Source: Myxococcota bacterium (lineage in GTDB: Bacteria; Myxococcota; JACRCW01). Taken from it: a stretch of 64,000 nt of DNA. This document shows, piece after piece, positions 1 to 64,000 of the stretch. Under the pieces are notes generated by a model. The model saw only the letters and a program-made list of their open reading frames with translations, searched no databases and was not told where the DNA came from. Location of the stretch: contig JBFMGU010000015.1 of assembly GCA_040752415.1 (NCBI GenBank), positions 1 to 64,000 on the forward strand, written 5' to 3'. The translations under genes were made by a program, and so were the position numbers. Positions within the stretch are counted from its first letter, which is position 1, and each line of letters begins with the position of its first letter.

Positions 1-1
1 C

Positions 2-325
2 TCTGCGTCGTCGTCAGGCGGCTCTTCGTCGTCGTCAGGGGGCTCTACGTCGTCGTCGGGCGCCTCTTCGTCGTCGTCAGGCGGCTCTTCGTCGTCGTCA
101 GGCGGCTCTTTGTCGTCGTCATCTGGGGCCAGCCCCGGTTCGTCCACCAGTGAAGCCGGTTCCCCGTCGTCAGGCGAAGGCGGGGTGGATTCGGACGCGA
201 GCTGCGGGTGCTCCACCGCGTCCACCGACTCCTCTGAGCAGCGCGCCTGGCTCGTCTTCGCAGCGCTCCTGGGTGCAACGCTGCGCCGTCGTCCGCGGAA
301 TCGCGGTTCGATCACGGAGCCCTGA
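2..325 (+). CDS. C-terminal fragment of a surface protein with Ser/Gly-rich linker and MYXO-CTERM-like sorting tail (5' end outside window)
   Basis: Frame open from position 2; (SSSSGGS)n linker, then SCGCST...AWLVFAALLGATLRRRPR (Cys motif, TM helix, Arg cluster). Confidence 0.8.
   Translation, partial: SASSSGGSSSSSGGSTSSSGASSSSSGGSSSSSGGSLSSSSGASPGSSTSEAGSPSSGEGGVDSDASCGCSTASTDSSEQRAWLVFAALLGATLRRRPRNRGSITEP
5..124 (+). repeat. 21-bp coding tandem repeat (about 5.5 copies)
   Basis: Unit close to TCGTCGTCGTCAGGCGGCTCT with few substitutions; encodes SSSSGGS. Confidence 0.85.
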
Positions 326-415
326 CGCGCACCTCGCGGGTGCGGAGCGTGAACGCACGCGCGCGGGCCGGGGGTGACGGATGCATCACCCTGTCGAGCG
401 GGGATACGCCGTCAA

Positions 416-2899
<2,484 letters not shown>

Positions 2900-2900
2900 T

Positions 2901-3407
2901 TCAGGCCGGCTTCTCCAGGCACAGCGCCACCAACGAGCCCAGGAGCATGCCGGAGTGGATGGTGGAGGAGTACTTGTGGAGGCTGTTGAAGGACACGCGC
3001 AGCGCGTTGTCCTCGGGGAGCAGGTCAATGGCGGTGCCCATCTGCGCCAGCAGGTCCAGCATGGTGGGCGTCAGCCACAGCATGGAAACGAGGACGCTGA
3101 GGACGCCCAACGCCACAGCGCCCAGGCGGATCTGCCAGCGCGGGCCCTTGTCCCAGAGAAGGCTGGCCCCCACCAGGATCCCCACCACCAGGCCCATCCA
3201 CGCCAGCTTCTGCAACGTGGGCACCACGACGTCACCGGCCAGCGCATTGGGCGCCGGGGTGACCCGGTCGGGCGGGGCGTTACGCAGCACGCGGAACAGC
3301 GTGGGCGCGACGAGGAACGAGAAACAGGCCACGCTGCCGAACCACAGTCCCAGCAGCGCGCGACGGGTGTTGCCGAGGACAGCTTGCGCCTTGGAGCTCA
3401 GTGCCAT
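2901..3407 (-). CDS. Four-TM membrane protein, DUF4149-like
   Basis: LWFGS...FLVAPTLF N-terminal helix and F..LH..S C-terminal motif; four hydrophobic segments. Confidence 0.7.
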   Translation of the reverse strand: MALSSKAQAVLGNTRRALLGLWFGSVACFSFLVAPTLFRVLRNAPPDRVTPAPNALAGDVVVPTLQKLAWMGLVVGILVGASLLWDKGPRWQIRLGAVALGVLSVLVSMLWLTPTMLDLLAQMGTAIDLLPEDNALRVSFNSLHKYSSTIHSGMLLGSLVALCLEKPA

Positions 3408-3508
3408 GGCTCGCGTTCTGGCGGGCGGGCGCGGCCGGCGCAAGGGACCCCGTGCACCGGCGGGGGCAACGTCGTATGGAGGGTGGCCTTTTGGCCCAGA
3501 GGGAGCGG

Positions 3509-5071
3509 ATGACTGATCGCACGAGCGGACTGGAGCGCGAGCCGGTCCTGATCCTGGACTTTGGTTCCCAGTACACGCAGCTCATTGCCCGACGGGTGCG
3601 TGAGCTCCGCGTCTACTCGGAGGTGCTGCCGTTTGACGTGCCCCTCCTCGAGCTGAAGCGTCGACGCCCCTCCGCGATCATCCTCAGCGGCGGGCCCGCC
3701 AGCGTCACGGAAGCCACGGCTCCCAACGCCGACCCGCAGATCCTGGACCTGGGCATCCCCGTGCTGGGCATCTGTTACGGCGCGCAGTGGATGAGCCAGG
3801 TGCTGGGCGGGCAGGTGCACCACGCGCCCAGCCGGGAGTTCGGCCGCGCGGAAATCGACGTGCATGAGCCGGGTGATCTCTTCGCCACCATCGGCGTGGG
3901 ACGACACCCGGTGTGGATGAGCCACGGCGACCAGGTGGAGCGGCTGCCGCGCGGCTTCTCCGTGCTGGCCTCCACGCCCACGTGCCCGTACGCCGCCATC
4001 GCCCACAAGGCGCGTCGGCTCTACGGCATCCAGTTCCACCCCGAGGTGGTGCACACGCCGGGCGGCTCGGAGATGCTCAACGCGTTCCTGACGCGCGTGG
4101 CGGGCGTGCAGCACCTGTGGCGCATGGCCGACATCATCACGCAGTCGGTGGAGCGCATCCGCGAGCAGGTGGGTGAGGGCCGCGTGGTCTGTGCGCTCAG
4201 TGGCGGCGTGGACAGCGCGGTGACGGCGGCCCTGGTGCACCGCGCCGTGAGTGACCGGTTGACCTGTGTCTTCGTCGACAATGGCGTGCTGCGCCAGGGT
4301 GAGGTGGAGCGCGTGCGCCAGGTCTTCAAGGACACGTTCCACATGGATCTGCGGGTGGTGGACGCGCAGGAGCGCTTCTTCAACGCGCTCAAGGGCGTCA
4401 CCGACCCGGAGGAGAAGCGCAAGCGCATTGGCCTGGAGTTCATCAACGTTTTCGACGTGGAGGCCGCGGCCATCACCGGCGTCACGCACCTCGCGCAGGG
4501 CACGCTGTACCCCGACGTCATCGAGAGCGTGAGCCACCGGGGACCGTCGGCGGTGATCAAGAGCCACCACAACGTGGGCGGCCTGCCGCGGAAGATGAAG
4601 CTCAAGCTGGTGGAGCCGCTGCGTGAGCTGTTCAAGGACGAGGTCCGCGCGCTGGGTGAGGAGCTGGGCCTGCCACGCACGTCCGTCCGTCGTCAGCCGT
4701 TCCCGGGCCCCGGCCTGGCCATCCGCGTGCTGGGCGAGGTGACGCCGCAGCGCGTGGCCCTGGTGCGCGCCGCCGACGCCATTGTGCAGGAGGAGGTGGA
4801 GGCCGCCGGGCTGCAGGAGAGCCTGTGGCAGGCCTTTGCCGTGCTGCTCCCGGTCAAGAGCGTGGGCGTCATGGGAGATGCCCGCACGTACGAGGAGACC
4901 TGCTGCATCCGCGTGGTCACCAGCGACGACGGCATGACCGCGGACTGGGCCTATCTCCCGCGCCCGGTGCTGGACCGCATCTCCACCCGCATCATCAACC
5001 AGGTCCGCGGCATCAATCGTGTGGTGATGGACATCACCAGCAAGCCGCCCGGCACCATTGAGTGGGAGTGA
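3509..5071 (+). CDS. guaA: GMP synthase (glutamine-hydrolysing)
   Basis: ILDFGSQY, GICYG, QFHPEV, LSGGVDS, IKSHHNVGGLP, KPPGTIEWE motifs. Confidence 0.98.
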   Translation: MTDRTSGLEREPVLILDFGSQYTQLIARRVRELRVYSEVLPFDVPLLELKRRRPSAIILSGGPASVTEATAPNADPQILDLGIPVLGICYGAQWMSQVLGGQVHHAPSREFGRAEIDVHEPGDLFATIGVGRHPVWMSHGDQVERLPRGFSVLASTPTCPYAAIAHKARRLYGIQFHPEVVHTPGGSEMLNAFLTRVAGVQHLWRMADIITQSVERIREQVGEGRVVCALSGGVDSAVTAALVHRAVSDRLTCVFVDNGVLRQGEVERVRQVFKDTFHMDLRVVDAQERFFNALKGVTDPEEKRKRIGLEFINVFDVEAAAITGVTHLAQGTLYPDVIESVSHRGPSAVIKSHHNVGGLPRKMKLKLVEPLRELFKDEVRALGEELGLPRTSVRRQPFPGPGLAIRVLGEVTPQRVALVRAADAIVQEEVEAAGLQESLWQAFAVLLPVKSVGVMGDARTYEETCCIRVVTSDDGMTADWAYLPRPVLDRISTRIINQVRGINRVVMDITSKPPGTIEWE

Positions 5072-5400
5072 CCTCGTCGGAGGCACCAGCGTGACCGCTG
5101 CCACGTCGGCGGCGCGCAGATCCCGCAAAGCACAGACACGATTTTCCTCAGGCGCCAGCTTGAATGCGGCAGGGCGTCCGTGCGTCCAAGCTTTGTGGGC
5201 GCCGGAGAGGCCTGGCGCCGCTGGAGAATGACGCAGGGTCGGGTGACCCCGGTCACACCACGATGGGACGCGAGAGCCGGGCGGGTTGTTCAAGCGTGCC
5301 GGATCGGTGGTAGGGATGGTGACCGGCTTTTGGGGTTTCTGCCCTGACGGGTGTCTGAACTGACAAGGTGCGGCGCCGCCGTGCCGCTTGGAGAGCAAAG

Positions 5401-6234
5401 ATGCGGACCGTCAAGACTTGGGCTCGTGGAGCAACCGTGGTGCTGGCGTTGCAGCTGGCCGTGGCGCACGCCGCGGACGCGCCGCCGGCGGGCGGTGCGG
5501 CGGTGCAGAAGATTGGTCACGGGGAGATCAACTGGTCTGATGGCTACATCACGGCCACCGGCAGCGGCGCGGCGGACACCAAGGCGGCCAACGTTGCCGT
5601 GGCGCGCCTGGGCGCGGAGCGCGCCGCCAAGCTGGATGCCTTCCGCAACATCCTGGAGACGCTCAAGGGCGCCAACGTCACCTCCAAGGTCACCGCCGGC
5701 GACGAGATGAGCTCCAACGGCGCCGTGAAGGCCAAGGTGGAAGGCCTCATCAAGAACTTCAAGGTGGTGGACACCAAGTACTACTCGGATGGCAGCGTGG
5801 ACGTGGTGGTCCGCGTGGACATCAAGGGTGACCTGGCGGACGCGCTGATTCCGGACCCCGCCAAGGCGGTGGCGGTGCCCAGCCAGGGGGCGGCCAAGAA
5901 CACCGGGCTCATCATCAACGCCAAGGGGCTCTCCGCGGTGCCGGCCATGTCGCCGCGCGTGGTGGATGAGGCCGGCAATGAGGTCTACGGCGCCGCGGTG
6001 GTGACGGAGGCGGCGGCCAAGGAGAACGGCATTGCCGGCTACGTGAAGGACATGGAGGCCGCGCAGGGCCACGGGCGCGTCAAGGGCACCCCGCTGGTGG
6101 TTCGCGCCATCAAGCTGGCCCCCGGCGGCAAGACGGACCTGGTGATCAGCAACGCGGACGCGGAGAAGCTGCGCGACCCGCAGAGCAACCTGTCCTATCT
6201 GTCCGAGGGCAAGGTCATCATCGTCATTGACTGA
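5401..6234 (+). CDS. Secreted LPP20-like protein
   Basis: Signal peptide ending AVAHA; INWSDGYITATG..A...AERAAKLDAFRNILE pattern; C-terminal TGLIINAKG..PAMSPRV domain. Confidence 0.7.
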   Translation: MRTVKTWARGATVVLALQLAVAHAADAPPAGGAAVQKIGHGEINWSDGYITATGSGAADTKAANVAVARLGAERAAKLDAFRNILETLKGANVTSKVTAGDEMSSNGAVKAKVEGLIKNFKVVDTKYYSDGSVDVVVRVDIKGDLADALIPDPAKAVAVPSQGAAKNTGLIINAKGLSAVPAMSPRVVDEAGNEVYGAAVVTEAAAKENGIAGYVKDMEAAQGHGRVKGTPLVVRAIKLAPGGKTDLVISNADAEKLRDPQSNLSYLSEGKVIIVID

Positions 6235-6302
6235 ACTCATCCTTGGCGTCTGACCGCGGCCGGCTACTGGCGGCGTTGGGTTCCAAAATTCGGGAGGCTG
6301 TG

Positions 6303-7469
6303 ATGCGCAGCGTTTGGGCTTACTCTCTGATGACCATGACGGCTCTGGCGGTCTACGCGCCGGGAGCTCGCGCCCAGGAGGACAGCAAGACGGTGGAGGC
6401 CACGGGTCAGGCCGCCATTGTCAACGGTGATGCCGCGGGCGCCCGTGACCGGGCCAAGAAGGACGCGCTGCGGAACGCGGTGGAAATGGTGGCGGGTGCC
6501 AACGTCACCAGCGTGACCACGGTGAAGGACTTCCAGCTGGTCAGCGACGCGGTGGCTTCCAAGGCCGAGGGCTTTGTGAAGGAGTACAAGATCCTGGAGG
6601 AGAAGAACGAGGGCGGCGTGGTGACCATGCGGGTCTCCGCCACCGTCAGCAAGTCCGCCGCGGCGGATGCCTTCTCCCTGGCGTTGATGGAGGCGGGTCA
6701 CCCCAAGGTGGCCTTCATCATCGCGGAGCGCATGGCGGGCCAGACGGATTTCTCCTTGGCCAACCAGGAGCGCGGCAAGAGCGAGAACATGATGGTGGAC
6801 TACTTCCAGCAGCGCGGCCTGACGGTGGTGGACCTGGGCGGCCTGGCGGGAATCAATCTCAACGGCACCGCCTCCACCGGCCAGCTCAGCGCCCAGGACG
6901 CCGAGTACCTGAGGGAGAAGGCGGACGCGCAGTACGCGGTGGTGGGTACCGTCGTGGGCGTGGATGCCGGGCCCATCATGCAGACCGGCCTGCGCAGCTA
7001 CAACATGAGCCTCACGCTCAAGATGTTCAACACGAACACCAATGAGGTGGTGGCCACGGTGACGAAGAGCAACGCCATCCCGTGCACCGCGCCCAACCTG
7101 GCGCCGCCCTCGTGCAGCAGCCTGTACCGGGCCCGCGTGGTGGATGCGGCCGCCCAGGAGCTGTTGGAGAAGACCTCCAAGTCCTTCGTCAAGAACATGA
7201 CGGGCACCAAGCGCGTGCAGATGCACGTCACGGTGGCCAACTTTGGCGCGCTGCAGAAGTTCATCAAGGCGCTGCCCGAGGATGTTCGCGGCGTGGCCAG
7301 CGTCCAGCAGCGCTCCTTCAAGGGTGGCAAGGCCGTCCTGGACGTGGAGCTGGAGGGAGGCGACACCAACTACCTGGCCAGCGAGCTGAGCGCGAAGAAG
7401 ATTGGCGGGGCCGCCGTGGAGGTCAACGGGGTCAATCCCAGCCAGCTGGAGATCGAAATCAAGAAGTAG
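6303..7469 (+). CDS. Secreted protein with FlgT N-terminal-like domain
   Basis: Signal peptide; VEATGQAAI..D...ARDRAKKDALRNAVE...GANV pattern; central CsgG/TolB-N-like alpha/beta segment. Confidence 0.65.
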   Translation: MRSVWAYSLMTMTALAVYAPGARAQEDSKTVEATGQAAIVNGDAAGARDRAKKDALRNAVEMVAGANVTSVTTVKDFQLVSDAVASKAEGFVKEYKILEEKNEGGVVTMRVSATVSKSAAADAFSLALMEAGHPKVAFIIAERMAGQTDFSLANQERGKSENMMVDYFQQRGLTVVDLGGLAGINLNGTASTGQLSAQDAEYLREKADAQYAVVGTVVGVDAGPIMQTGLRSYNMSLTLKMFNTNTNEVVATVTKSNAIPCTAPNLAPPSCSSLYRARVVDAAAQELLEKTSKSFVKNMTGTKRVQMHVTVANFGALQKFIKALPEDVRGVASVQQRSFKGGKAVLDVELEGGDTNYLASELSAKKIGGAAVEVNGVNPSQLEIEIKK

Positions 7470-7537
7470 CCGTTTGCGGGTGGTGCAACCGGTAGCTGGC
7501 GGAGGACGCCGTTCCCCCGCAGTCAGTGAGGCCTTCC

Positions 7538-8362
7538 ATGAGAATGCGCGTGGTCAGTTCCCTGGGTGCGGCGGCCATCTTCTCCGCTGCTGCGCTGTGG
7601 CTGTTGCCGGCAACCGAGACGCAGGCCGCCAAGGCCGCCAGCGCCAAGGCCGCCGGTGTGGCGGGCAAGGTGACGTTCATCAAGGGCGGTGCCCAGCAAG
7701 GCCAGAGCGAGAAGGGCCCGTTCAAGCCGCTCCGCCGCAATGACGACGTCCGCGAGGGCGCGTGGCTGAAGACCGCGGGGGATGGTCGCCTGGAGGTCAA
7801 GCTGGCCGACGGCTCGCTGGTGCGCCTGGCTTCCGGCACCACCCTCAAGCTGGGTGAGGCCAAGGCCGACAAGGCCCAGGAGCCCGCGGCGGGCCAGAGC
7901 AAGCTGACGGCCGGGAAGATGTGGGCTTCCGTGACCAAGGCGGTGGGCAGCGAGAGCAAGTTCGCCGTGCGCACGGAGAACGCGGTGGCCGGCGTGCGTG
8001 GCACCACCTTCCGCGTCAACGCCGAGGAAGACGGCTCCACCCTGGTGAAAGTCTACGAAGGGGCGGTGGCGGTCTCCAACGCGCCCATCGTCGAGAAGCA
8101 GAAGGCGGCGGGCGGCGGCAAGAAGGGCCCCATCGACTTCAAGAACCGCACGCAGGTGGCGGCCCCGTTCCAGGAAGTGAGCAAGGAGGAGTGGGAGAAG
8201 ATCGTGGGGCAGATGATGTCCATCCGCGTGGCCAAGGACGGCACGCAGGCGGAGCCCACCGAGTTCACCGCCGAGAATGACGCCGCCAGCGAGGAAGAGA
8301 AGGAGTGGATCGCGTTCAACCAGGAGCGCGACAAGGAAGCCCAGGCGGCCACTCCGCAGTGA
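7538..8362 (+). CDS. Secreted FecR-domain protein
   Basis: LKTAGDGRLEVKLADGSLVRL...FAVRTENAVAGVRGTTFRV...VKVYEGAVAV is the FecR-domain pattern. Confidence 0.85.
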   Translation: MRMRVVSSLGAAAIFSAAALWLLPATETQAAKAASAKAAGVAGKVTFIKGGAQQGQSEKGPFKPLRRNDDVREGAWLKTAGDGRLEVKLADGSLVRLASGTTLKLGEAKADKAQEPAAGQSKLTAGKMWASVTKAVGSESKFAVRTENAVAGVRGTTFRVNAEEDGSTLVKVYEGAVAVSNAPIVEKQKAAGGGKKGPIDFKNRTQVAAPFQEVSKEEWEKIVGQMMSIRVAKDGTQAEPTEFTAENDAASEEEKEWIAFNQERDKEAQAATPQ

Positions 8363-8370
8363 TGTCCTCT

Positions 8371-8408
8371 CGTCGATGCGCGCTCGCACCGGGTAGCGCG
8401 CGTCGGCG
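8371..8408. terminator. GC-rich hairpin between convergent genes, possible bidirectional terminator
   Basis: CGTCGATGCGCGCT / AGCGCGCGTCGGCG, 14-bp stem including G-U pairs; no U-tract. Confidence 0.5.
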
Positions 8409-8447
8409 GACGCTTCGAATCCCCCCACAACCTGTCACCAAGAAGCG

Positions 8448-11400
8448 TCAGGCGGTCTGACCTTCCCGGGCCAGCTTGTCCTTGGCGAGCGCGCGCTTGA
8501 GGAAGCGCAGGGCGAGGCGGCTCTCGTCGGTCTGGGAGGCCAGGGAGGGTGTGCCGCCGGGGTGTGACTCGTCGGGGGCGCCGGGTGTCTCCGCAGCCAC
8601 CACGCGCGCCTGGGCCTGCAGGCGGTACTGCTGCGCCGTCAGGCGGTCACCCGCCGAGTCTGCACGTCGCGCCAGCGCCAGGTCCAGGTGGCCCAGGTGC
8701 AAGTCGACGGCGCTGAGGAAGATGGGGTCGTCCACCGCTTTCAGCAGCGCGGCGGCCTGGCCCAGCAGCTGGCTGGCGTCCTCCACGTGCCCCAGCGCCG
8801 CCGTGACGCCGCCCAGGCTGGCCAGGAAGATGCCCTCGTAGCGCTGGTCGCAGACCTCCCGGACCACCTCCACGGCGGCCTGGTAGTTGGCCTGCGCCTC
8901 CTCCAAACGCTCCTGCTCGTGACGGAGGAAGCCCAGGTAGCCCTGGCTGATGCCCTCCAGGCGCCGGTCGCCGACCTCGCGGTTGATGGTGAGGCTCAGC
9001 TCATAGTGCTTGCGCGCCTCCGAGAGACGACCCAGCTCCTGCTCAAGGATGGCCAGGTAGAGCAGCACCAGGCCCTCGGCGCGGCGGTCGCCCACGCGAC
9101 GGAAGATGTCGCGGGCCTTCTCGTAGTTGACGCGTGCCTCGTTGAGGTGGGCCTCATTGTGCTGGAGCGAGCCGAGGCGCTGCAGCGCGCGGGCCTCACC
9201 CCAGTTGTCGGCGAGCTCACGATTGATCTCGAGCGTGCGCTCGTAGAGGGGGCGGGCCTCCTCGGTGTGGCCCTGGTCGTCGTGGACCTTGCCCAGCACG
9301 TCCAGCACCGCGGCTTCCACGCGTCGATCCTTGGCCTCGCGCGCGAGCCGCAGCGCCTGTTCTCCGTCGAGCAGCGCCTCCGCCATCCTCCCGCGCGCCA
9401 CCCGGGCCCGCGCCCGCGCCTCCAGCACCCGCGCCCGCAGTGCCGGGAAAGCCACGCTGAACGTGGGGCTGTCGACGGCACCGTCGAGGAGCGCGAGGTG
9501 CGCGCCAAAGGGGCCGCGCGTGCTGAGCACCGGGTCCACCGCCAGCAGCGTCCCCAGCGCCAGCTGCGCAGTCTGCGGCGTGGGCGGCTCCGCGACGACG
9601 GCGCGCTGGTGCACCGCCATCAGGTTCTCCTGCTCCTGCGCCAGGCGCCGCATCTTCTCCACGCCGCCGTGACGACGGAGATTGCCCGCCCAGTCCGTGC
9701 CCACCTTCAGGAAGTACGCCCCGTGCTTGGCCAGCGCGGACTCCGCCAGGCCCATCTGCTGCAACTTCTCCGCCGCGTACTCGCGGATGGTCACGTACAG
9801 ACCAAAGCGCAGCTCACCGGGGAAGTCCTTGGGCTCGTAGGTGCGGAGCAGGGACTTGTCGCGCAGGGCCTGCACCACGTCGAGAACCCAGGGCGCTTCC
9901 GCGTGCGCGGAGAGGTCCACCACCTCCTCCGCCGCCTCCAGCGTGAAGTCGCCGCGGAAGACGCTGCACTGTGCCAGCGCGCTCTGCTCCCACGGCTGCA
10001 GCAGGTTCCATGACCAGTCAATGGCGCCGCGCAGCGTGGATTGACGGGCGTTGCTGTCGCGCTTGGTGCCGGCGAGCAGGTCAAACCGACGCGGGAGGCG
10101 CTCCAGCAGCTTGGCGGCGGAGAGCACACCCATCCGCGCCGCGGCCAGCTCGATGGCGAGTGGGATGCCGTCGAGCTGACGGACGATTTCCGCCACCAGC
10201 GGCGCTTCCGCTTCCGTGAGCGCGTAGCCACGTCGGACGGTGCGCGCGCGCTCCACGAAGAGCTGCACGGCCTCGGAGGCGGCGACGTCGTCACCGGCCT
10301 GGGGCGTGGGCAGGGGCGCCAGGTTGTGCGGGACCTCGCCGGGGAGTCGCAGCAGCTCCCGGCTGGTCACCAGGAAGTGCGCGCGCGGCGCCATCTTCAG
10401 CCACACGCCCAACGTGGCGGGTCCGTGCTCCACCACCTGCTCGAAGTTGTCCAGCAGGATGAGCACCCGGCCGCGCGCCGCGAGGGACTGACCCAGCTGA
10501 CTGACGACGTCACCACGCGTGGTCCCGCTCACCAGCGCCACGTCCAGCGCGCGACCCACCGCGTTGCACACCCCGTCGATGTCACGGGCTTCCGTGAGGT
10601 CGCACAGCCAGGCGCCGCCGCCCGCGTTCTCGGTGAACTGCTCCAGGTTTGCGTACGCGAAGTGCGTGGCGAGTCGGCTCTTGCCCGTGCCGCCAGGGCC
10701 CAACAGGGTCACCAGCCGTTCACCGCGGGTGAAGAGATCCTTCAGCGCCGTGAGGTCCGCCGCGCGGCCCACAAAGCCGGTGAGCTCCGGTCCCAGGTTG
10801 GTGCGGCGGAGGTCGACGACGGTGGGCGCGGCCGCGTCGCTCAGCCCGCTGGTCACGCTGTTGCTGCCCGTGCCCGGCGAGGCGAAGGGACCCGTGCCCG
10901 CACCGCTGCCTTCCTTGGGGAGCTGCGCCGTGGCCGCGCTGTGGATGCGCATGGAGCCCGTCTTGGGACGCAGGCTCTCGGTGGCCTCCTCGATGTTCGA
11001 GATGGAGCCGCTGACGGGGTCCACCTCCAGCATCGGCTCGGCGAGCTGTTCGTGCTGCAGCGTGGCGGCAAACAGCGTGCGCATGTACTGGCCCACGCGC
11101 GCCGGCGAGTGCACCACACCCTGGTGCGCCAGGTACTCCTCGAGGGCAAGCACCAGCTCCTGGCAGTTGCCGAAGCGGTCGTGCGCCTTGCGTGAGAGGG
11201 CCTTCATCAGGATCCGCTCCAGCGCCGGCGGGTAGCCGCTCACCACGCTCGACGGCGGCGGGACCTCACACTCCATCACCGCGTGCAACGTCATGACGTC
11301 ACTGTTGCGGTAGAAGAGGCGCTTCATCGTCGTCAGCTCGTACGCCACGATGCCGAGCGCGAACTGGTCGGTGCGGTGGTCCACGGGCTCGCCGGAAGCC

Positions 11401-11987
11401 TGCTCCGGGCTCATGTAGCTGTACTTGCCCTTGAGCACGCCGCTGGCCGTCTCGAACGTCTGGCTGGCGGCCTTGGCGACGCCGAAGTCCAGGATCTTCG
11501 TCGAGCCGTCGTAGGTGACGAGGATGTTCTGCGGGCTGATGTCGCGGTGGACGATGTCGAGCGCGCGGCCGTTGAGGTCCGTCTTGGCGTGCGCGTAGTG
11601 CAGGCCGCTGGCCGCATCCATGACGATCTGCAGCGCGTGACCCAGCGGCACGGGCTCGCTGGCCTCGGAAGCGCGACGGAGGATGCGTCGCACGTCCTGC
11701 CCGTGCAGGAACTCCATGGAGATGAAGTACGTCCCCTTGTCCTCGTGGATTTCATACACGCTGACGACGTTGGGATGGCGCAGGTCCGCCGCGGTTCGGG
11801 CCTCATCCAGGAACATCTTCACGAACGCTTCATTCTGCGCCAGGTGCGGAAGGATGCGCTTGATGACGACGAGCTTCTCGAATCCCCGGAACCCGGTCTG
11901 GCGCGCCAGGAACACCTCCGCCATGCCGCCGGTGGCGATTTTCCGCAGCAGCTCGTACTTGCCGCCGATGGTGACGGGCGCGCTCAT
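8448..11987 (-). CDS. Ser/Thr protein kinase fused to STAND (NB-ARC-like) ATPase and TPR array
   Basis: Kinase GGMAEV, VIKRI, HRDISPQN, DFG, SPE; P-loop GPGGTGKS, LLDNFEQ, GIPLAIELAAAR; several C-terminal TPR-like repeats. Confidence 0.92.
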   Translation of the reverse strand: MSAPVTIGGKYELLRKIATGGMAEVFLARQTGFRGFEKLVVIKRILPHLAQNEAFVKMFLDEARTAADLRHPNVVSVYEIHEDKGTYFISMEFLHGQDVRRILRRASEASEPVPLGHALQIVMDAASGLHYAHAKTDLNGRALDIVHRDISPQNILVTYDGSTKILDFGVAKAASQTFETASGVLKGKYSYMSPEQASGEPVDHRTDQFALGIVAYELTTMKRLFYRNSDVMTLHAVMECEVPPPSSVVSGYPPALERILMKALSRKAHDRFGNCQELVLALEEYLAHQGVVHSPARVGQYMRTLFAATLQHEQLAEPMLEVDPVSGSISNIEEATESLRPKTGSMRIHSAATAQLPKEGSGAGTGPFASPGTGSNSVTSGLSDAAAPTVVDLRRTNLGPELTGFVGRAADLTALKDLFTRGERLVTLLGPGGTGKSRLATHFAYANLEQFTENAGGGAWLCDLTEARDIDGVCNAVGRALDVALVSGTTRGDVVSQLGQSLAARGRVLILLDNFEQVVEHGPATLGVWLKMAPRAHFLVTSRELLRLPGEVPHNLAPLPTPQAGDDVAASEAVQLFVERARTVRRGYALTEAEAPLVAEIVRQLDGIPLAIELAAARMGVLSAAKLLERLPRRFDLLAGTKRDSNARQSTLRGAIDWSWNLLQPWEQSALAQCSVFRGDFTLEAAEEVVDLSAHAEAPWVLDVVQALRDKSLLRTYEPKDFPGELRFGLYVTIREYAAEKLQQMGLAESALAKHGAYFLKVGTDWAGNLRRHGGVEKMRRLAQEQENLMAVHQRAVVAEPPTPQTAQLALGTLLAVDPVLSTRGPFGAHLALLDGAVDSPTFSVAFPALRARVLEARARARVARGRMAEALLDGEQALRLAREAKDRRVEAAVLDVLGKVHDDQGHTEEARPLYERTLEINRELADNWGEARALQRLGSLQHNEAHLNEARVNYEKARDIFRRVGDRRAEGLVLLYLAILEQELGRLSEARKHYELSLTINREVGDRRLEGISQGYLGFLRHEQERLEEAQANYQAAVEVVREVCDQRYEGIFLASLGGVTAALGHVEDASQLLGQAAALLKAVDDPIFLSAVDLHLGHLDLALARRADSAGDRLTAQQYRLQAQARVVAAETPGAPDESHPGGTPSLASQTDESRLALRFLKRALAKDKLAREGQTA

Positions 11988-12193
11988 GGCCGGGGGCAGC
12001 CTACAACCAACCCGCGGTGCTGGGGAGCCGCGTGGGACCGCCGGCGTCATCTCGCGCCAACGCTCTCGCCCGAGGGGCGCTCCGACGCGGAAAGCGCGGT
12101 GAAAAGCGCTGCGGTGCGTGGTAGTTGCGACGTCGCGCCGGCGTGGCGGGCCTCCCTCTGTTGGGCGGCGCGCGGCCGGCAAGGAAGGGCCCC

Positions 12194-15100
12194 ATGCGTG
12201 CCATCCCCCTTGCGCTGTTGTTGCTCACCACCGCCACCGCCCAGGCCATGACCGTGGAGGAGATTGCCAATCCCCACGCGCACGCGCTGGACCGGCTGCA
12301 GAACCTGGGGCTTGTCCGTGGGCAGCGACACCGCGTGCACCCGCTGCAGGTCAACGCCGGCGCGGGCGAGAGCTGGACCCTGGAGACGGTGAACCTGCCG
12401 GGGGCGCGGGTGACGCCGTCGTCGGGGACGGGGAATCAGCTGGTGGAGCTGGCGCTGGATGGCAACGCGGCCGCGGACCTGCTGCAGGGCGCGGTGGTGC
12501 TGAAGCACGGCTCCGGCGCGGTGCAGCAGCAGCTGTCGGTGAACGCGACCATCTGGCCGCCGCAAGGCGCCAATCCCACGCGCGACGAGCTGCGCGTCCG
12601 CACCGGCTGGCCCCAGGACCCCGACTACGGCGAGCTGTGGGACCTCTGGGGCTTCCTCCCCGACGACGTGAGCCATCCCGGCGCCAACCTGCCGGAGATC
12701 GAGTCGTGGGAGCGCACGGCCTGTCCCGACGGACAAAGTGGCGCGAACTGCACCGCGGAAGGACAGGCGGGCCTGGCGGCGGGCATGAGCGCGGACCGCG
12801 CGTGGCGGCTGACGACGGGAGATCGTCGCGTGACGCTGGCGGTGCTGGACAGCGGGATGAACTGGTCGCACCGGGACCTGCTGGAGCAGGTGCGCGTGAA
12901 CGTCGACGAGCTGGTGGCGTGTCCGCCGCTGGGGGCCTCACCCGTCGACCTGGCGAGCTACGACGTCAACAAGGACGGCTGGGTCAACATCCGCGACTAC
13001 GACCACACCGAGGTGGCGGACTGGAACGGGAACGGTCGCAAGGACGTGCAGGACCTCATCCACGGCACCGTGGACGGGCGCGCGTGCAGCGACGGGATTG
13101 ACGACGACGGCAACGGCTATGTGGACGACATTGCCGGCTGGGACTTCTTCTGGGACGACAACGACGCGGGTGACGACGTCGACTTTGGCCACGGCGAATT
13201 CGAGGCGCGGTTGAGCGCGGGACAGGCGCACAACGGCACGGGCGGTCTGGGCGTGTGTCCCACGTGCAGCTTCATCCCGCTGCGGGTGGGCGACAGCTTC
13301 ATTGTCGACGTCAACCGCTACGCCGAGGCGGTGGTCTACGCGGTGGACAATGGGTGCTCCGCGGTGCAACAGGCGCTGGGTGGGCTCTCCAACACTCCGA
13401 CGATGAACAAGGCGGTGGACTACGCGTACAACAACGGTGTCCCGGTCGTCGCCGCCGCCAGCGACCTGCTCAGCTACCACCACAACTGGCCCGCCAACGC
13501 CGACCACGCGTTCATGGTGCACGCCATCGTCTACAACGGGCTCTCCAACCTGGGCGGCGCGGCAAGCTGGCGTGACGCCGAGACGTTCCTCAATTTCAAC
13601 AACTGCACCAACTACGGCGCCAAGCTCATGCTCTCCTCTCCCGGCGAGGGCTGCTCCAGCGAGGCCACCGCGAAGACCAGTGGGCAGGTGGGGCTCATCA
13701 AGAGCCACTGGCTGCGCCTGCGCGAGCGTTTCCCCGACGACCCCTACTACGCACGCGACCTCAGCGCCGAGGAGATCTACCAGGTGCTGACCCAGAGCGC
13801 TGACGACATCGACGTCCCCGGCGCGGAGACCGACGAGGGAGCGTTGGCCAAGGGCAAGTACGCGTCGAACGAGGGCTGGGATGAGCACTTTGGCTACGGG
13901 CGCAACAACGCGTACCGCGCGCTCAAGATGCTCGAGGACAAGCGCGTCCCGCCCGAGGTGGAGCTGACCGCGCCGGGTTGGTTCGAGATGGCGCGCGTGC
14001 GCGACGGCGCCACCGTGGAGGTGCGCGGGCGGGTGCAGAACCGTCGCTCGGATGCGCAGGCGTGCTTCACGGTGCGCTGGGCGCCGGGGGTGGCTCCTTC
14101 CGAAGGAGAATTGGGCCAGCACGTGCTCAGCCAGGGGTGCGTGAACGCGGGACCGCAGCCGGTGAAGTCGTTCTCGGACGCGCTCACCGCCTCGGACCTG
14201 TTCGCCGCGCTGCCGCAGGGTGACGTTCGGACGCGCGACGACCGCACCATCACCGTCGAGCTGCGCGTCACCGCCAACGCGCCGGGTGGTGAGGTCACTG
14301 GTGTGGCGCGTCGCAGCTTCTTTGTGGAGCAGGATGACAGTCTGCTGCCGTCCTTCCCTCGCTACCTGGCGGCGAGCGGGGAGAGCAGCCCGCGTTTTGT
14401 CGACGTGGATGACGACGGGAAGGACGAGCTGCTGGTGGCCACCTCCGACGGGAAGGTGCACCTGATGAACGCCAAGGGGAGCGAGCTTCCCGGTTTCCCG
14501 GTGACGCTCATGCGTACGCAGGCCACGTGCGGCGGTACCGTGGTCCGTCACGGTGCAGCGCCGGGCGTGCAGGCGGGCGGGATTCCGACGGAAGCGGGCT
14601 CCGCCATTGTGTCCTCGCCCGCGGTGGCCAAACTGGACGGACCCGACGCGCCGCCCAGCATCATCGTGGCCACCACGTTTGGCGCGCTGTTCGTCGTCGA
14701 CGCGGCGGGTGAGCTGCGGACCGGATTCCCGGTGTGCCTGGATGAAGCCGCCATGGCGGAGGTGAAGTCCAACCACAAGTTCCCCGACCGGAAGCGGCGC
14801 GCGGAGATGGGATTCCTCTCCTCACCCACGGCCTTCGACCTCGAGGATGACGGCGTGGTGGACATTGCGATTGGCGGCGGCGACGGGCAGCTCCACGTGT
14901 GGCTCCCCGACGGAAAGGTGAAGCCGGGGTTCCCGGTGATGCTGAGCCACCCGGCCTTCGTCGACACCGACAAGTACGGGGACCGCGTGGTCTCCTCGCC
15001 TACGGTGGCGGACATCGACGGGGACGGGGTGTTCGAGCTGGTGATTGGCAGCAACGAGCGCTTCGAGAACGTGGCCCAGAGCGCCATCTACGCGGTGCAC

Positions 15101-16042
15101 CACGACGGGAACAATCACGCCGGCGGCGCCTACCTGGACACGCGCGACGAACGCGGTGACCTGGTGTGGCCGCAGTCCGTCAACATGTTCACGCCGGAGG
15201 AGCTGCTGCCGACGATTGGTCGCGGGCATCCCACCAGCGTGGCCGCCGCGGACATGGATGGCGACGGAAAAGACGAGATCTTCACGGCAGGGCTGGGCGG
15301 CTGGGTGCGCATCTACAACGAGAAAGGTCTCCACCCCGCCATCCCCGACGGCATGCTGTTCTCTGCGGGAGACTTTGGTCCGCAGAGCAACTCGCAGGAG
15401 TCCGCGGTGCTCACCATGATCAACAGCCCTTCCGTGGCGGACATCAACAACGACGGCAAGATCGATGTCATTGACGGCATGGTGGGCGTGGGCATTGCCG
15501 GGCTGGTGAGCCAGGGCGGTGAGCGCATCCAGTTTGATCACGTGGTGGGCGCGTGGGATGCCGCCACCGGGACGTTCCATGATGGATTCCCGGCTGTCGT
15601 CGAGGATTTCCAGATCCTGATGAACTACCCGGTGGCCGACGTGGACGGGGACGGGCAGCCTGAAGTGGTCGTCGCCACGGCCGGGTACTTCATCCACGCC
15701 ATCCGCGCCGACGGGACCAAACCCGAAGGCTGGCCCAAGCTCACCGGCGGGTTCACGCTGGCCACACCCACGCTCGGCGACATTGACGGCGACGGCACGC
15801 TGGAGATGGCGGCCATCACGCGCAATGGATACCTGTTCGTGTGGGCATTGGGCGGGCCCAAGGACAGCGTGCAGTGGGGTGGCTTCAAGCATGACCGCTG
15901 GAACACCGGCAACCTCCGCTTCAAGCCCGACACCGCCGAGGCGGCGCCGTTGGATTGCGGGTGTCGCTCCGTCGACGGCACGCCGCCGTTGATGGCGCTG
16001 GCGTTCATGGCGCTGCTGCTGCGTGTTCGTCGTCGTCGCTAG
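12194..16042 (+). CDS. Secreted S8 subtilase-like protein with FG-GAP repeats and MYXO-CTERM-like tail
   Basis: Signal peptide; AVLDSG, DDDGNGYVDDIAGWDF, HG; many D.DGDG..E repeats; DCGCRS...LMALAFMALLLRVRRRR. Confidence 0.85.
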   Translation: MRAIPLALLLLTTATAQAMTVEEIANPHAHALDRLQNLGLVRGQRHRVHPLQVNAGAGESWTLETVNLPGARVTPSSGTGNQLVELALDGNAAADLLQGAVVLKHGSGAVQQQLSVNATIWPPQGANPTRDELRVRTGWPQDPDYGELWDLWGFLPDDVSHPGANLPEIESWERTACPDGQSGANCTAEGQAGLAAGMSADRAWRLTTGDRRVTLAVLDSGMNWSHRDLLEQVRVNVDELVACPPLGASPVDLASYDVNKDGWVNIRDYDHTEVADWNGNGRKDVQDLIHGTVDGRACSDGIDDDGNGYVDDIAGWDFFWDDNDAGDDVDFGHGEFEARLSAGQAHNGTGGLGVCPTCSFIPLRVGDSFIVDVNRYAEAVVYAVDNGCSAVQQALGGLSNTPTMNKAVDYAYNNGVPVVAAASDLLSYHHNWPANADHAFMVHAIVYNGLSNLGGAASWRDAETFLNFNNCTNYGAKLMLSSPGEGCSSEATAKTSGQVGLIKSHWLRLRERFPDDPYYARDLSAEEIYQVLTQSADDIDVPGAETDEGALAKGKYASNEGWDEHFGYGRNNAYRALKMLEDKRVPPEVELTAPGWFEMARVRDGATVEVRGRVQNRRSDAQACFTVRWAPGVAPSEGELGQHVLSQGCVNAGPQPVKSFSDALTASDLFAALPQGDVRTRDDRTITVELRVTANAPGGEVTGVARRSFFVEQDDSLLPSFPRYLAASGESSPRFVDVDDDGKDELLVATSDGKVHLMNAKGSELPGFPVTLMRTQATCGGTVVRHGAAPGVQAGGIPTEAGSAIVSSPAVAKLDGPDAPPSIIVATTFGALFVVDAAGELRTGFPVCLDEAAMAEVKSNHKFPDRKRRAEMGFLSSPTAFDLEDDGVVDIAIGGGDGQLHVWLPDGKVKPGFPVMLSHPAFVDTDKYGDRVVSSPTVADIDGDGVFELVIGSNERFENVAQSAIYAVHHDGNNHAGGAYLDTRDERGDLVWPQSVNMFTPEELLPTIGRGHPTSVAAADMDGDGKDEIFTAGLGGWVRIYNEKGLHPAIPDGMLFSAGDFGPQSNSQESAVLTMINSPSVADINNDGKIDVIDGMVGVGIAGLVSQGGERIQFDHVVGAWDAATGTFHDGFPAVVEDFQILMNYPVADVDGDGQPEVVVATAGYFIHAIRADGTKPEGWPKLTGGFTLATPTLGDIDGDGTLEMAAITRNGYLFVWALGGPKDSVQWGGFKHDRWNTGNLRFKPDTAEAAPLDCGCRSVDGTPPLMALAFMALLLRVRRRR

Positions 16043-16051
16043 GAACCAACC

Positions 16052-17239
16052 ATGTCACAGAATTCCCGCGTGGCCCGCGCCGCGCACCATGCTCCCATCC
16101 GCGGCGAGCCCACCGCTCCGCCCATCCCGCAGACCAAGGCGTGGGCATTCCGTACCGTGCAGGAAGCGGAGGAACAGTTCAGCCACGGCGCCACCGAGCT
16201 CTACGCGCGCCTGGGAACGCCGCTGCACGCCGCCGTCGAGCAGAGCGTGGCGGAGCTGGAGGGCGCGGAAGCGGGCGTGTTGTGCAGCACCGGCATGGCG
16301 GCCATCAGCTGCGCGCTCGATTCGTTGTGTCCGCCGGGCAGCACACTGGTCGCCGGCAACGACCTGTACGGCACCACCGACCACTACCTGGGAACCATCA
16401 TCCGCGAGCGCGGCGTGCGCGTGCTCCGCGTGGACCTCAATGACGACGTGGCGTTCGAGAATGCACTGCGCGAACAGCCCGCGCTGGTGCTCACCGAGAC
16501 GCTGACCAATCCCACGCTCACCGTGGTTCCGCTGGACAGGGTGGCGGAGCGCGCGCATCGCGCCGGGGCCAAGGTCCTCGTCGACGCCACGTTCACGCCG
16601 CCCACCATGCTGCAGAGCGCGAAGCTGGGCGCGGACTACGTGATGCACAGCGCATCCAAGATGCTGGCGGGCCATGGCGACGTGCTCGCTGGGGTCGTGG
16701 TGGGGCCGAAGGATGGGATTGCGCGGATGCGGTCGCGTCGGACGGTGATGGGATGTCACCTGGGCGCCATGGAGGCGTGGCTGCTGGCGCGGGGCATGCG
16801 CACGTTGCACCTGCGCGCGCAGCGGGCCTCCGAGAACGCGCTGTTCGTGGCGCACCGGTTGGAGTCACGTCGACAGCGGGGGAAGCTGGCGCAGGTTGCG
16901 CGGGTCATCCATCCGTCGCTGCCGGGGCATCCGCGCGCGGAATGGCTCTCCCGCACCACCCACGGCGACATGGGCAACCTGCTGTGCGTGGACCTGGCGG
17001 GTGGCGGCACCGCGGCGGAGCGTTTCGTGGCCGCGCTCAAGGAGATCCGCTTCGTGACGTCGCTGGGAGAGCTGTGCACGACGGTGAACGTGCCCGCGCG
17101 CACCAGTCACAAGGTGGTTCCCGCAGACGAGCGCGCACGGCGCGGCATCACCGACGGGCTCATCCGCATCAGTGTGGGCGTCGAAGATGCCGCGGACCTT
17201 GCCGACGAGCTGGAGGGTGCGATCCGCGCGTGCGCGTGA
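16052..17239 (+). CDS. PLP-dependent Cys/Met metabolism enzyme (cystathionine gamma-synthase / methionine gamma-lyase family)
   Basis: YARLGTP, STGMAAI, ETLTNP, VDATF, HSASKMLAGHGD (PLP Lys), IRISVGVED. Confidence 0.9.
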   Translation: MSQNSRVARAAHHAPIRGEPTAPPIPQTKAWAFRTVQEAEEQFSHGATELYARLGTPLHAAVEQSVAELEGAEAGVLCSTGMAAISCALDSLCPPGSTLVAGNDLYGTTDHYLGTIIRERGVRVLRVDLNDDVAFENALREQPALVLTETLTNPTLTVVPLDRVAERAHRAGAKVLVDATFTPPTMLQSAKLGADYVMHSASKMLAGHGDVLAGVVVGPKDGIARMRSRRTVMGCHLGAMEAWLLARGMRTLHLRAQRASENALFVAHRLESRRQRGKLAQVARVIHPSLPGHPRAEWLSRTTHGDMGNLLCVDLAGGGTAAERFVAALKEIRFVTSLGELCTTVNVPARTSHKVVPADERARRGITDGLIRISVGVEDAADLADELEGAIRACA

Positions 17240-17259
17240 CGTCCCGCCCGGCAGATGCG

Positions 17260-19095
17260 TCATTGGGCATGTTCGTCCGGTTCCATGTGGGCCGCCAGCA
17301 GCAGTCCATCAATCTGCTCGACCAGGGCTGCCACGTGCGAAATGTTCTCCCGTAGGCTCTGCAGCGCCGCGACGAAGGCCTGATCCGCCTGTGCCACACC
17401 GACGGCAAGGGCATCCGCCATCCCCTCCAAGGCCCGGCTGATGCGTTGTTTGACGTCGTCAGAGTGTGCGCCGTCCGGGTGCAGGCGGAGGTATTCCGCC
17501 CACCCGAGGCTCAGCCTGTTCACCTCGCAATCCAGGCTCCCGTCGCACGGTCCGCGCGTCACGGCGAGCGCGGCATGGAACGCGATGTCATCCGCGCTGG
17601 GCATGCGTCGCCAATCCTCGTGAAGGCGCCACAGGACACCCGGCTCCACCGCGCACGCGCGTCGGGACATCACGTCGCCGTAGGCTCGTCTGAGCGTCTT
17701 CTCGTCGGCGCCGCGGTCGCACGCCAGCTGGAGCGCGAGCAGGCGCATCAGTTCCAGCCTGGCAACGTCGTCGGGCTCGCCGTCTTCGAAGAGGGCGTCG
17801 GACAGGAAATTGACGAGGTCGGCCGCGTCGACGGCGGAGATGTTGGCATCGGCGAGGCGTCGGGCCCCGAGGGTGAGCGCGAGGGGATGCATGCGGTCCT
17901 GGGTGACCCCCGACGTCGTCAGGTCCAGGGAAACCCACCCATCCACGCGCTGCAGGTTTCTTCGGACCCACACGTATTCCGTGTGACACCAGTCGCTCCG
18001 TTCCTGCGGCAGTCTGCAGACCACGCGGGTGCCCAAGGGCAGCTTCATCAGTTCTCCCGCCGAGGTGGACGGGGCAGCGCGGACCCTCCCGCCACTGACG
18101 ACGGTGAGGCGGTGTTCGCGCGGGTCTCCCACCGGAACCGGCGGCGGTTGGGGCTGCAGCCCAAGGGATTCCAACAGCTCCGGCCGAAACCGACGGAGGT
18201 TGACCACGAGCTGCGAGCGCGGCGACCCTTCTGCGGCGGGTGCCCTCTCCGACGAGAGCGAGTCCAACATGCGGCGGTAGAGGTCGAGACACTGCACCTC
18301 CTCCATGCGACCAGCCGCCGGGGCAAAGCTCTGCCAGCCGTTGCACGCCTTCGTCCACACGGCGACGCCCAGCTCGTGGGCCACCCAGAGTCGTTCCCCA
18401 TCCCACGCGAGATCATGGATGACGAAGCCACACGGTGCATCCACGTGCTCGATCTCGTCGGTGTCCCAGCGATAGCGGAGCAGACCTTGCCGCGGCGTGG
18501 GGCCCATGCACTCGTAGTTCGCGTAGGTGCCCATCCACAGCCATTCCCCGTCGTGGGCAACGGGAGCCACGCTGGCATTGCGCACCACCTCGGGGAACCT
18601 CAGCTCGGGCACACGAGCGCCCCGCCGGTAGCGGCCGATTGCGCCGAGTCCGTCCGCCCCCTCGCCCTCGTAGAAACCAACGCCGAAGAAGATGGAGGCA
18701 CCGACACGCGCGCAGCTCGCGGGACGGACGTCGAGGTCCTGGCCGTAGCGGAGGTGCGGACGCAAGCGCCTGGCCAGCGCGGCATCCAGCTCCAGTTCGG
18801 GCACCATTTCGTCACAGCGAGGAGCGGACCTGCGTGAGTCGCACACGTTGGCCCTTCCGTCGCTCGGCGCGCTCCATCCTTGCTCCCCGTTCCAGCGCCA
18901 GGCCGTCACGGGGTTGTCCAGCGGAAAACAGCCCTCGTTGGATGCGAACGAAAACACCCGCACACCGGAGCGTTCTACGCGGACGACGTGCACGGCGGGA
19001 TAGCCGGTCTCGTCGAGACACAACACCGCGGCCAAAGCGTTCGTGGTGAGCGCGGTTGCGAGGATGCCGCCGAGAAACGGCGGTAGCGCGCGCAT
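17260..19095 (-). CDS. Secreted hypothetical protein with probable bacterial SH3 domain and helical C-terminus
   Basis: Signal peptide; RVRAAPSTSA...LPLGT.V......DW.......DGWVS SH3b-like pattern. Confidence 0.6.
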   Translation of the reverse strand: MRALPPFLGGILATALTTNALAAVLCLDETGYPAVHVVRVERSGVRVFSFASNEGCFPLDNPVTAWRWNGEQGWSAPSDGRANVCDSRRSAPRCDEMVPELELDAALARRLRPHLRYGQDLDVRPASCARVGASIFFGVGFYEGEGADGLGAIGRYRRGARVPELRFPEVVRNASVAPVAHDGEWLWMGTYANYECMGPTPRQGLLRYRWDTDEIEHVDAPCGFVIHDLAWDGERLWVAHELGVAVWTKACNGWQSFAPAAGRMEEVQCLDLYRRMLDSLSSERAPAAEGSPRSQLVVNLRRFRPELLESLGLQPQPPPVPVGDPREHRLTVVSGGRVRAAPSTSAGELMKLPLGTRVVCRLPQERSDWCHTEYVWVRRNLQRVDGWVSLDLTTSGVTQDRMHPLALTLGARRLADANISAVDAADLVNFLSDALFEDGEPDDVARLELMRLLALQLACDRGADEKTLRRAYGDVMSRRACAVEPGVLWRLHEDWRRMPSADDIAFHAALAVTRGPCDGSLDCEVNRLSLGWAEYLRLHPDGAHSDDVKQRISRALEGMADALAVGVAQADQAFVAALQSLRENISHVAALVEQIDGLLLAAHMEPDEHAQ

Positions 19096-19101
19096 GGTGC
19101 G

Positions 19102-20838
19102 TCACTCCATCGCGTCCAGCGTTGCCGACAAGGGCGTGCGCGTGGGGACGGGGCGCGTTCCCTGACTGCAGTCCACCGGGTCGGAGTCCACCTGCACCGA
19201 CGCAATCTCGCCGGGGAAGCCCCAGTTGGATGGGGTGCCGCCGGGGGGACCGCCCACCGCAAAGTCCCGCGCCGCAGCCACCTGTCGCAGCTGCGTGGTG
19301 GCGCTGTCATTGGCCTCTCTGACGCCGTCAATGTAGAGGCAGATGGAGACGCCCGGGTTCCACGACGCCTCGAGGTATGCCCACTCGTTCAGGTTGGTGA
19401 TGGGGCCGTTGACGCGGTTGAAGTTGTTGGGAATGTCGTTGTCGCCCTGGTCCCAGCGCTGGTCACGCACTTCCCACGACGTGCGGCTGAATCCAGGCTC
19501 CATGTACAGCTGCCAGCCGTTCTTGTCGGACTCCAGCACGTTCTCCGCGCGCGCCACGACGAGCACGCTCCCTCCTCCCGTCCTGCGCACCCACGCACGA
19601 ACGTGCACTGGAACGCTCTGGCCGCCACCAATGGCTTGCGGGGGCTGGTCGGTGAGGAAGTTGCCCTCCATGCGCCGGTTGTTCTGCGACACGTAGGCTC
19701 CGGGGCCCGCGCCGGTCGTGAAGAGGGGCATGGTGTTGTTGCCCTGCAGGGTCAGCGTGGTGCCACCGGGGACGCCCGACACCGCCACCGCGCCGTAACG
19801 CGACTGCGCGCCCGCCATGGACCAATAGGCGCGTGGCGACGTGGTGGGCACTCCCGTGGGGAATGCCTCGACGGGATCATCCAGCACCGTGGGCGGCGCG
19901 GCGCTTCCCACGAGGACGAACCACGACGACGAGGCGAGGTCCAGGACGTCGATCATGAACGCGATGGAGAGGTCCTCCTGGCCGCCGCTGTACCCATGCG
20001 CCACCAGGCGACGATGGACCTGCGTCCATACGCCACGCTCACAACGGGCCAGCTGGACGTCGGAGTTGTCGCTCTGCAGGGAACGGGTGAGCACGTCCGA
20101 CGTCAACGGCGCCACCACGGGCACACGCGCGTCCGTGAAGGTCCCGCTCCCGAAGGTGACGCGGAACCGCGTGCTGAACTGCGAGGGGTAGGGCTCCAGG
20201 TACCAGCAGTCGCACGGGTCCGCGGCCAGACAGAGGGGGCCCGCATCCACCTCAACGCGCGCGTCGGGAGGACCTGCGTCCGGGATGCCGCCCGAGGAGG
20301 ACGTGCTGCTGGACGCGCTGCTGCCCGTTGCCGACGAGGCCGCGGCGCTGGACGAGGATGACGACGTGGATCCGCCGCTGGACGTCGAGCCCGAAGACGA
20401 CGCCGCGCTGGCGACGGACGAGCCGCTGCTGGAGGAGGACGCGCTGGATGCGGACGCGCTGTTCCCGGACGAGGACGACGATGTCGACACCGAGCTCACC
20501 GCAGCGCTGGCAGACGACGAGTTGGTGTTGCCCACCGACGAGCTCTCCCCGCCCGACGATGAGGACGCCGTGGTCTCGACGACGAAGCCCGCATCCTGCG
20601 GCGCGCTGGCGGCCACGCACCACGTGCCGTTGCAGCGCTCACCGGGACTGCACTCCGCGTCGTCGGTGCAGGTGCGGCGACAGATGCCCTCGTCGGTGGC
20701 GCACACGTTCTGCGCGGCACAGTCGGCGTCCGTCTCACAGCGGTAGGTGGCGGCAAGACAGGACGGCAGCGCCCACGCCACCACGACGCACGCCACGCCC
20801 TGCCACGGTGATGGCACCCCGCCTGTCCCCGCCCGCAT
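19102..20838 (-). CDS. Secreted or lipoprotein with Cys-rich N-terminus, long Ser-rich linker and LamG/ConA-like C-terminal domain
   Basis: CETDADC...CTDDAEC repeats, poly-Ser linker, PDAG motifs, then VRAWV...NEWAYLEASW...LYIDG...FPGEIASV. Confidence 0.7.
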   Translation of the reverse strand: MRAGTGGVPSPWQGVACVVVAWALPSCLAATYRCETDADCAAQNVCATDEGICRRTCTDDAECSPGERCNGTWCVAASAPQDAGFVVETTASSSSGGESSSVGNTNSSSASAAVSSVSTSSSSSGNSASASSASSSSSGSSVASAASSSGSTSSGGSTSSSSSSAAASSATGSSASSSTSSSGGIPDAGPPDARVEVDAGPLCLAADPCDCWYLEPYPSQFSTRFRVTFGSGTFTDARVPVVAPLTSDVLTRSLQSDNSDVQLARCERGVWTQVHRRLVAHGYSGGQEDLSIAFMIDVLDLASSSWFVLVGSAAPPTVLDDPVEAFPTGVPTTSPRAYWSMAGAQSRYGAVAVSGVPGGTTLTLQGNNTMPLFTTGAGPGAYVSQNNRRMEGNFLTDQPPQAIGGGQSVPVHVRAWVRRTGGGSVLVVARAENVLESDKNGWQLYMEPGFSRTSWEVRDQRWDQGDNDIPNNFNRVNGPITNLNEWAYLEASWNPGVSICLYIDGVREANDSATTQLRQVAAARDFAVGGPPGGTPSNWGFPGEIASVQVDSDPVDCSQGTRPVPTRTPLSATLDAME

Positions 20839-20877
20839 GTCGCCAGCATACGGGGCGCCACGACGGGGCAACAGCGC

Positions 20878-21504
20878 TCACGCAGTGGGCGCAGGTGGGG
20901 GAAGCGACTCCACGAAACGGACTTCCTGGAAACCCAGGCTGATGAGCAGCGCGGTCAACGCGCGTTGCGCCGACTGTTGCGCCCGACGACGCAGCGCCAC
21001 GTCATTGGCCACGTCATTCTCGATGGCCTGGCGCGCCTGCTCCAGCATCTGCGCGGTGTGGGCGCTGTCCAGGTTGGAGTGGATGATCTCCGTCTCACCG
21101 GGGCGCAGCTCCACCCGCGTGCGGATGGGCGGGAGCACCAGGTCAATGCGTCGGCCCTGCACGCGCATGGTGGACGGGTCCAGACGGCTCAGGTCCAGGC
21201 CGAGCTGCGCGTTGGCAAAGACGATGGCGCGCCCACGCTCAGGCGCCACGGTGGCGCTGGCCCAGTTGGCGATGTTGCGCAGCGTGGAGGTGGATGGCGG
21301 CGGCGTCTCCGGCTCGAAGCTGACCTTGCGGTACAGGCTCACCTCCAGCGTCTCCAGGCGCGCCACCTCGCGCATGCGCTCCACCAGCGCCGGCGGGTCC
21401 GGGGCCAGCCAGGATGGCGACGGAGGCGCGCGCAGAGCCACCCACGTCCCGGCCGCACAGGACACGCCCAGCACGAACCCCACCACCGCTCCCTTGACCC
21501 CCAT
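20878..21504 (-). CDS. DUF4230-like protein
   Basis: N-terminal TM helix; V.RLETLE, A.LGLDLS, LVLPP, RAQQSA...L..LGF.EV.F pattern. Confidence 0.75.
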   Translation of the reverse strand: MGVKGAVVGFVLGVSCAAGTWVALRAPPSPSWLAPDPPALVERMREVARLETLEVSLYRKVSFEPETPPPSTSTLRNIANWASATVAPERGRAIVFANAQLGLDLSRLDPSTMRVQGRRIDLVLPPIRTRVELRPGETEIIHSNLDSAHTAQMLEQARQAIENDVANDVALRRRAQQSAQRALTALLISLGFQEVRFVESLPPPAPTA

Positions 21505-21753
21505 GATCCGGCCTCCTCTCACGTGGTCCTACCTGTGAGCAGGAAGCGTGCCCGGGGCCTGCGCAAAGGGCTTCCGAGGGTTGTCCGGTGGGATGTCCTG
21601 GGGCGCGTGTCATCGTGGACGCACGGTGTGGACGCCGGGCTTCACCGGGATGCACCCACGGCGGATTGCACGGGGCACACATCTGCCGCTACGACCAGGG
21701 TCCGGTCCCGCGGCGAGAACCTCCGTCGGGACGCATTGCGACAGGAGCTTGTC

Positions 21754-22029
21754 ATGGCCGTGAACGTCAGGATTCCCACCCCGCTGCGCAAGTACACCGC
21801 CGACAAGGAGACGGTGTCGGTCAGCGCCAGCAACGTGGGGGAGCTGCTCCAGAACCTGGAGAAGGCGGCCCCCGGCATCAAGGAGCGGCTGGTGGATGAG
21901 TCCGGCAACGTGCGCCGCTTCGTCAACATCTACGTGCGCGACGAGGACATCCGTTTCCTGGACGGCGTCAAGACCGCGCTGAAGGATGGCGACGAGGTCA
22001 GCATCGTCCCCGCCATTGCCGGCGGCTGA
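21754..22029 (+). CDS. MoaD/ThiS-family ubiquitin-like sulfur carrier (CysO-like)
   Basis: MAVNVRIPTPLRKYT...RRFVNIYVRDEDIRFLDG...IVPAIAGG with C-terminal GG; RBS AGGAG. Confidence 0.92.
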   Translation: MAVNVRIPTPLRKYTADKETVSVSASNVGELLQNLEKAAPGIKERLVDESGNVRRFVNIYVRDEDIRFLDGVKTALKDGDEVSIVPAIAGG

Positions 22030-22041
22030 GCTCCCCGCAGC

Positions 22042-22962
22042 ATGCAGTACGCCCCCCTCAAGCCGCGGCGGCCGCTGGCGAGCATCCTGGATGCCGTTGG
22101 CAACACGCCGCTCATCCGGTTGCGCAGCATTGAGCGGAGCGCGCCGCACAGCCGCATCTACGCCAAGGCGGAGTTCCTCAACCCCGGCGGAAGCGTGAAG
22201 GACCGGCCCGCGTTGCAGATGGTGCAGGAGGCGGTGGCCGACGGGCGGCTGACCCGCGACCGGATCCTCATCGACTCCACCAGCGGCAACACCGGCGTGG
22301 CCTACAGCCTGGTGTGCGCGGCCATGGGCTACCGTTGCACGCTGGTGATGCCCGCCAACGTGAGCCAGCCGCGCAAGGACATCACGCGCGCGTTTGGGAC
22401 GGAGCTGGTGTTCTCCAGTGAGCTGGAGGGCAGCGACGGCGCCATCATGCTGGTGCGCAAGATGGTGGCGGAGGAGCCGGACCGGTACTTCTTCTGCGAC
22501 CAGTACGGGAATCCGGGAAACCCGCGCGCCCATGAGCTGGGCACGGGCCCGGAGATCCTGCGCGACTGCCCGGACGTCACGCACTTTGTGGCCGGCGTGG
22601 GGACCACCGGCACGGTGATGGGAACCAGTCGCGCGCTCAAGAAGTATGACCGCAGGATCCGCTGCGTGGCGCTGCATCCGGATGACGCCATGCACGGGCT
22701 GGAAGGGCTCAAGCACCTGGCCAGCTCCATTGTGCCGCGCATCTGGGACGCCGCCACGCTGGATGAGCACCTCACCATCACCACCGATGAGGGCTGGGAC
22801 ATGGCGGACCGCCTGGCGCGCGAGGAGGGCCTGATGGTGGGCCACTCCGCGGGAGCCAACGTGGCGGGCGCGGTGCGGGTGGCGCGCGCGAACCCGGGCG
22901 CCGTGGTGGTCACCGTGCTCTGCGACGGAGCAAGCCGGTACCTGCCGGTGCTGCGCTGGTGA
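22042..22962 (+). CDS. cysM: PLP-dependent cysteine synthase family protein (CysM-like)
   Basis: VGNTPL, KAEFLNPGGSVKDR (PLP Lys), STSGNTG, GVGTTGT; 12 bp downstream of the sulfur carrier. Confidence 0.85.
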   Translation: MQYAPLKPRRPLASILDAVGNTPLIRLRSIERSAPHSRIYAKAEFLNPGGSVKDRPALQMVQEAVADGRLTRDRILIDSTSGNTGVAYSLVCAAMGYRCTLVMPANVSQPRKDITRAFGTELVFSSELEGSDGAIMLVRKMVAEEPDRYFFCDQYGNPGNPRAHELGTGPEILRDCPDVTHFVAGVGTTGTVMGTSRALKKYDRRIRCVALHPDDAMHGLEGLKHLASSIVPRIWDAATLDEHLTITTDEGWDMADRLAREEGLMVGHSAGANVAGAVRVARANPGAVVVTVLCDGASRYLPVLRW

Positions 22963-23000
22963 GGGGTGGCGGGGGGGTTCACGAGTTCCCACAAAAGGGA

Positions 23001-23090
23001 GTCAGAAGACAGAAGTCAGAAGTCAGAAGTCAGAAGTCAGAAGGTGCTGACCGCTGAGCGTCGCGGGGACGCCTTCTGACTGCTGACTTC
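23001..23090. repeat. Intergenic heptamer tandem repeat (GTCAGAA x6) with an inverted partner arm
   Basis: Six units at 23001-23042 (one is GACAGAA); 23071-23090 is a near reverse complement of 23026-23045. Confidence 0.85.
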
Positions 23091-23324
23091 CTCTTCGGAA
23101 CTCCCGCCAATCCAGGAGAAATCCGTTGCATTGCGGGTGGCGTTCTTGCCCGCGCTGACGTGCGTCGTTATCAGTCATCACTGCAACAGGGCAGAACAGA
23201 CCGGGTGCCACCGAGCAGGAACCTTCCGGTCGACCTTGTCCCCTCTCACACTTTGCATGAGTGGCGTCCCGGGCACGCGCAGCGCGCGCCCCGGAGAGGT
23301 GTTGTTCCTGCAGACGGAGAGCAC

Positions 23325-23624
23325 ATGGCCCGCACGAGCACCAAGGGCGGCAAGAAGAGGTCCAGCGGAAGAAAGACCGCGTCCCGGAAGACCAGCACGC
23401 GCACCGCGCGCACCACCAGGAAGGCCACCGGCCGCAAGTACGGCGCCAAGGCCAAGAGCAAGGTGGGTCAGACCATGAAGGAGTACAAGCGTGGCGAGCT
23501 CACCAGCGGCCGGGGCGCCAAGGTCAAGGGCCGCAAGCAGGCCGTGGCCATTGGGCTGAGCAAGGCGCGCAAGGCCGGCGCCAAGGTCCCCGCGCGGGGC
23601 GGCCGGGGCAAAAAAAAAACGTGA
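23325..23624 (+). CDS. Small highly basic Lys/Arg-rich protein (DUF6496-like, histone-like)
   Basis: KVGQTMKEYKRGELTSG...KVKGRKQAVAIGLSKARKAG motif; RBS GGAGAG. Confidence 0.8.
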   Translation: MARTSTKGGKKRSSGRKTASRKTSTRTARTTRKATGRKYGAKAKSKVGQTMKEYKRGELTSGRGAKVKGRKQAVAIGLSKARKAGAKVPARGGRGKKKT

Positions 23625-23947
23625 CTGAGGCGGGGGTCTTCGCGCCCGGCACGCCGCTGACCAAGGAGCAACCGGAGCGCGAGGCCCAGGCGGCCGCCGC
23701 CATTCCCACGCCGCCGGCGCGTGAGGTGGTGGAGGTGCCGGAGCGGGAGGTTGGCGGCGAGGAGAAGGGGCGCCCCGCGCCCATGCGGGCGGCGCGCAAC
23801 CTGGTGGATGACGTGGGGCACGCCGTCATGGACACGCCCACGCGGGTGATGGGCTACGCCATGCAGATGGCGGACTGGATTGGCGGGAGGATTGCGCGCG
23901 CGGGGCGGAACCTGCCACGCCTGCCCAGGCTCCCGCTGCGCCGGTGA
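23621..23947 (+). CDS. Hypothetical protein
   Basis: GTG start overlaps the upstream stop (GTGA); GC3-rich codons. Confidence 0.55.
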   Translation: MTEAGVFAPGTPLTKEQPEREAQAAAAIPTPPAREVVEVPEREVGGEEKGRPAPMRAARNLVDDVGHAVMDTPTRVMGYAMQMADWIGGRIARAGRNLPRLPRLPLRR

Positions 23948-23963
23948 CGACGGAAGCACGCCC

Positions 23964-25103
23964 TCACAACGCCACCAGGCCGCGCTCCACGAATGCGTGC
24001 ACGATGCGCATGACGTCGGCCTCCGGGATGGGGCTGGTCTGGATGAGCTGCGCCACGTTGCGCTGGCCATCAATGCGCTCCAGCACGTAACGCTCCTTGC
24101 TGGTGAACATCACGCGCGCCAGGTCACGACGTGACGCCAGCAGCCTGGGCACCGCCTCCCGCGCAATGGTCACCCGCGACTCCACCCGCCATTCATCCGC
24201 GCCGTAGGTGCTCATCACCGCCAACGCCTCGGTGTGGTTGGGGTCCGCCTCCAGGATGCGTCGCGCCTTCGCCACCGCTTCGTGCACGCGTCGCGCGGCC
24301 AGAAGCTCCCGCAGTTGCGTGGAGGCATCCTTCACCGGGGCCAGGCGCTGGGAGGGCTCGGTGACGTCGTTCCAGCCCTCCTCCTCGCTCAGCACCTCCT
24401 CCGTGGGCGGGAGCACCCGCAGCGCGCCGCGCTTCACCAGCTCGAAGATGCGGACGAAGAGATAGAAGTCCAGCATCCGCGTCTCCAGCGCCAGCTCCGC
24501 CAACGTGCGCATGCCCGTGGACAGCTCCACCAGGCGCAGGTCCGTGGTGTTGAGATTCACCGGGATGGCGCCGTTGACCTCCACGCGGTGCCGCGCGGTG
24601 GGCAGCACCCGACGCATCTCACTCCACATGTTCGCCCGGCTCTGCGCCTCGCTGTGCACGTCCTGCAACGAGATGGACGTGGGCGCGTCGAGTTCGGTGT
24701 TGCGCGTGACGCTGGTGTCCAGCTCCAACGTGCCGGTGCGCCACTCCAGCGCGTCCAGCACGCACTCGCGCGTCTTGAAGTTGAGCACGCGGTTCAGCCG
24801 CTCCGTGTCCAGCAGTCGGCTGCGGACCAGCAGCATGCCCAGCGGCGTGGTGGTTCCGGCCTGCGCCTGCAGTGCCAGCCGGAGGTGATCCTCCTTCACG
24901 TAGCCGTAGTTGAGCAGCAGCTGGCCCAGCTTCTCCCGGCCGTCCGTGCTGGTGGCCTGCCTGATGATGCCGTCCTGCAGCTGGATCTCCTTGCGCACGT
25001 CGCCACGCTCAAGCCGGAGGCGGCCCGTGGTGCGGCAGCGCGAGAGCGTGAGCAGCAGCTCCGACAGCGGCAGCACGTCCAGGTCACCCTTGAGGTTTCC
25101 CAT
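23964..25103 (-). CDS. DUF4388-domain protein
   Basis: LKGDL..LPLSELLLTL..CRTTGRLRL...K.I.LQDG; LGQLL..G; ALEWRTG. Confidence 0.85.
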   Translation of the reverse strand: MGNLKGDLDVLPLSELLLTLSRCRTTGRLRLERGDVRKEIQLQDGIIRQATSTDGREKLGQLLLNYGYVKEDHLRLALQAQAGTTTPLGMLLVRSRLLDTERLNRVLNFKTRECVLDALEWRTGTLELDTSVTRNTELDAPTSISLQDVHSEAQSRANMWSEMRRVLPTARHRVEVNGAIPVNLNTTDLRLVELSTGMRTLAELALETRMLDFYLFVRIFELVKRGALRVLPPTEEVLSEEEGWNDVTEPSQRLAPVKDASTQLRELLAARRVHEAVAKARRILEADPNHTEALAVMSTYGADEWRVESRVTIAREAVPRLLASRRDLARVMFTSKERYVLERIDGQRNVAQLIQTSPIPEADVMRIVHAFVERGLVAL

Positions 25104-25220
25104 GGCTCTTTCCCGGGGCCGCGACGACGTGCCCGGCACGAGGGTGGTTCCGGGACGAACTCTGGGTCAAGTGCCCGGTTGGCGCCGTTGTTACACCCGC
25201 GGGGAAGACGGAGGTGGTCC

Positions 25221-25928
25221 ATGTCCGAGTCAGCGCGTCCGCGTGGGGTGCTCCTGGACCTCGACGGCACGTTGGTGGACAGCAACGACGCGCACGCGCA
25301 CGCCTGGGCGGAGGCGCTGACCCGCGCGGGATGGCACGTCAGCTTCGAGGATGTTCGCCCCCGCATCGGCATGGGCGCGGACAAGCTGATCCCGCTCTTC
25401 ACCGGCATGCCGGCCGAGAGCGAGAACGCGCAGGAGCTGGCACGTCGTCGCACGCGGCTGTTCCTGGAGAGCCATCTCCCCCACGTGCGTCCCTTCCCAC
25501 GCACGCGTGAGCTGCTCCTGCGCATGCGCCAGGAACGTCTGCGGCTCATCCTGGCCACCAGCGCCCGCGACGAGGAGCTGGCGGGTCTGCTCACCATGGC
25601 CGGCGTGGCGGACCTGCTGGACGCGCACACCAGCGCGGATGACGCCGGCGCCTCCAAGCCCGACCCCGACGTCATCCTGGCCGCGGTGAAGCTCAGCGGA
25701 CTGCGCCCGGCCCAGCTGGTCCTGCTCGGGGACACGCCCTACGACGTGACCGCGGGGCGAAGCGCGGGGGTGCCGGTGATTGCGCTGCGTTGTGGCGGAT
25801 ACTGGACGGACCGTGACCTGGCCGGCGCGGTGGCCATCTACGACAGCCCCGCGGCGCTGCTGGCCGGTTTCGAGTCCTCGCTGCTGGGGCGGGGGCGCGG
25901 TGGGGAGCTTACAGCCGGCGCTCCATGA
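25221..25928 (+). CDS. HAD-superfamily hydrolase
   Basis: DLDGTLVDS, ATS, SKPDPD, GDTPYD motifs. Confidence 0.92.
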   Translation: MSESARPRGVLLDLDGTLVDSNDAHAHAWAEALTRAGWHVSFEDVRPRIGMGADKLIPLFTGMPAESENAQELARRRTRLFLESHLPHVRPFPRTRELLLRMRQERLRLILATSARDEELAGLLTMAGVADLLDAHTSADDAGASKPDPDVILAAVKLSGLRPAQLVLLGDTPYDVTAGRSAGVPVIALRCGGYWTDRDLAGAVAIYDSPAALLAGFESSLLGRGRGGELTAGAP

Positions 25929-26388
25929 GCAGCACGCCCTCGTCGAGGGAGGTGCGTCTCACGAATCCGTGATGGCTCATGAAGCTCTGCTCGCGCACCT
26001 CACTGGCGGGCACGGCGGCGCAGACGGAGTGGCATCCCAGCTGTCGGAACGCGTGAAGCTGCGCGTGCACCAGGTGGCCGCCCACGCCCAGGCCCCGCAT
26101 GTCCGGGTGCACCACCAGGCGCAAGCACCAGCCCACGCGCGGGTTCTGCTCATCCACGCGGCCCAGGATGACGCCCACCAGCTCTTCACGTCGTCGACTG
26201 GCGCCGAGCTGGACCCAGGGACACAGCGAGAGGGCCCGGAGCTGGGAGCGCAGGCCGGCCTCGGTGTACGGACCGGGGGAGAGCAGCAGCAGGGCCAGCG
26301 CCGCGTCCTGGTCGGCGGGCGTCAACGGAAAGACCCCCACGCGCTGTGGCTCCTGTGCCGTCGACGAACGACCATCCATGGCAACCAT
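25909..26388 (-). CDS. GNAT-family N-acetyltransferase
   Basis: LVVHPDMRGLGVGGHL acetyl-CoA motif; F..HHGF; start codon uncertain. Confidence 0.75.
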   Translation of the reverse strand: MVAMDGRSSTAQEPQRVGVFPLTPADQDAALALLLLSPGPYTEAGLRSQLRALSLCPWVQLGASRRREELVGVILGRVDEQNPRVGWCLRLVVHPDMRGLGVGGHLVHAQLHAFRQLGCHSVCAAVPASEVREQSFMSHHGFVRRTSLDEGVLLMERRL

Positions 26389-26499
26389 GCGCGCCAACCT
26401 CCTGTGCTCCGTGAAGGGGATGCCGCTCCCGCCACGTGGGATGTGCGGGACGCTGGCCAGACATGCGCGGAGGTGAGTGGCCCCAGGCCAAGAGGCGTC

Positions 26500-27177
26500 C
26501 TAACGAAGCGGTGCGTGCACTTCAGCCGCGCGGGGCCGACCCCGACGCAGCGCACGGGCCATGACGGTGAGATCCTCCACGAAGCGACGGGTCTCCAGCG
26601 CGCGGGTCTCGTCGTCGGGAGCGCGCAGGATGGCGGATGGGTGCACCGTGGCCAGCACCAGCTCCGCCAGCGGAGAGGTGACCAGCTCCCCGCGTTGTCG
26701 AGACACGCGGAAGTCCTTCCCCAGCAGCGCCTGCGCCGCGGTGGCGCCCAGGCACACCAGGCCCCGAGGTCGAACCTGCTCGATCTCGGCGTGGAGCCAG
26801 GGCAGGCACGCCGCCATCTGCGCTTCGCTGGGTTTCTTGTGGATTCGTCGCTTGCCGCGTGGCTCCCAACGGAAATGCTTCACCACGTTGGTGATGTAGA
26901 TGCGGTCCGGATCCAGTCCGGCTTCCGCGGCGGCCTTGCGCAACAGCCTCCCGGAAGGCCCCACAAAGGGCTTGCCCTGCAGATCCTCGTCGTTCCCGGG
27001 CTGCTCTCCCACGAACATCAGCTCGGCGTGCGGGTCGCCATCGCCAAACACCGTCTGGGTGGCGTTGCGGTACAGGTCACATCCCTGGCACTCCGCCGCG
27101 GCCTGGCGCAGCGTGCGCAGCGAGCGTTTCTCCGGCAGGAACGGGAGGGCGGTGGGGAACGGGTTGCGTCGGGTCAT
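26500..27177 (-). CDS. udgX: UdgX-family uracil-DNA binding protein (family 4 UDG fold)
   Basis: CQGC, GEQPG, NVVKHF, R-loop [16 protein letters not shown]. Confidence 0.88.
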
Positions 27178-27512
27178 GCGCCTCCCGGCTTGAGTGAGCG
27201 GTACTGCTTCTTGTCCGCCACGTCCTTCCACTTGTCCGCGTCGGGGAGCGCGGGTTTCTGCTTGGGGATGTTGGGCCATTGCTTGGAGAGCGTGGCGTTG
27301 AGCTCCTCGTACTCCTTCCACTTCTCCGGCAGGGAGCTGTCCGGGAAGATGGCGTTGGTGGGGCACGCGGGCTCGCACGCACCGCAGTCAATGCACTCAT
27401 CCGGGTGGATGACCAGCCAGTTCTCGCCTTCGTAGAAACAGCTCACCGGACAGACTTCCACGCAGTCGGTGTACTTGCACTTGATGCAGGGCTCGGCCAC
27501 CACGTACGGCAT
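27174..27512 (-). CDS. fdxA: Dicluster (7Fe-type) ferredoxin
   Basis: [15 protein letters not shown]...[17 protein letters not shown]. Confidence 0.92.
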
Positions 27513-27674
27513 GCAACCTCCCCGGCCCGTCGTCGGGCGCAGCGGCCCATGTTTGTAACGGAGGCCGCGGACGCGGGCAGCGCGCGGAGGTGACCTCGGG
27601 GTGACGTCGGGCTCGTGCCGGCGGGGAACCTCGCGCGGTTGGGCGGTGTCCGTGATGGACGGAAAGGGAACACC

Positions 27675-29966
27675 ATGCGAGCCCATCCGTCCCGCGCGCG
27701 GCCGGTGCTGCCGGCGCTGCTGTTCACGTTGGCGTCCACCTCCACGCTGGCCAGCCCCGCTCCCGACGACGTGGAGGCGCCGTACTTCCAGGTCACCACG
27801 CCCGGCGCCGTGGACGCGTTTCCGCTGAAGGACACCCGCGCGGAGGTGCGCATCTCCGGCGTGGTGGCGCACGTGCATGTCACGCAGACCTACCGCAACG
27901 ACGGCAAGGCGACGCTGGAGGCCGAGTACGTGTTTCCCGCGTCGACGCGCGCGGCGGTGCACGGAATGAAGATGACCGTGGGCGCACGCACCATCACCGC
28001 GGCCATCCGCAAGCGCGACGACGCCAGACGCGAGTACGCGCGCGCCCGCGACGAGGGCCGTGCCGCATCCCTGCTGGACCAGGAGCGACCCAACGTGTTG
28101 CAGATGCACGTGGCCAACATCCGCCCGGGAGACCAGGTCACGGTGGGGCTGGACTACGTGGAGCACCTGGTTCCCGAGGAGGGCGTCTACGAATTCGCGT
28201 ATCCCGCCGTCGTGGGGCCGCGGTACGCGGGAGGTGTCGCGTCGGAGGAGCGCTGGGTGGCCAATCCGCACGTGGCCGCCGAGACGCCGCCGTTCAGCTG
28301 GGACCTCGCCGTGAACCTCACCGCGGGTGTGCCAATCCGGGAGCTGATGAGCCCTTCGCACACCATCGGGACGAACTTCGTGGGACCGGCGGAGGCGGAC
28401 GTGGTGCTGGACGCCACCGAGCACAACCCGGGCAACCGCGACTTCATCCTCCGCTACCGGCTCCAGGGTGACGACGTCACCACGGGGATGCTCCTGCACC
28501 CGGGAGACACGGAGGGCTTCTTCCTGCTCATGGCGCAGCCTCCGCAACGGGTTGAGCCCAGCATGATGCCGCCGCGCGAGTACGTGTTCATCGTCGACGT
28601 TTCCGGCTCCATGTCCGGCTTCCCGCTGAGCGTGGCCAAGGACCTCATGCGCAACCTGCTGGGCGGCATGCGCGGCGTGGACCTGTTCAACGTGCTCCTC
28701 TTCTCCGGCGGGTCCTCGGTGTTGGCGGAGGAGAGCGTGCCCGCCTCCGACGAGAACGTGGCCCGGGCCATGGACCTCGTCGACAACCAGCACGGCGGCG
28801 GAGGCACGGAGCTGCTTCCCGCGCTGCAACGCGCCCTCAAGCTTCCACGGGACCATTCGCGCTCCCGCATGGTGGTGCTCATCACCGACGGATACGTGGG
28901 CGTGGAGGCGCGTGCGTTCGAGCTCATTCGCGAGCACCTGGACCGCACCAACGTGTTCGCGTTTGGCATCGGCAGCAGCGTGAACCGGCATCTCATCGAG
29001 GGGCTCGCGCGCGCGGGTGCCGGCGAGCCCACGGTGGTCACCAGCGGTGACGATGTGAAACGCGCCGCGGAGCGGTTCCAGCGGATGGTGTCGCAGCCGG
29101 TGCTCACGGACGTGGAGGTGCGCTTCGAGGGGATGGAGGTGCATGACCTGGAGCCCGCGCGCATCCCGGACCTGCTGGCCGAGCGGCCGGTGGTGATCAT
29201 GGGCAAGTACCGCGGCGCCGCGCAGGGAAGGGTGATCCTCCGCGGGCGCAATGGTGGAAGCGTGGTGGAGCGTGTGCTGGATGTACCCACGCCCCCGACG
29301 GACGGACGACACTCCGCGCTGCGCACGTTGTGGGCGAGGCAACGCGTGGCGCACCTGGTGGACCTCTACGAGGTGGACGCCTCCGACGCGCGCGCCAAGA
29401 CGGTCACCGCGCTGGGGCTGCAATACGGGTTGCTCACGCCGTTCACCAGCTTCGTGGCGACGGACAGCGAGCGCCGCAACGCGGGCGGTTCCGTCACCAT
29501 CCGCCAACCCTTGCCGGCCGCCGAGGGCGTCACCGGGGGTGTTGCCGGCTTGATGGGAAAGAGCAGTGGCAGCGCCTACGGATATGGTGGCCTGGGGACG
29601 GGCTCCGGTGGCGGAGGTGCTGCGCGCGGCGGCGTCATGGCGGTGTACGGCACCCTCGGCAGGGCCAACGTCAGCGGCGCGTTGGACAAGGGCTCCGTGG
29701 CGCGCGTGATCAGGGCCGCGGACTTCCGCAAGTGTTACGATGTGGCGCTGCGAAAGGAGCCGAAGCTCGCTGGTCGCGTGACGTTGCGGCTGGTGATCAG
29801 CGCGGAGGGAAAGGTGACGGGCGCCACCACCGAGAGCACGGACATCACCGACGAGAACATGCTGGCCTGCATCCGCAAGCGGGCCGCCCGGATGACCTTT
29901 CCCACGGGATCCGGCGAGCTGAAGGTCAGTTATCCGCTGGTGTTCCGCCCGGCGAACGGAGGCTAA
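27675..29966 (+). CDS. Secreted VIT-vWA protein with C-terminal AgmX/PglI (TonB-C-like) domain
   Basis: VIT ([16 protein letters not shown]), [29 protein letters not shown]-terminal [13 protein letters not shown]...CI...FP....VSYPLVF. Confidence 0.88.
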
Positions 29967-30343
29967 CGCGCGGCGAAGCCCACCACGTTCCCGCCCGGCT
30001 CCCGCACCCAGATCTCCGTGGCGCCGTAGAAGGTCTGCCGCTTGGGCTGCACCACGTCCACGCCCTTCAGCGCCGCTTCCAGCTCCGCGAAGCCGGTGAC
30101 GTCGAGGTAGAGCAGGGTGGAGGTCACGTGGCTGGACAGCGCGGGGATGTCCTTCGTGATGCTCGCGCGGCTCTGGTACATGATTTCCACGCCGTCCTTG
30201 GCCAGGATGACAAAGCCCAGGTGGCCACCCTCCGGTACCTCCACGGTCTTCTTGAAGCCCAGCCGGTCCGTCCAGAAGGACAGGCAGGGTTCAATGGCAT
30301 CCACCACCAGGATGGGCGCGAGCTTGTTGAGCTTGATGGCCAT
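29963..30343 (-). CDS. VOC/glyoxalase-family protein
   Basis: [36 protein letters not shown]. Confidence 0.85.
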
Positions 30344-30389
30344 GGTCTCCTCCTCGGAACGGAAGACCACGTCCTAGCACGACGAGCGC

Positions 30390-30860
30390 TCAGCGGAAGA
30401 AGGTCGCGTGACAGGCCACGCACGTTTCCGTCAGTTGCCCGAAGGCCCGGGCGATATCCGCGTCATTCCCCTTGGCCGCCGTCCGGGCCAAAACCCCGGC
30501 GCGCTCCTGCAGCAGGTCCTGGATGATGAAGAACCGCTCGGGAATCTCCGCGTTGACTTCGTTGCCGGTCATGCCCAGCGGCCGCGCCACCTTGGGCTCG
30601 CTGGCAATGCTGTCCGCCAAATGCTCCGTCTGATCATGCTCCAACAGCAGCACCGACCAGATCAGCTCCTCCATGTCGTCGCCGTGGCGCATCATGCGCG
30701 GCCACACCACCACACGGGAAACCTCGTTGAGGTCCTCGCCGCCCGCCCGCGGCGGCGGAATGTCCGTGGCCACGTCCTGGTTGGCCCAGGCCTGCACCCC
30801 CATCGACGCAGCCACTCCCAACGCCAACCCGAAGAACAACCACCACGCGCGCGACTTCAT
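30390..30860 (-). CDS. Exported class II (c'-like) cytochrome c
   Basis: Signal peptide, helical body, single C-terminal CVACH haem motif. Confidence 0.8.
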   Translation of the reverse strand: MKSRAWWLFFGLALGVAASMGVQAWANQDVATDIPPPRAGGEDLNEVSRVVVWPRMMRHGDDMEELIWSVLLLEHDQTEHLADSIASEPKVARPLGMTGNEVNAEIPERFFIIQDLLQERAGVLARTAAKGNDADIARAFGQLTETCVACHATFFR

Positions 30861-30916
30861 GGCGAACGCTCCAGTCCGGGACGGGGTCGACGTCACCTCG
30901 TCGCCGCGGAGGGGTG

Positions 30917-30933
30917 TGCATGCGCGGTGCCAG
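30917..30933 (-). promoter_or_regulatory. Candidate sigma54 (-24/-12) promoter for the cytochrome c gene
   Basis: Minus strand CTGGCACCGCGCATGCA, GG-N10-GC spacing, about 55 bp upstream of the ATG. Confidence 0.6.
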
Positions 30934-30937
30934 GGAA

Positions 30938-31261
30938 TCAGCGTTGCATCCGCTCCGCCAAGAACACATGCCGCCCCGCCTTCATGGCGCGCAGGCCCTG
31001 GACGGTGATCCGTTGACCGGTCACGACGTCCTGCCCGGCGACCAGGTGCACCTCCAACACGTCATCCTGCGTGCGGAGCATGAGCTGCACGCCCTCCGGC
31101 ACGCGCTTGAGGGCAACCACCTCTCCCTGCACCGTCTCCTCGCGGGTGACATCCCGTGCGTTGCTGGCAGCGGGCTTCTTCCATCCGTCCAGCGCCGCCG
31201 CCGTGGCGGGACCCAGCGGAACCGCAAGCGTGACGAGGACGAACAGCCCGTACACAGCCAT
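30938..31261 (-). CDS. Small exported hypothetical protein (OB-fold-like beta pattern)
   Basis: Signal-like hydrophobic N-terminus; TVQGEVV...L.LRT...LEVHL...GQRITVQG. Confidence 0.55.
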   Translation of the reverse strand: MAVYGLFVLVTLAVPLGPATAAALDGWKKPAASNARDVTREETVQGEVVALKRVPEGVQLMLRTQDDVLEVHLVAGQDVVTGQRITVQGLRAMKAGRHVFLAERMQR

Positions 31262-31382
31262 GTTTTCACGCGACATGATCAACGACCTCGCTGAATTGCG
31301 TCGTCGTTTCGCAAGAAACCTGCCATCATTCCCGAGCTGGGGTGATGGCGTGATGCGCAACGTGTGCGGGTGGAGGAAAACA

Positions 31383-31856
31383 ATGCGCTGGTTGGTGATG
31401 GCGACGTTGACGCTGGTGCTCGCCTGTGAGCGCTACGACGAGCCCAACCGTCCCCTGCCGCCGCTGCAGCTGGAGCATGTGGATGGGCGAGCGCTGGACT
31501 TGTCGTCGCTGCGCGGGCGCCCGGTGGTGATCAATCTCTGGTTGCCAGGTTGAGCGTCCTGTCTCCGGGAGTTGCCCGGAGTGGAAGCGGTCCGACGGGA
31601 ATTCCAGCCCCGTGGCGTGGAGTTCATGGCGCTCTCGTTGCACCCGGTGGCGGATGAGGTGGTGCGCGCCGCCAGCAAGCATGGTGTGGGCTCGACGGTG
31701 GCGTTGGCGCGCGGTGAGGTGCTGGGACCCCTGGGGTTGCGCGTGGTGCCGGCCACGGTGTTCGTGGATGCCAAAGGCGTGATGGTGGCGTCCGCCGAAG
31801 GAGAACGGAGCGAGGCGTTCTTCCGACGACGGGTGAAGGCACTACTTGCGGAGTGA
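31383..31856 (+). CDS. TlpA/ResA-like thiol-disulfide oxidoreductase lipoprotein with in-frame TGA (probable selenocysteine, UxxC)
   Basis: RBS GGAGG; LVLAC lipobox; LSSLRGRPVVINLWLPG-TGA(31551-31553)-ASCLRELP; cis-Pro loop VVPATVFVD; both halves in the same frame. Confidence 0.88.
31554..31588 (+). promoter_or_regulatory. Candidate bacterial SECIS hairpin
   Basis: Perfect stem CTCCGGG (31563-31569) / CCCGGAG (31575-31581), loop AGTTG; 16 nt between UGA and loop; imperfect lower stem. Confidence 0.7.
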
Positions 31857-32135
31857 GGCGCGCGCGGATTCCAGCCAGCGGTCCTGCTGTTCCGGCGTTC
31901 CCTCCTCGAACTCACGCAGGTGCACCGGGCACATGAAGCCGATGACGACGCCGCGGTGCGTGGCGCGGAACGTGGGATTCAACGGGTCTCCCGCAACAGG
32001 CTCGCCGGAAACGGGACACACGCGGTTGCCCAGCACCGGCGCGTCGACGAGGGTGGGCCGCACCTCCGTGGATGGGGGCTCGGTGCACGCCGCGGCAGTG
32101 GACATCAGGAAGGTCACCAACAGGAACGTACGCAT
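31842..32135 (-). CDS. Small lipoprotein with YHS/TRASH-like metal-binding motif
   Basis: MRTFLLVTFLMSTAAAC lipobox; NRVCPVSGEPV...HRGVVIGFMCPVH..EF. Confidence 0.7.
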   Translation of the reverse strand: MRTFLLVTFLMSTAAACTEPPSTEVRPTLVDAPVLGNRVCPVSGEPVAGDPLNPTFRATHRGVVIGFMCPVHLREFEEGTPEQQDRWLESARASLRK

Positions 32136-32140
32136 CGTCG

Positions 32141-32890
32141 TCACCAGAACATGATCACATAGCCACGGCCGCCCCACTCCCAACCCAACGAAACATGCGG
32201 CACCACGCCCAACGCCGCGCCTGCCACGAGCAGCATCCACACTCCCGAGATGGGGAGCAGCAGCGAGGGAATACGTTGCAGGAGGGAGACGCGGTCCAGG
32301 CGCAGCATCCGCGCCAGCATCATGACGCTGCCCAAAGGGACAGTGGTCATCAGCACCAGCAACAACATCACCAGCGCGCCGTGCAGCGGACTGCGCGTGC
32401 TCGCGGCCACCACCAACGCCCACGCCACGATCATGCACGGCAAGCCCGCCATGATGGTACCGAGCACCCACGAGCGACCGATGCTGCGTCCGTCGGCGAG
32501 CGCCACCAGGCGGGTCATCACGCGCGGCAGCAAAGGCCGTTGCCCCAACGTCACCACGTCTGACCGGCGCTGGAGGTGACCACGCAGCGGCCAGAGGATC
32601 ATGCCCAGCCCCAGCACGACGGAGAAGTAGGGCGCGGCGTGTTGCAGCACGTCGGAGATGGAGCGGCCGAGCAGACCCGCCAGCGCACCCAGCAGCGCGT
32701 ACACCGTGGCGCGACCGAGCTGGTACGCGGCGAGATGCGCCCCCACGCGACCCACGTTCGCGCCACGCGTGCAGCCGCCCAGGTCGAGCCCGAGCACCAA
32801 CGGCCCGCACATGCCCGCACAGTGGAACGTGATCCACAGCAGGCCCAGGCTGATGAGCTGCGCATAGGCAGCGCTGACGACGGCGTCCAT
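32141..32890 (-). CDS. DsbD_2 / TauE-SafE-like membrane protein associated with cbb3 clusters
   Basis: HCAGMCGP, YQLGR..Y..LGALAG, GLPCMIV motifs; multiple TM helices. Confidence 0.85.
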   Translation of the reverse strand: MDAVVSAAYAQLISLGLLWITFHCAGMCGPLVLGLDLGGCTRGANVGRVGAHLAAYQLGRATVYALLGALAGLLGRSISDVLQHAAPYFSVVLGLGMILWPLRGHLQRRSDVVTLGQRPLLPRVMTRLVALADGRSIGRSWVLGTIMAGLPCMIVAWALVVAASTRSPLHGALVMLLLVLMTTVPLGSVMMLARMLRLDRVSLLQRIPSLLLPISGVWMLLVAGAALGVVPHVSLGWEWGGRGYVIMFW

Positions 32891-33056
32891 GCAAGTTTCC
32901 CGGACGCTCCAGAGCAATCCTTGCGCCAGCTTTCCGCGCGTTGGGCCCTCACGCTCCAGCGCAACATCGCGCGCAACGGTTGCAGTCGTTCTTGCGTGCA
33001 ACGCAGGGGTTTCGGACGCGCCCCCCGACCTTCCCCCCGGGAATCCACATGTTGGT

Positions 33057-33073
33057 TCGGCACGGCGCGTGCT
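33057..33073 (+). promoter_or_regulatory. Candidate sigma54 promoter for the cco operon
   Basis: TCGGCACGGCGCGTGCT, GG-N10-GC; implies a very short leader before ATG 33087. Confidence 0.45.
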
Positions 33074-33086
33074 CAGTGCCGCGGCA

Positions 33087-35486
33087 ATGTCGTCCACCTG
33101 CCTGCATTGCCAAGGTCCCATCTCCGACGCGGACGCTCCGGGCGGTTACTGCTGCGTCGGTTGCGCCACGGTGGCGGAGTTGCTTCGCAGCCGCGGACTG
33201 GAGCGTTACTACGCGTTTCAATCCGTCGCTGGTCAGCCGGTGACGTTGTCCGCTCGCGCCCGAGACCAGGCGTGGCTGGAAGCGCCGCTGAAGGACGCGG
33301 AGGCGCGGGCGCACGGCGGGCTGGCGCACATGGACGTGGACGTGCAGGGGTTGCGCTGCAGCGCGTGCGTGTGGCTGCTGCGTGAGCTCTTCCTGCAACA
33401 GCCGGGCGGCGCGGAAGCCATCATCAATCCCGCGGTGGGGCGCGCCACGCTGACCTGGCAGCCGGGCCGGACGGATGTGGCAGCGTGGTGCCGTGACGTC
33501 GAGCGCTTTGGCTACAGCGTGGGTCCCGCGCGGAAGATGGAGGCCTCGCGCTCCGACCGCGTGCTCACCCGCCTGGGCATCAGCACTGCGCTCACCATGA
33601 ACTCCATGATGTTCACCATTGCGCACTACGTGGGCATGACCCCGTCCGACGGCGAGGTCTTCCACCTGATGCGCTGGTTGAACCTGGCGCTCAGCGTGGG
33701 CGTGCTGCTCATTGGTGGCTGGGAGTTCTTCTCGCGCAGCTACCTGAGCCTGCGCCAGCGCATCATTCCCTTCGACCTTCCCATCGCATTAGGGCTTTCG
33801 TTGGCCTTCGCCGGCTCGCTCCACGTCTTCGTGACGCGGCCGGACACGTTCTCCTACTTTGACACGCTCAACACCTTCACCACGCTGATGCTCGTGGGGC
33901 GGTGGCTGCAGGAGCGGGTGTTGGAGCAGAACCGTCGGAGGCTGCTGGCCAATGACGGCGTGGAAGGGCTGCTGGCGCGTCGGGTGCGCGAGGGGCGCGT
34001 GGAGACGGTGGCCGCGGAGAAGCTCACGCGCGGCGACACCGTGGTGGTTCCGCCGGGTGGGCTCCTGGTGGCGGACGGCATCCTCGTTGACGAGGGCGCC
34101 AGCTTCTCCCTGGACTGGATCAACGGTGAGTCCATCCCGCGCAGCTTCAACCCCGGACAGACCGTCCCCGCGGGCTCCTTCAACGCGCACGACCGCGCCG
34201 CGTTGGTGGTGCTGGACGTGGACTTCCGCGACTCCTCCCTGCTTCCGTTGCTGTCCCGTCCGCCGCAGGAGCAGGAGAGCGCGGATGACCCCATGCTGCT
34301 GCAGCGCCTGACGCGCATCTACGTGCCCGCGGTGCTCACGCTGGGGATGCTGGGCTTCCTGCTGTGGTTGCCCTCCGGCGTGGAGCGCGCGGTCGAGGTG
34401 ACGACGAGCCTGCTGGTGGTGACCTGTCCGTGCGCGCTGGGGCTGGCCATTCCGCTGGCATGGCAGCGCATGGCCGCGGCGTTGCGCCAGCGTGGGCTCT
34501 TTGTCTGCAACCCGTCGTTCATGGACCGCGCGGTGCGCGTGCGTCGCGTGGCCTTTGACAAGACCGGCACGTTGACGCTGGGCGCGCTGCGACTCGCCAA
34601 TCCGCAGGAGCTCACGTCGTTGAGCCCGGCGTTGCAGACCCTGCTGTACAACATGACCGCGCGCAGCTCGCACCCCCGCAGCCGTGCGGTGCACCAGGCC
34701 ATCCCCGCCGCGCACGCACGCTTCGACGCCTCCGTTTCCGTCGTGGAGCGGCCCGGCCTTGGGCTGGAGGCGCGGGACGCGCAGGGACGCCTGGTGCGCC
34801 TGGGCCTTCCGTCCTGGACCGGTGGGGTGCAGAGCTCCGACGAGGGCGTGTGGCTCTCCGTGGACCTGGCGGTGGTGGCGCGCTTCCGCCTGCAGGAGAC
34901 GCTGCGCTGGGACGCGCGCGTGGAGCTGGATGCGTTGCGCCGCGGCGGTCACGACGTGGTGGTGCTGAGCGGTGACGCCCCCGAGCGCGTGGACGACGTG
35001 GCGCGCGCGCTCAACCTTCCCGCCCGCGCCGCCGTGGGTGGACTGTCTCCGCAGGGCAAGGCGGAGTGGCTCCAGGCCCATTCCTCCGCGTCGGACACGC
35101 TCTTCATTGGCGACGGCGTCAATGACCGGCCCGGTTTCCGGGAAGCGCTCTGCAGCGGCACGCCCGCCGTGGACCACCCCGCGCTGAGCTGCGTCACCGA
35201 CTTCTACTACCTGACGCCTGGCATCGGTTGCGTGCGCACCGTGCTGGACGCTGCGCGGCAACTGCAACGGGTCACGCGGAACATCCGCAACGTGGCGCTG
35301 AGCTACAACGTCCTCGCCGTCAGCCTGTGCCTGGCGGGCGTGGTGACGCCGTTGATTGCCGCGGTGGCCATGCCCGCCAGCTCCATCTTCATCCTTGTCT
35401 ACGCCGTGCGTGGCACCACGCTGGCGTCCTCCCGCTCCGGGAAGGACGCGGAGCTGGCCACCGCCGCGGCACCGGTGACTGCATGA
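33087..35486 (+). CDS. ccoI: Heavy-metal (Cu) P1B-type ATPase, CcoI/FixI
   Basis: N-terminal CLHC..CCVGC, CSAC, GES, CPC, DKTGTLT, HP, GDGVND. Confidence 0.92.
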   Translation: MSSTCLHCQGPISDADAPGGYCCVGCATVAELLRSRGLERYYAFQSVAGQPVTLSARARDQAWLEAPLKDAEARAHGGLAHMDVDVQGLRCSACVWLLRELFLQQPGGAEAIINPAVGRATLTWQPGRTDVAAWCRDVERFGYSVGPARKMEASRSDRVLTRLGISTALTMNSMMFTIAHYVGMTPSDGEVFHLMRWLNLALSVGVLLIGGWEFFSRSYLSLRQRIIPFDLPIALGLSLAFAGSLHVFVTRPDTFSYFDTLNTFTTLMLVGRWLQERVLEQNRRRLLANDGVEGLLARRVREGRVETVAAEKLTRGDTVVVPPGGLLVADGILVDEGASFSLDWINGESIPRSFNPGQTVPAGSFNAHDRAALVVLDVDFRDSSLLPLLSRPPQEQESADDPMLLQRLTRIYVPAVLTLGMLGFLLWLPSGVERAVEVTTSLLVVTCPCALGLAIPLAWQRMAAALRQRGLFVCNPSFMDRAVRVRRVAFDKTGTLTLGALRLANPQELTSLSPALQTLLYNMTARSSHPRSRAVHQAIPAAHARFDASVSVVERPGLGLEARDAQGRLVRLGLPSWTGGVQSSDEGVWLSVDLAVVARFRLQETLRWDARVELDALRRGGHDVVVLSGDAPERVDDVARALNLPARAAVGGLSPQGKAEWLQAHSSASDTLFIGDGVNDRPGFREALCSGTPAVDHPALSCVTDFYYLTPGIGCVRTVLDAARQLQRVTRNIRNVALSYNVLAVSLCLAGVVTPLIAAVAMPASSIFILVYAVRGTTLASSRSGKDAELATAAAPVTA

Positions 35487-35661
35487 ACATCGTCCCGCTC
35501 ATGGTGTTTGTGAGCCTGATGCTGGTGGCGGCATCGCTCTTGCTCTTCGGTCACAGCATGGCACGCAAGGATCACCAGCACGCGGACCGCCTGGCCCTGC
35601 TGCCCATGACGGATTCGGAATCCCCCCGCGCGGAAGCGCAGGAAATTACGTCGGAGAAGAC

Positions 35662-35665
<4 letters not shown>
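35483..35665 (+). CDS. ccoS: cbb3 oxidase assembly protein CcoS
   Basis: Single-TM 60-aa protein (MNIVPLMVFVSL...DHQHADRLALLP) with ATGA overlaps on both sides. Confidence 0.8.
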
Positions 35666-37976
<2,311 letters not shown>

Positions 37977-37980
<4 letters not shown>

Positions 37981-38183
37981 TGTACGCCTGGTTCTACCAG
38001 CAGAGCTCCGTGCTGCATCTCCCGATTGCGGCGCTGATCATCTTCATGTGCGTGTTCCTGGGTGTCGTGGTGCGTGTGCTCCGGACCCCGGGCAAGAACG
38101 AGCAACAAACGCGGATGGCGTCCCTACCGCTCCAGGACGAGCCCCTTGCCACCCGCGGCATCATCGGAGGAAGCCATGACTGA
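37977..38183 (+). CDS. ccoQ: cbb3 oxidase subunit CcoQ
   Basis: Single TM helix followed by MASLPLQD; lies between ccoO and ccoP. Confidence 0.75.
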
Positions 38184-38745
38184 GAACCGCGTCCACCAGG
38201 AAGTCGACGGAATCGTGGAGGAGGACAACCAGCTCCCCAACTGGTGGCTCGCCACCTTTTTCGGGGCGATCATCTTCGCCTACGGGTACTGGCAGTACTT
38301 CCACGTCTGGCAGATTGGTCAGAGCCCCGCGCAGGAATTCGCGGCGTACCAGGAGACCGTGAAGCAGAAGCAGCCCGCGGGCGGCGGTGACAACGTCAAG
38401 CCCGACGTGCTCCTGGCCGCGGCCTCCGGACCGGAAGCGCAGCAGGGCGCGCAGATCTTCGCCGCCAACTGCGCGGCGTGTCATGGCAACGCCGGTGAGG
38501 GGAAGATTGGACCCAACCTCACCGACAGCTTCTGGCTGCACAACGGTGACCCGGTGAGCATCCACACCAGCATTGCCAACGGCTACCCGCTCAAGGGAAT
38601 GCCGGCGTGGAAGGCGGTGCTGGGCACGGAGAAGGTCACGCAGGTCACCGCGTACGTGTTGAGCCTGAAAGACAAGAACATTCCCGGCAAGCCGCCAGAG
38701 GGGGAGGCTCAGCCGGCCGCGCCGGGGAAGACCACGTCCCTCTGA
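38176..38745 (+). CDS. ccoP: cbb3 oxidase subunit III (monohaem)
   Basis: HQEVDGIVEEDNQLPNWW, CAACH, GPNLTD.FWLH, GMPAW. Confidence 0.92.
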   Translation: MTENRVHQEVDGIVEEDNQLPNWWLATFFGAIIFAYGYWQYFHVWQIGQSPAQEFAAYQETVKQKQPAGGGDNVKPDVLLAAASGPEAQQGAQIFAANCAACHGNAGEGKIGPNLTDSFWLHNGDPVSIHTSIANGYPLKGMPAWKAVLGTEKVTQVTAYVLSLKDKNIPGKPPEGEAQPAAPGKTTSL

Positions 38746-38753
38746 GTTGAAAG

Positions 38754-40118
38754 ATGGATGCCACCGTTCCGCCCACCACCGCACCCAGCAGTCGCGCCCT
38801 CCGTCCCGACGGGACCCGAGCCCGAATCCATCCCAAGGAGACGAACGGGCGCTATACGCGGCTACAACAGTGGCTCTATCCGGCGCTGATCCTGTTCTAT
38901 GCCGCACTGCCCTGGGTCCCGGTGGGCGGGCACCCGGCAGTGTGGATAGACATCCCGCAGCGTCGTTTCTACCTGTTTGGTCTCACGTTCAATTCCACGG
39001 ACTTCTACCTGGTGTTCTTCATCATCAGCGGGTTTGCCTTCTCGCTGGTGGTGTTGAGCGCGCTGGTGGGGCGGGTGTGGTGCGGCTACGCGTGCCCGCA
39101 GACCGTCTACATTGACGGCGTGTACCGGAAGCTGGAGCGGCTGGTGGAGGGAACCGCGCGGGAGCGCCAGGCGCGGGAGCAGGGACCTTGGACGGCGGAG
39201 CGCGTGGCCCGCAAGGCGCTCAAGCACGTGCTTTTCGTGCTGGTGTCCCTGCTGATTGCGCACGTGTTCCTGGCGTACTTCGCCACCGCGGAGGACGTGC
39301 TGGAAATGATGCAGCGCTCTCCCCTGGAGAATCCCACGCCGTTTGCCTGGGTCATGGCCATCACGGGGTTGCTCTATTTCAACTTCGGCTGGTTTCGGGA
39401 GCAGTTCTGCCTGGTGCTATGTCCCTATGGTCGCATGCAGTCGGTGCTGGTGGACCGGGACACGGTCACCGTGGGTTACGACGCGCTCCGTGGCGAGCCG
39501 CGCGGCAAGCTGAAGGGCGAGGCCCACGGGGATTGTGTGGACTGCCGCATGTGCGTGCAGGCCTGTCCGACGGGAATTGATATCCGCAACGGTATGCAGA
39601 TGGAGTGCATTGCGTGCGCGCACTGTGTGGATGCCTGCAACGAGGTGATGGTCAAGATTGGCAAGCCCACGGGACTCATCCGGTATGACTCCTTGGCCGG
39701 ACTGGAGCATGCCAAGCGGCAATTCTGGCGCCCGCGTGTGTACGGCTACATCGTGGCGGGTCTGGCGGGGCTGACGGCGTTGACGCTGGCGGTGAACCAC
39801 CGCAAGGCGTTCGAGGCGAATCTCCTGTGGGCCCAGGCCGCGCCGAGGACGGTGCAGGGTGAGCAGGTGGTGCACCGGATGGTGGTGCATCTCAACAGCA
39901 AGACGGCGGAGGCCCGGACCTACCAGCTCTCCCTGGACGCTCCCGAGGGTGCGCAGGTCATCCTTCCCACGCCCGCTCCCACGCTGGAGCCGTTTGGCAG
40001 CGTGCACCTCCCGGTGATGGTGGTGACGAGCAAGACGTCCGGGGGCGAGCGGAAGGTGACGCTGCACGCGAAGGATTCCGTGACGGGGGAGGTGCGGTCG
40101 GCGGTGCTGAAGCTATGA
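38754..40118 (+). CDS. ccoG: cbb3 accessory protein CcoG (4Fe-4S)
   Basis: GRVWCGYACPQT, CLVLCPYGR, CVDCRMCVQACP, CIACAHCVDAC. Confidence 0.95.
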   Translation: MDATVPPTTAPSSRALRPDGTRARIHPKETNGRYTRLQQWLYPALILFYAALPWVPVGGHPAVWIDIPQRRFYLFGLTFNSTDFYLVFFIISGFAFSLVVLSALVGRVWCGYACPQTVYIDGVYRKLERLVEGTARERQAREQGPWTAERVARKALKHVLFVLVSLLIAHVFLAYFATAEDVLEMMQRSPLENPTPFAWVMAITGLLYFNFGWFREQFCLVLCPYGRMQSVLVDRDTVTVGYDALRGEPRGKLKGEAHGDCVDCRMCVQACPTGIDIRNGMQMECIACAHCVDACNEVMVKIGKPTGLIRYDSLAGLEHAKRQFWRPRVYGYIVAGLAGLTALTLAVNHRKAFEANLLWAQAAPRTVQGEQVVHRMVVHLNSKTAEARTYQLSLDAPEGAQVILPTPAPTLEPFGSVHLPVMVVTSKTSGGERKVTLHAKDSVTGEVRSAVLKL

Positions 40119-40338
40119 GCCGGTCGCGCTCGACGTCGCTGACGCCCACATCCCGCTGCCCCGGTCGTTCCTTCCCCTGCCCGTGCCCGTGCCCCTGCCC
40201 GGCTTGACCGTCCGTCGGCGGAACGCGTGCCTCGGCGGAGCTCCTTCGCGGAGTTCCAAGGCAACCCGAGCGGACGCTCCACGCCGCGTCCACGTCGCCG
40301 TCAACGTTCGTTGTCGATTCGTGTGATTTCGTCGCGGT

Positions 40339-40788
40339 CTACGCCGCTTCGAGCGTTGCGCGCAGCATCGCCTGCTTCGTGACGGCGCCAAGCAGCTTTC
40401 CGTCCTCCACCACCGGCAGCACCGTGAGGTGTTTGTCCACCATCAACGTCGCCACCTCCTGCAGCGACGCGCCCGGCGTCACCGTGATGGCGGGCTGGGT
40501 CATGACGTCCGCCACCCTTCCGCCCAGCGTCTTCCGCAGCTGTTCGCGCACGTGGGACTCGCCCAGCGGGATGGCCGCGTCCATGAATACCAGGAAGGTG
40601 GGCAGGTGGAGCTTCCGCTCCTTGAACATGATGTCCATGGCCGTGGCCACGCCCACCAGGCGCCCATCCTCGACGACGCACGCGCCATCCAGGTTTCGCT
40701 CCAGCAGCAGTCGTCCCAGCTGCTCCACCGTGGATTCGGGACCCACGGTGGCGGGGTTGCGGTCCATGACATCCCGCGCCTGCTTCAT
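40339..40788 (-). CDS. CBS-domain protein
   Basis: ARDVM...TVGPE...VVEDGRLVG; VADVMT...LPVVEDGKLLGAVT. Confidence 0.88.
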   Translation of the reverse strand: MKQARDVMDRNPATVGPESTVEQLGRLLLERNLDGACVVEDGRLVGVATAMDIMFKERKLHLPTFLVFMDAAIPLGESHVREQLRKTLGGRVADVMTQPAITVTPGASLQEVATLMVDKHLTVLPVVEDGKLLGAVTKQAMLRATLEAA

Positions 40789-40844
40789 GGTGCTCCTCCC
40801 ACGTCGGAGGGTTGTACGGGTCCCATCCCCCGCCGGCAGCGTGT

Positions 40845-41267
40845 TCATTCGCGCACCACCAGCACCGGCTTGGAGCTCATTTCCACCACGCGGCGGCTCA
40901 CGGACCCCACCAGCATGGCGCGGAAGCGTCCAAGCCCGCGGCTGCCCACCACCACCAGGTCCGCTCCGCGCTCCACCGCGAGTCGACACAGCACCTCCGC
41001 GGGGTCCCCGGTCTCCAGCACCGTGGTCACCGGGACGTCCCGCATCTCCTCCGCCAGGGAGAGCAGCATGTCGTGGATGCGCTCCAACTCCTGTTGCCGC
41101 ACCCGCTCCGCCGTCAGCCCGTAGTCCTGGATGGGGAAGGTGGGCATCTCGTACGTGCTCACCAACGTCAGCGCGCCGTCCATCTTTCGCGCCATGTCCC
41201 GCGCCAGGTCCAGTGCCCGCCTGGAGTGCTCGCTCCCGTCGACACCCACCACCAGATGCATGCCCAT
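40845..41267 (-). CDS. Universal stress protein
   Basis: VVGVDGSEHS..AL; ADLVVVGSRGLG...VGSVS..V...KPVLVV; RBS AAGGAGG. Confidence 0.95.
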   Translation of the reverse strand: MGMHLVVGVDGSEHSRRALDLARDMARKMDGALTLVSTYEMPTFPIQDYGLTAERVRQQELERIHDMLLSLAEEMRDVPVTTVLETGDPAEVLCRLAVERGADLVVVGSRGLGRFRAMLVGSVSRRVVEMSSKPVLVVRE

Positions 41268-41291
41268 GGCAGCCTCCTTGCCTGCCGGTCA

Positions 41292-41308
41292 TGCGTCACG
41301 CGTGCCAA
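41292..41308 (-). promoter_or_regulatory. Candidate sigma54 promoter for usp-CBS
   Basis: Minus strand TTGGCACGCGTGACGCA, GG-N10-GC; predicted +1 falls just before the AAGGAGG RBS. Confidence 0.6.
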
Positions 41309-41352
41309 CGGGTCCCCGGTGTGATGACGTCGAGCACCCGCATCCCTTGCGT

Positions 41353-42129
41353 TCATTTCCCGTCGGACGCAGTGGATTCGTTGCGCCACGCCAGGTCCCA
41401 TGCCGTGTTGGCCATGACGCGAACCAGCGCGAAGGCCGCGGGCCGCAACCCCAACGCCAGCGCCGCGTGGATGGCCAGCGCCAGGATGCAGAGCCCGGAG
41501 CCGGAGAACAACGCCAGGGCGGGGAGGGGAGTGGGCACATCCTGCAGTCCCCTCGTCGTGGAGAAGTAGAGCAGCAGGGGCAGGGGCGCTCCGGCCAACA
41601 TCACCGCCACGGTCCCCGCCACCGCCACGGGAAGCGCCGCCACCAGGGCCTGCACCGGCGTCATGAGCAGCTCCCACCACACGCGCGGCTGCGGCCCCAT
41701 CATGCTCGCGGTGGCGTGCATCAACGTCAGCCAGGTGCGCAGCCCCGTCGACAAACCGGTTCCCAGGATGAATCCCACGGCATCCCAGAGCGGGACCTGG
41801 ACAGCCAGCATGGGCGCCATGGCGGTGGCAGAGGCAGCCAGCACCAGCGCCACCACCACCGCGCCCCAGCCCGTGGGGTCCTGCGCCAGCGGCGCCACCA
41901 GCGCCAGCACCAGGGAGAGCAACGCGGCGGCCTCCACCAACGTCACCGCGCTGCCCAGCGCCATGCCCACCGTGGTCCCCGCCACCACGTCGGGACCCAC
42001 GCGCAGCAGGTCCGCACTGCGCTCCGACCACGCCAGGTCCTCCGCATCCTGGCCCAACCTCATCCCCTGCGCCTGCGCCCCACCGGCCAGGCCCACCACC
42101 AGCACCAGGACCAACACTCCGCGCATCAC
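41353..42129 (-). CDS. Hypothetical multi-pass membrane protein
   Basis: Signal-like N-terminus and several hydrophobic helices; no motif recognised. Confidence 0.55.
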   Translation of the reverse strand: MMRGVLVLVLVVGLAGGAQAQGMRLGQDAEDLAWSERSADLLRVGPDVVAGTTVGMALGSAVTLVEAAALLSLVLALVAPLAQDPTGWGAVVVALVLAASATAMAPMLAVQVPLWDAVGFILGTGLSTGLRTWLTLMHATASMMGPQPRVWWELLMTPVQALVAALPVAVAGTVAVMLAGAPLPLLLYFSTTRGLQDVPTPLPALALFSGSGLCILALAIHAALALGLRPAAFALVRVMANTAWDLAWRNESTASDGK

Positions 42130-42217
42130 GGATGCCCCGTTGATGCCGTGTTGTAACGTCGCGTTGACGTGGGTGGCAGGTGGTGCGGATGTCCGCGTCG
42201 TCGTCAGCGGTGGGGCA

Positions 42218-42850
42218 TCACGGCACCTCGAAGTCCACGCGCTGCCAGGCGCCCAGCGGTGTTCCGTCGCCAGCGGAGAGCGCCACCACCAGCACGTGCT
42301 TCCCGGGGGCCACGCCCTCGAGCTCCAGCGTCGGGTCGGCGGTGATGATCGGCGCGCGGTCGTCCAGCTGGTAGACGAGGTGGCCCTTGCCGATCATGTA
42401 CTCGTGGTTGGTCCGCTCGGGCTCCACCAGCTCCACGTTGGTGTACTTCACACGCACCTTCACCGTGTTGTCCTGCGCGCCCCCCGCCACGTCGTCGACG
42501 TAGACGCTGATCACGCCGGTCCCCGCGGCGCCTTGTCGCAGCTTGTTGGTCTCCTGCACGGTGGTGAACCCGTAGCGTCCGGCCTTCCCCCGCTTTGGCG
42601 CGCGTGCGCCCATGCGGTCCTCCCAGAACTGCGCGTCCTGGTCGGCAAAGCCCAGGTGGACCTGCTCGGTGCGCGCGTTGGAGGCGGGCGTGCCGGAGCC
42701 GGGGTAGGGCTGCAGCGGGTATCGGTTCTGCACCACCTCCTCCTCCCACTTGCGCTGGTCAAGGGGGAGCTGTTGGTCGGCGAGCGCGTCCAGGGACATG
42801 AGCAACGCCGCGCCCAGGACGGTGAGCTGGCGGAGGCCGTGCTTCTGCAT
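42218..42850 (-). CDS. Secreted hypothetical protein with DUF6130/DUF4399-like beta domain
   Basis: Signal peptide; GKGHLVYQLDD...PGKHVLVVAL...GTPL. Confidence 0.65.
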   Translation of the reverse strand: MQKHGLRQLTVLGAALLMSLDALADQQLPLDQRKWEEEVVQNRYPLQPYPGSGTPASNARTEQVHLGFADQDAQFWEDRMGARAPKRGKAGRYGFTTVQETNKLRQGAAGTGVISVYVDDVAGGAQDNTVKVRVKYTNVELVEPERTNHEYMIGKGHLVYQLDDRAPIITADPTLELEGVAPGKHVLVVALSAGDGTPLGAWQRVDFEVP

Positions 42851-42975
42851 GAGGGATGCTCCTTGCCGGCGCGCCATCCTCGTCGCGGAGGGCCGCCACA
42901 CGGGTCACATCGTGCAAGTTAGAGAACCATCGTGCTGGCTTCAGGAGCGCTTAGGCACGGGCTTGGACGTGATGC

Positions 42976-43428
42976 TCACCCCGGCCGACGCGTGGCCCAC
43001 AGCACCAACGCCCGAGCCCCCGCCGCAAAGCCCAGCAGGCTCAGCGCGCCCAGCATTGCCATGAGCCCCGTCAGCAGCGTGTCCATCACCCGTGAGCCGC
43101 CGACGACGTCAGGCAGCTGCACCCGGGGCTCGTTGGGCAGGTAGGTCACGTGCGTGGGCGGGGCGTCCCGCGGGGTGAAGCAGCCGTGGCGGCCTTCCAG
43201 CGTTTCTCCCTGCGTCGTGGTGTACGCGTACACCGCGTAACGACAGGCGCCGCGTGCCCCCTCACCTTCCTCCCAGCGGAGGAACCGCGCGGGCACCGTG
43301 TCTCCCTGCTCGACAAGTCGACTGCGCAGCTCACCGTGCCGGTACGCCAGGCCCATGGCGGCCACGACGAAGACGAGCGCGGTGAGCGCCCACATCCGGA
43401 ACAGCTCACGCAGGGAAGGGATGCTCAC
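42976..43428 (-). CDS. DUF3592-like membrane protein
   Basis: TM helix, V.AR...YAVYAYTT..G....VTYLPNEP, TM helix; start uncertain (GTG 43428 or ATG 43395). Confidence 0.6.
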   Translation of the reverse strand: MSIPSLRELFRMWALTALVFVVAAMGLAYRHGELRSRLVEQGDTVPARFLRWEEGEGARGACRYAVYAYTTTQGETLEGRHGCFTPRDAPPTHVTYLPNEPRVQLPDVVGGSRVMDTLLTGLMAMLGALSLLGFAAGARALVLWATRRPG

Positions 43429-43438
43429 GGAGCGGCGC

Positions 43439-44463
43439 TCAGGCGCGCCAGTCCAGCACCACCTTGCCGCTCTTGCCGCTGCGCATGACCTCGAAGGCCT
43501 CCTGGAAGTCAGCGACGGGGAACTGGTGCGTGAGCACGGGGCGGATGTCCAGGCCGGTCTGCAGCATGGCCACCATCTTGTACCAGGTCTCGAACATCTC
43601 GCGGCCGTAGATGCCCTTGAGGATGAGGCCCTTGAAGATGACCTGGTTCCAGTCAATGGCCGCTTCCGTCGGCGGAATGCCCAGCAACGCCACGCGACCA
43701 CCGTGGTTCATCGCCTTCAGCATCCCCTTGAACGCCTCGGTGTTGCCGCTCATCTCCAGGCCCACGTCAAAGCCTTCCGTCATGTGCAGGTCGCGCATGA
43801 CCTCGTCCAGCGTGGTCTGCTTGATGTTCACCGCGCGCGTGGCGCCCATCTTCCGCGCCAACTCCAGGCGGTAGTCGTTGACGTCGGTGATGACCACGTG
43901 CCGCGCGCCCACGTGCTTGCAGATGGCCACCGCCATGATGCCAATGGGGCCGGCGCCGGTGATGAGCACGTCCTCGCCCACCAGCTCGAACGAGAGCGCG
44001 GTGTGCACGGCGTTGCCCAGCGGGTCCAGGAAGCTGGCAATCTCGTCGGGAACGTCGTCGGGGAGCTTGAACGCGTTGGACGCGGGGATGGCCAGGTACT
44101 CCGCAAAGCAGCCCGGGCGGTTCACTCCCACGCCCACCGTGTTGCGACACAGGTGACGCTTGCCCGCGCGGCAGTTGCGACAATGCCCACAGGTGAGATG
44201 CCCCTCGCCGGAGACGCGGTCACCCTTCTGGAAGCCCTGCACGTGGCTGCCCACCTCGGCAATCTCCCCCACGAACTCATGGCCCACGTGCATGGGCACG
44301 GGGATGGTGCGCTGGCTCCACTCATCCCAGTTGTAGATGTGGATGTCCGTGCCGCAGATGGAGGTCTTGCGGACCTTGATGAGGACGTCATTGGGGCCGA
44401 TCTCCGGACGCGGGACGTCCTCCATCCAGATGCCGGGCTCACGCTTGGCCTTGACGAGCGCTT

Positions 44464-44467
<4 letters not shown>
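43439..44467 (-). CDS. tdh: L-threonine 3-dehydrogenase
   Basis: [47 protein letters not shown]. Confidence 0.97.
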
Positions 44468-45654
<1,187 letters not shown>

Positions 45655-45936
45655 GGTCTCCTCGCCGTTCCCGCCCGGGGCGCGCATGAGTCAGGCAGGG
45701 GCGCTCCGGTGTCAAGCCTGGGCTTGGGCGGGCTTCGGCGCGGTGCGGCAGACGCGCTCCACGTTGCCGACGGGCCGGTGCGCGAACCGCGTGCGCCCCG
45801 GGGAACCCGAGCGAAACCGCGGGCTTGACGTCCTGCGTCACCCGCCTTGACAGCGGATGCGCCCCGCACCTACCAACCCGCTTCCCACGGCGCCAGGCCC
45901 CTTTCCGGCGGCCCACGACGGCGCGGAGCGAGTGCC

Positions 45937-46503
45937 ATGAACAGGATCAAGCTGGGTCTCGGAGTTTCCCTCCTCTCGTTGCTCACCACGGGCTGCTGGA
46001 TCTTCACCACGTTCCCGCTGGACGGGACCAACGGCATGCAGGGTGAGTACGGCGGCTTGATCAAGCGCGTGCTGAAGGGTCGTGAGACCACCTTCCTGGG
46101 CGGCGGCACGGCGAGCCAGCAGCACGACACCGAGGAGGAGCGCGACCTGGTCATCATCATCGAGGACAACGACGAGGGTGGCGCGGTGGTGTTCGGCCTG
46201 GAGTGCGACCTGCCGGTGAGCGTGCAGGGACCGCAGGAGCTCAAGCTGGGCGGGGACGTGACCTGTACGCGTCGCACGCGGGATGAGGTGACGCAGACGG
46301 GCGGCACCATTGTGCAGACGGAGCTGGTGCAGACCTACACCTTCAGCGACCTGACCGTGACCAAGACCGGCCAGCCGCGCGAGATCACGCTGGAGGCCAG
46401 CGGCAATTACCTGGAGGTCACCTTCAGCAACGGCAGCAAGGTGCGCGAGTACAACGCGGACTTCGAGTACAGCTACGAGGGCACGCGCATCTCGGCGGAG
46501 TGA
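45937..46503 (+). CDS. Hypothetical lipoprotein
   Basis: MNRIKLGLGVSLLSLLTTGC lipobox; beta-rich mature part; strong GC3 bias. Confidence 0.75.
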   Translation: MNRIKLGLGVSLLSLLTTGCWIFTTFPLDGTNGMQGEYGGLIKRVLKGRETTFLGGGTASQQHDTEEERDLVIIIEDNDEGGAVVFGLECDLPVSVQGPQELKLGGDVTCTRRTRDEVTQTGGTIVQTELVQTYTFSDLTVTKTGQPREITLEASGNYLEVTFSNGSKVREYNADFEYSYEGTRISAE

Positions 46504-46679
46504 TCCTCGCCACATTGCGGATGCCACCTCCGGCCCCACGTCCCGACCAGCTCTGTCGGCGTGGGGCCGCGGTGTTTCTGCGCAGACCCGACGCCGCGGA
46601 ACGCTGTTGACCCCGCTGGCGGTCGCCCCCACACTTCGCTAGTCGGAGTCGGACCCGGGCGGGGGAGTGGCAGGAAGCC

Positions 46680-48413
46680 TTGCGCAACGTCCAGGAAATC
46701 TTTGGCCGTTATCTCCTGCTCGAGCAGCTGGACGCCGAGGGTGCGGAGTCCTGGCTGGGCGTGGGGCTGGACCTGAGGGACTCCGACGCGCACGTGGTGG
46801 TGCGCCGGGTGCCGCTGTGGGTGACCCGCCGGCGCGCGCGGCTGCGGGAGATGGAACGTGAGGTGGGCTGGCGCTCGCTGGGGGCGGATGCGTCGCTGCC
46901 GCGCGTGGTGGACAGCGGGATGGTGGGGGAGGTGCCGTACCTGGCGTACGCGTACGTGCCCGGCCTGACGGTGCAGCAGCTGCTGGATGCCGTGACGGCG
47001 GGACAGGCACCGCCGCCGCCGGGCGTGGTGATGATGCTGGCCATCTGCATGGTGAACGCCATGCACGCGCTGGACAGCGCCGGGGCGGAGGACCTGGTGC
47101 GGGTGCATTTCTCACCGTCACGCGTGGTGTTGCCGTGGGAGGGATTCCCGGTGCTGGTGGGCCCGGGACGCGCGGCCGCGGCGGGACCCTCGCGGGAAGG
47201 GCTGTACGGGCTGGCCAACATGTTGTTCCGCTGTCTGACCGGACAGGGTGCGCTGCAGTGCGGTCAGCGGGTGCCGGATATCCGCGCGCTCAATCCCGCG
47301 GTGCCGCGTGCGTTCGCGGAGCAGGTGACCGCGTGCCTCGACGGTCGACTCACCGAGCAGGACCTGGGCCGCTTTGGCAACGCGGTGGAGTCGGTGCTGG
47401 CGGCGGAGGAGCACCGCACCGCGGAGGATCTGCAGGCGTACCTGGAGGCAACGTTCCCGCGTCAGCGACAGGGCTGGGAGGCGCGTCGGCTGGTGCATGA
47501 GCGGTTGCGGCGCAAGCTGCGCAGGGAGCGGACCGCGCGACCTTCCGTCGACGCCATGGCCACGGTGGTGGAGGTGAAATTCCGGAGGGCGGAGCGCGGT
47601 TCCGCCAGCGTGGGGATGGAGGAGGTGCTGCCCAGCGTCCGTGCGGACCCGCAGGCGTTCCTCAAGGAGGACACGCAGGACACCACGGTGGTGAACCTGG
47701 TGCAGCCGGTGCCGCTCACCGCCGCGCGTCCCGCACCCAACCTGGAAATCCCGCGGGGCCACGTCATCCTCACGCGCGACGGGCGGGAGATGGTGCGCAT
47801 CCCGGCGGGGCCGTTTCTCTTTGGCTCACCGTCGAGCTCGGTGGTGTTGCCGGAGTTCTTCATCGACCGCTTCCCGGTGACCAACACGGACTACGAACGC
47901 TTCCTGTTCGAGACGGAGCACCCCGCGCCACCGCACTGGAGCGGGCGGTCCGCACCGCGCGGGTTGGAGGAACACCCGGTGGTGGGCGTCTCCCACGCGG
48001 ATGCGCAGGCGTATGCCACGTGGGCGGGGAAGTCGCTGCCTGTCGAGGAGGAATGGGAGAAGGCGGCGCGTGGGACGCAGGGATGGTTGTGGCCCCATGG
48101 GCCCGCGTTCCACCAGGAGCACGTGAGCCCGGAGTGGCGGAAGCGTCACGTCGAGAGGAAGACCATCCCGGTGGGGCGCTACTCGCCGCGCGGGGAGAGC
48201 CCGTTCGGCATTGCCGACGTGGGACATCTCTGGGAGTGGACGGCCACGCGGTACACCAACCCGGGCGCGTACGTGGTGCGGGGCGGGGTGTGGCGCAACC
48301 GCCAGGAGCCGGCGCAGGTCATCAACCGCAGCTACGAGGATGGGCGCGCGCCGGATGTGGGATTCCGCTGCATGGTTTCACCCGAGGGCGTGGCGGTGAT
48401 CCGCCTGGATTGA
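46680..48413 (+). CDS. Degenerate kinase-like domain fused to FGE-sulfatase (SUMF1-like) domain
   Basis: FGRYLLLEQL N-terminus without catalytic motifs; C-terminal PVTN..Y..F, HPVVGVS..DA.AY..W, LP.EEEWEKAARG, GFRC. Confidence 0.8.
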   Translation: MRNVQEIFGRYLLLEQLDAEGAESWLGVGLDLRDSDAHVVVRRVPLWVTRRRARLREMEREVGWRSLGADASLPRVVDSGMVGEVPYLAYAYVPGLTVQQLLDAVTAGQAPPPPGVVMMLAICMVNAMHALDSAGAEDLVRVHFSPSRVVLPWEGFPVLVGPGRAAAAGPSREGLYGLANMLFRCLTGQGALQCGQRVPDIRALNPAVPRAFAEQVTACLDGRLTEQDLGRFGNAVESVLAAEEHRTAEDLQAYLEATFPRQRQGWEARRLVHERLRRKLRRERTARPSVDAMATVVEVKFRRAERGSASVGMEEVLPSVRADPQAFLKEDTQDTTVVNLVQPVPLTAARPAPNLEIPRGHVILTRDGREMVRIPAGPFLFGSPSSSVVLPEFFIDRFPVTNTDYERFLFETEHPAPPHWSGRSAPRGLEEHPVVGVSHADAQAYATWAGKSLPVEEEWEKAARGTQGWLWPHGPAFHQEHVSPEWRKRHVERKTIPVGRYSPRGESPFGIADVGHLWEWTATRYTNPGAYVVRGGVWRNRQEPAQVINRSYEDGRAPDVGFRCMVSPEGVAVIRLD

Positions 48414-48448
48414 CGCGAGAGCTGGTCGTCCCAGGCCTTCGCGTCGAC

Positions 48449-49465
48449 TTAGAGTGAGCGCGGGTCCTCCAACGCCTCTGCCGTGCACGCGCGTCCCATG
48501 CCTCCGCTGGTCACCGGGTTGCACCTTGAGGGCGTGCCGCCCGGAATCTCCACCCAGTAATCCCAGCCTCCATCCGGCGCGGGGTAGTCCGTCGTCACGA
48601 TGTGCGCTCCCGACTCCAGCGCCGCCTGCAGCCGTGACCGGTCTCCCTGGCTGGGCTCCACGCTGTCCGCATCCGCCCGCGTCCGCACCAGCAGCCCCGC
48701 CGACAACGCCGCCACGATCTTCGCCTGGTCCGCGATGGGATCATTAAGCACCGCGAAGGCCGCGAAGGACTGCCCCGCCTCCGAGTTCACGAACATGAGC
48801 CGTCCGTCGAGGTCCTGCCCGCCGTGCGTGTAGAAGTCACGGAACCCACCGGCGTCATCCCAGGCCAGCAGCACCTTCCCGCGCGTCTGGCGCAGCGTGG
48901 GCCACCCTCGTCGCACGCCCTCCGCCAGCGTGGGCGCGTCACCCTGCACCATGGCTGGCGTGATGAGCTTCTCGCCCCACACCTCGCGCGCAATGGCCTC
49001 GGCGGCTTGCGTGAAGGCCTCGTACACGTCGGGCGTGACGTTTCCCTTGGCCTCCATCTGGATGACCATGGGGTGATGCATGGGATGGGCATCCGACCAC
49101 GCGCGCAGCACGGAGAAGCACGCGCGCAGGTCCAGGCAGGTGCTCACCTGGTCTGCGTAGGGGATGTGGAACACGCGCACGCCGCCCGCGTCCGGCATCC
49201 AGTGCAGGTCCAGCTCAAAGGCGCGCACGCCCTGGCGCTCGGCCTGCTCGTCGAGCGGCGCGTGCGTGTAGTTCCACGCGAGCAGGTCCGCGTCGCCGCG
49301 GTAGTGGTAGCTGTTGTGCGTGCCCTTGGCCTGGATTTGGAACATCGTCCAGACATCATCCTCGGCGTAGACAAACGGCGCCGGCCCGCCGTCCACGTTG
49401 GATGACGACGTGAGCGGGCAACCCATCAGCGCCAGGGAAGCGACCAGCGCGGTGCGTGCGTTCAT
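48449..49465 (-). CDS. PI-PLC-like phosphodiesterase lipoprotein
   Basis: LMGC lipobox; GTHNSYH, GVRAFELDLH, WPTL...RGK, VRTRAD, SGAHIVTTDYP. Confidence 0.82.
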   Translation of the reverse strand: MNARTALVASLALMGCPLTSSSNVDGGPAPFVYAEDDVWTMFQIQAKGTHNSYHYRGDADLLAWNYTHAPLDEQAERQGVRAFELDLHWMPDAGGVRVFHIPYADQVSTCLDLRACFSVLRAWSDAHPMHHPMVIQMEAKGNVTPDVYEAFTQAAEAIAREVWGEKLITPAMVQGDAPTLAEGVRRGWPTLRQTRGKVLLAWDDAGGFRDFYTHGGQDLDGRLMFVNSEAGQSFAAFAVLNDPIADQAKIVAALSAGLLVRTRADADSVEPSQGDRSRLQAALESGAHIVTTDYPAPDGGWDYWVEIPGGTPSRCNPVTSGGMGRACTAEALEDPRSL

Positions 49466-49489
49466 GGGCCGCCAGCATAGCGCAACCGC

Positions 49490-50002
49490 TCAGCCCGCCC
49501 GTGTGAACCACGCATCAAACGTGACCAGCACGCGGTCCTTCACCTTGATGGCGCCCAGCGGACCTTTCACCTCGGCAATGCCCAGCGCGGCCAGGGAGAG
49601 CTCCACCTCCCCGGTGACATGCCCTTCTCCGTCGTGACGCGCGCGACCCGTGAACGATGCCCGACGGGAACCTGCCTCCAGCGTGAACGTGGGCGCACCG
49701 CCCGCGGGCATCCGCGCCGTCACCCGCACCTCGCGCGCGCCGGCAAACACCTCGTCCCGGATGCGCTCCTCGATCTTCGCCCGGTCCGACGCACTCAGCA
49801 CCCCGCGGTCCACCGCGCCCTTCTTCAGCACCCCATCCACCCGCAGTCCGCGGACGGGGAAGATGACTGTCGCTGTGTCCCCGTCGGAGACCGAGCCTGA
49901 CTGGGGCTCCGCGGTGATGACCAGGTCGTGCGCCAGGGCGGACAGCACGCCGGTGGCCCACGTCTGCACGGTGACGCGCGTGCGCGCGGTGTCCAGCTTC
50001 AT
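49490..50002 (-). CDS. YceI-like protein
   Basis: GVLSALAHDL; GI..VKGPLGAIKVKDRV.V.FD; ATGA overlap with the upstream gene. Confidence 0.65.
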   Translation of the reverse strand: MKLDTARTRVTVQTWATGVLSALAHDLVITAEPQSGSVSDGDTATVIFPVRGLRVDGVLKKGAVDRGVLSASDRAKIEERIRDEVFAGAREVRVTARMPAGGAPTFTLEAGSRRASFTGRARHDGEGHVTGEVELSLAALGIAEVKGPLGAIKVKDRVLVTFDAWFTRAG

Positions 50003-50967
50003 GGCTGCTCCATCTGCCGCAGTCCCTCCTCGCGCGTCATGCGACCCACGTAGCCAATTTCCCGTCGAGCCTTGGCATCGCTGACGGTGACCTCCTCGCC
50101 CACCAGCAGCACCGCGGTGCGGGTGACGGGCGGCGCGCCGGCCAGGTGGAACGTGCGCCACACCGCTTCCGCCGTCGACGCGGCCGCGTAGGCCAGCCAG
50201 CGGGGAATGCTCCCGTTGCCCGGGTCCACGCCCTGCGTCTTCAGCATGGCCGTCATGAAACCGCGGAACTCCACCGGCTCCCCGTCGGTGAGGAAGTAGA
50301 TCTCCCCCGGGCGACCCCGTTCCGCGGCGGCCATGAGCCCCTCGCACACGTTGGCCACGTGGCACGTGGAGGTCAGGTAGTGCCCGCCGTCAAACCAGCG
50401 GAACTGCCCGCGCTTCACCGCCTCCACGAACTTGGGCAGCAGCGACGTGTCCCCCTTGCCCCAGATGAAGCGCGGCCGACACACCACCGTCTCCAGCCCG
50501 TTGCCATTGGCCGCCAGCACGCGCTCCTCGGCCAGTCCCTTGGTCAGCGGGTAGAGCCCCAGCGGATGACGCGGTCGCGGGCGCGTCTCATCCACCCGCA
50601 CCAGCGGCGTCCCGTCGACGAGCACCGCCTCCGTCCCCACGTGCACCACGCGTTTCACGCCGGCAGCACGCGCCGCGGCCAGGACCCGCTCGGTCCCGCC
50701 CACGTTCACGCGCATGAAGTCCTCCAGCCGGCCCCAATCCTCCACGTGCGCGGCGGCGTGGAAGACCACGTCACATCCCGCCATTCCGCGCGCCATGGCG
50801 TCCTGCTGGTCCAGGTCACCCTCGACGGGAACCGCGCCCAGCACACGCACCGCTTCGGCGGACTTGGGCGACCGCGTCAGGGCCGCCACGTCGTGACCCT
50901 GGTCCTTCAGCTGGCGGATGAGATTGCGCCCCACAAATCCCGACCCGCCCGTCACGAATGCTCGCAT
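49999..50967 (-). CDS. Extended SDR, NAD-dependent epimerase / 3-beta-HSD-like
   Basis: TGGSGFVG, VFHAAA, YPLTK, RPRFIWG.GD. Confidence 0.9.
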   Translation of the reverse strand: MRAFVTGGSGFVGRNLIRQLKDQGHDVAALTRSPKSAEAVRVLGAVPVEGDLDQQDAMARGMAGCDVVFHAAAHVEDWGRLEDFMRVNVGGTERVLAAARAAGVKRVVHVGTEAVLVDGTPLVRVDETRPRPRHPLGLYPLTKGLAEERVLAANGNGLETVVCRPRFIWGKGDTSLLPKFVEAVKRGQFRWFDGGHYLTSTCHVANVCEGLMAAAERGRPGEIYFLTDGEPVEFRGFMTAMLKTQGVDPGNGSIPRWLAYAAASTAEAVWRTFHLAGAPPVTRTAVLLVGEEVTVSDAKARREIGYVGRMTREEGLRQMEQP

Positions 50968-51086
50968 CCCGCCGTGATGCAACGGTTGCAGCCCGCGCGC
51001 AACGGGCGCATCATGCGCGGTGCTGCCCGCCCGTTCAGTCACGTCTGCCCGCTCCCGCACCGTCGGGGTCCGGGGCCAGGAGCGCA

Positions 51087-52463
51087 ATGGACGAGACCGA
51101 GACCATTGAGCTCCCAGCCGGCTCGCCACCGCAGGCCCTGGGTCGGTATCTCCTGCTCCAGCTCATTGGTGAGGGCGGCATGGCCCAGGTGTGGCGCGGC
51201 GTGAGCGTGGGCACCGCCGGCTTCACCAAGCCCGTGGCCGTCAAGCGCATCCTCCCGCACCTCGCCGGGGAGCGCGCCTTCGTCAACATGTTCATCGACG
51301 AGGCCAAGATCGCCTCCACCATTTCGCACCCCAACGTGGTGCAGGTGCTGGACCTCGGCGAGGAGGAGGGCGCGCACTACATCGTCATGGAGTACGTGGC
51401 GGGACGCTCCCTGGCCTCCGTGCAGGAGACGTTTCGCGCGCGCGGCAAGAGCCTGCCGGTGGGCTTCTGCCTGGAGGTGGTCCACCAGACGCTGATGGGA
51501 CTGAAGGCCGCGCACCAGAAGAAGGACAGCGCGGGTAGACCCATGAACATCATCCACCGCGACGTCAGCCCGTCGAACATCCTCGTCGGGTACAACGGCG
51601 TGGTGAAGCTGGGAGACTTTGGCATTGCGCGCGCCAACAGCCGCCTCTCCCGCACGGAGGTGGGGACGCTGCGCGGCAAGCCCGCGTACATGGCGCCGGA
51701 GATGGTGAAGGAGGCGGGCGTCGACCATCGCGCGGACATCTACGCCGTGGGCGTGGTGCTCCATGAGCTGATTGCCATGAAGCCCATGCGTGAAGGCCAC
51801 ACCGCGCAGCTCCTCTTTGACGTCACCGCCGGCACCTATCCGCGCCTGGCGGACCTGGGCGTCAACGCGCCGCCGTCCATCCAGAAGCTCGTGGACAAGG
51901 CGCTGGCGCCGGACCTGGAGAAACGCTTCCGCGACGCGCACGCCTTTGCCGCCGCGGTGCGTGAGGTGGCCGCCGAGCTCAAGGAGGAATGGACCCCGGA
52001 GCGGGTCAGCGCGCTCATGCTGGAGACCTTCCCCGACGAGGCCGCCAAGGAAGGCGAGGCGGAGCGCGTGCAGACCCAGACGCTCTCCAACTGGCGCGAC
52101 GGCACCCCCGCGGCCACGCCTCGTCCCGCCGGGGTTCCCTCCACTTCGGGGGAGAAACGTCCGGTCCCGGTTCCCTTCCACCGCAACCTCGTGGTGGCGC
52201 AGCCCGCGCGACGAGGTGTGCCGCGTTGGTGGTGGGTGGCGGGCGTGGTGGCGGTGCTGCTGGTGGGCGGCGGTGCGGCCTACCTGGTGACGGAGAAGCC
52301 GTGGGCCGCGGGAGAGAAGACCGTGCAGACCGAGGAGCCCGGAAGCCGTCCTCCCAGCACGCGCAAACGTCCCGTCCGTCGGGCGCGGCCGCGCAGCAGC
52401 ACTCCGGCCGAGGGCGCACCCCGCGGCGAGAACGCGGACAGGGCCAATCACCACCGGCGTTAG
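51087..52463 (+). CDS. Membrane-anchored Ser/Thr protein kinase
   Basis: GEGGMA, VAVKRI, HRDVSPSN, DFG, APE; C-terminal TM helix (WWWVAGVVAVLLVGG). Confidence 0.92.
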   Translation: MDETETIELPAGSPPQALGRYLLLQLIGEGGMAQVWRGVSVGTAGFTKPVAVKRILPHLAGERAFVNMFIDEAKIASTISHPNVVQVLDLGEEEGAHYIVMEYVAGRSLASVQETFRARGKSLPVGFCLEVVHQTLMGLKAAHQKKDSAGRPMNIIHRDVSPSNILVGYNGVVKLGDFGIARANSRLSRTEVGTLRGKPAYMAPEMVKEAGVDHRADIYAVGVVLHELIAMKPMREGHTAQLLFDVTAGTYPRLADLGVNAPPSIQKLVDKALAPDLEKRFRDAHAFAAAVREVAAELKEEWTPERVSALMLETFPDEAAKEGEAERVQTQTLSNWRDGTPAATPRPAGVPSTSGEKRPVPVPFHRNLVVAQPARRGVPRWWWVAGVVAVLLVGGGAAYLVTEKPWAAGEKTVQTEEPGSRPPSTRKRPVRRARPRSSTPAEGAPRGENADRANHHRR

Positions 52464-52621
52464 GCCTGCTTAGCGTACGCACTGGCCCACGCTGCGCGGC
52501 CCCGTTACGTCGACGGAAAGCATGATGTGACGGTGAGGCAGCCGCGCCATGCGTGTGGTCTGCCGTGGGCTTCCGCGGGTCCCACTCCCCGTGCCGCCCG
52601 CCCCCACGACGGAGCATCTCC

Positions 52622-53830
52622 ATGATCGGTGGCTTCCGACTGCTGCGCATCTGCGGGATCGACATCCACCTGGACTGGAGCCTGGTGTTCATCTTCGCCA
52701 TGGTGGCGTTCAACCTCGGCCTCGGCGTGATTCCGCTGTGGCACCCGGACTGGGGAGAGACCACCACGTGGCTCGTGTCCAGCTTCGCCGCGGTGCTGTT
52801 CGTCTCGTCGGTGCTGGTCCATGAGCTCAGCCATGCGCTGGTGGCCAAGGCTCATGGCATCCCGGTTCCACGCATCACGCTGTTCATCTTCGGCGGCATG
52901 GCCAACATCGAGCGGGAGCCCGCCACCGCGCGCGCGGAGCTGCTCATCGCCAGCGCCGGCCCCGTGGTCAGCTTGCTGCTGGGACTGGGTTGCATGGGCA
53001 CCGCGCTGGGGCTCAACGCGCAACCCATGATGCTCACCGAGGAGACGCTGCTGCTGGTGCGCCAGATGGGTCCGGTCTCGACGCTGCTGGCCTGGTTGGG
53101 GCCGGTCAACGTCATCCTCGCCATCTTCAACATGGTGCCCGCATTCCCGCTGGACGGCGGACGCGTGCTGCGCGCCGGACTCTGGGCCGTCAGCGGCAAT
53201 CACCATCTCGCCACGCGGTGCGCCGCGCGGACCGGGCAGGCTTTTGGCGCCGTCCTGTTGAGCAGTGGCGTCGTCATGGCGTTGGGACGGGAGATTCCGC
53301 TGTTGGGCAGCGGGCTGGTGCAGGGAATGTGGACCGCGTTCATCGGCTGGTTCCTGGTGAACGCCGCGTCGTCGGCGTTGCGCCAGAACCGGCTGCAGGA
53401 GCTGTTGGAGCAGGTGCTGGTGGAGGAGCTCATGCGCACCAACCTGGCCACCGTCTCGCCGGACACGGACGTGCAGACCCTGGTGCGGGAGCACCTCATG
53501 CCCGCGCGGGACCCCGTGATGCCGGTGGTGGACGGGGAAACCTGGTTGGGCATGGTGGGGCTGTCCGACGTGGACAAGGTCAACCGCGCCCACTGGGACA
53601 TGGTGACGGTGGCGGAGATCATGACGCCGGCCTCCGAGATCCTGGTGGCGCAGCGGGGACAGGATGCGTTGCAGGCGCTCAAGGACCTGGGAGAGCAGGA
53701 CAGCGCGCACATGCCGGTGGTCGACGGAGGAAGGCTGCTGGGGCTGCTCTGGCAGCAGGACATCATCCAGTGGCTGGAGATGGCCACGCATTCCCCCCGG
53801 GACCTGGGAAACACGGCGGAAGCGCATTGA
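52622..53830 (+). CDS. Site-2 protease (M50) with CBS pair
   Basis: HELSH, AGP, FNMVPAFPLDGGR; C-terminal CBS repeats. Confidence 0.92.
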   Translation: MIGGFRLLRICGIDIHLDWSLVFIFAMVAFNLGLGVIPLWHPDWGETTTWLVSSFAAVLFVSSVLVHELSHALVAKAHGIPVPRITLFIFGGMANIEREPATARAELLIASAGPVVSLLLGLGCMGTALGLNAQPMMLTEETLLLVRQMGPVSTLLAWLGPVNVILAIFNMVPAFPLDGGRVLRAGLWAVSGNHHLATRCAARTGQAFGAVLLSSGVVMALGREIPLLGSGLVQGMWTAFIGWFLVNAASSALRQNRLQELLEQVLVEELMRTNLATVSPDTDVQTLVREHLMPARDPVMPVVDGETWLGMVGLSDVDKVNRAHWDMVTVAEIMTPASEILVAQRGQDALQALKDLGEQDSAHMPVVDGGRLLGLLWQQDIIQWLEMATHSPRDLGNTAEAH

Positions 53831-53961
53831 CGCGCGCACCACGGAGCCGGTTGCCCGACGGAACTGCGACGTTATCCTACGAAGGAGCCCCTCACATGTT
53901 CGCGCTCCGCGGGCCACGCGCACGGCGTGGTGACGCCGGATTGCCACCCAAGGACCCACGG

Positions 53962-54639
53962 ATGCACATCACGCGGCGGACTCCCATCCTGGTTCTCCTT
54001 GGCGCGCTGGGCATCCCGTCACCGTCCCTGGCGGACGTGCAGGACGTGCCGGTGCCTTCCGTCGAGAAGGAACCGGTGCAAGCCCCCGCGCAGAAGGGCA
54101 GCAGCTCCCTCAAGAAGGACGAAGAGCCCGTCATCCCACCCGCCACGCCCGAGAACGGCGCGCTCACCGGCAAGCCCCGCCCCCGTCCGGGTGAGCCGGC
54201 ACGCGCGGAGGAGCAGAAGCGTCGCAAGCATGACACCACGGCGCCAGCTCCCGCGGAGTCCAATGGCACGCGTCTCCGTCGTCGGCTGGGGGAGGGCGGC
54301 GCGCCGTTCACGGGTCCGGAGCGACACCCCCAGACGACGGGCAGGCTGGACGCGCGCCTGGTGGAGCCGGAGCGGAACGCGGAGCGCAAGAGCGCCACCG
54401 TCGAGGTTTCCTTGCGCGGCGTGCAGCTCGTGGACCCTGCCAGCGTGCAGGAGAATCCGCGCGCGGGGCAGGCCCACCTGCAATACCGGCTCGACGACGG
54501 CCCCGTGATTGCCACCACCAGCACGCGTCTGAGCTTCCAGGATCTCACGTCGGGTGAGCACGAGGTGGTGGTGATGCTTGCCGGCAATGACAGTCAGCCG
54601 CTGGGACCCAGGGAGACACTCAACTTCACGATTCCATGA
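53962..54639 (+). CDS. Secreted hypothetical protein with DUF6130/DUF4399-like beta domain
   Basis: Signal peptide, Pro-rich linker, GQAHLQYRLDD...GEHEVVVMLAGND..PL. Confidence 0.65.
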   Translation: MHITRRTPILVLLGALGIPSPSLADVQDVPVPSVEKEPVQAPAQKGSSSLKKDEEPVIPPATPENGALTGKPRPRPGEPARAEEQKRRKHDTTAPAPAESNGTRLRRRLGEGGAPFTGPERHPQTTGRLDARLVEPERNAERKSATVEVSLRGVQLVDPASVQENPRAGQAHLQYRLDDGPVIATTSTRLSFQDLTSGEHEVVVMLAGNDSQPLGPRETLNFTIP

Positions 54640-54855
54640 TGTGGCGCTCGCGGCATGACGGGTTGGGTCATCCGCGGGTGAAACAGGGAGCGGCCTGAGG
54701 CCGAGGGTGGGCCGCGGTCCTGCCGGACAAGGCGCCTGGTGTTCCAACACCGGGAATCCTGCCCGGTGGCACCGCGGCCATTTTCTTTCCCCTCGCTCGA
54801 CGTGACGGTCACCCCGGAGGCACGCTTTCCGGGAAGCTCAACGACGAGGAACGTC

Positions 54856-56250
54856 ATGGCCACCCGTCTTGAAACCGACAGCATGGGCAGCATCCCCGTG
54901 GAGGAGGACCGCTACTGGGGCGCGCAGACGCAACGCAGCCTGCAGAACTTCCGCATTGGCCAGGAGCGTTTCCCGCGTGTCTTCCTCCGCGCCTACGGGC
55001 TCTTCAAGCAGGCCGCCGCCGAGGTCAACGCGGAGCTGGCTGAGCTCCCCCGTGACATCGCCGAGCTCATCATCCGCGCCGCTGACGACGTCATCTCCGG
55101 CCGCCTCGACGATCACTTCCCGCTGGTGGTGTGGCAGACGGGCAGCGGCACGCAGACCAACATGAACGTCAATGAGGTCATCTCCAACCGCGCCATCGAG
55201 CTGGCCGGCGGAGTGCTGGGAAGCAAGACGCCGGTGCATCCCAATGACCACGTCAACCGCGGGCAGAGCAGCAATGACAGCTTCCCCACCGTCATGCACC
55301 TGGCCGCCGCGCTGGCCGTGCAGGAGGAACTGCTCCCCGCCGTGGACGCGTTGTGCGGCACGCTGGAGGACAAGGCGCGCCAGTTTGATGACGTCATCAA
55401 GATCGGCCGCACGCACCTGCAGGACGCCACACCGCTGACGCTGGGCCAGGAGATGAGCGGATGGGTGGCGCAGCTGAGGACGGGCCAGGCCGCCATCACG
55501 ACGACGTTGCCGATGGTCTACCAGCTGGCCGTGGGCGGCACCGCGGTGGGTACCGGGCTGAACAGTCACGTCGAGTTCGCGCGGAGGATGGCGGACCGGC
55601 TCGCGCGCAAGACGGGCCTGCCGCTGGTGACCGCGCCCAACAAGTTCGCGGCGCTGGCGGGTCATGAGGCGCTGGTGATGCTCTCCGGAGCGCTCAACAC
55701 GCTGGCGTGCGCGTACATGAAGGTGGCCAATGACGTGCGCTGGTTGGCTTCCGGGCCGCGCTCCGGGCTGGGCGAGATTTCCATCCCGGAGAATGAGCCC
55801 GGGTCCTCCATCATGCCGGGAAAGGTGAACCCCACGCAGAGCGAGGCCGCGACGATGGTGTGCTGCCAGGTGATGGGCAACCACACCGCGGTGACGGTGG
55901 CGGGGAGCCAGGGGAACTTCGAGCTCAACGTCTACAAGCCGGTGATCATCCACAACGTGCTGCAATCCACGCGGCTGCTCGCCGACAGCATGCGCATGTT
56001 CAACGAGCATTGCGCGGTGGGCATCACGCCCAACCGGGCGCGCATCCAGGAGTTGATGAACCAGAGCCTCATGCTGGTCACCGCGCTCAATCCGCACATT
56101 GGCTACGACAACGCCGCGCGCGTGGCCAAGAAGGCGCACCAGGAGGGAATCACGCTGCGGGAAGCCGCCAAGGCGTTGGGCCTCCTCACCGACGAGCAGT
56201 TTGACCAATGGGTCCGGCCCGAGCGGATGGTGCGACCGGGATCCCATTGA
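54856..56250 (+). CDS. fumC: Class II fumarate hydratase
   Basis: [39 protein letters not shown]. Confidence 0.97.
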
Positions 56251-56449
56251 GGGCTTCCGTGTTGCGGTGGTGATCGGCGGTCGTTATCAATGTGGGCATC
56301 AACCCTCCTGGTTGTCGTTGTCGGTTGAGACGGGTCCGGGGTCCACCTTCATGCGCGGGTGGACCCCATTTTCTTTTCTGCGCACCGCGTCACCTTGCGC
56401 GCTCGCAACCCGTTTGTTGCGCCGCCAATCCGCGCTACGACCACCTCGC

Positions 56450-57346
56450 ATGACGCCCCGCGCCGCTCCCTGGCTCACGTTCGCCATTCGCATCTGGCGC
56501 CGGGCGGAGGCGCATGACGTCTTCGGTCGGGCGGCGCAGCTCAGCTACTACCTGCTGCTGGCGGTGTTCCCCGCGCTGCTCTTCATCACCGCGCTGTTCG
56601 GGCTGATGGCGGAGACCGGCACCGCGCTCCGGGACGCGCTCTTCACCCGCCTGCAACAGGTGATGCCGCCCTCCGCGCTGGACCTCGTCGACGGGACACT
56701 GCGCGAGATTTCCGCCGGCGCCGGCGGTGGGAAGCTCTCCCTGGGCGTGCTGGGGACGGTGTGGGCCGCGGCGCGCGGCATGCGGGCCATCCAGTCCGCG
56801 CTGAACGTGGCCTACGGCGTGCGGGAGACGCGCGGATGGTGGCGCGCGCGCGTGACGTCGGTGCTGCTCACCGTGGCCATTCCCGTCTTCATGATCACCG
56901 GCATGGTCCTGGCGCTCTACGGGAGCCGGATTGCGCGCGCGCTGGCCACGCACCTGGGCTTCTCCTCGCTGTTCACCTTCGCGTGGGAGCTCCTGCAGTG
57001 GCCGCTGGCCGCGTTCTTCGTCGTGGCGGCGTTCAACCTGGTGGACCACTTTGCCCCCGCGCGGAAGCGACGCTGGCGCTGGGTCACCTCCGGTGCCACC
57101 GCCGGCGCGGCGTTGTGGCTCGTGGCCTCCGTGGGACTGCGCATCTACCTCTCGTACTTTGACACCTACAGCGCCACGTACGGTTCCCTGGGTGCGGTCA
57201 TCGTCCTGATGGTGTGGCTCTACCTGACCGGTATTGCCATCCTGGTGGTGGGGGAGGTCAACGCGGAGCTGGAGTCCACGTCGTCACAAGCCGCGCTCAT
57301 TCCTCACGGTGACCGCCCAGGCGCAGCAGCATCAGGAACAGGTTGA
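56450..57346 (+). CDS. YihY/BrkB-family membrane protein
   Basis: AAQLSYY.LL..FP, ALNVAYGV.E.R, YSATYGSLGAVIVLMVWLY. Confidence 0.9.
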   Translation: MTPRAAPWLTFAIRIWRRAEAHDVFGRAAQLSYYLLLAVFPALLFITALFGLMAETGTALRDALFTRLQQVMPPSALDLVDGTLREISAGAGGGKLSLGVLGTVWAAARGMRAIQSALNVAYGVRETRGWWRARVTSVLLTVAIPVFMITGMVLALYGSRIARALATHLGFSSLFTFAWELLQWPLAAFFVVAAFNLVDHFAPARKRRWRWVTSGATAGAALWLVASVGLRIYLSYFDTYSATYGSLGAVIVLMVWLYLTGIAILVVGEVNAELESTSSQAALIPHGDRPGAAASGTG

Positions 57347-58013
57347 TGAAGTCCAGGTAGAGCGTGAGGGCGCCGGAAAGCGCGCTGCGCTCCACGTTGC
57401 CACGGCTCCCGATCAGTGACGCCTCGTGCGCGCGCAGGATGCGTTGCGTGTCATACGCGGTGAGCGCCACGAAGGCGATGACGCCCACGACGGAGATGAT
57501 GAACGCCATCGCGTTGTTCTGCAGGAAGATGTTCACCAGGCTGGCCAGGATGATGCCAATGACTCCCATCATCCCAAAGCTTCCCCACGACGTGAGGTCG
57601 CGCCGCGCCACCATGCCCCACGCGCTCATGGCGCCAAACATGCCCGCCGTCACCACCAGCGTCCCGACAATCGACGTGGCGGTGTACGCCAGGAACACGC
57701 CGGAGAGCATCATGCCGTTGAGCACCGCGTAGCTGAGCAGCATGAGCGCCGCGGTCCCGGTGGCGACGCGGTGGGCCAACGCGGAGTACGCGAACACCAT
57801 CACCAACGTGGCCACCATCAACGCACCCACGCCAAAGGGCGTGAAGACCAGCGCGCGCAGGGCGGGAACGGTGATGGTGGCAAAGGCGCTGGCCGCGCTG
57901 ATGAAGAGGCCCAGCGTCATGTAGCCGTAGACGCGTGCCATGTAGCGCTGCGTGACGCTCAGCCCCGCGCGCTCGCGTGGAATGCTCCAGGTGTCCTGAC
58001 CGTAGGTGGCCAT
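57297..58013 (-). CDS. Bax inhibitor-1/YccA-family membrane protein
   Basis: VYGYM..GL, RDLTSWG, TAYDTQ, GALTLYLDFINLF. Confidence 0.92.
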   Translation of the reverse strand: MATYGQDTWSIPRERAGLSVTQRYMARVYGYMTLGLFISAASAFATITVPALRALVFTPFGVGALMVATLVMVFAYSALAHRVATGTAALMLLSYAVLNGMMLSGVFLAYTATSIVGTLVVTAGMFGAMSAWGMVARRDLTSWGSFGMMGVIGIILASLVNIFLQNNAMAFIISVVGVIAFVALTAYDTQRILRAHEASLIGSRGNVERSALSGALTLYLDFINLFLMLLRLGGHREE

Positions 58014-58101
58014 GGTGGTTCTCCTCGAGGCCGCAAGGAAGGCACTCACCGGTGCCCCGGCAACCTTCCGGAGCCCCGGTGAGTTTCTGGGGGAGTTGGG
58101 C

Positions 58102-58539
58102 TCACTGGATGTTCTTGCGTCCCGCACGGAAGCCGTACTTGACCGCGTCCTTGATCTCCTCCCAGGTACGCCCGGTCTTGAGATCGTTCCACTCGGTCTT
58201 CAGCTTGGCCGCCAGCGTGTCATCCCAGTCCTTGTAGTCGGTGTACTGCGACGACGCGCCGTAGCCGTAACGGATCGCATCCTCGTCCCGGTCAAAATCA
58301 AAGAAACCCTGACCGGACGTCGTGGACGGCTTGCCTGCGGCCTGCTTCAACGTCTCGCCCACGTCCTGCTTGATGTCCGCGCCCTTCCTGCCCGCGGTCA
58401 GGTCGTGCTTGGTCTGCTCCCAGTCACGACGGATGGCCGCCTTGGCGCGCTCCCAGCCGGAGGTGTAATCGTCACGCCACCACTTGGGCCGCGTCACCGA
58501 CGGAGCTCCAACTTCCTTCCCTGGCTCGCGCTGCATCAT
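58102..58539 (-). CDS. Hypothetical hydrophilic protein (possibly stress-related)
   Basis: WERAKAAIRRDWEQTK, AIRYGYG, WEEIKDAVKYG; RBS GGAGG. Confidence 0.7.
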   Translation of the reverse strand: MMQREPGKEVGAPSVTRPKWWRDDYTSGWERAKAAIRRDWEQTKHDLTAGRKGADIKQDVGETLKQAAGKPSTTSGQGFFDFDRDEDAIRYGYGASSQYTDYKDWDDTLAAKLKTEWNDLKTGRTWEEIKDAVKYGFRAGRKNIQ

Positions 58540-58615
58540 GACACCTCCCTCCTTTCATCCGGGGATGTAACCAGGCGTGACGACGGGGTCACTGCGGGAA
58601 GGAAGGCGTGCGCGC

Positions 58616-59167
58616 TCAGTCCAGGTACGCGCCCAGCCTGCGGAACACCACCGCGTGCAGCGTGAGCGTGAGCCCGTAGACCACGTGCGCCACCCAGCTC
58701 CAGAACGTGGGGATGTTCTCCGCCCAGATGTTGTGCCCGTGCAGCGCCTGGAACGCGGGCGGGAGGACCATGTTCACGTCCACCACCTGCGCCAGCACGC
58801 CCACCATGAGGCCCAGCGGCAGCAGCGACGGGAAACGCCGCACGTTGAGCGCAAACACCAGCGCGCCCGCCACCAGTCCCCACAACAGCGAGGGGCCCAT
58901 GAGGTGCAGCACCACCGCCGCCACCAGGCTGGGGAGGTGCGCGGCCTCGGTGGCGGTGTCGCCAAACACGAACGCGCCAATCACCTGCAGCGGCACCAGC
59001 GGGCTGCGGCCCATGGCCAGGGGAAAGGCCACCACCAGCACCGTCATCATCACCACGCCGGCAAGCTCCCCGGTGATGGCGCCCGCGGCCAGGTCACGCG
59101 CCAGCAGCGCGCGGGAGTGCTCCGCCTGGCCCAATCCCTGCGTTCGTCCCAGCTGCACGTACGGCAT
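58616..59167 (-). CDS. Hypothetical four-TM membrane protein
   Basis: Four hydrophobic helices with His residues (VLHL, AHVVYG). Confidence 0.7.
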   Translation of the reverse strand: MPYVQLGRTQGLGQAEHSRALLARDLAAGAITGELAGVVMMTVLVVAFPLAMGRSPLVPLQVIGAFVFGDTATEAAHLPSLVAAVVLHLMGPSLLWGLVAGALVFALNVRRFPSLLPLGLMVGVLAQVVDVNMVLPPAFQALHGHNIWAENIPTFWSWVAHVVYGLTLTLHAVVFRRLGAYLD

Positions 59168-59191
59168 GGTCTGTTCCTCGTCGGGTGGGCA

Positions 59192-59665
59192 CTACGGGTG
59201 GTGCTCGCTGCCGCGCGCGGGAGGGACGGGCGGGCGCGGCGTGGTGAGCCTGCGCAGCTCCATCTCCTCGCCCATCTCGTCGAGACGGCCGGTGCCCAGG
59301 TCATCCCGCGCCACCGGGAACAACGCGCTCTCCTCCAGGGCCACGTGCGCTTCCACCACCTGGATGAGCTGGCGCATGGTGCGGTCAAAGGCCTCGTCGT
59401 CGGGCTTCAGCAGGGACAGCTCGTCCAGGAGTTCGCGCACCTCGCGGTGATCCCGCTGCGCGGCCTGCACGCGTTCCAGTCCGCGCTCCACCTCCGCCAG
59501 CGCGGGATAGAACAGCTCCTCCTCCAGCTGGCTGTGCAGCTCCAGGCGTGTGCGGATCTCCCGCAGCAGCTGCAGCTCGTGGCCGCGCGTGGAGAGGTAC
59601 TCGCTGAACAGGTCGCGCAGGGCGCGGTGGTCGCGCTTGAGCTGCTCGGTGGCGCGGATGGTCAT
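59192..59665 (-). CDS. Hemerythrin/HHE cation-binding protein
   Basis: DH...HSQLEEELFYP...DH...HVALEE..LFP. Confidence 0.88.
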   Translation of the reverse strand: MTIRATEQLKRDHRALRDLFSEYLSTRGHELQLLREIRTRLELHSQLEEELFYPALAEVERGLERVQAAQRDHREVRELLDELSLLKPDDEAFDRTMRQLIQVVEAHVALEESALFPVARDDLGTGRLDEMGEEMELRRLTTPRPPVPPARGSEHHP

Positions 59666-60061
59666 GCGGTCCTCCGTGGCGGTGATCCCGCGTCAACCAC
59701 CTTGCGTGAGGCCACAGCGGCGTGGGGCGCGGACGCGGACGGTCTCGCCGCAACGCAGGAATCCCGGCGTTTATAACCAGCCGTCACGACGAGGGCAGGG
59801 AGGTGCCGCGCCCGGGCCATCACTGCGGCGCGGCCAGCTCAAGACGGAGCCCGCAGCGGTTGGGCCACTCGCTGGCAGCGCTTCCTCAACACGCGTTCCA
59901 TGCTGCGCATTTCCGCGTGGCGTCGGATGTCGCGCGTGTTCCCACGTTGTGGCACCACGCTCCCGCACACCGCGCAGGATGTTCTGCGGTCGGGGTTTCT
60001 CGCCGGTATGACAGGCCGGCAAACGCGCTTCACGTTCCGCGTTCAAACGCGTGAGGACCAC

Positions 60062-61672
<1,611 letters not shown>

Positions 61673-61756
61673 GCTTCTGAGGCAGTCCCAAGCACGCGCG
61701 GCCATGAACCCGGCGTCGCGAGTGCTTCCGTGCGCCAGCCGGGTGGAAGACACGTC

Positions 61757-63061
61757 ATGAAAGAGACCAGCGCATCATCTGGGCGTGCACCCATCAATCC
61801 GCAGAACCGCTCGCCGGTGGACTTCCCCGACACCCGTCGCTGGGAGGGCATCACCCGGCCGTACACGGTGGAGGACGTGCACAGGCTGCGCGGCTCGGTC
61901 CGCATCCAGCACACGCTGGCGGAGATGGGAGCGCGGCGACTGTGGCAGCTGCTCACCACGGAGGACTTCGTGGCGGCGCTGGGCGCGGTGAGTGGCAACC
62001 AGGCCATGCAGATGGCGCGCGCGGGATTGAAGTCCATCTACGTGAGCGGTTGGCAGGTGGCGGCGGATGCCAATGTTGCGGGGCATACCTACCCGGACCA
62101 GAGCCTCTACCCGGCCAACAGCGTGCCCACGCTGGTGCGACGCATCAACCAGGCGCTGCAGCGCGCGGACCAGGTGGATCACGCGGAAGGACGCAAGGAA
62201 CGGGACTGGTTCCTGCCGCTCATGGCCGACGCGGAGGCGGGCTTTGGCGGACCGCTGAATGCCTTCGAGCTGATGAAGTCGTTGATCGAGGCGGGCGCGG
62301 CGGGCGTGCACTACGAGGACCAGCTGTCCAGCGAGAAGAAATGCGGTCACCTGGGCGGGAAGGTGCTGGTGCCCACCAGCCAATTCATCCGCACGCTGAT
62401 TGCCGCGCGGCTGGCCGCCGACGTCATGGGAGTGCCCACGCTGCTGGTGGGGCGGACGGATGCGCACAGCGCGCGGCTCATCACGTCCGACGTGGACCCG
62501 CTCGATCATCCGTTCATCGTGAAGAACAAGCGGACCGCGGAAGGGTTCTTTGTGCTGGAGGGCGGCCTCAAGTGCGCCATTGCGCGCGGGCTGGCCTATG
62601 CGCCGTACGCGGACATCATCTGGTGTGAGACGTCCACGCCGGACCTGAAGGAGGCGCGGGAGTTCGCGGAAGGGATCCACGCCAAGTTCCCGGGGAAGCT
62701 GCTGGCGTACAACTGCTCGCCGTCATTCCACTGGAAGAAGCATCTTGACGACGCCACGGTGGCGCGCTTCCAGCGTGAGCTTGGCGCCATGGGATACAAG
62801 TACCAGTTCGTGACGCTGGCGGGGTTCCACGCGTTGAATCACAGCATGTTCGAGCTGGCGCGCGGGTACCGCGACGAGGGCATGACCGCGTACACCCGGC
62901 TGCAGCAGGCGGAGTTCGCCGCGGAGAAGGACGGCTACACCGCCACGCGGCACCAGCGGGAGGTGGGGACGGGCTACTTTGACCAGGTTGCGGAGGTGAT
63001 TTCCTGCGGGACGGCCAGCACGCTGGCGCTCGCGGAGTCCACGGAGACGCAGCAGTTCTGA
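61757..63061 (+). CDS. aceA: Isocitrate lyase
   Basis: [31 protein letters not shown]. Confidence 0.97.
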
Positions 63062-63079
63062 AGTGGCTGGAGGTGCGGG

Positions 63080-63114
63080 CGGCCGTCGGTTTCTCGTCGA
63101 GAGACCGGCGGCCG
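63080..63114. terminator. Hairpin between convergent aceA and tolC-like genes, possible bidirectional terminator
   Basis: CGGCCGTCGGTTTCTC-GTC-GAGAGACCGGCGGCCG, 16-bp stem including G-U pairs. Confidence 0.6.
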
Positions 63115-63145
63115 TTGCCGTTCGGGTCAACGTCATCGTCCGCCC

Positions 63146-64000
63146 TCACTTCGCCGTCACCGCATCCATCGCCGCCAGCTCCGCCTCCGCATCCGCCAGG
63201 TCCCGCCGCGCGTCCAGCATGTCCAGCCTCGCCTTCAGGGCGCGGTCCCTGGCCATCAACTCGTCGACGAGGGAGAACTGCCCCGCCGCTCTTGCCTCCT
63301 GCGCGGACTGCCGTGCCTGCTCCGCCAGCTCCAGCGCCTTCTTCAGCTCCAGGATCCTCGCCGCGGCCGCGTCCGCCTGCGCCTCCATCTGGATCCGTTC
63401 CATCTCCACGCGCTGCCGGGCCTGCGCGGCCTCCTCCTGTCGCTGCCGCGACAACGCACGCGCCTCCGCCGCCTCGGCTCCGTTGATGTTGAACACCGGG
63501 ATGGGGAACGCCACGGAGGCCACGAGCTGGTGCTCATAGGTCCCTCCCAACAGCGCGTCGCGAGGCACGGGCGCGGGGTAGACCGCGGGGAACCCGTTCC
63601 GGTTGAGCTGGTAGCTCACAAAGGTCCTCACCTTCGGTATCGCCTCCGCGCGGATCTCCGACGCCGTGGCCTGCGCCACCGCCGCGTCCCGCGCCAGCAC
63701 CATCACCTCGGGATGATTGGCCGCGGTGAACGTTCCCCGACGAGGTCTCTCGGTTGGCAGCGGGTCCAGCGGCTCCTGCACCGCCGAGGTGCGTCCCATG
63801 GCCCGCGCCAACGCCGCGCGCGCGCCCAGCCGGAGCACCTCCGCTTCCCGCACCTCCGCGGCTTGCAGCGCCTGGTCTGCTTCCGCGGTCTGCAGGTCCA
63901 TGGGCGCGGCGTGTCCCAGTCCCACCTGCTGCCGGATGACGTCGGCGCGCTGCTGCGCGTCCTGGAGCGCCATCTGCCTGGCCTCCAGGAGATCGTCGGC
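63146..64000 (-). CDS. TolC-family outer-membrane efflux protein (5' end outside window)
   Basis: Coiled-coil helices, NHPE, IP.V......VAFPIPVFN, AGQFSLVDEL.A pattern. Confidence 0.8.
   Translation of the reverse strand, partial: ADDLLEARQMALQDAQQRADVIRQQVGLGHAAPMDLQTAEADQALQAAEVREAEVLRLGARAALARAMGRTSAVQEPLDPLPTERPRRGTFTAANHPEVMVLARDAAVAQATASEIRAEAIPKVRTFVSYQLNRNGFPAVYPAPVPRDALLGGTYEHQLVASVAFPIPVFNINGAEAAEARALSRQRQEEAAQARQRVEMERIQMEAQADAAAARILELKKALELAEQARQSAQEARAAGQFSLVDELMARDRALKARLDMLDARRDLADAEAELAAMDAVTAK

Follow-up and report, generated by a model that had tools for sequence, protein, structure and literature searches.

The stretch of DNA analysed here (the window; the first 64,000 nucleotides of contig JBFMGU010000015.1, from a Myxococcota bacterium) carries a gene whose single reading frame is interrupted by an internal TGA at codon 57. 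Translated through this codon, the frame reads MRWLV...LPG-U-ASC-LRELPGVE...VVPATVFVDAKG...LLAE and ends at a second TGA (31854-31856). ORF calling with table 11 cuts the gene into two pieces, 31071..31553 and 31572..31856. An earlier interpretation of the letters alone (the sequence-only reading) had noted both that the frame continues through the TGA at 31551-31553 and that the ORF track splits the gene, and we found both at these positions. The features of the locus are collected in Table 1.

Table 1. Features of the predicted selenoprotein locus (positions in the window).
Feature	Position	Strand	Remarks
Shine-Dalgarno-like GGAGG	31372..31376	+	6 nt ahead of the ATG; read from the sequence
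Predicted selenoprotein gene	31383..31856	+	157 codons including the putative Sec57, plus terminal TGA; ResA/TlpA-like thiol:disulfide oxidoreductase lipoprotein
Predicted lipoprotein signal peptide MRWLVMATLTLVLAC	31383..31427	+	Residues 1-15; lipobox LVLAC; Cys15 codon 31425-31427
In-frame TGA, predicted Sec57	31551..31553	+	Attacking position of UxxC (G-U-A-S-C); aligns with the first Cys of ResA WCxxC
Resolving Cys60 (TGT)	31560..31562	+	Invariant in alignment A2
SECIS-type hairpin	31563..31581	+	7-bp stem 31563-31569/31575-31581; loop 31570-31574; 9 nt after the UGA
Pro123, cis-proline position of the thioredoxin fold (VVPATVF)	31749..31751	+	Invariant in A2; immediately ahead of modelled strand 124-128
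DsbD_2/CcdA-type membrane protein, candidate electron donor	32141..32890	-	Pfam PF13386 DsbD_2, 104.8 bits

As judged by inspection, the product begins with a signal peptide that closes with a lipobox. Cys15, which follows small residues and a hydrophobic stretch, is invariant in all 24 sequences of alignment A2, and lipobox-type N-termini are present in most orthologues. Lipidation is predicted from these features, in keeping with the earlier claim of a lipoprotein. Alignment A2 also contains invariant residues on both sides of the UGA (C15, G35, G45, W53 and P55 upstream; C60, R62, P65, A83, L114, P116, P123 and G132 downstream), so that conservation at the protein level extends over both flanks, as expected of a selenoprotein gene. 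The sequence-only reading had placed the TGA at the attacking-Cys position of a thioredoxin motif with the resolving cysteine and the cis-proline kept; the invariance of Cys60 and Pro123 agrees with this.

A protein-database search with the read-through protein matched only its own 91-aa C-terminal fragment. As predicted-protein collections truncate such genes, homologues were collected by six-frame searches of 401 Myxococcota genomes. Among the 66 non-self matches at E ≤ 1e-20, exactly one TGA was present in 56 and none in 10; two weaker matches (G333 and G155) also contained a TGA, which brought the number of TGA-form genomes to 57 in all, counts that include the unpublished genome G195. The comparison of homologues proposed with the sequence-only reading was made on 51 non-self loci: the TGA occupied the column of the first Cys of CxxC in 49 of them and a Cys was found there in two (L022 and L076), to which 10 further Cys forms can be added. 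A contig search for related loci yielded seven, the closest of which (L051, 39% identity) carries the TGA, while the six others showed 24-48% identity in their best segment. The genome of the window itself contains a paralogue (C14:24383-24754, minus strand) with a TGA at the same column. The TGA might be a nonsense mutation or a sequencing or assembly error, in a pseudogene or in place of a genuine TGC or TGT, as the split by table-11 ORF calling and the lone database fragment would allow, yet this explanation is extremely improbable, since conservation of the column across other genomes, several of which are assembled as a single contig, excludes a sequencing error or a private nonsense mutation, and the paralogue and the conserved flanks also speak against it.

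The genes expected for selenocysteine insertion are present in the same genome. Profile matches for selA (531.2 bits), selB (283.5 bits), selD (304.7 bits) and tRNA-Sec (73.8 bits; anticodon tca (UCA) according to ARAGORN) all exceeded their curated cut-offs, and the four components that the earlier reading had proposed to look for were thereby all found. The selD gene carries one in-frame TGA of its own (..SSGG*AAKVGPG), followed by a 9-nt spacer, a 7-bp stem and a 5-nt loop (CGGGU), a geometry that it shares with the window gene. Across the TGA-form genomes, selB was over cut-off in 54 of 57, compared with a background of 272 of the 401 genomes, and the remaining three had selA at 513-558 bits. 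TGA is otherwise an ordinary stop codon in this genome: it closes 1465 of 1736 long ORFs of high GC3 as well as the window gene itself. A changed genetic code, in which TGA would be a sense codon genome-wide, was rejected on the basis of these 1465 ORFs.

The perfect 7-bp stem and AGUUG loop described in the sequence-only reading as lying 9 nt downstream of the TGA are indeed there. The hairpin (CTCCGGG stem, 5-nt AGTTG loop, CCCGGAG stem) forms the core of the minimum-free-energy fold; it is placed directly 3' of the UGA and has a small apical loop containing G, as is typical of bacterial selenoprotein genes; the G is at the second position of the loop, which also has a GU step. Its folding energy alone is unexceptional against the background of a genome with 69% GC (MFE -21.6 kcal/mol, z = -1.4, 23 of 200 shuffles folding as well), so that the case for a real hairpin rests on comparative data. 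When 51 TGA-bearing copies were compared (46 distinct rows), pairing held in 98.4% of cells, compared with only 10.6-57.5% when the partner was slid by 1-3 columns as a control. Compensatory changes were found in three of the seven stem pairs (17 cells), a score reached by none of 500 shuffles. The stem of the window gene, CUCCGGG/CCCGGAG, departs from the majority stem, GCUCGGG/CCCGAGC, at exactly these three covarying pairs, and all three differences are compensated despite the amino-acid changes that they entail. The hairpin of the paralogue (CUUCGGG/AGUUG/CCCGAAG) similarly differs from the window copy by a compensated change from C-G to U-A. All seven pairs were kept in 46 of the 51 TGA-bearing (Sec) forms, with six pairs in four and five in one, whereas the 12 Cys forms could make between two and six pairs and never all seven.

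For its stem the gene uses minor codons of the genome (CGG, UUG and GGA, amounting to 20.3%, 7.8% and 8.8% of their synonymous sets). The four inner stem pairs, which are invariant or nearly so, are uninformative either way, because the stem is partly constrained by the conserved peptide C-x-R-E-L/F-P. An Rfam scan of 31450-31700 matched no family, even at E ≤ 10. The core motif of the hairpin occurs eight times in the genome, and in the two TGA genes alone is it preceded by a TGA at a distance of 15 nt; the idea of a general repeat was dropped for this reason.

We considered the possibility that the UGA simply terminates translation, either with a 56-aa lipopeptide and a 94-aa fragment re-initiated at the TTG at 31572 as products, or with a hairpin that serves regulation or pausing and has nothing to do with Sec. 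The ORF 31572..31856 does begin with TTG, and the folding energy of the hairpin is unexceptional. Such a split would, however, sever one thioredoxin domain right at the active site and part residue 57 (U or C) from the signal peptide, whereas the structural model is that of one domain (pLDDT 90.8) and the Cys-form homologues are uninterrupted by a stop. The hairpin moreover goes with the TGA, being complete in most Sec forms and in none of the Cys forms, and the genomes with TGA forms also have selB or selA. Termination is, on this evidence, scarcely credible.

A further possibility is that the UGA is read through, though normally as another residue, for example as Cys or Trp by a near-cognate or mis-charged tRNA. 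Sequence analysis of the kind used here does not distinguish the identity of the inserted residue. The arguments against this view are the complete Sec machinery, whose selD gene depends on Sec decoding in its turn, the hairpin geometry common to the UGA of selD, and the presence of TGC or TGT in place of TGA in lineages in which selA and selB were not detected. The closest Cys forms come mostly from such genomes; neither gene was found in the Cys-form genomes G176, G113, G001 and G268, which are 92-99% complete. Other Cys-form genomes do have Sec machinery (selA and selB in G247 and G330, selB in G361 and G348, selA in G244), so the link between the residue used and the machinery is a tendency rather than a rule. 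Insertion of a different residue is thus given only a slim chance, and it is very likely that the UGA at 31551-31553 encodes selenocysteine.

The protein is predicted to adopt a thioredoxin fold. Its matches to Pfam AhpC-TSA (44.1 bits, gathering threshold 26) and Redoxin (43.4 bits, threshold 26.6) were both over cut-off. In profile comparisons, the family aligned with ResA (4nmu, 1.1e-22), with U57 opposite the first Cys of CxxC and Glu63 opposite the conserved Glu of ResA, and with TlpA (1jfu, 1.2e-10). In the AF2 model (pLDDT 90.8), helix 58-77 begins right after U57, which puts the UxxC motif at the N-terminal end of helix 1; the cis-Pro loop is in place as well. The top Foldseek matches to the model were all ResA, the best being 1st9 (TMt 0.90, rmsd 1.5 Å). 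These matches and the Pfam assignments sustain the TlpA-like nature claimed at the outset. No NCBIfam model reached its cut-off (ResA NF002854, 56.8 against 170 bits; TlpA NF047696, 44.2 against 230; the WAxxUGC selenoprotein NF041054, 50 against 300). From its sequence, the protein is predicted to work like ResA/TlpA, and it is filed as neither.

The gene lies about 300 bp from the DsbD_2 gene, which adjoins a cluster for a cbb3 oxidase and a CcoI-type protein; the context comprises DsbD_2, a CcoI-like P-type ATPase, a fused ccoNO, ccoP and ccoG. When seven neighbour proteins were sought in 31 loci with flanks of ±1.5-3 kb, none was found. Ten neighbour proteins were likewise absent within ±5 kb of three orthologous loci and from the ±3 kb or ±1.5 kb flanks of two more, and the neighbourhood in G190 consists of unrelated genes. 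With no neighbours shared among orthologues, we abandoned the derivation of a function from a conserved operon, and the cbb3/DsbD_2 neighbourhood is at most a hint specific to this genome as to electron donor and clients.

Could the protein be a true selenoprotein with another activity, namely a Sec-based peroxidase or other small-molecule reductase at the cell envelope? Its best Pfam match is AhpC/TSA, the available portions of PMC13188914, PMC1794560 and PMC1088965 call the family 'Prx-like', and a variable genomic context is what one expects of a general stress enzyme. On the other hand, the motif is the thioredoxin-type UxxC and not the peroxiredoxin TxxU, a contrast drawn in the part of PMC1088965 available to us. 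The closest structures and profiles (ResA, DsbF, CcmG/DsbE and TlpA) are all of protein thiol-disulfide oxidoreductases, and the ResA-type Glu after CxxC is conserved. We therefore regard a peroxidase as unlikely, though clearly less so than the alternatives discussed above, and consider that the enzyme is probably a protein-disulfide reductase of the ResA/TlpA type. A role specifically in the maturation of cbb3 oxidase and copper proteins or of cytochrome c is conceivable, though doubtful.

Taken as a whole, the reading that we favour, a single intact selenoprotein gene for an exported lipoprotein of the ResA/TlpA type, has in our estimation a probability of about 0.9. The 157-aa exported, lipid-anchored selenoenzyme split by gene callers, as proposed from the sequence, is supported by the conservation of the TGA, the Sec machinery, the lipobox and the ORF split. 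The following mechanism can be proposed. The UGA would be read as selenocysteine by SelB with Sec-tRNA(Sec), and the hairpin beginning 9 nt after the UGA would recruit SelB. The 157-residue pre-lipoprotein so formed would be cleaved after its signal peptide and lipidated on Cys15, and the mature protein would presumably be anchored on the outside of the cytoplasmic membrane or within the periplasm. Sec57, at the N-terminus of helix 1, would be the attacking nucleophile of the U-x-x-C centre and Cys60 would resolve the mixed selenenylsulfide. Three conserved residues (Arg62, Glu63 and Pro65) and the cis-Pro123 loop would make the active site ResA-like and complete. Most probably the enzyme would reduce disulfides in extracytoplasmic client proteins, and it might be re-reduced through a membrane protein of the CcdA/DsbD type, of which the nearby DsbD_2 protein is one.

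The apparent stop is almost certainly read as selenocysteine, and the enzyme, divided in two by gene callers, is of a kind described before. The value of the finding lies mainly in annotation: gene callers split or drop the gene, and an envelope redox system is then annotated minus one catalyst. At least 57 of the 401 sampled Myxococcota genomes call for this correction, as does the second paralogue in this genome. The homologues also make up a clean natural data set for the constraints on bacterial SECIS elements, since an RNA structure with three covarying stem pairs is here superimposed on coding sequence, and one suited to the study of Sec/Cys exchange alongside the loss of selA and selB; it bears, too, on the reasons that an exported disulfide reductase might have for using selenium. 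Neither the known kinds of selenoprotein nor what is known of Sec decoding is changed.

Joining these observations, one may more tentatively still suppose an undescribed clade of lipid-anchored ResA/TlpA-like selenoproteins in largely aerobic Myxococcota (57 of 401 genomes), with an almost invariant SECIS element (nnnCGGGAGUUKCCCGnnn), no curated NCBIfam model and several Sec/Cys switches mostly in step with the loss of the Sec machinery; we think this broader view rather unlikely to be correct in full. If it were, the reason for keeping Sec might be that selenolates remain reactive under the oxidising conditions of the envelope, and the enzyme of the window might have been recruited to a DsbD_2/CcoI/cbb3 maturation module, where it would provide a selenium-dependent step in assembling the respiratory oxidase.

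The novelty implied by the sequence-only reading was overstated, since Prx-like and TlpA-like thiol:disulfide oxidoreductases with UxxC are already among the selenoprotein families listed in the available portions of PMC13188914, PMC1794560 and PMC1088965. According to the same portions, Prx-like members (PF00578, UxxC) have been predicted in Geobacter, Syntrophus, Desulfotalea and marine metagenomes, and Myxococcus xanthus is named once, beside Anaeromyxobacter, in a supplement table of PMC1794560. A full-text literature search for Myxococcota selenoproteins, in which supplements are mostly uncovered, gave no article on prokaryotic selenoproteomes among the matches listed. The window protein has the PF00578 domain and the UxxC motif that define the Prx-like family in the table of PMC13188914, as far as available, and it shares with that family, compared by description only, the Pfam family, a Sec placed first in UxxC and a SECIS hairpin directly downstream; it differs in that the copies described here are Myxococcota lipoproteins. 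With the TlpA-like (cd02966) thiol-disulfide isomerase-like selenoproteins of marine metagenomes, likened from their descriptions in the available parts of PMC13188914 and PMC1088965, it has in common a UxxC on a TlpA-like thioredoxin fold.

NF041054 also describes a ResA-like selenoprotein of thioredoxin fold. The match to it is weak (50 bits, short of the cut-off of 300), and the window protein has U-x-x-C (U-A-S-C) rather than U-G-C, and 157 aa against a model of 354 positions. ResA of Bacillus and TlpA of Bradyrhizobium are membrane-anchored extracytoplasmic thiol-disulfide reductases that act in the maturation of cytochrome c and oxidases. The window protein resembles ResA in structure (the 1st9 match above) and in its C/U-x-x-C-x-x-E-x-P layout with a cis-Pro, and TlpA somewhat less closely (1jfu/4txo, Foldseek TMq 0.73); like both, it is predicted to be extracytoplasmic and tethered to the membrane, and its gene stands here beside DsbD_2 and a cbb3 cluster. 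It is, however, only about 25% identical to ResA, and the oxidase context is not conserved among the orthologues of its gene. In contrast to both ResA and TlpA, it would attack with Sec rather than Cys and be anchored by a lipid rather than by a transmembrane helix.

The gene at 31383-31856 (+) reads as a single frame of 157 codons and a stop, with TGA (31551-31553) as codon 57 in the context ...VVINLWLPG-U-ASC-LRELPGVE.... Standard ORF calling instead gives two ORFs, 31071..31553 and 31572..31856, as expected from the sequence-only reading, which had carried the frame through the TGA. A Shine-Dalgarno-like GGAGG lies 6 nt upstream of the ATG. The protein begins with a short signal of the lipoprotein type, MRWLVMATLTLVLAC, and most orthologues start with a sequence of the type M-R-R...L-x-[GA]-[AG]-C. 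We estimate at about 0.93 the probability that this is a Sec-encoding gene, the predicted product being an exported, lipid-anchored ResA/TlpA-like UxxC oxidoreductase. The claim of a hidden selenoprotein was borne out by the Sec machinery of the genome, a conserved TGA column and a covarying hairpin.

The TGA could also be explained by a sequencing error, by a nonsense mutation private to this genome or by a gene that is truly split. When 401 Myxococcota genomes, among them the own genome, were searched in six frames, 66 non-self matches reached E<=1e-20; exactly one TGA lies in 56 of them and none in 10. Two weaker matches (G333 and G155) also contain it, which brings the TGA form to 57 genomes; leaving out the unpublished genome G195, which is counted here, gives 55 of 65 matches and 56 genomes. 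The TGA coincides with the first Cys of CxxC in 49 of the 51 non-self loci read, within the motif P-x-U-x-x-C-x-R-E-[LFV]-P, and is replaced by Cys in the other two (G001 and G176). In a 24-sequence alignment, residues are invariant both upstream (the lipobox C15, W53, P55) and downstream (C60, R62, P65, P123, G132) of the TGA. This conservation of the column and of its flanks therefore excludes all three explanations. The two weaker matches (L105 in G333, L106 in G155) belong to a TlpA-like group that is farther removed and also has the TGA (FFLPG-U-LPC-QREVP); the stem of L105 differs yet stays fully compensated (CAGCGGG/AGGUU/CCCGCUG), and the outermost pair of L106 is G·G.

Genome-wide reassignment is ruled out, since TGA terminates 1465 of 1736 long high-GC3 ORFs in the own genome and is therefore a normal stop. 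The assembly (11.0 Mb in 520 contigs, 96.8% complete; the window is on contig C57) contains all four genes looked for, selA (531.2 bits), selB (283.5 bits), selD (304.7 bits, with one internal TGA in the context SSGG*AAKVGPG) and tRNA-Sec (73.8 bits; anticodon tca by ARAGORN), and the organism is predicted to be able to decode Sec. The selD gene (C171:7395-8327 (+), locus L001) also encodes a selenoprotein (SSGG-U-AAKVGPG), and downstream of its UGA come a spacer of 9 nt and a 7-bp stem capped by the 5-nt loop CGGGU, a geometry that matches the hairpin of the 31383-31856 gene.

That hairpin sits where it had been placed from the sequence, and the minimum-energy fold is built around it. The fold energy by itself is unremarkable (z = -1.4, with 23 of 200 shuffles as good) in this 69% GC genome, and Rfam gave no family match to the region. 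Covariation was assessed by aligning 51 TGA-bearing copies without gaps, which gave 46 distinct rows. The seven proposed pairs were formed in 98.4% of cells, versus 10.6-57.5% when the partner was slid by 1-3 columns. Double-sided changes occurred at three pairs in 17 cells (G-C/C-G, C-G/U-A/A-U and U-A/C-G/G-C), and the covariation score was reached by none of 500 shuffles. Compared with the majority stem GCUCGGG/CCCGAGC, the window stem differs at all three outer pairs, each change being compensated even as the protein sequence shifts (Ala to Leu, Glu-Leu to Gly-Val). Little or no variation is seen at the four inner pairs, which coincide with the conserved R-E-x-P peptide and are uninformative. 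The stem uses codons that are minor in the own genome (CGG, 20.3% of Arg; UUG, 7.8% of Leu; GGA, 8.8% of Gly). All seven pairs are kept in 46 of the 51 Sec forms, six in four and five in one, and none of the 12 Cys forms examined has seven (2-6 each). The hairpin tracks the TGA and is predicted to be under selection as RNA.

A TlpA-like paralogue with TGA at the same CxxC column is present on contig C14 (24383-24754 (-), locus L107; 34% identical; ...NIWYEY-U-PVC-LRELPEVE...). Its hairpin, CUUCGGG/AGUUG/CCCGAAG, is that of the window with one C-G pair changed to U-A. The core motif occurs eight times in the own genome, with a TGA 15 nt upstream only in these two genes. The paralogue has a signal peptide without the lipobox Cys and a C-terminal extension.

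Features of the selenoprotein gene region
Feature	Position	Strand	Remark
Cytochrome c' gene	30390-30896	-	
112-aa ORF, signal-peptide-like N-terminus	30941-31276	-	no Pfam match; divergent from selenoprotein gene
Hairpin, 5' arm CUCCGGG	31563-31569	+	starts 9 nt after UGA
Hairpin, loop AGUUG	31570-31574	+	
Hairpin, 3' arm CCCGGAG	31575-31581	+	
Small Cys-rich putative lipoprotein, 97 aa, MRTFLLVTFLMSTAAAC...	31842-32135	-	no Pfam match
DsbD_2/CcdA-type membrane protein	32141-32890	-	
CcoI-like P-type ATPase, ATPase-cat_bd domain	33087-35486		
Fused ccoNO, COX1+FixO	35662-37980		one 772-aa ORF
ccoP	38062-38745		
ccoG	38754-40118		

Over the 401 genomes, selB exceeded the cut-off in 272; of the 57 with the TGA form, 54 were among these, and the other three (G335, G384 and G329, each in 510-1380 contigs) carry selA at 513-558 bits. 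Neither selB nor selA was found in the Cys-form genomes G176, G113, G001 and G268 (92-99% complete). Among other Cys-form genomes, selA alone was found in G244, selB in G361 and G348, and both genes in G247 and G330. The closest Cys-form orthologues, L076 (G176) and L022 (G001), retain six of seven possible stem pairs, as if the SECIS had been decaying since Sec recently gave way to Cys. In a maximum-likelihood tree of 63 domains, Cys forms appear at several places among Sec forms; about seven label changes are needed, and well-supported branches force at least three. As the tree is rooted only at its midpoint, the direction of change is not proven. Repeated Sec/Cys exchange, in most cases accompanying the loss of Sec decoding, would account for the pattern, and such behaviour is described for bacterial selenoproteins in PMC1794560.

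The protein matches Pfam AhpC-TSA (44.1 bits) and Redoxin (43.4 bits), both above cut-offs, and its family profile matches the solved structures of ResA (4nmu, 1.1e-22), DsbF, CcmG/DsbE and TlpA (1jfu, 1.2e-10). U57 takes the place of the first Cys in CxxC, and Glu63 falls on the Glu conserved after that motif in ResA. In the AlphaFold model (pLDDT 90.8, pTM 0.85), helix 58-77 directly follows U57 and Pro123 lies just ahead of strand 124-128. By structure it comes closest to ResA entries (1st9: TMt 0.90, rmsd 1.5 Å), which are ahead of TlpA complexes with ScoI and CoxB. No NCBIfam orthologue model passed its cut-off (ResA 56.8/170, TlpA 44.2/230, WAxxUGC selenoprotein 50/300), so the protein is predicted to work like ResA/TlpA without being filed as either.

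The selenoprotein gene adjoins a cluster for cbb3 oxidase and its assembly (32141-40118), a setting that suggests, weakly, a DsbD_2-fed reductase for oxidase or cytochrome maturation. No own-genome neighbour was matched near orthologues; the search covered flanks of ±1.5-3 kb at 31 loci, ±5 kb at three orthologous loci and shorter flanks at two more. The G190 orthologue is surrounded by unrelated genes, and the specific client and electron donor are therefore only weakly indicated. The 112-aa ORF shares a 106-bp intergenic region with the selenoprotein gene. The 97-aa protein, whose gene is convergent and overlaps the 3' end of the selenoprotein gene by 15 nt, contains two Cys-Pro-Val motifs (VCPVSGEPV and FMCPVH) and may bind metal as part of the copper/cbb3 module.

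Many Myxococcota share the selenoprotein, whose gene is routinely mis-called. It matters for annotation and as a clean data set for SECIS/coding overlap and Sec/Cys exchange. Among the papers listed by a full-text search for myxobacterial selenoproteins, none treats prokaryotic selenoproteomes, and supplements may list myxobacterial members. UxxC selenoproteins on a TlpA/ResA-type fold are established predicted families, named in PMC1794560 and PMC1088965: the former lists a Prx-like thiol:disulfide oxidoreductase for Geobacter, Syntrophus and Desulfotalea, and the latter a 'Prx-like protein' with a UXXC motif and a 'thiol-disulfide isomerase-like protein' from the Sargasso Sea. Going by the published descriptions, the UxxC motif is common to these families and to the window gene. 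The window gene adds a member to this already known kind of selenoprotein, not a new mechanism.
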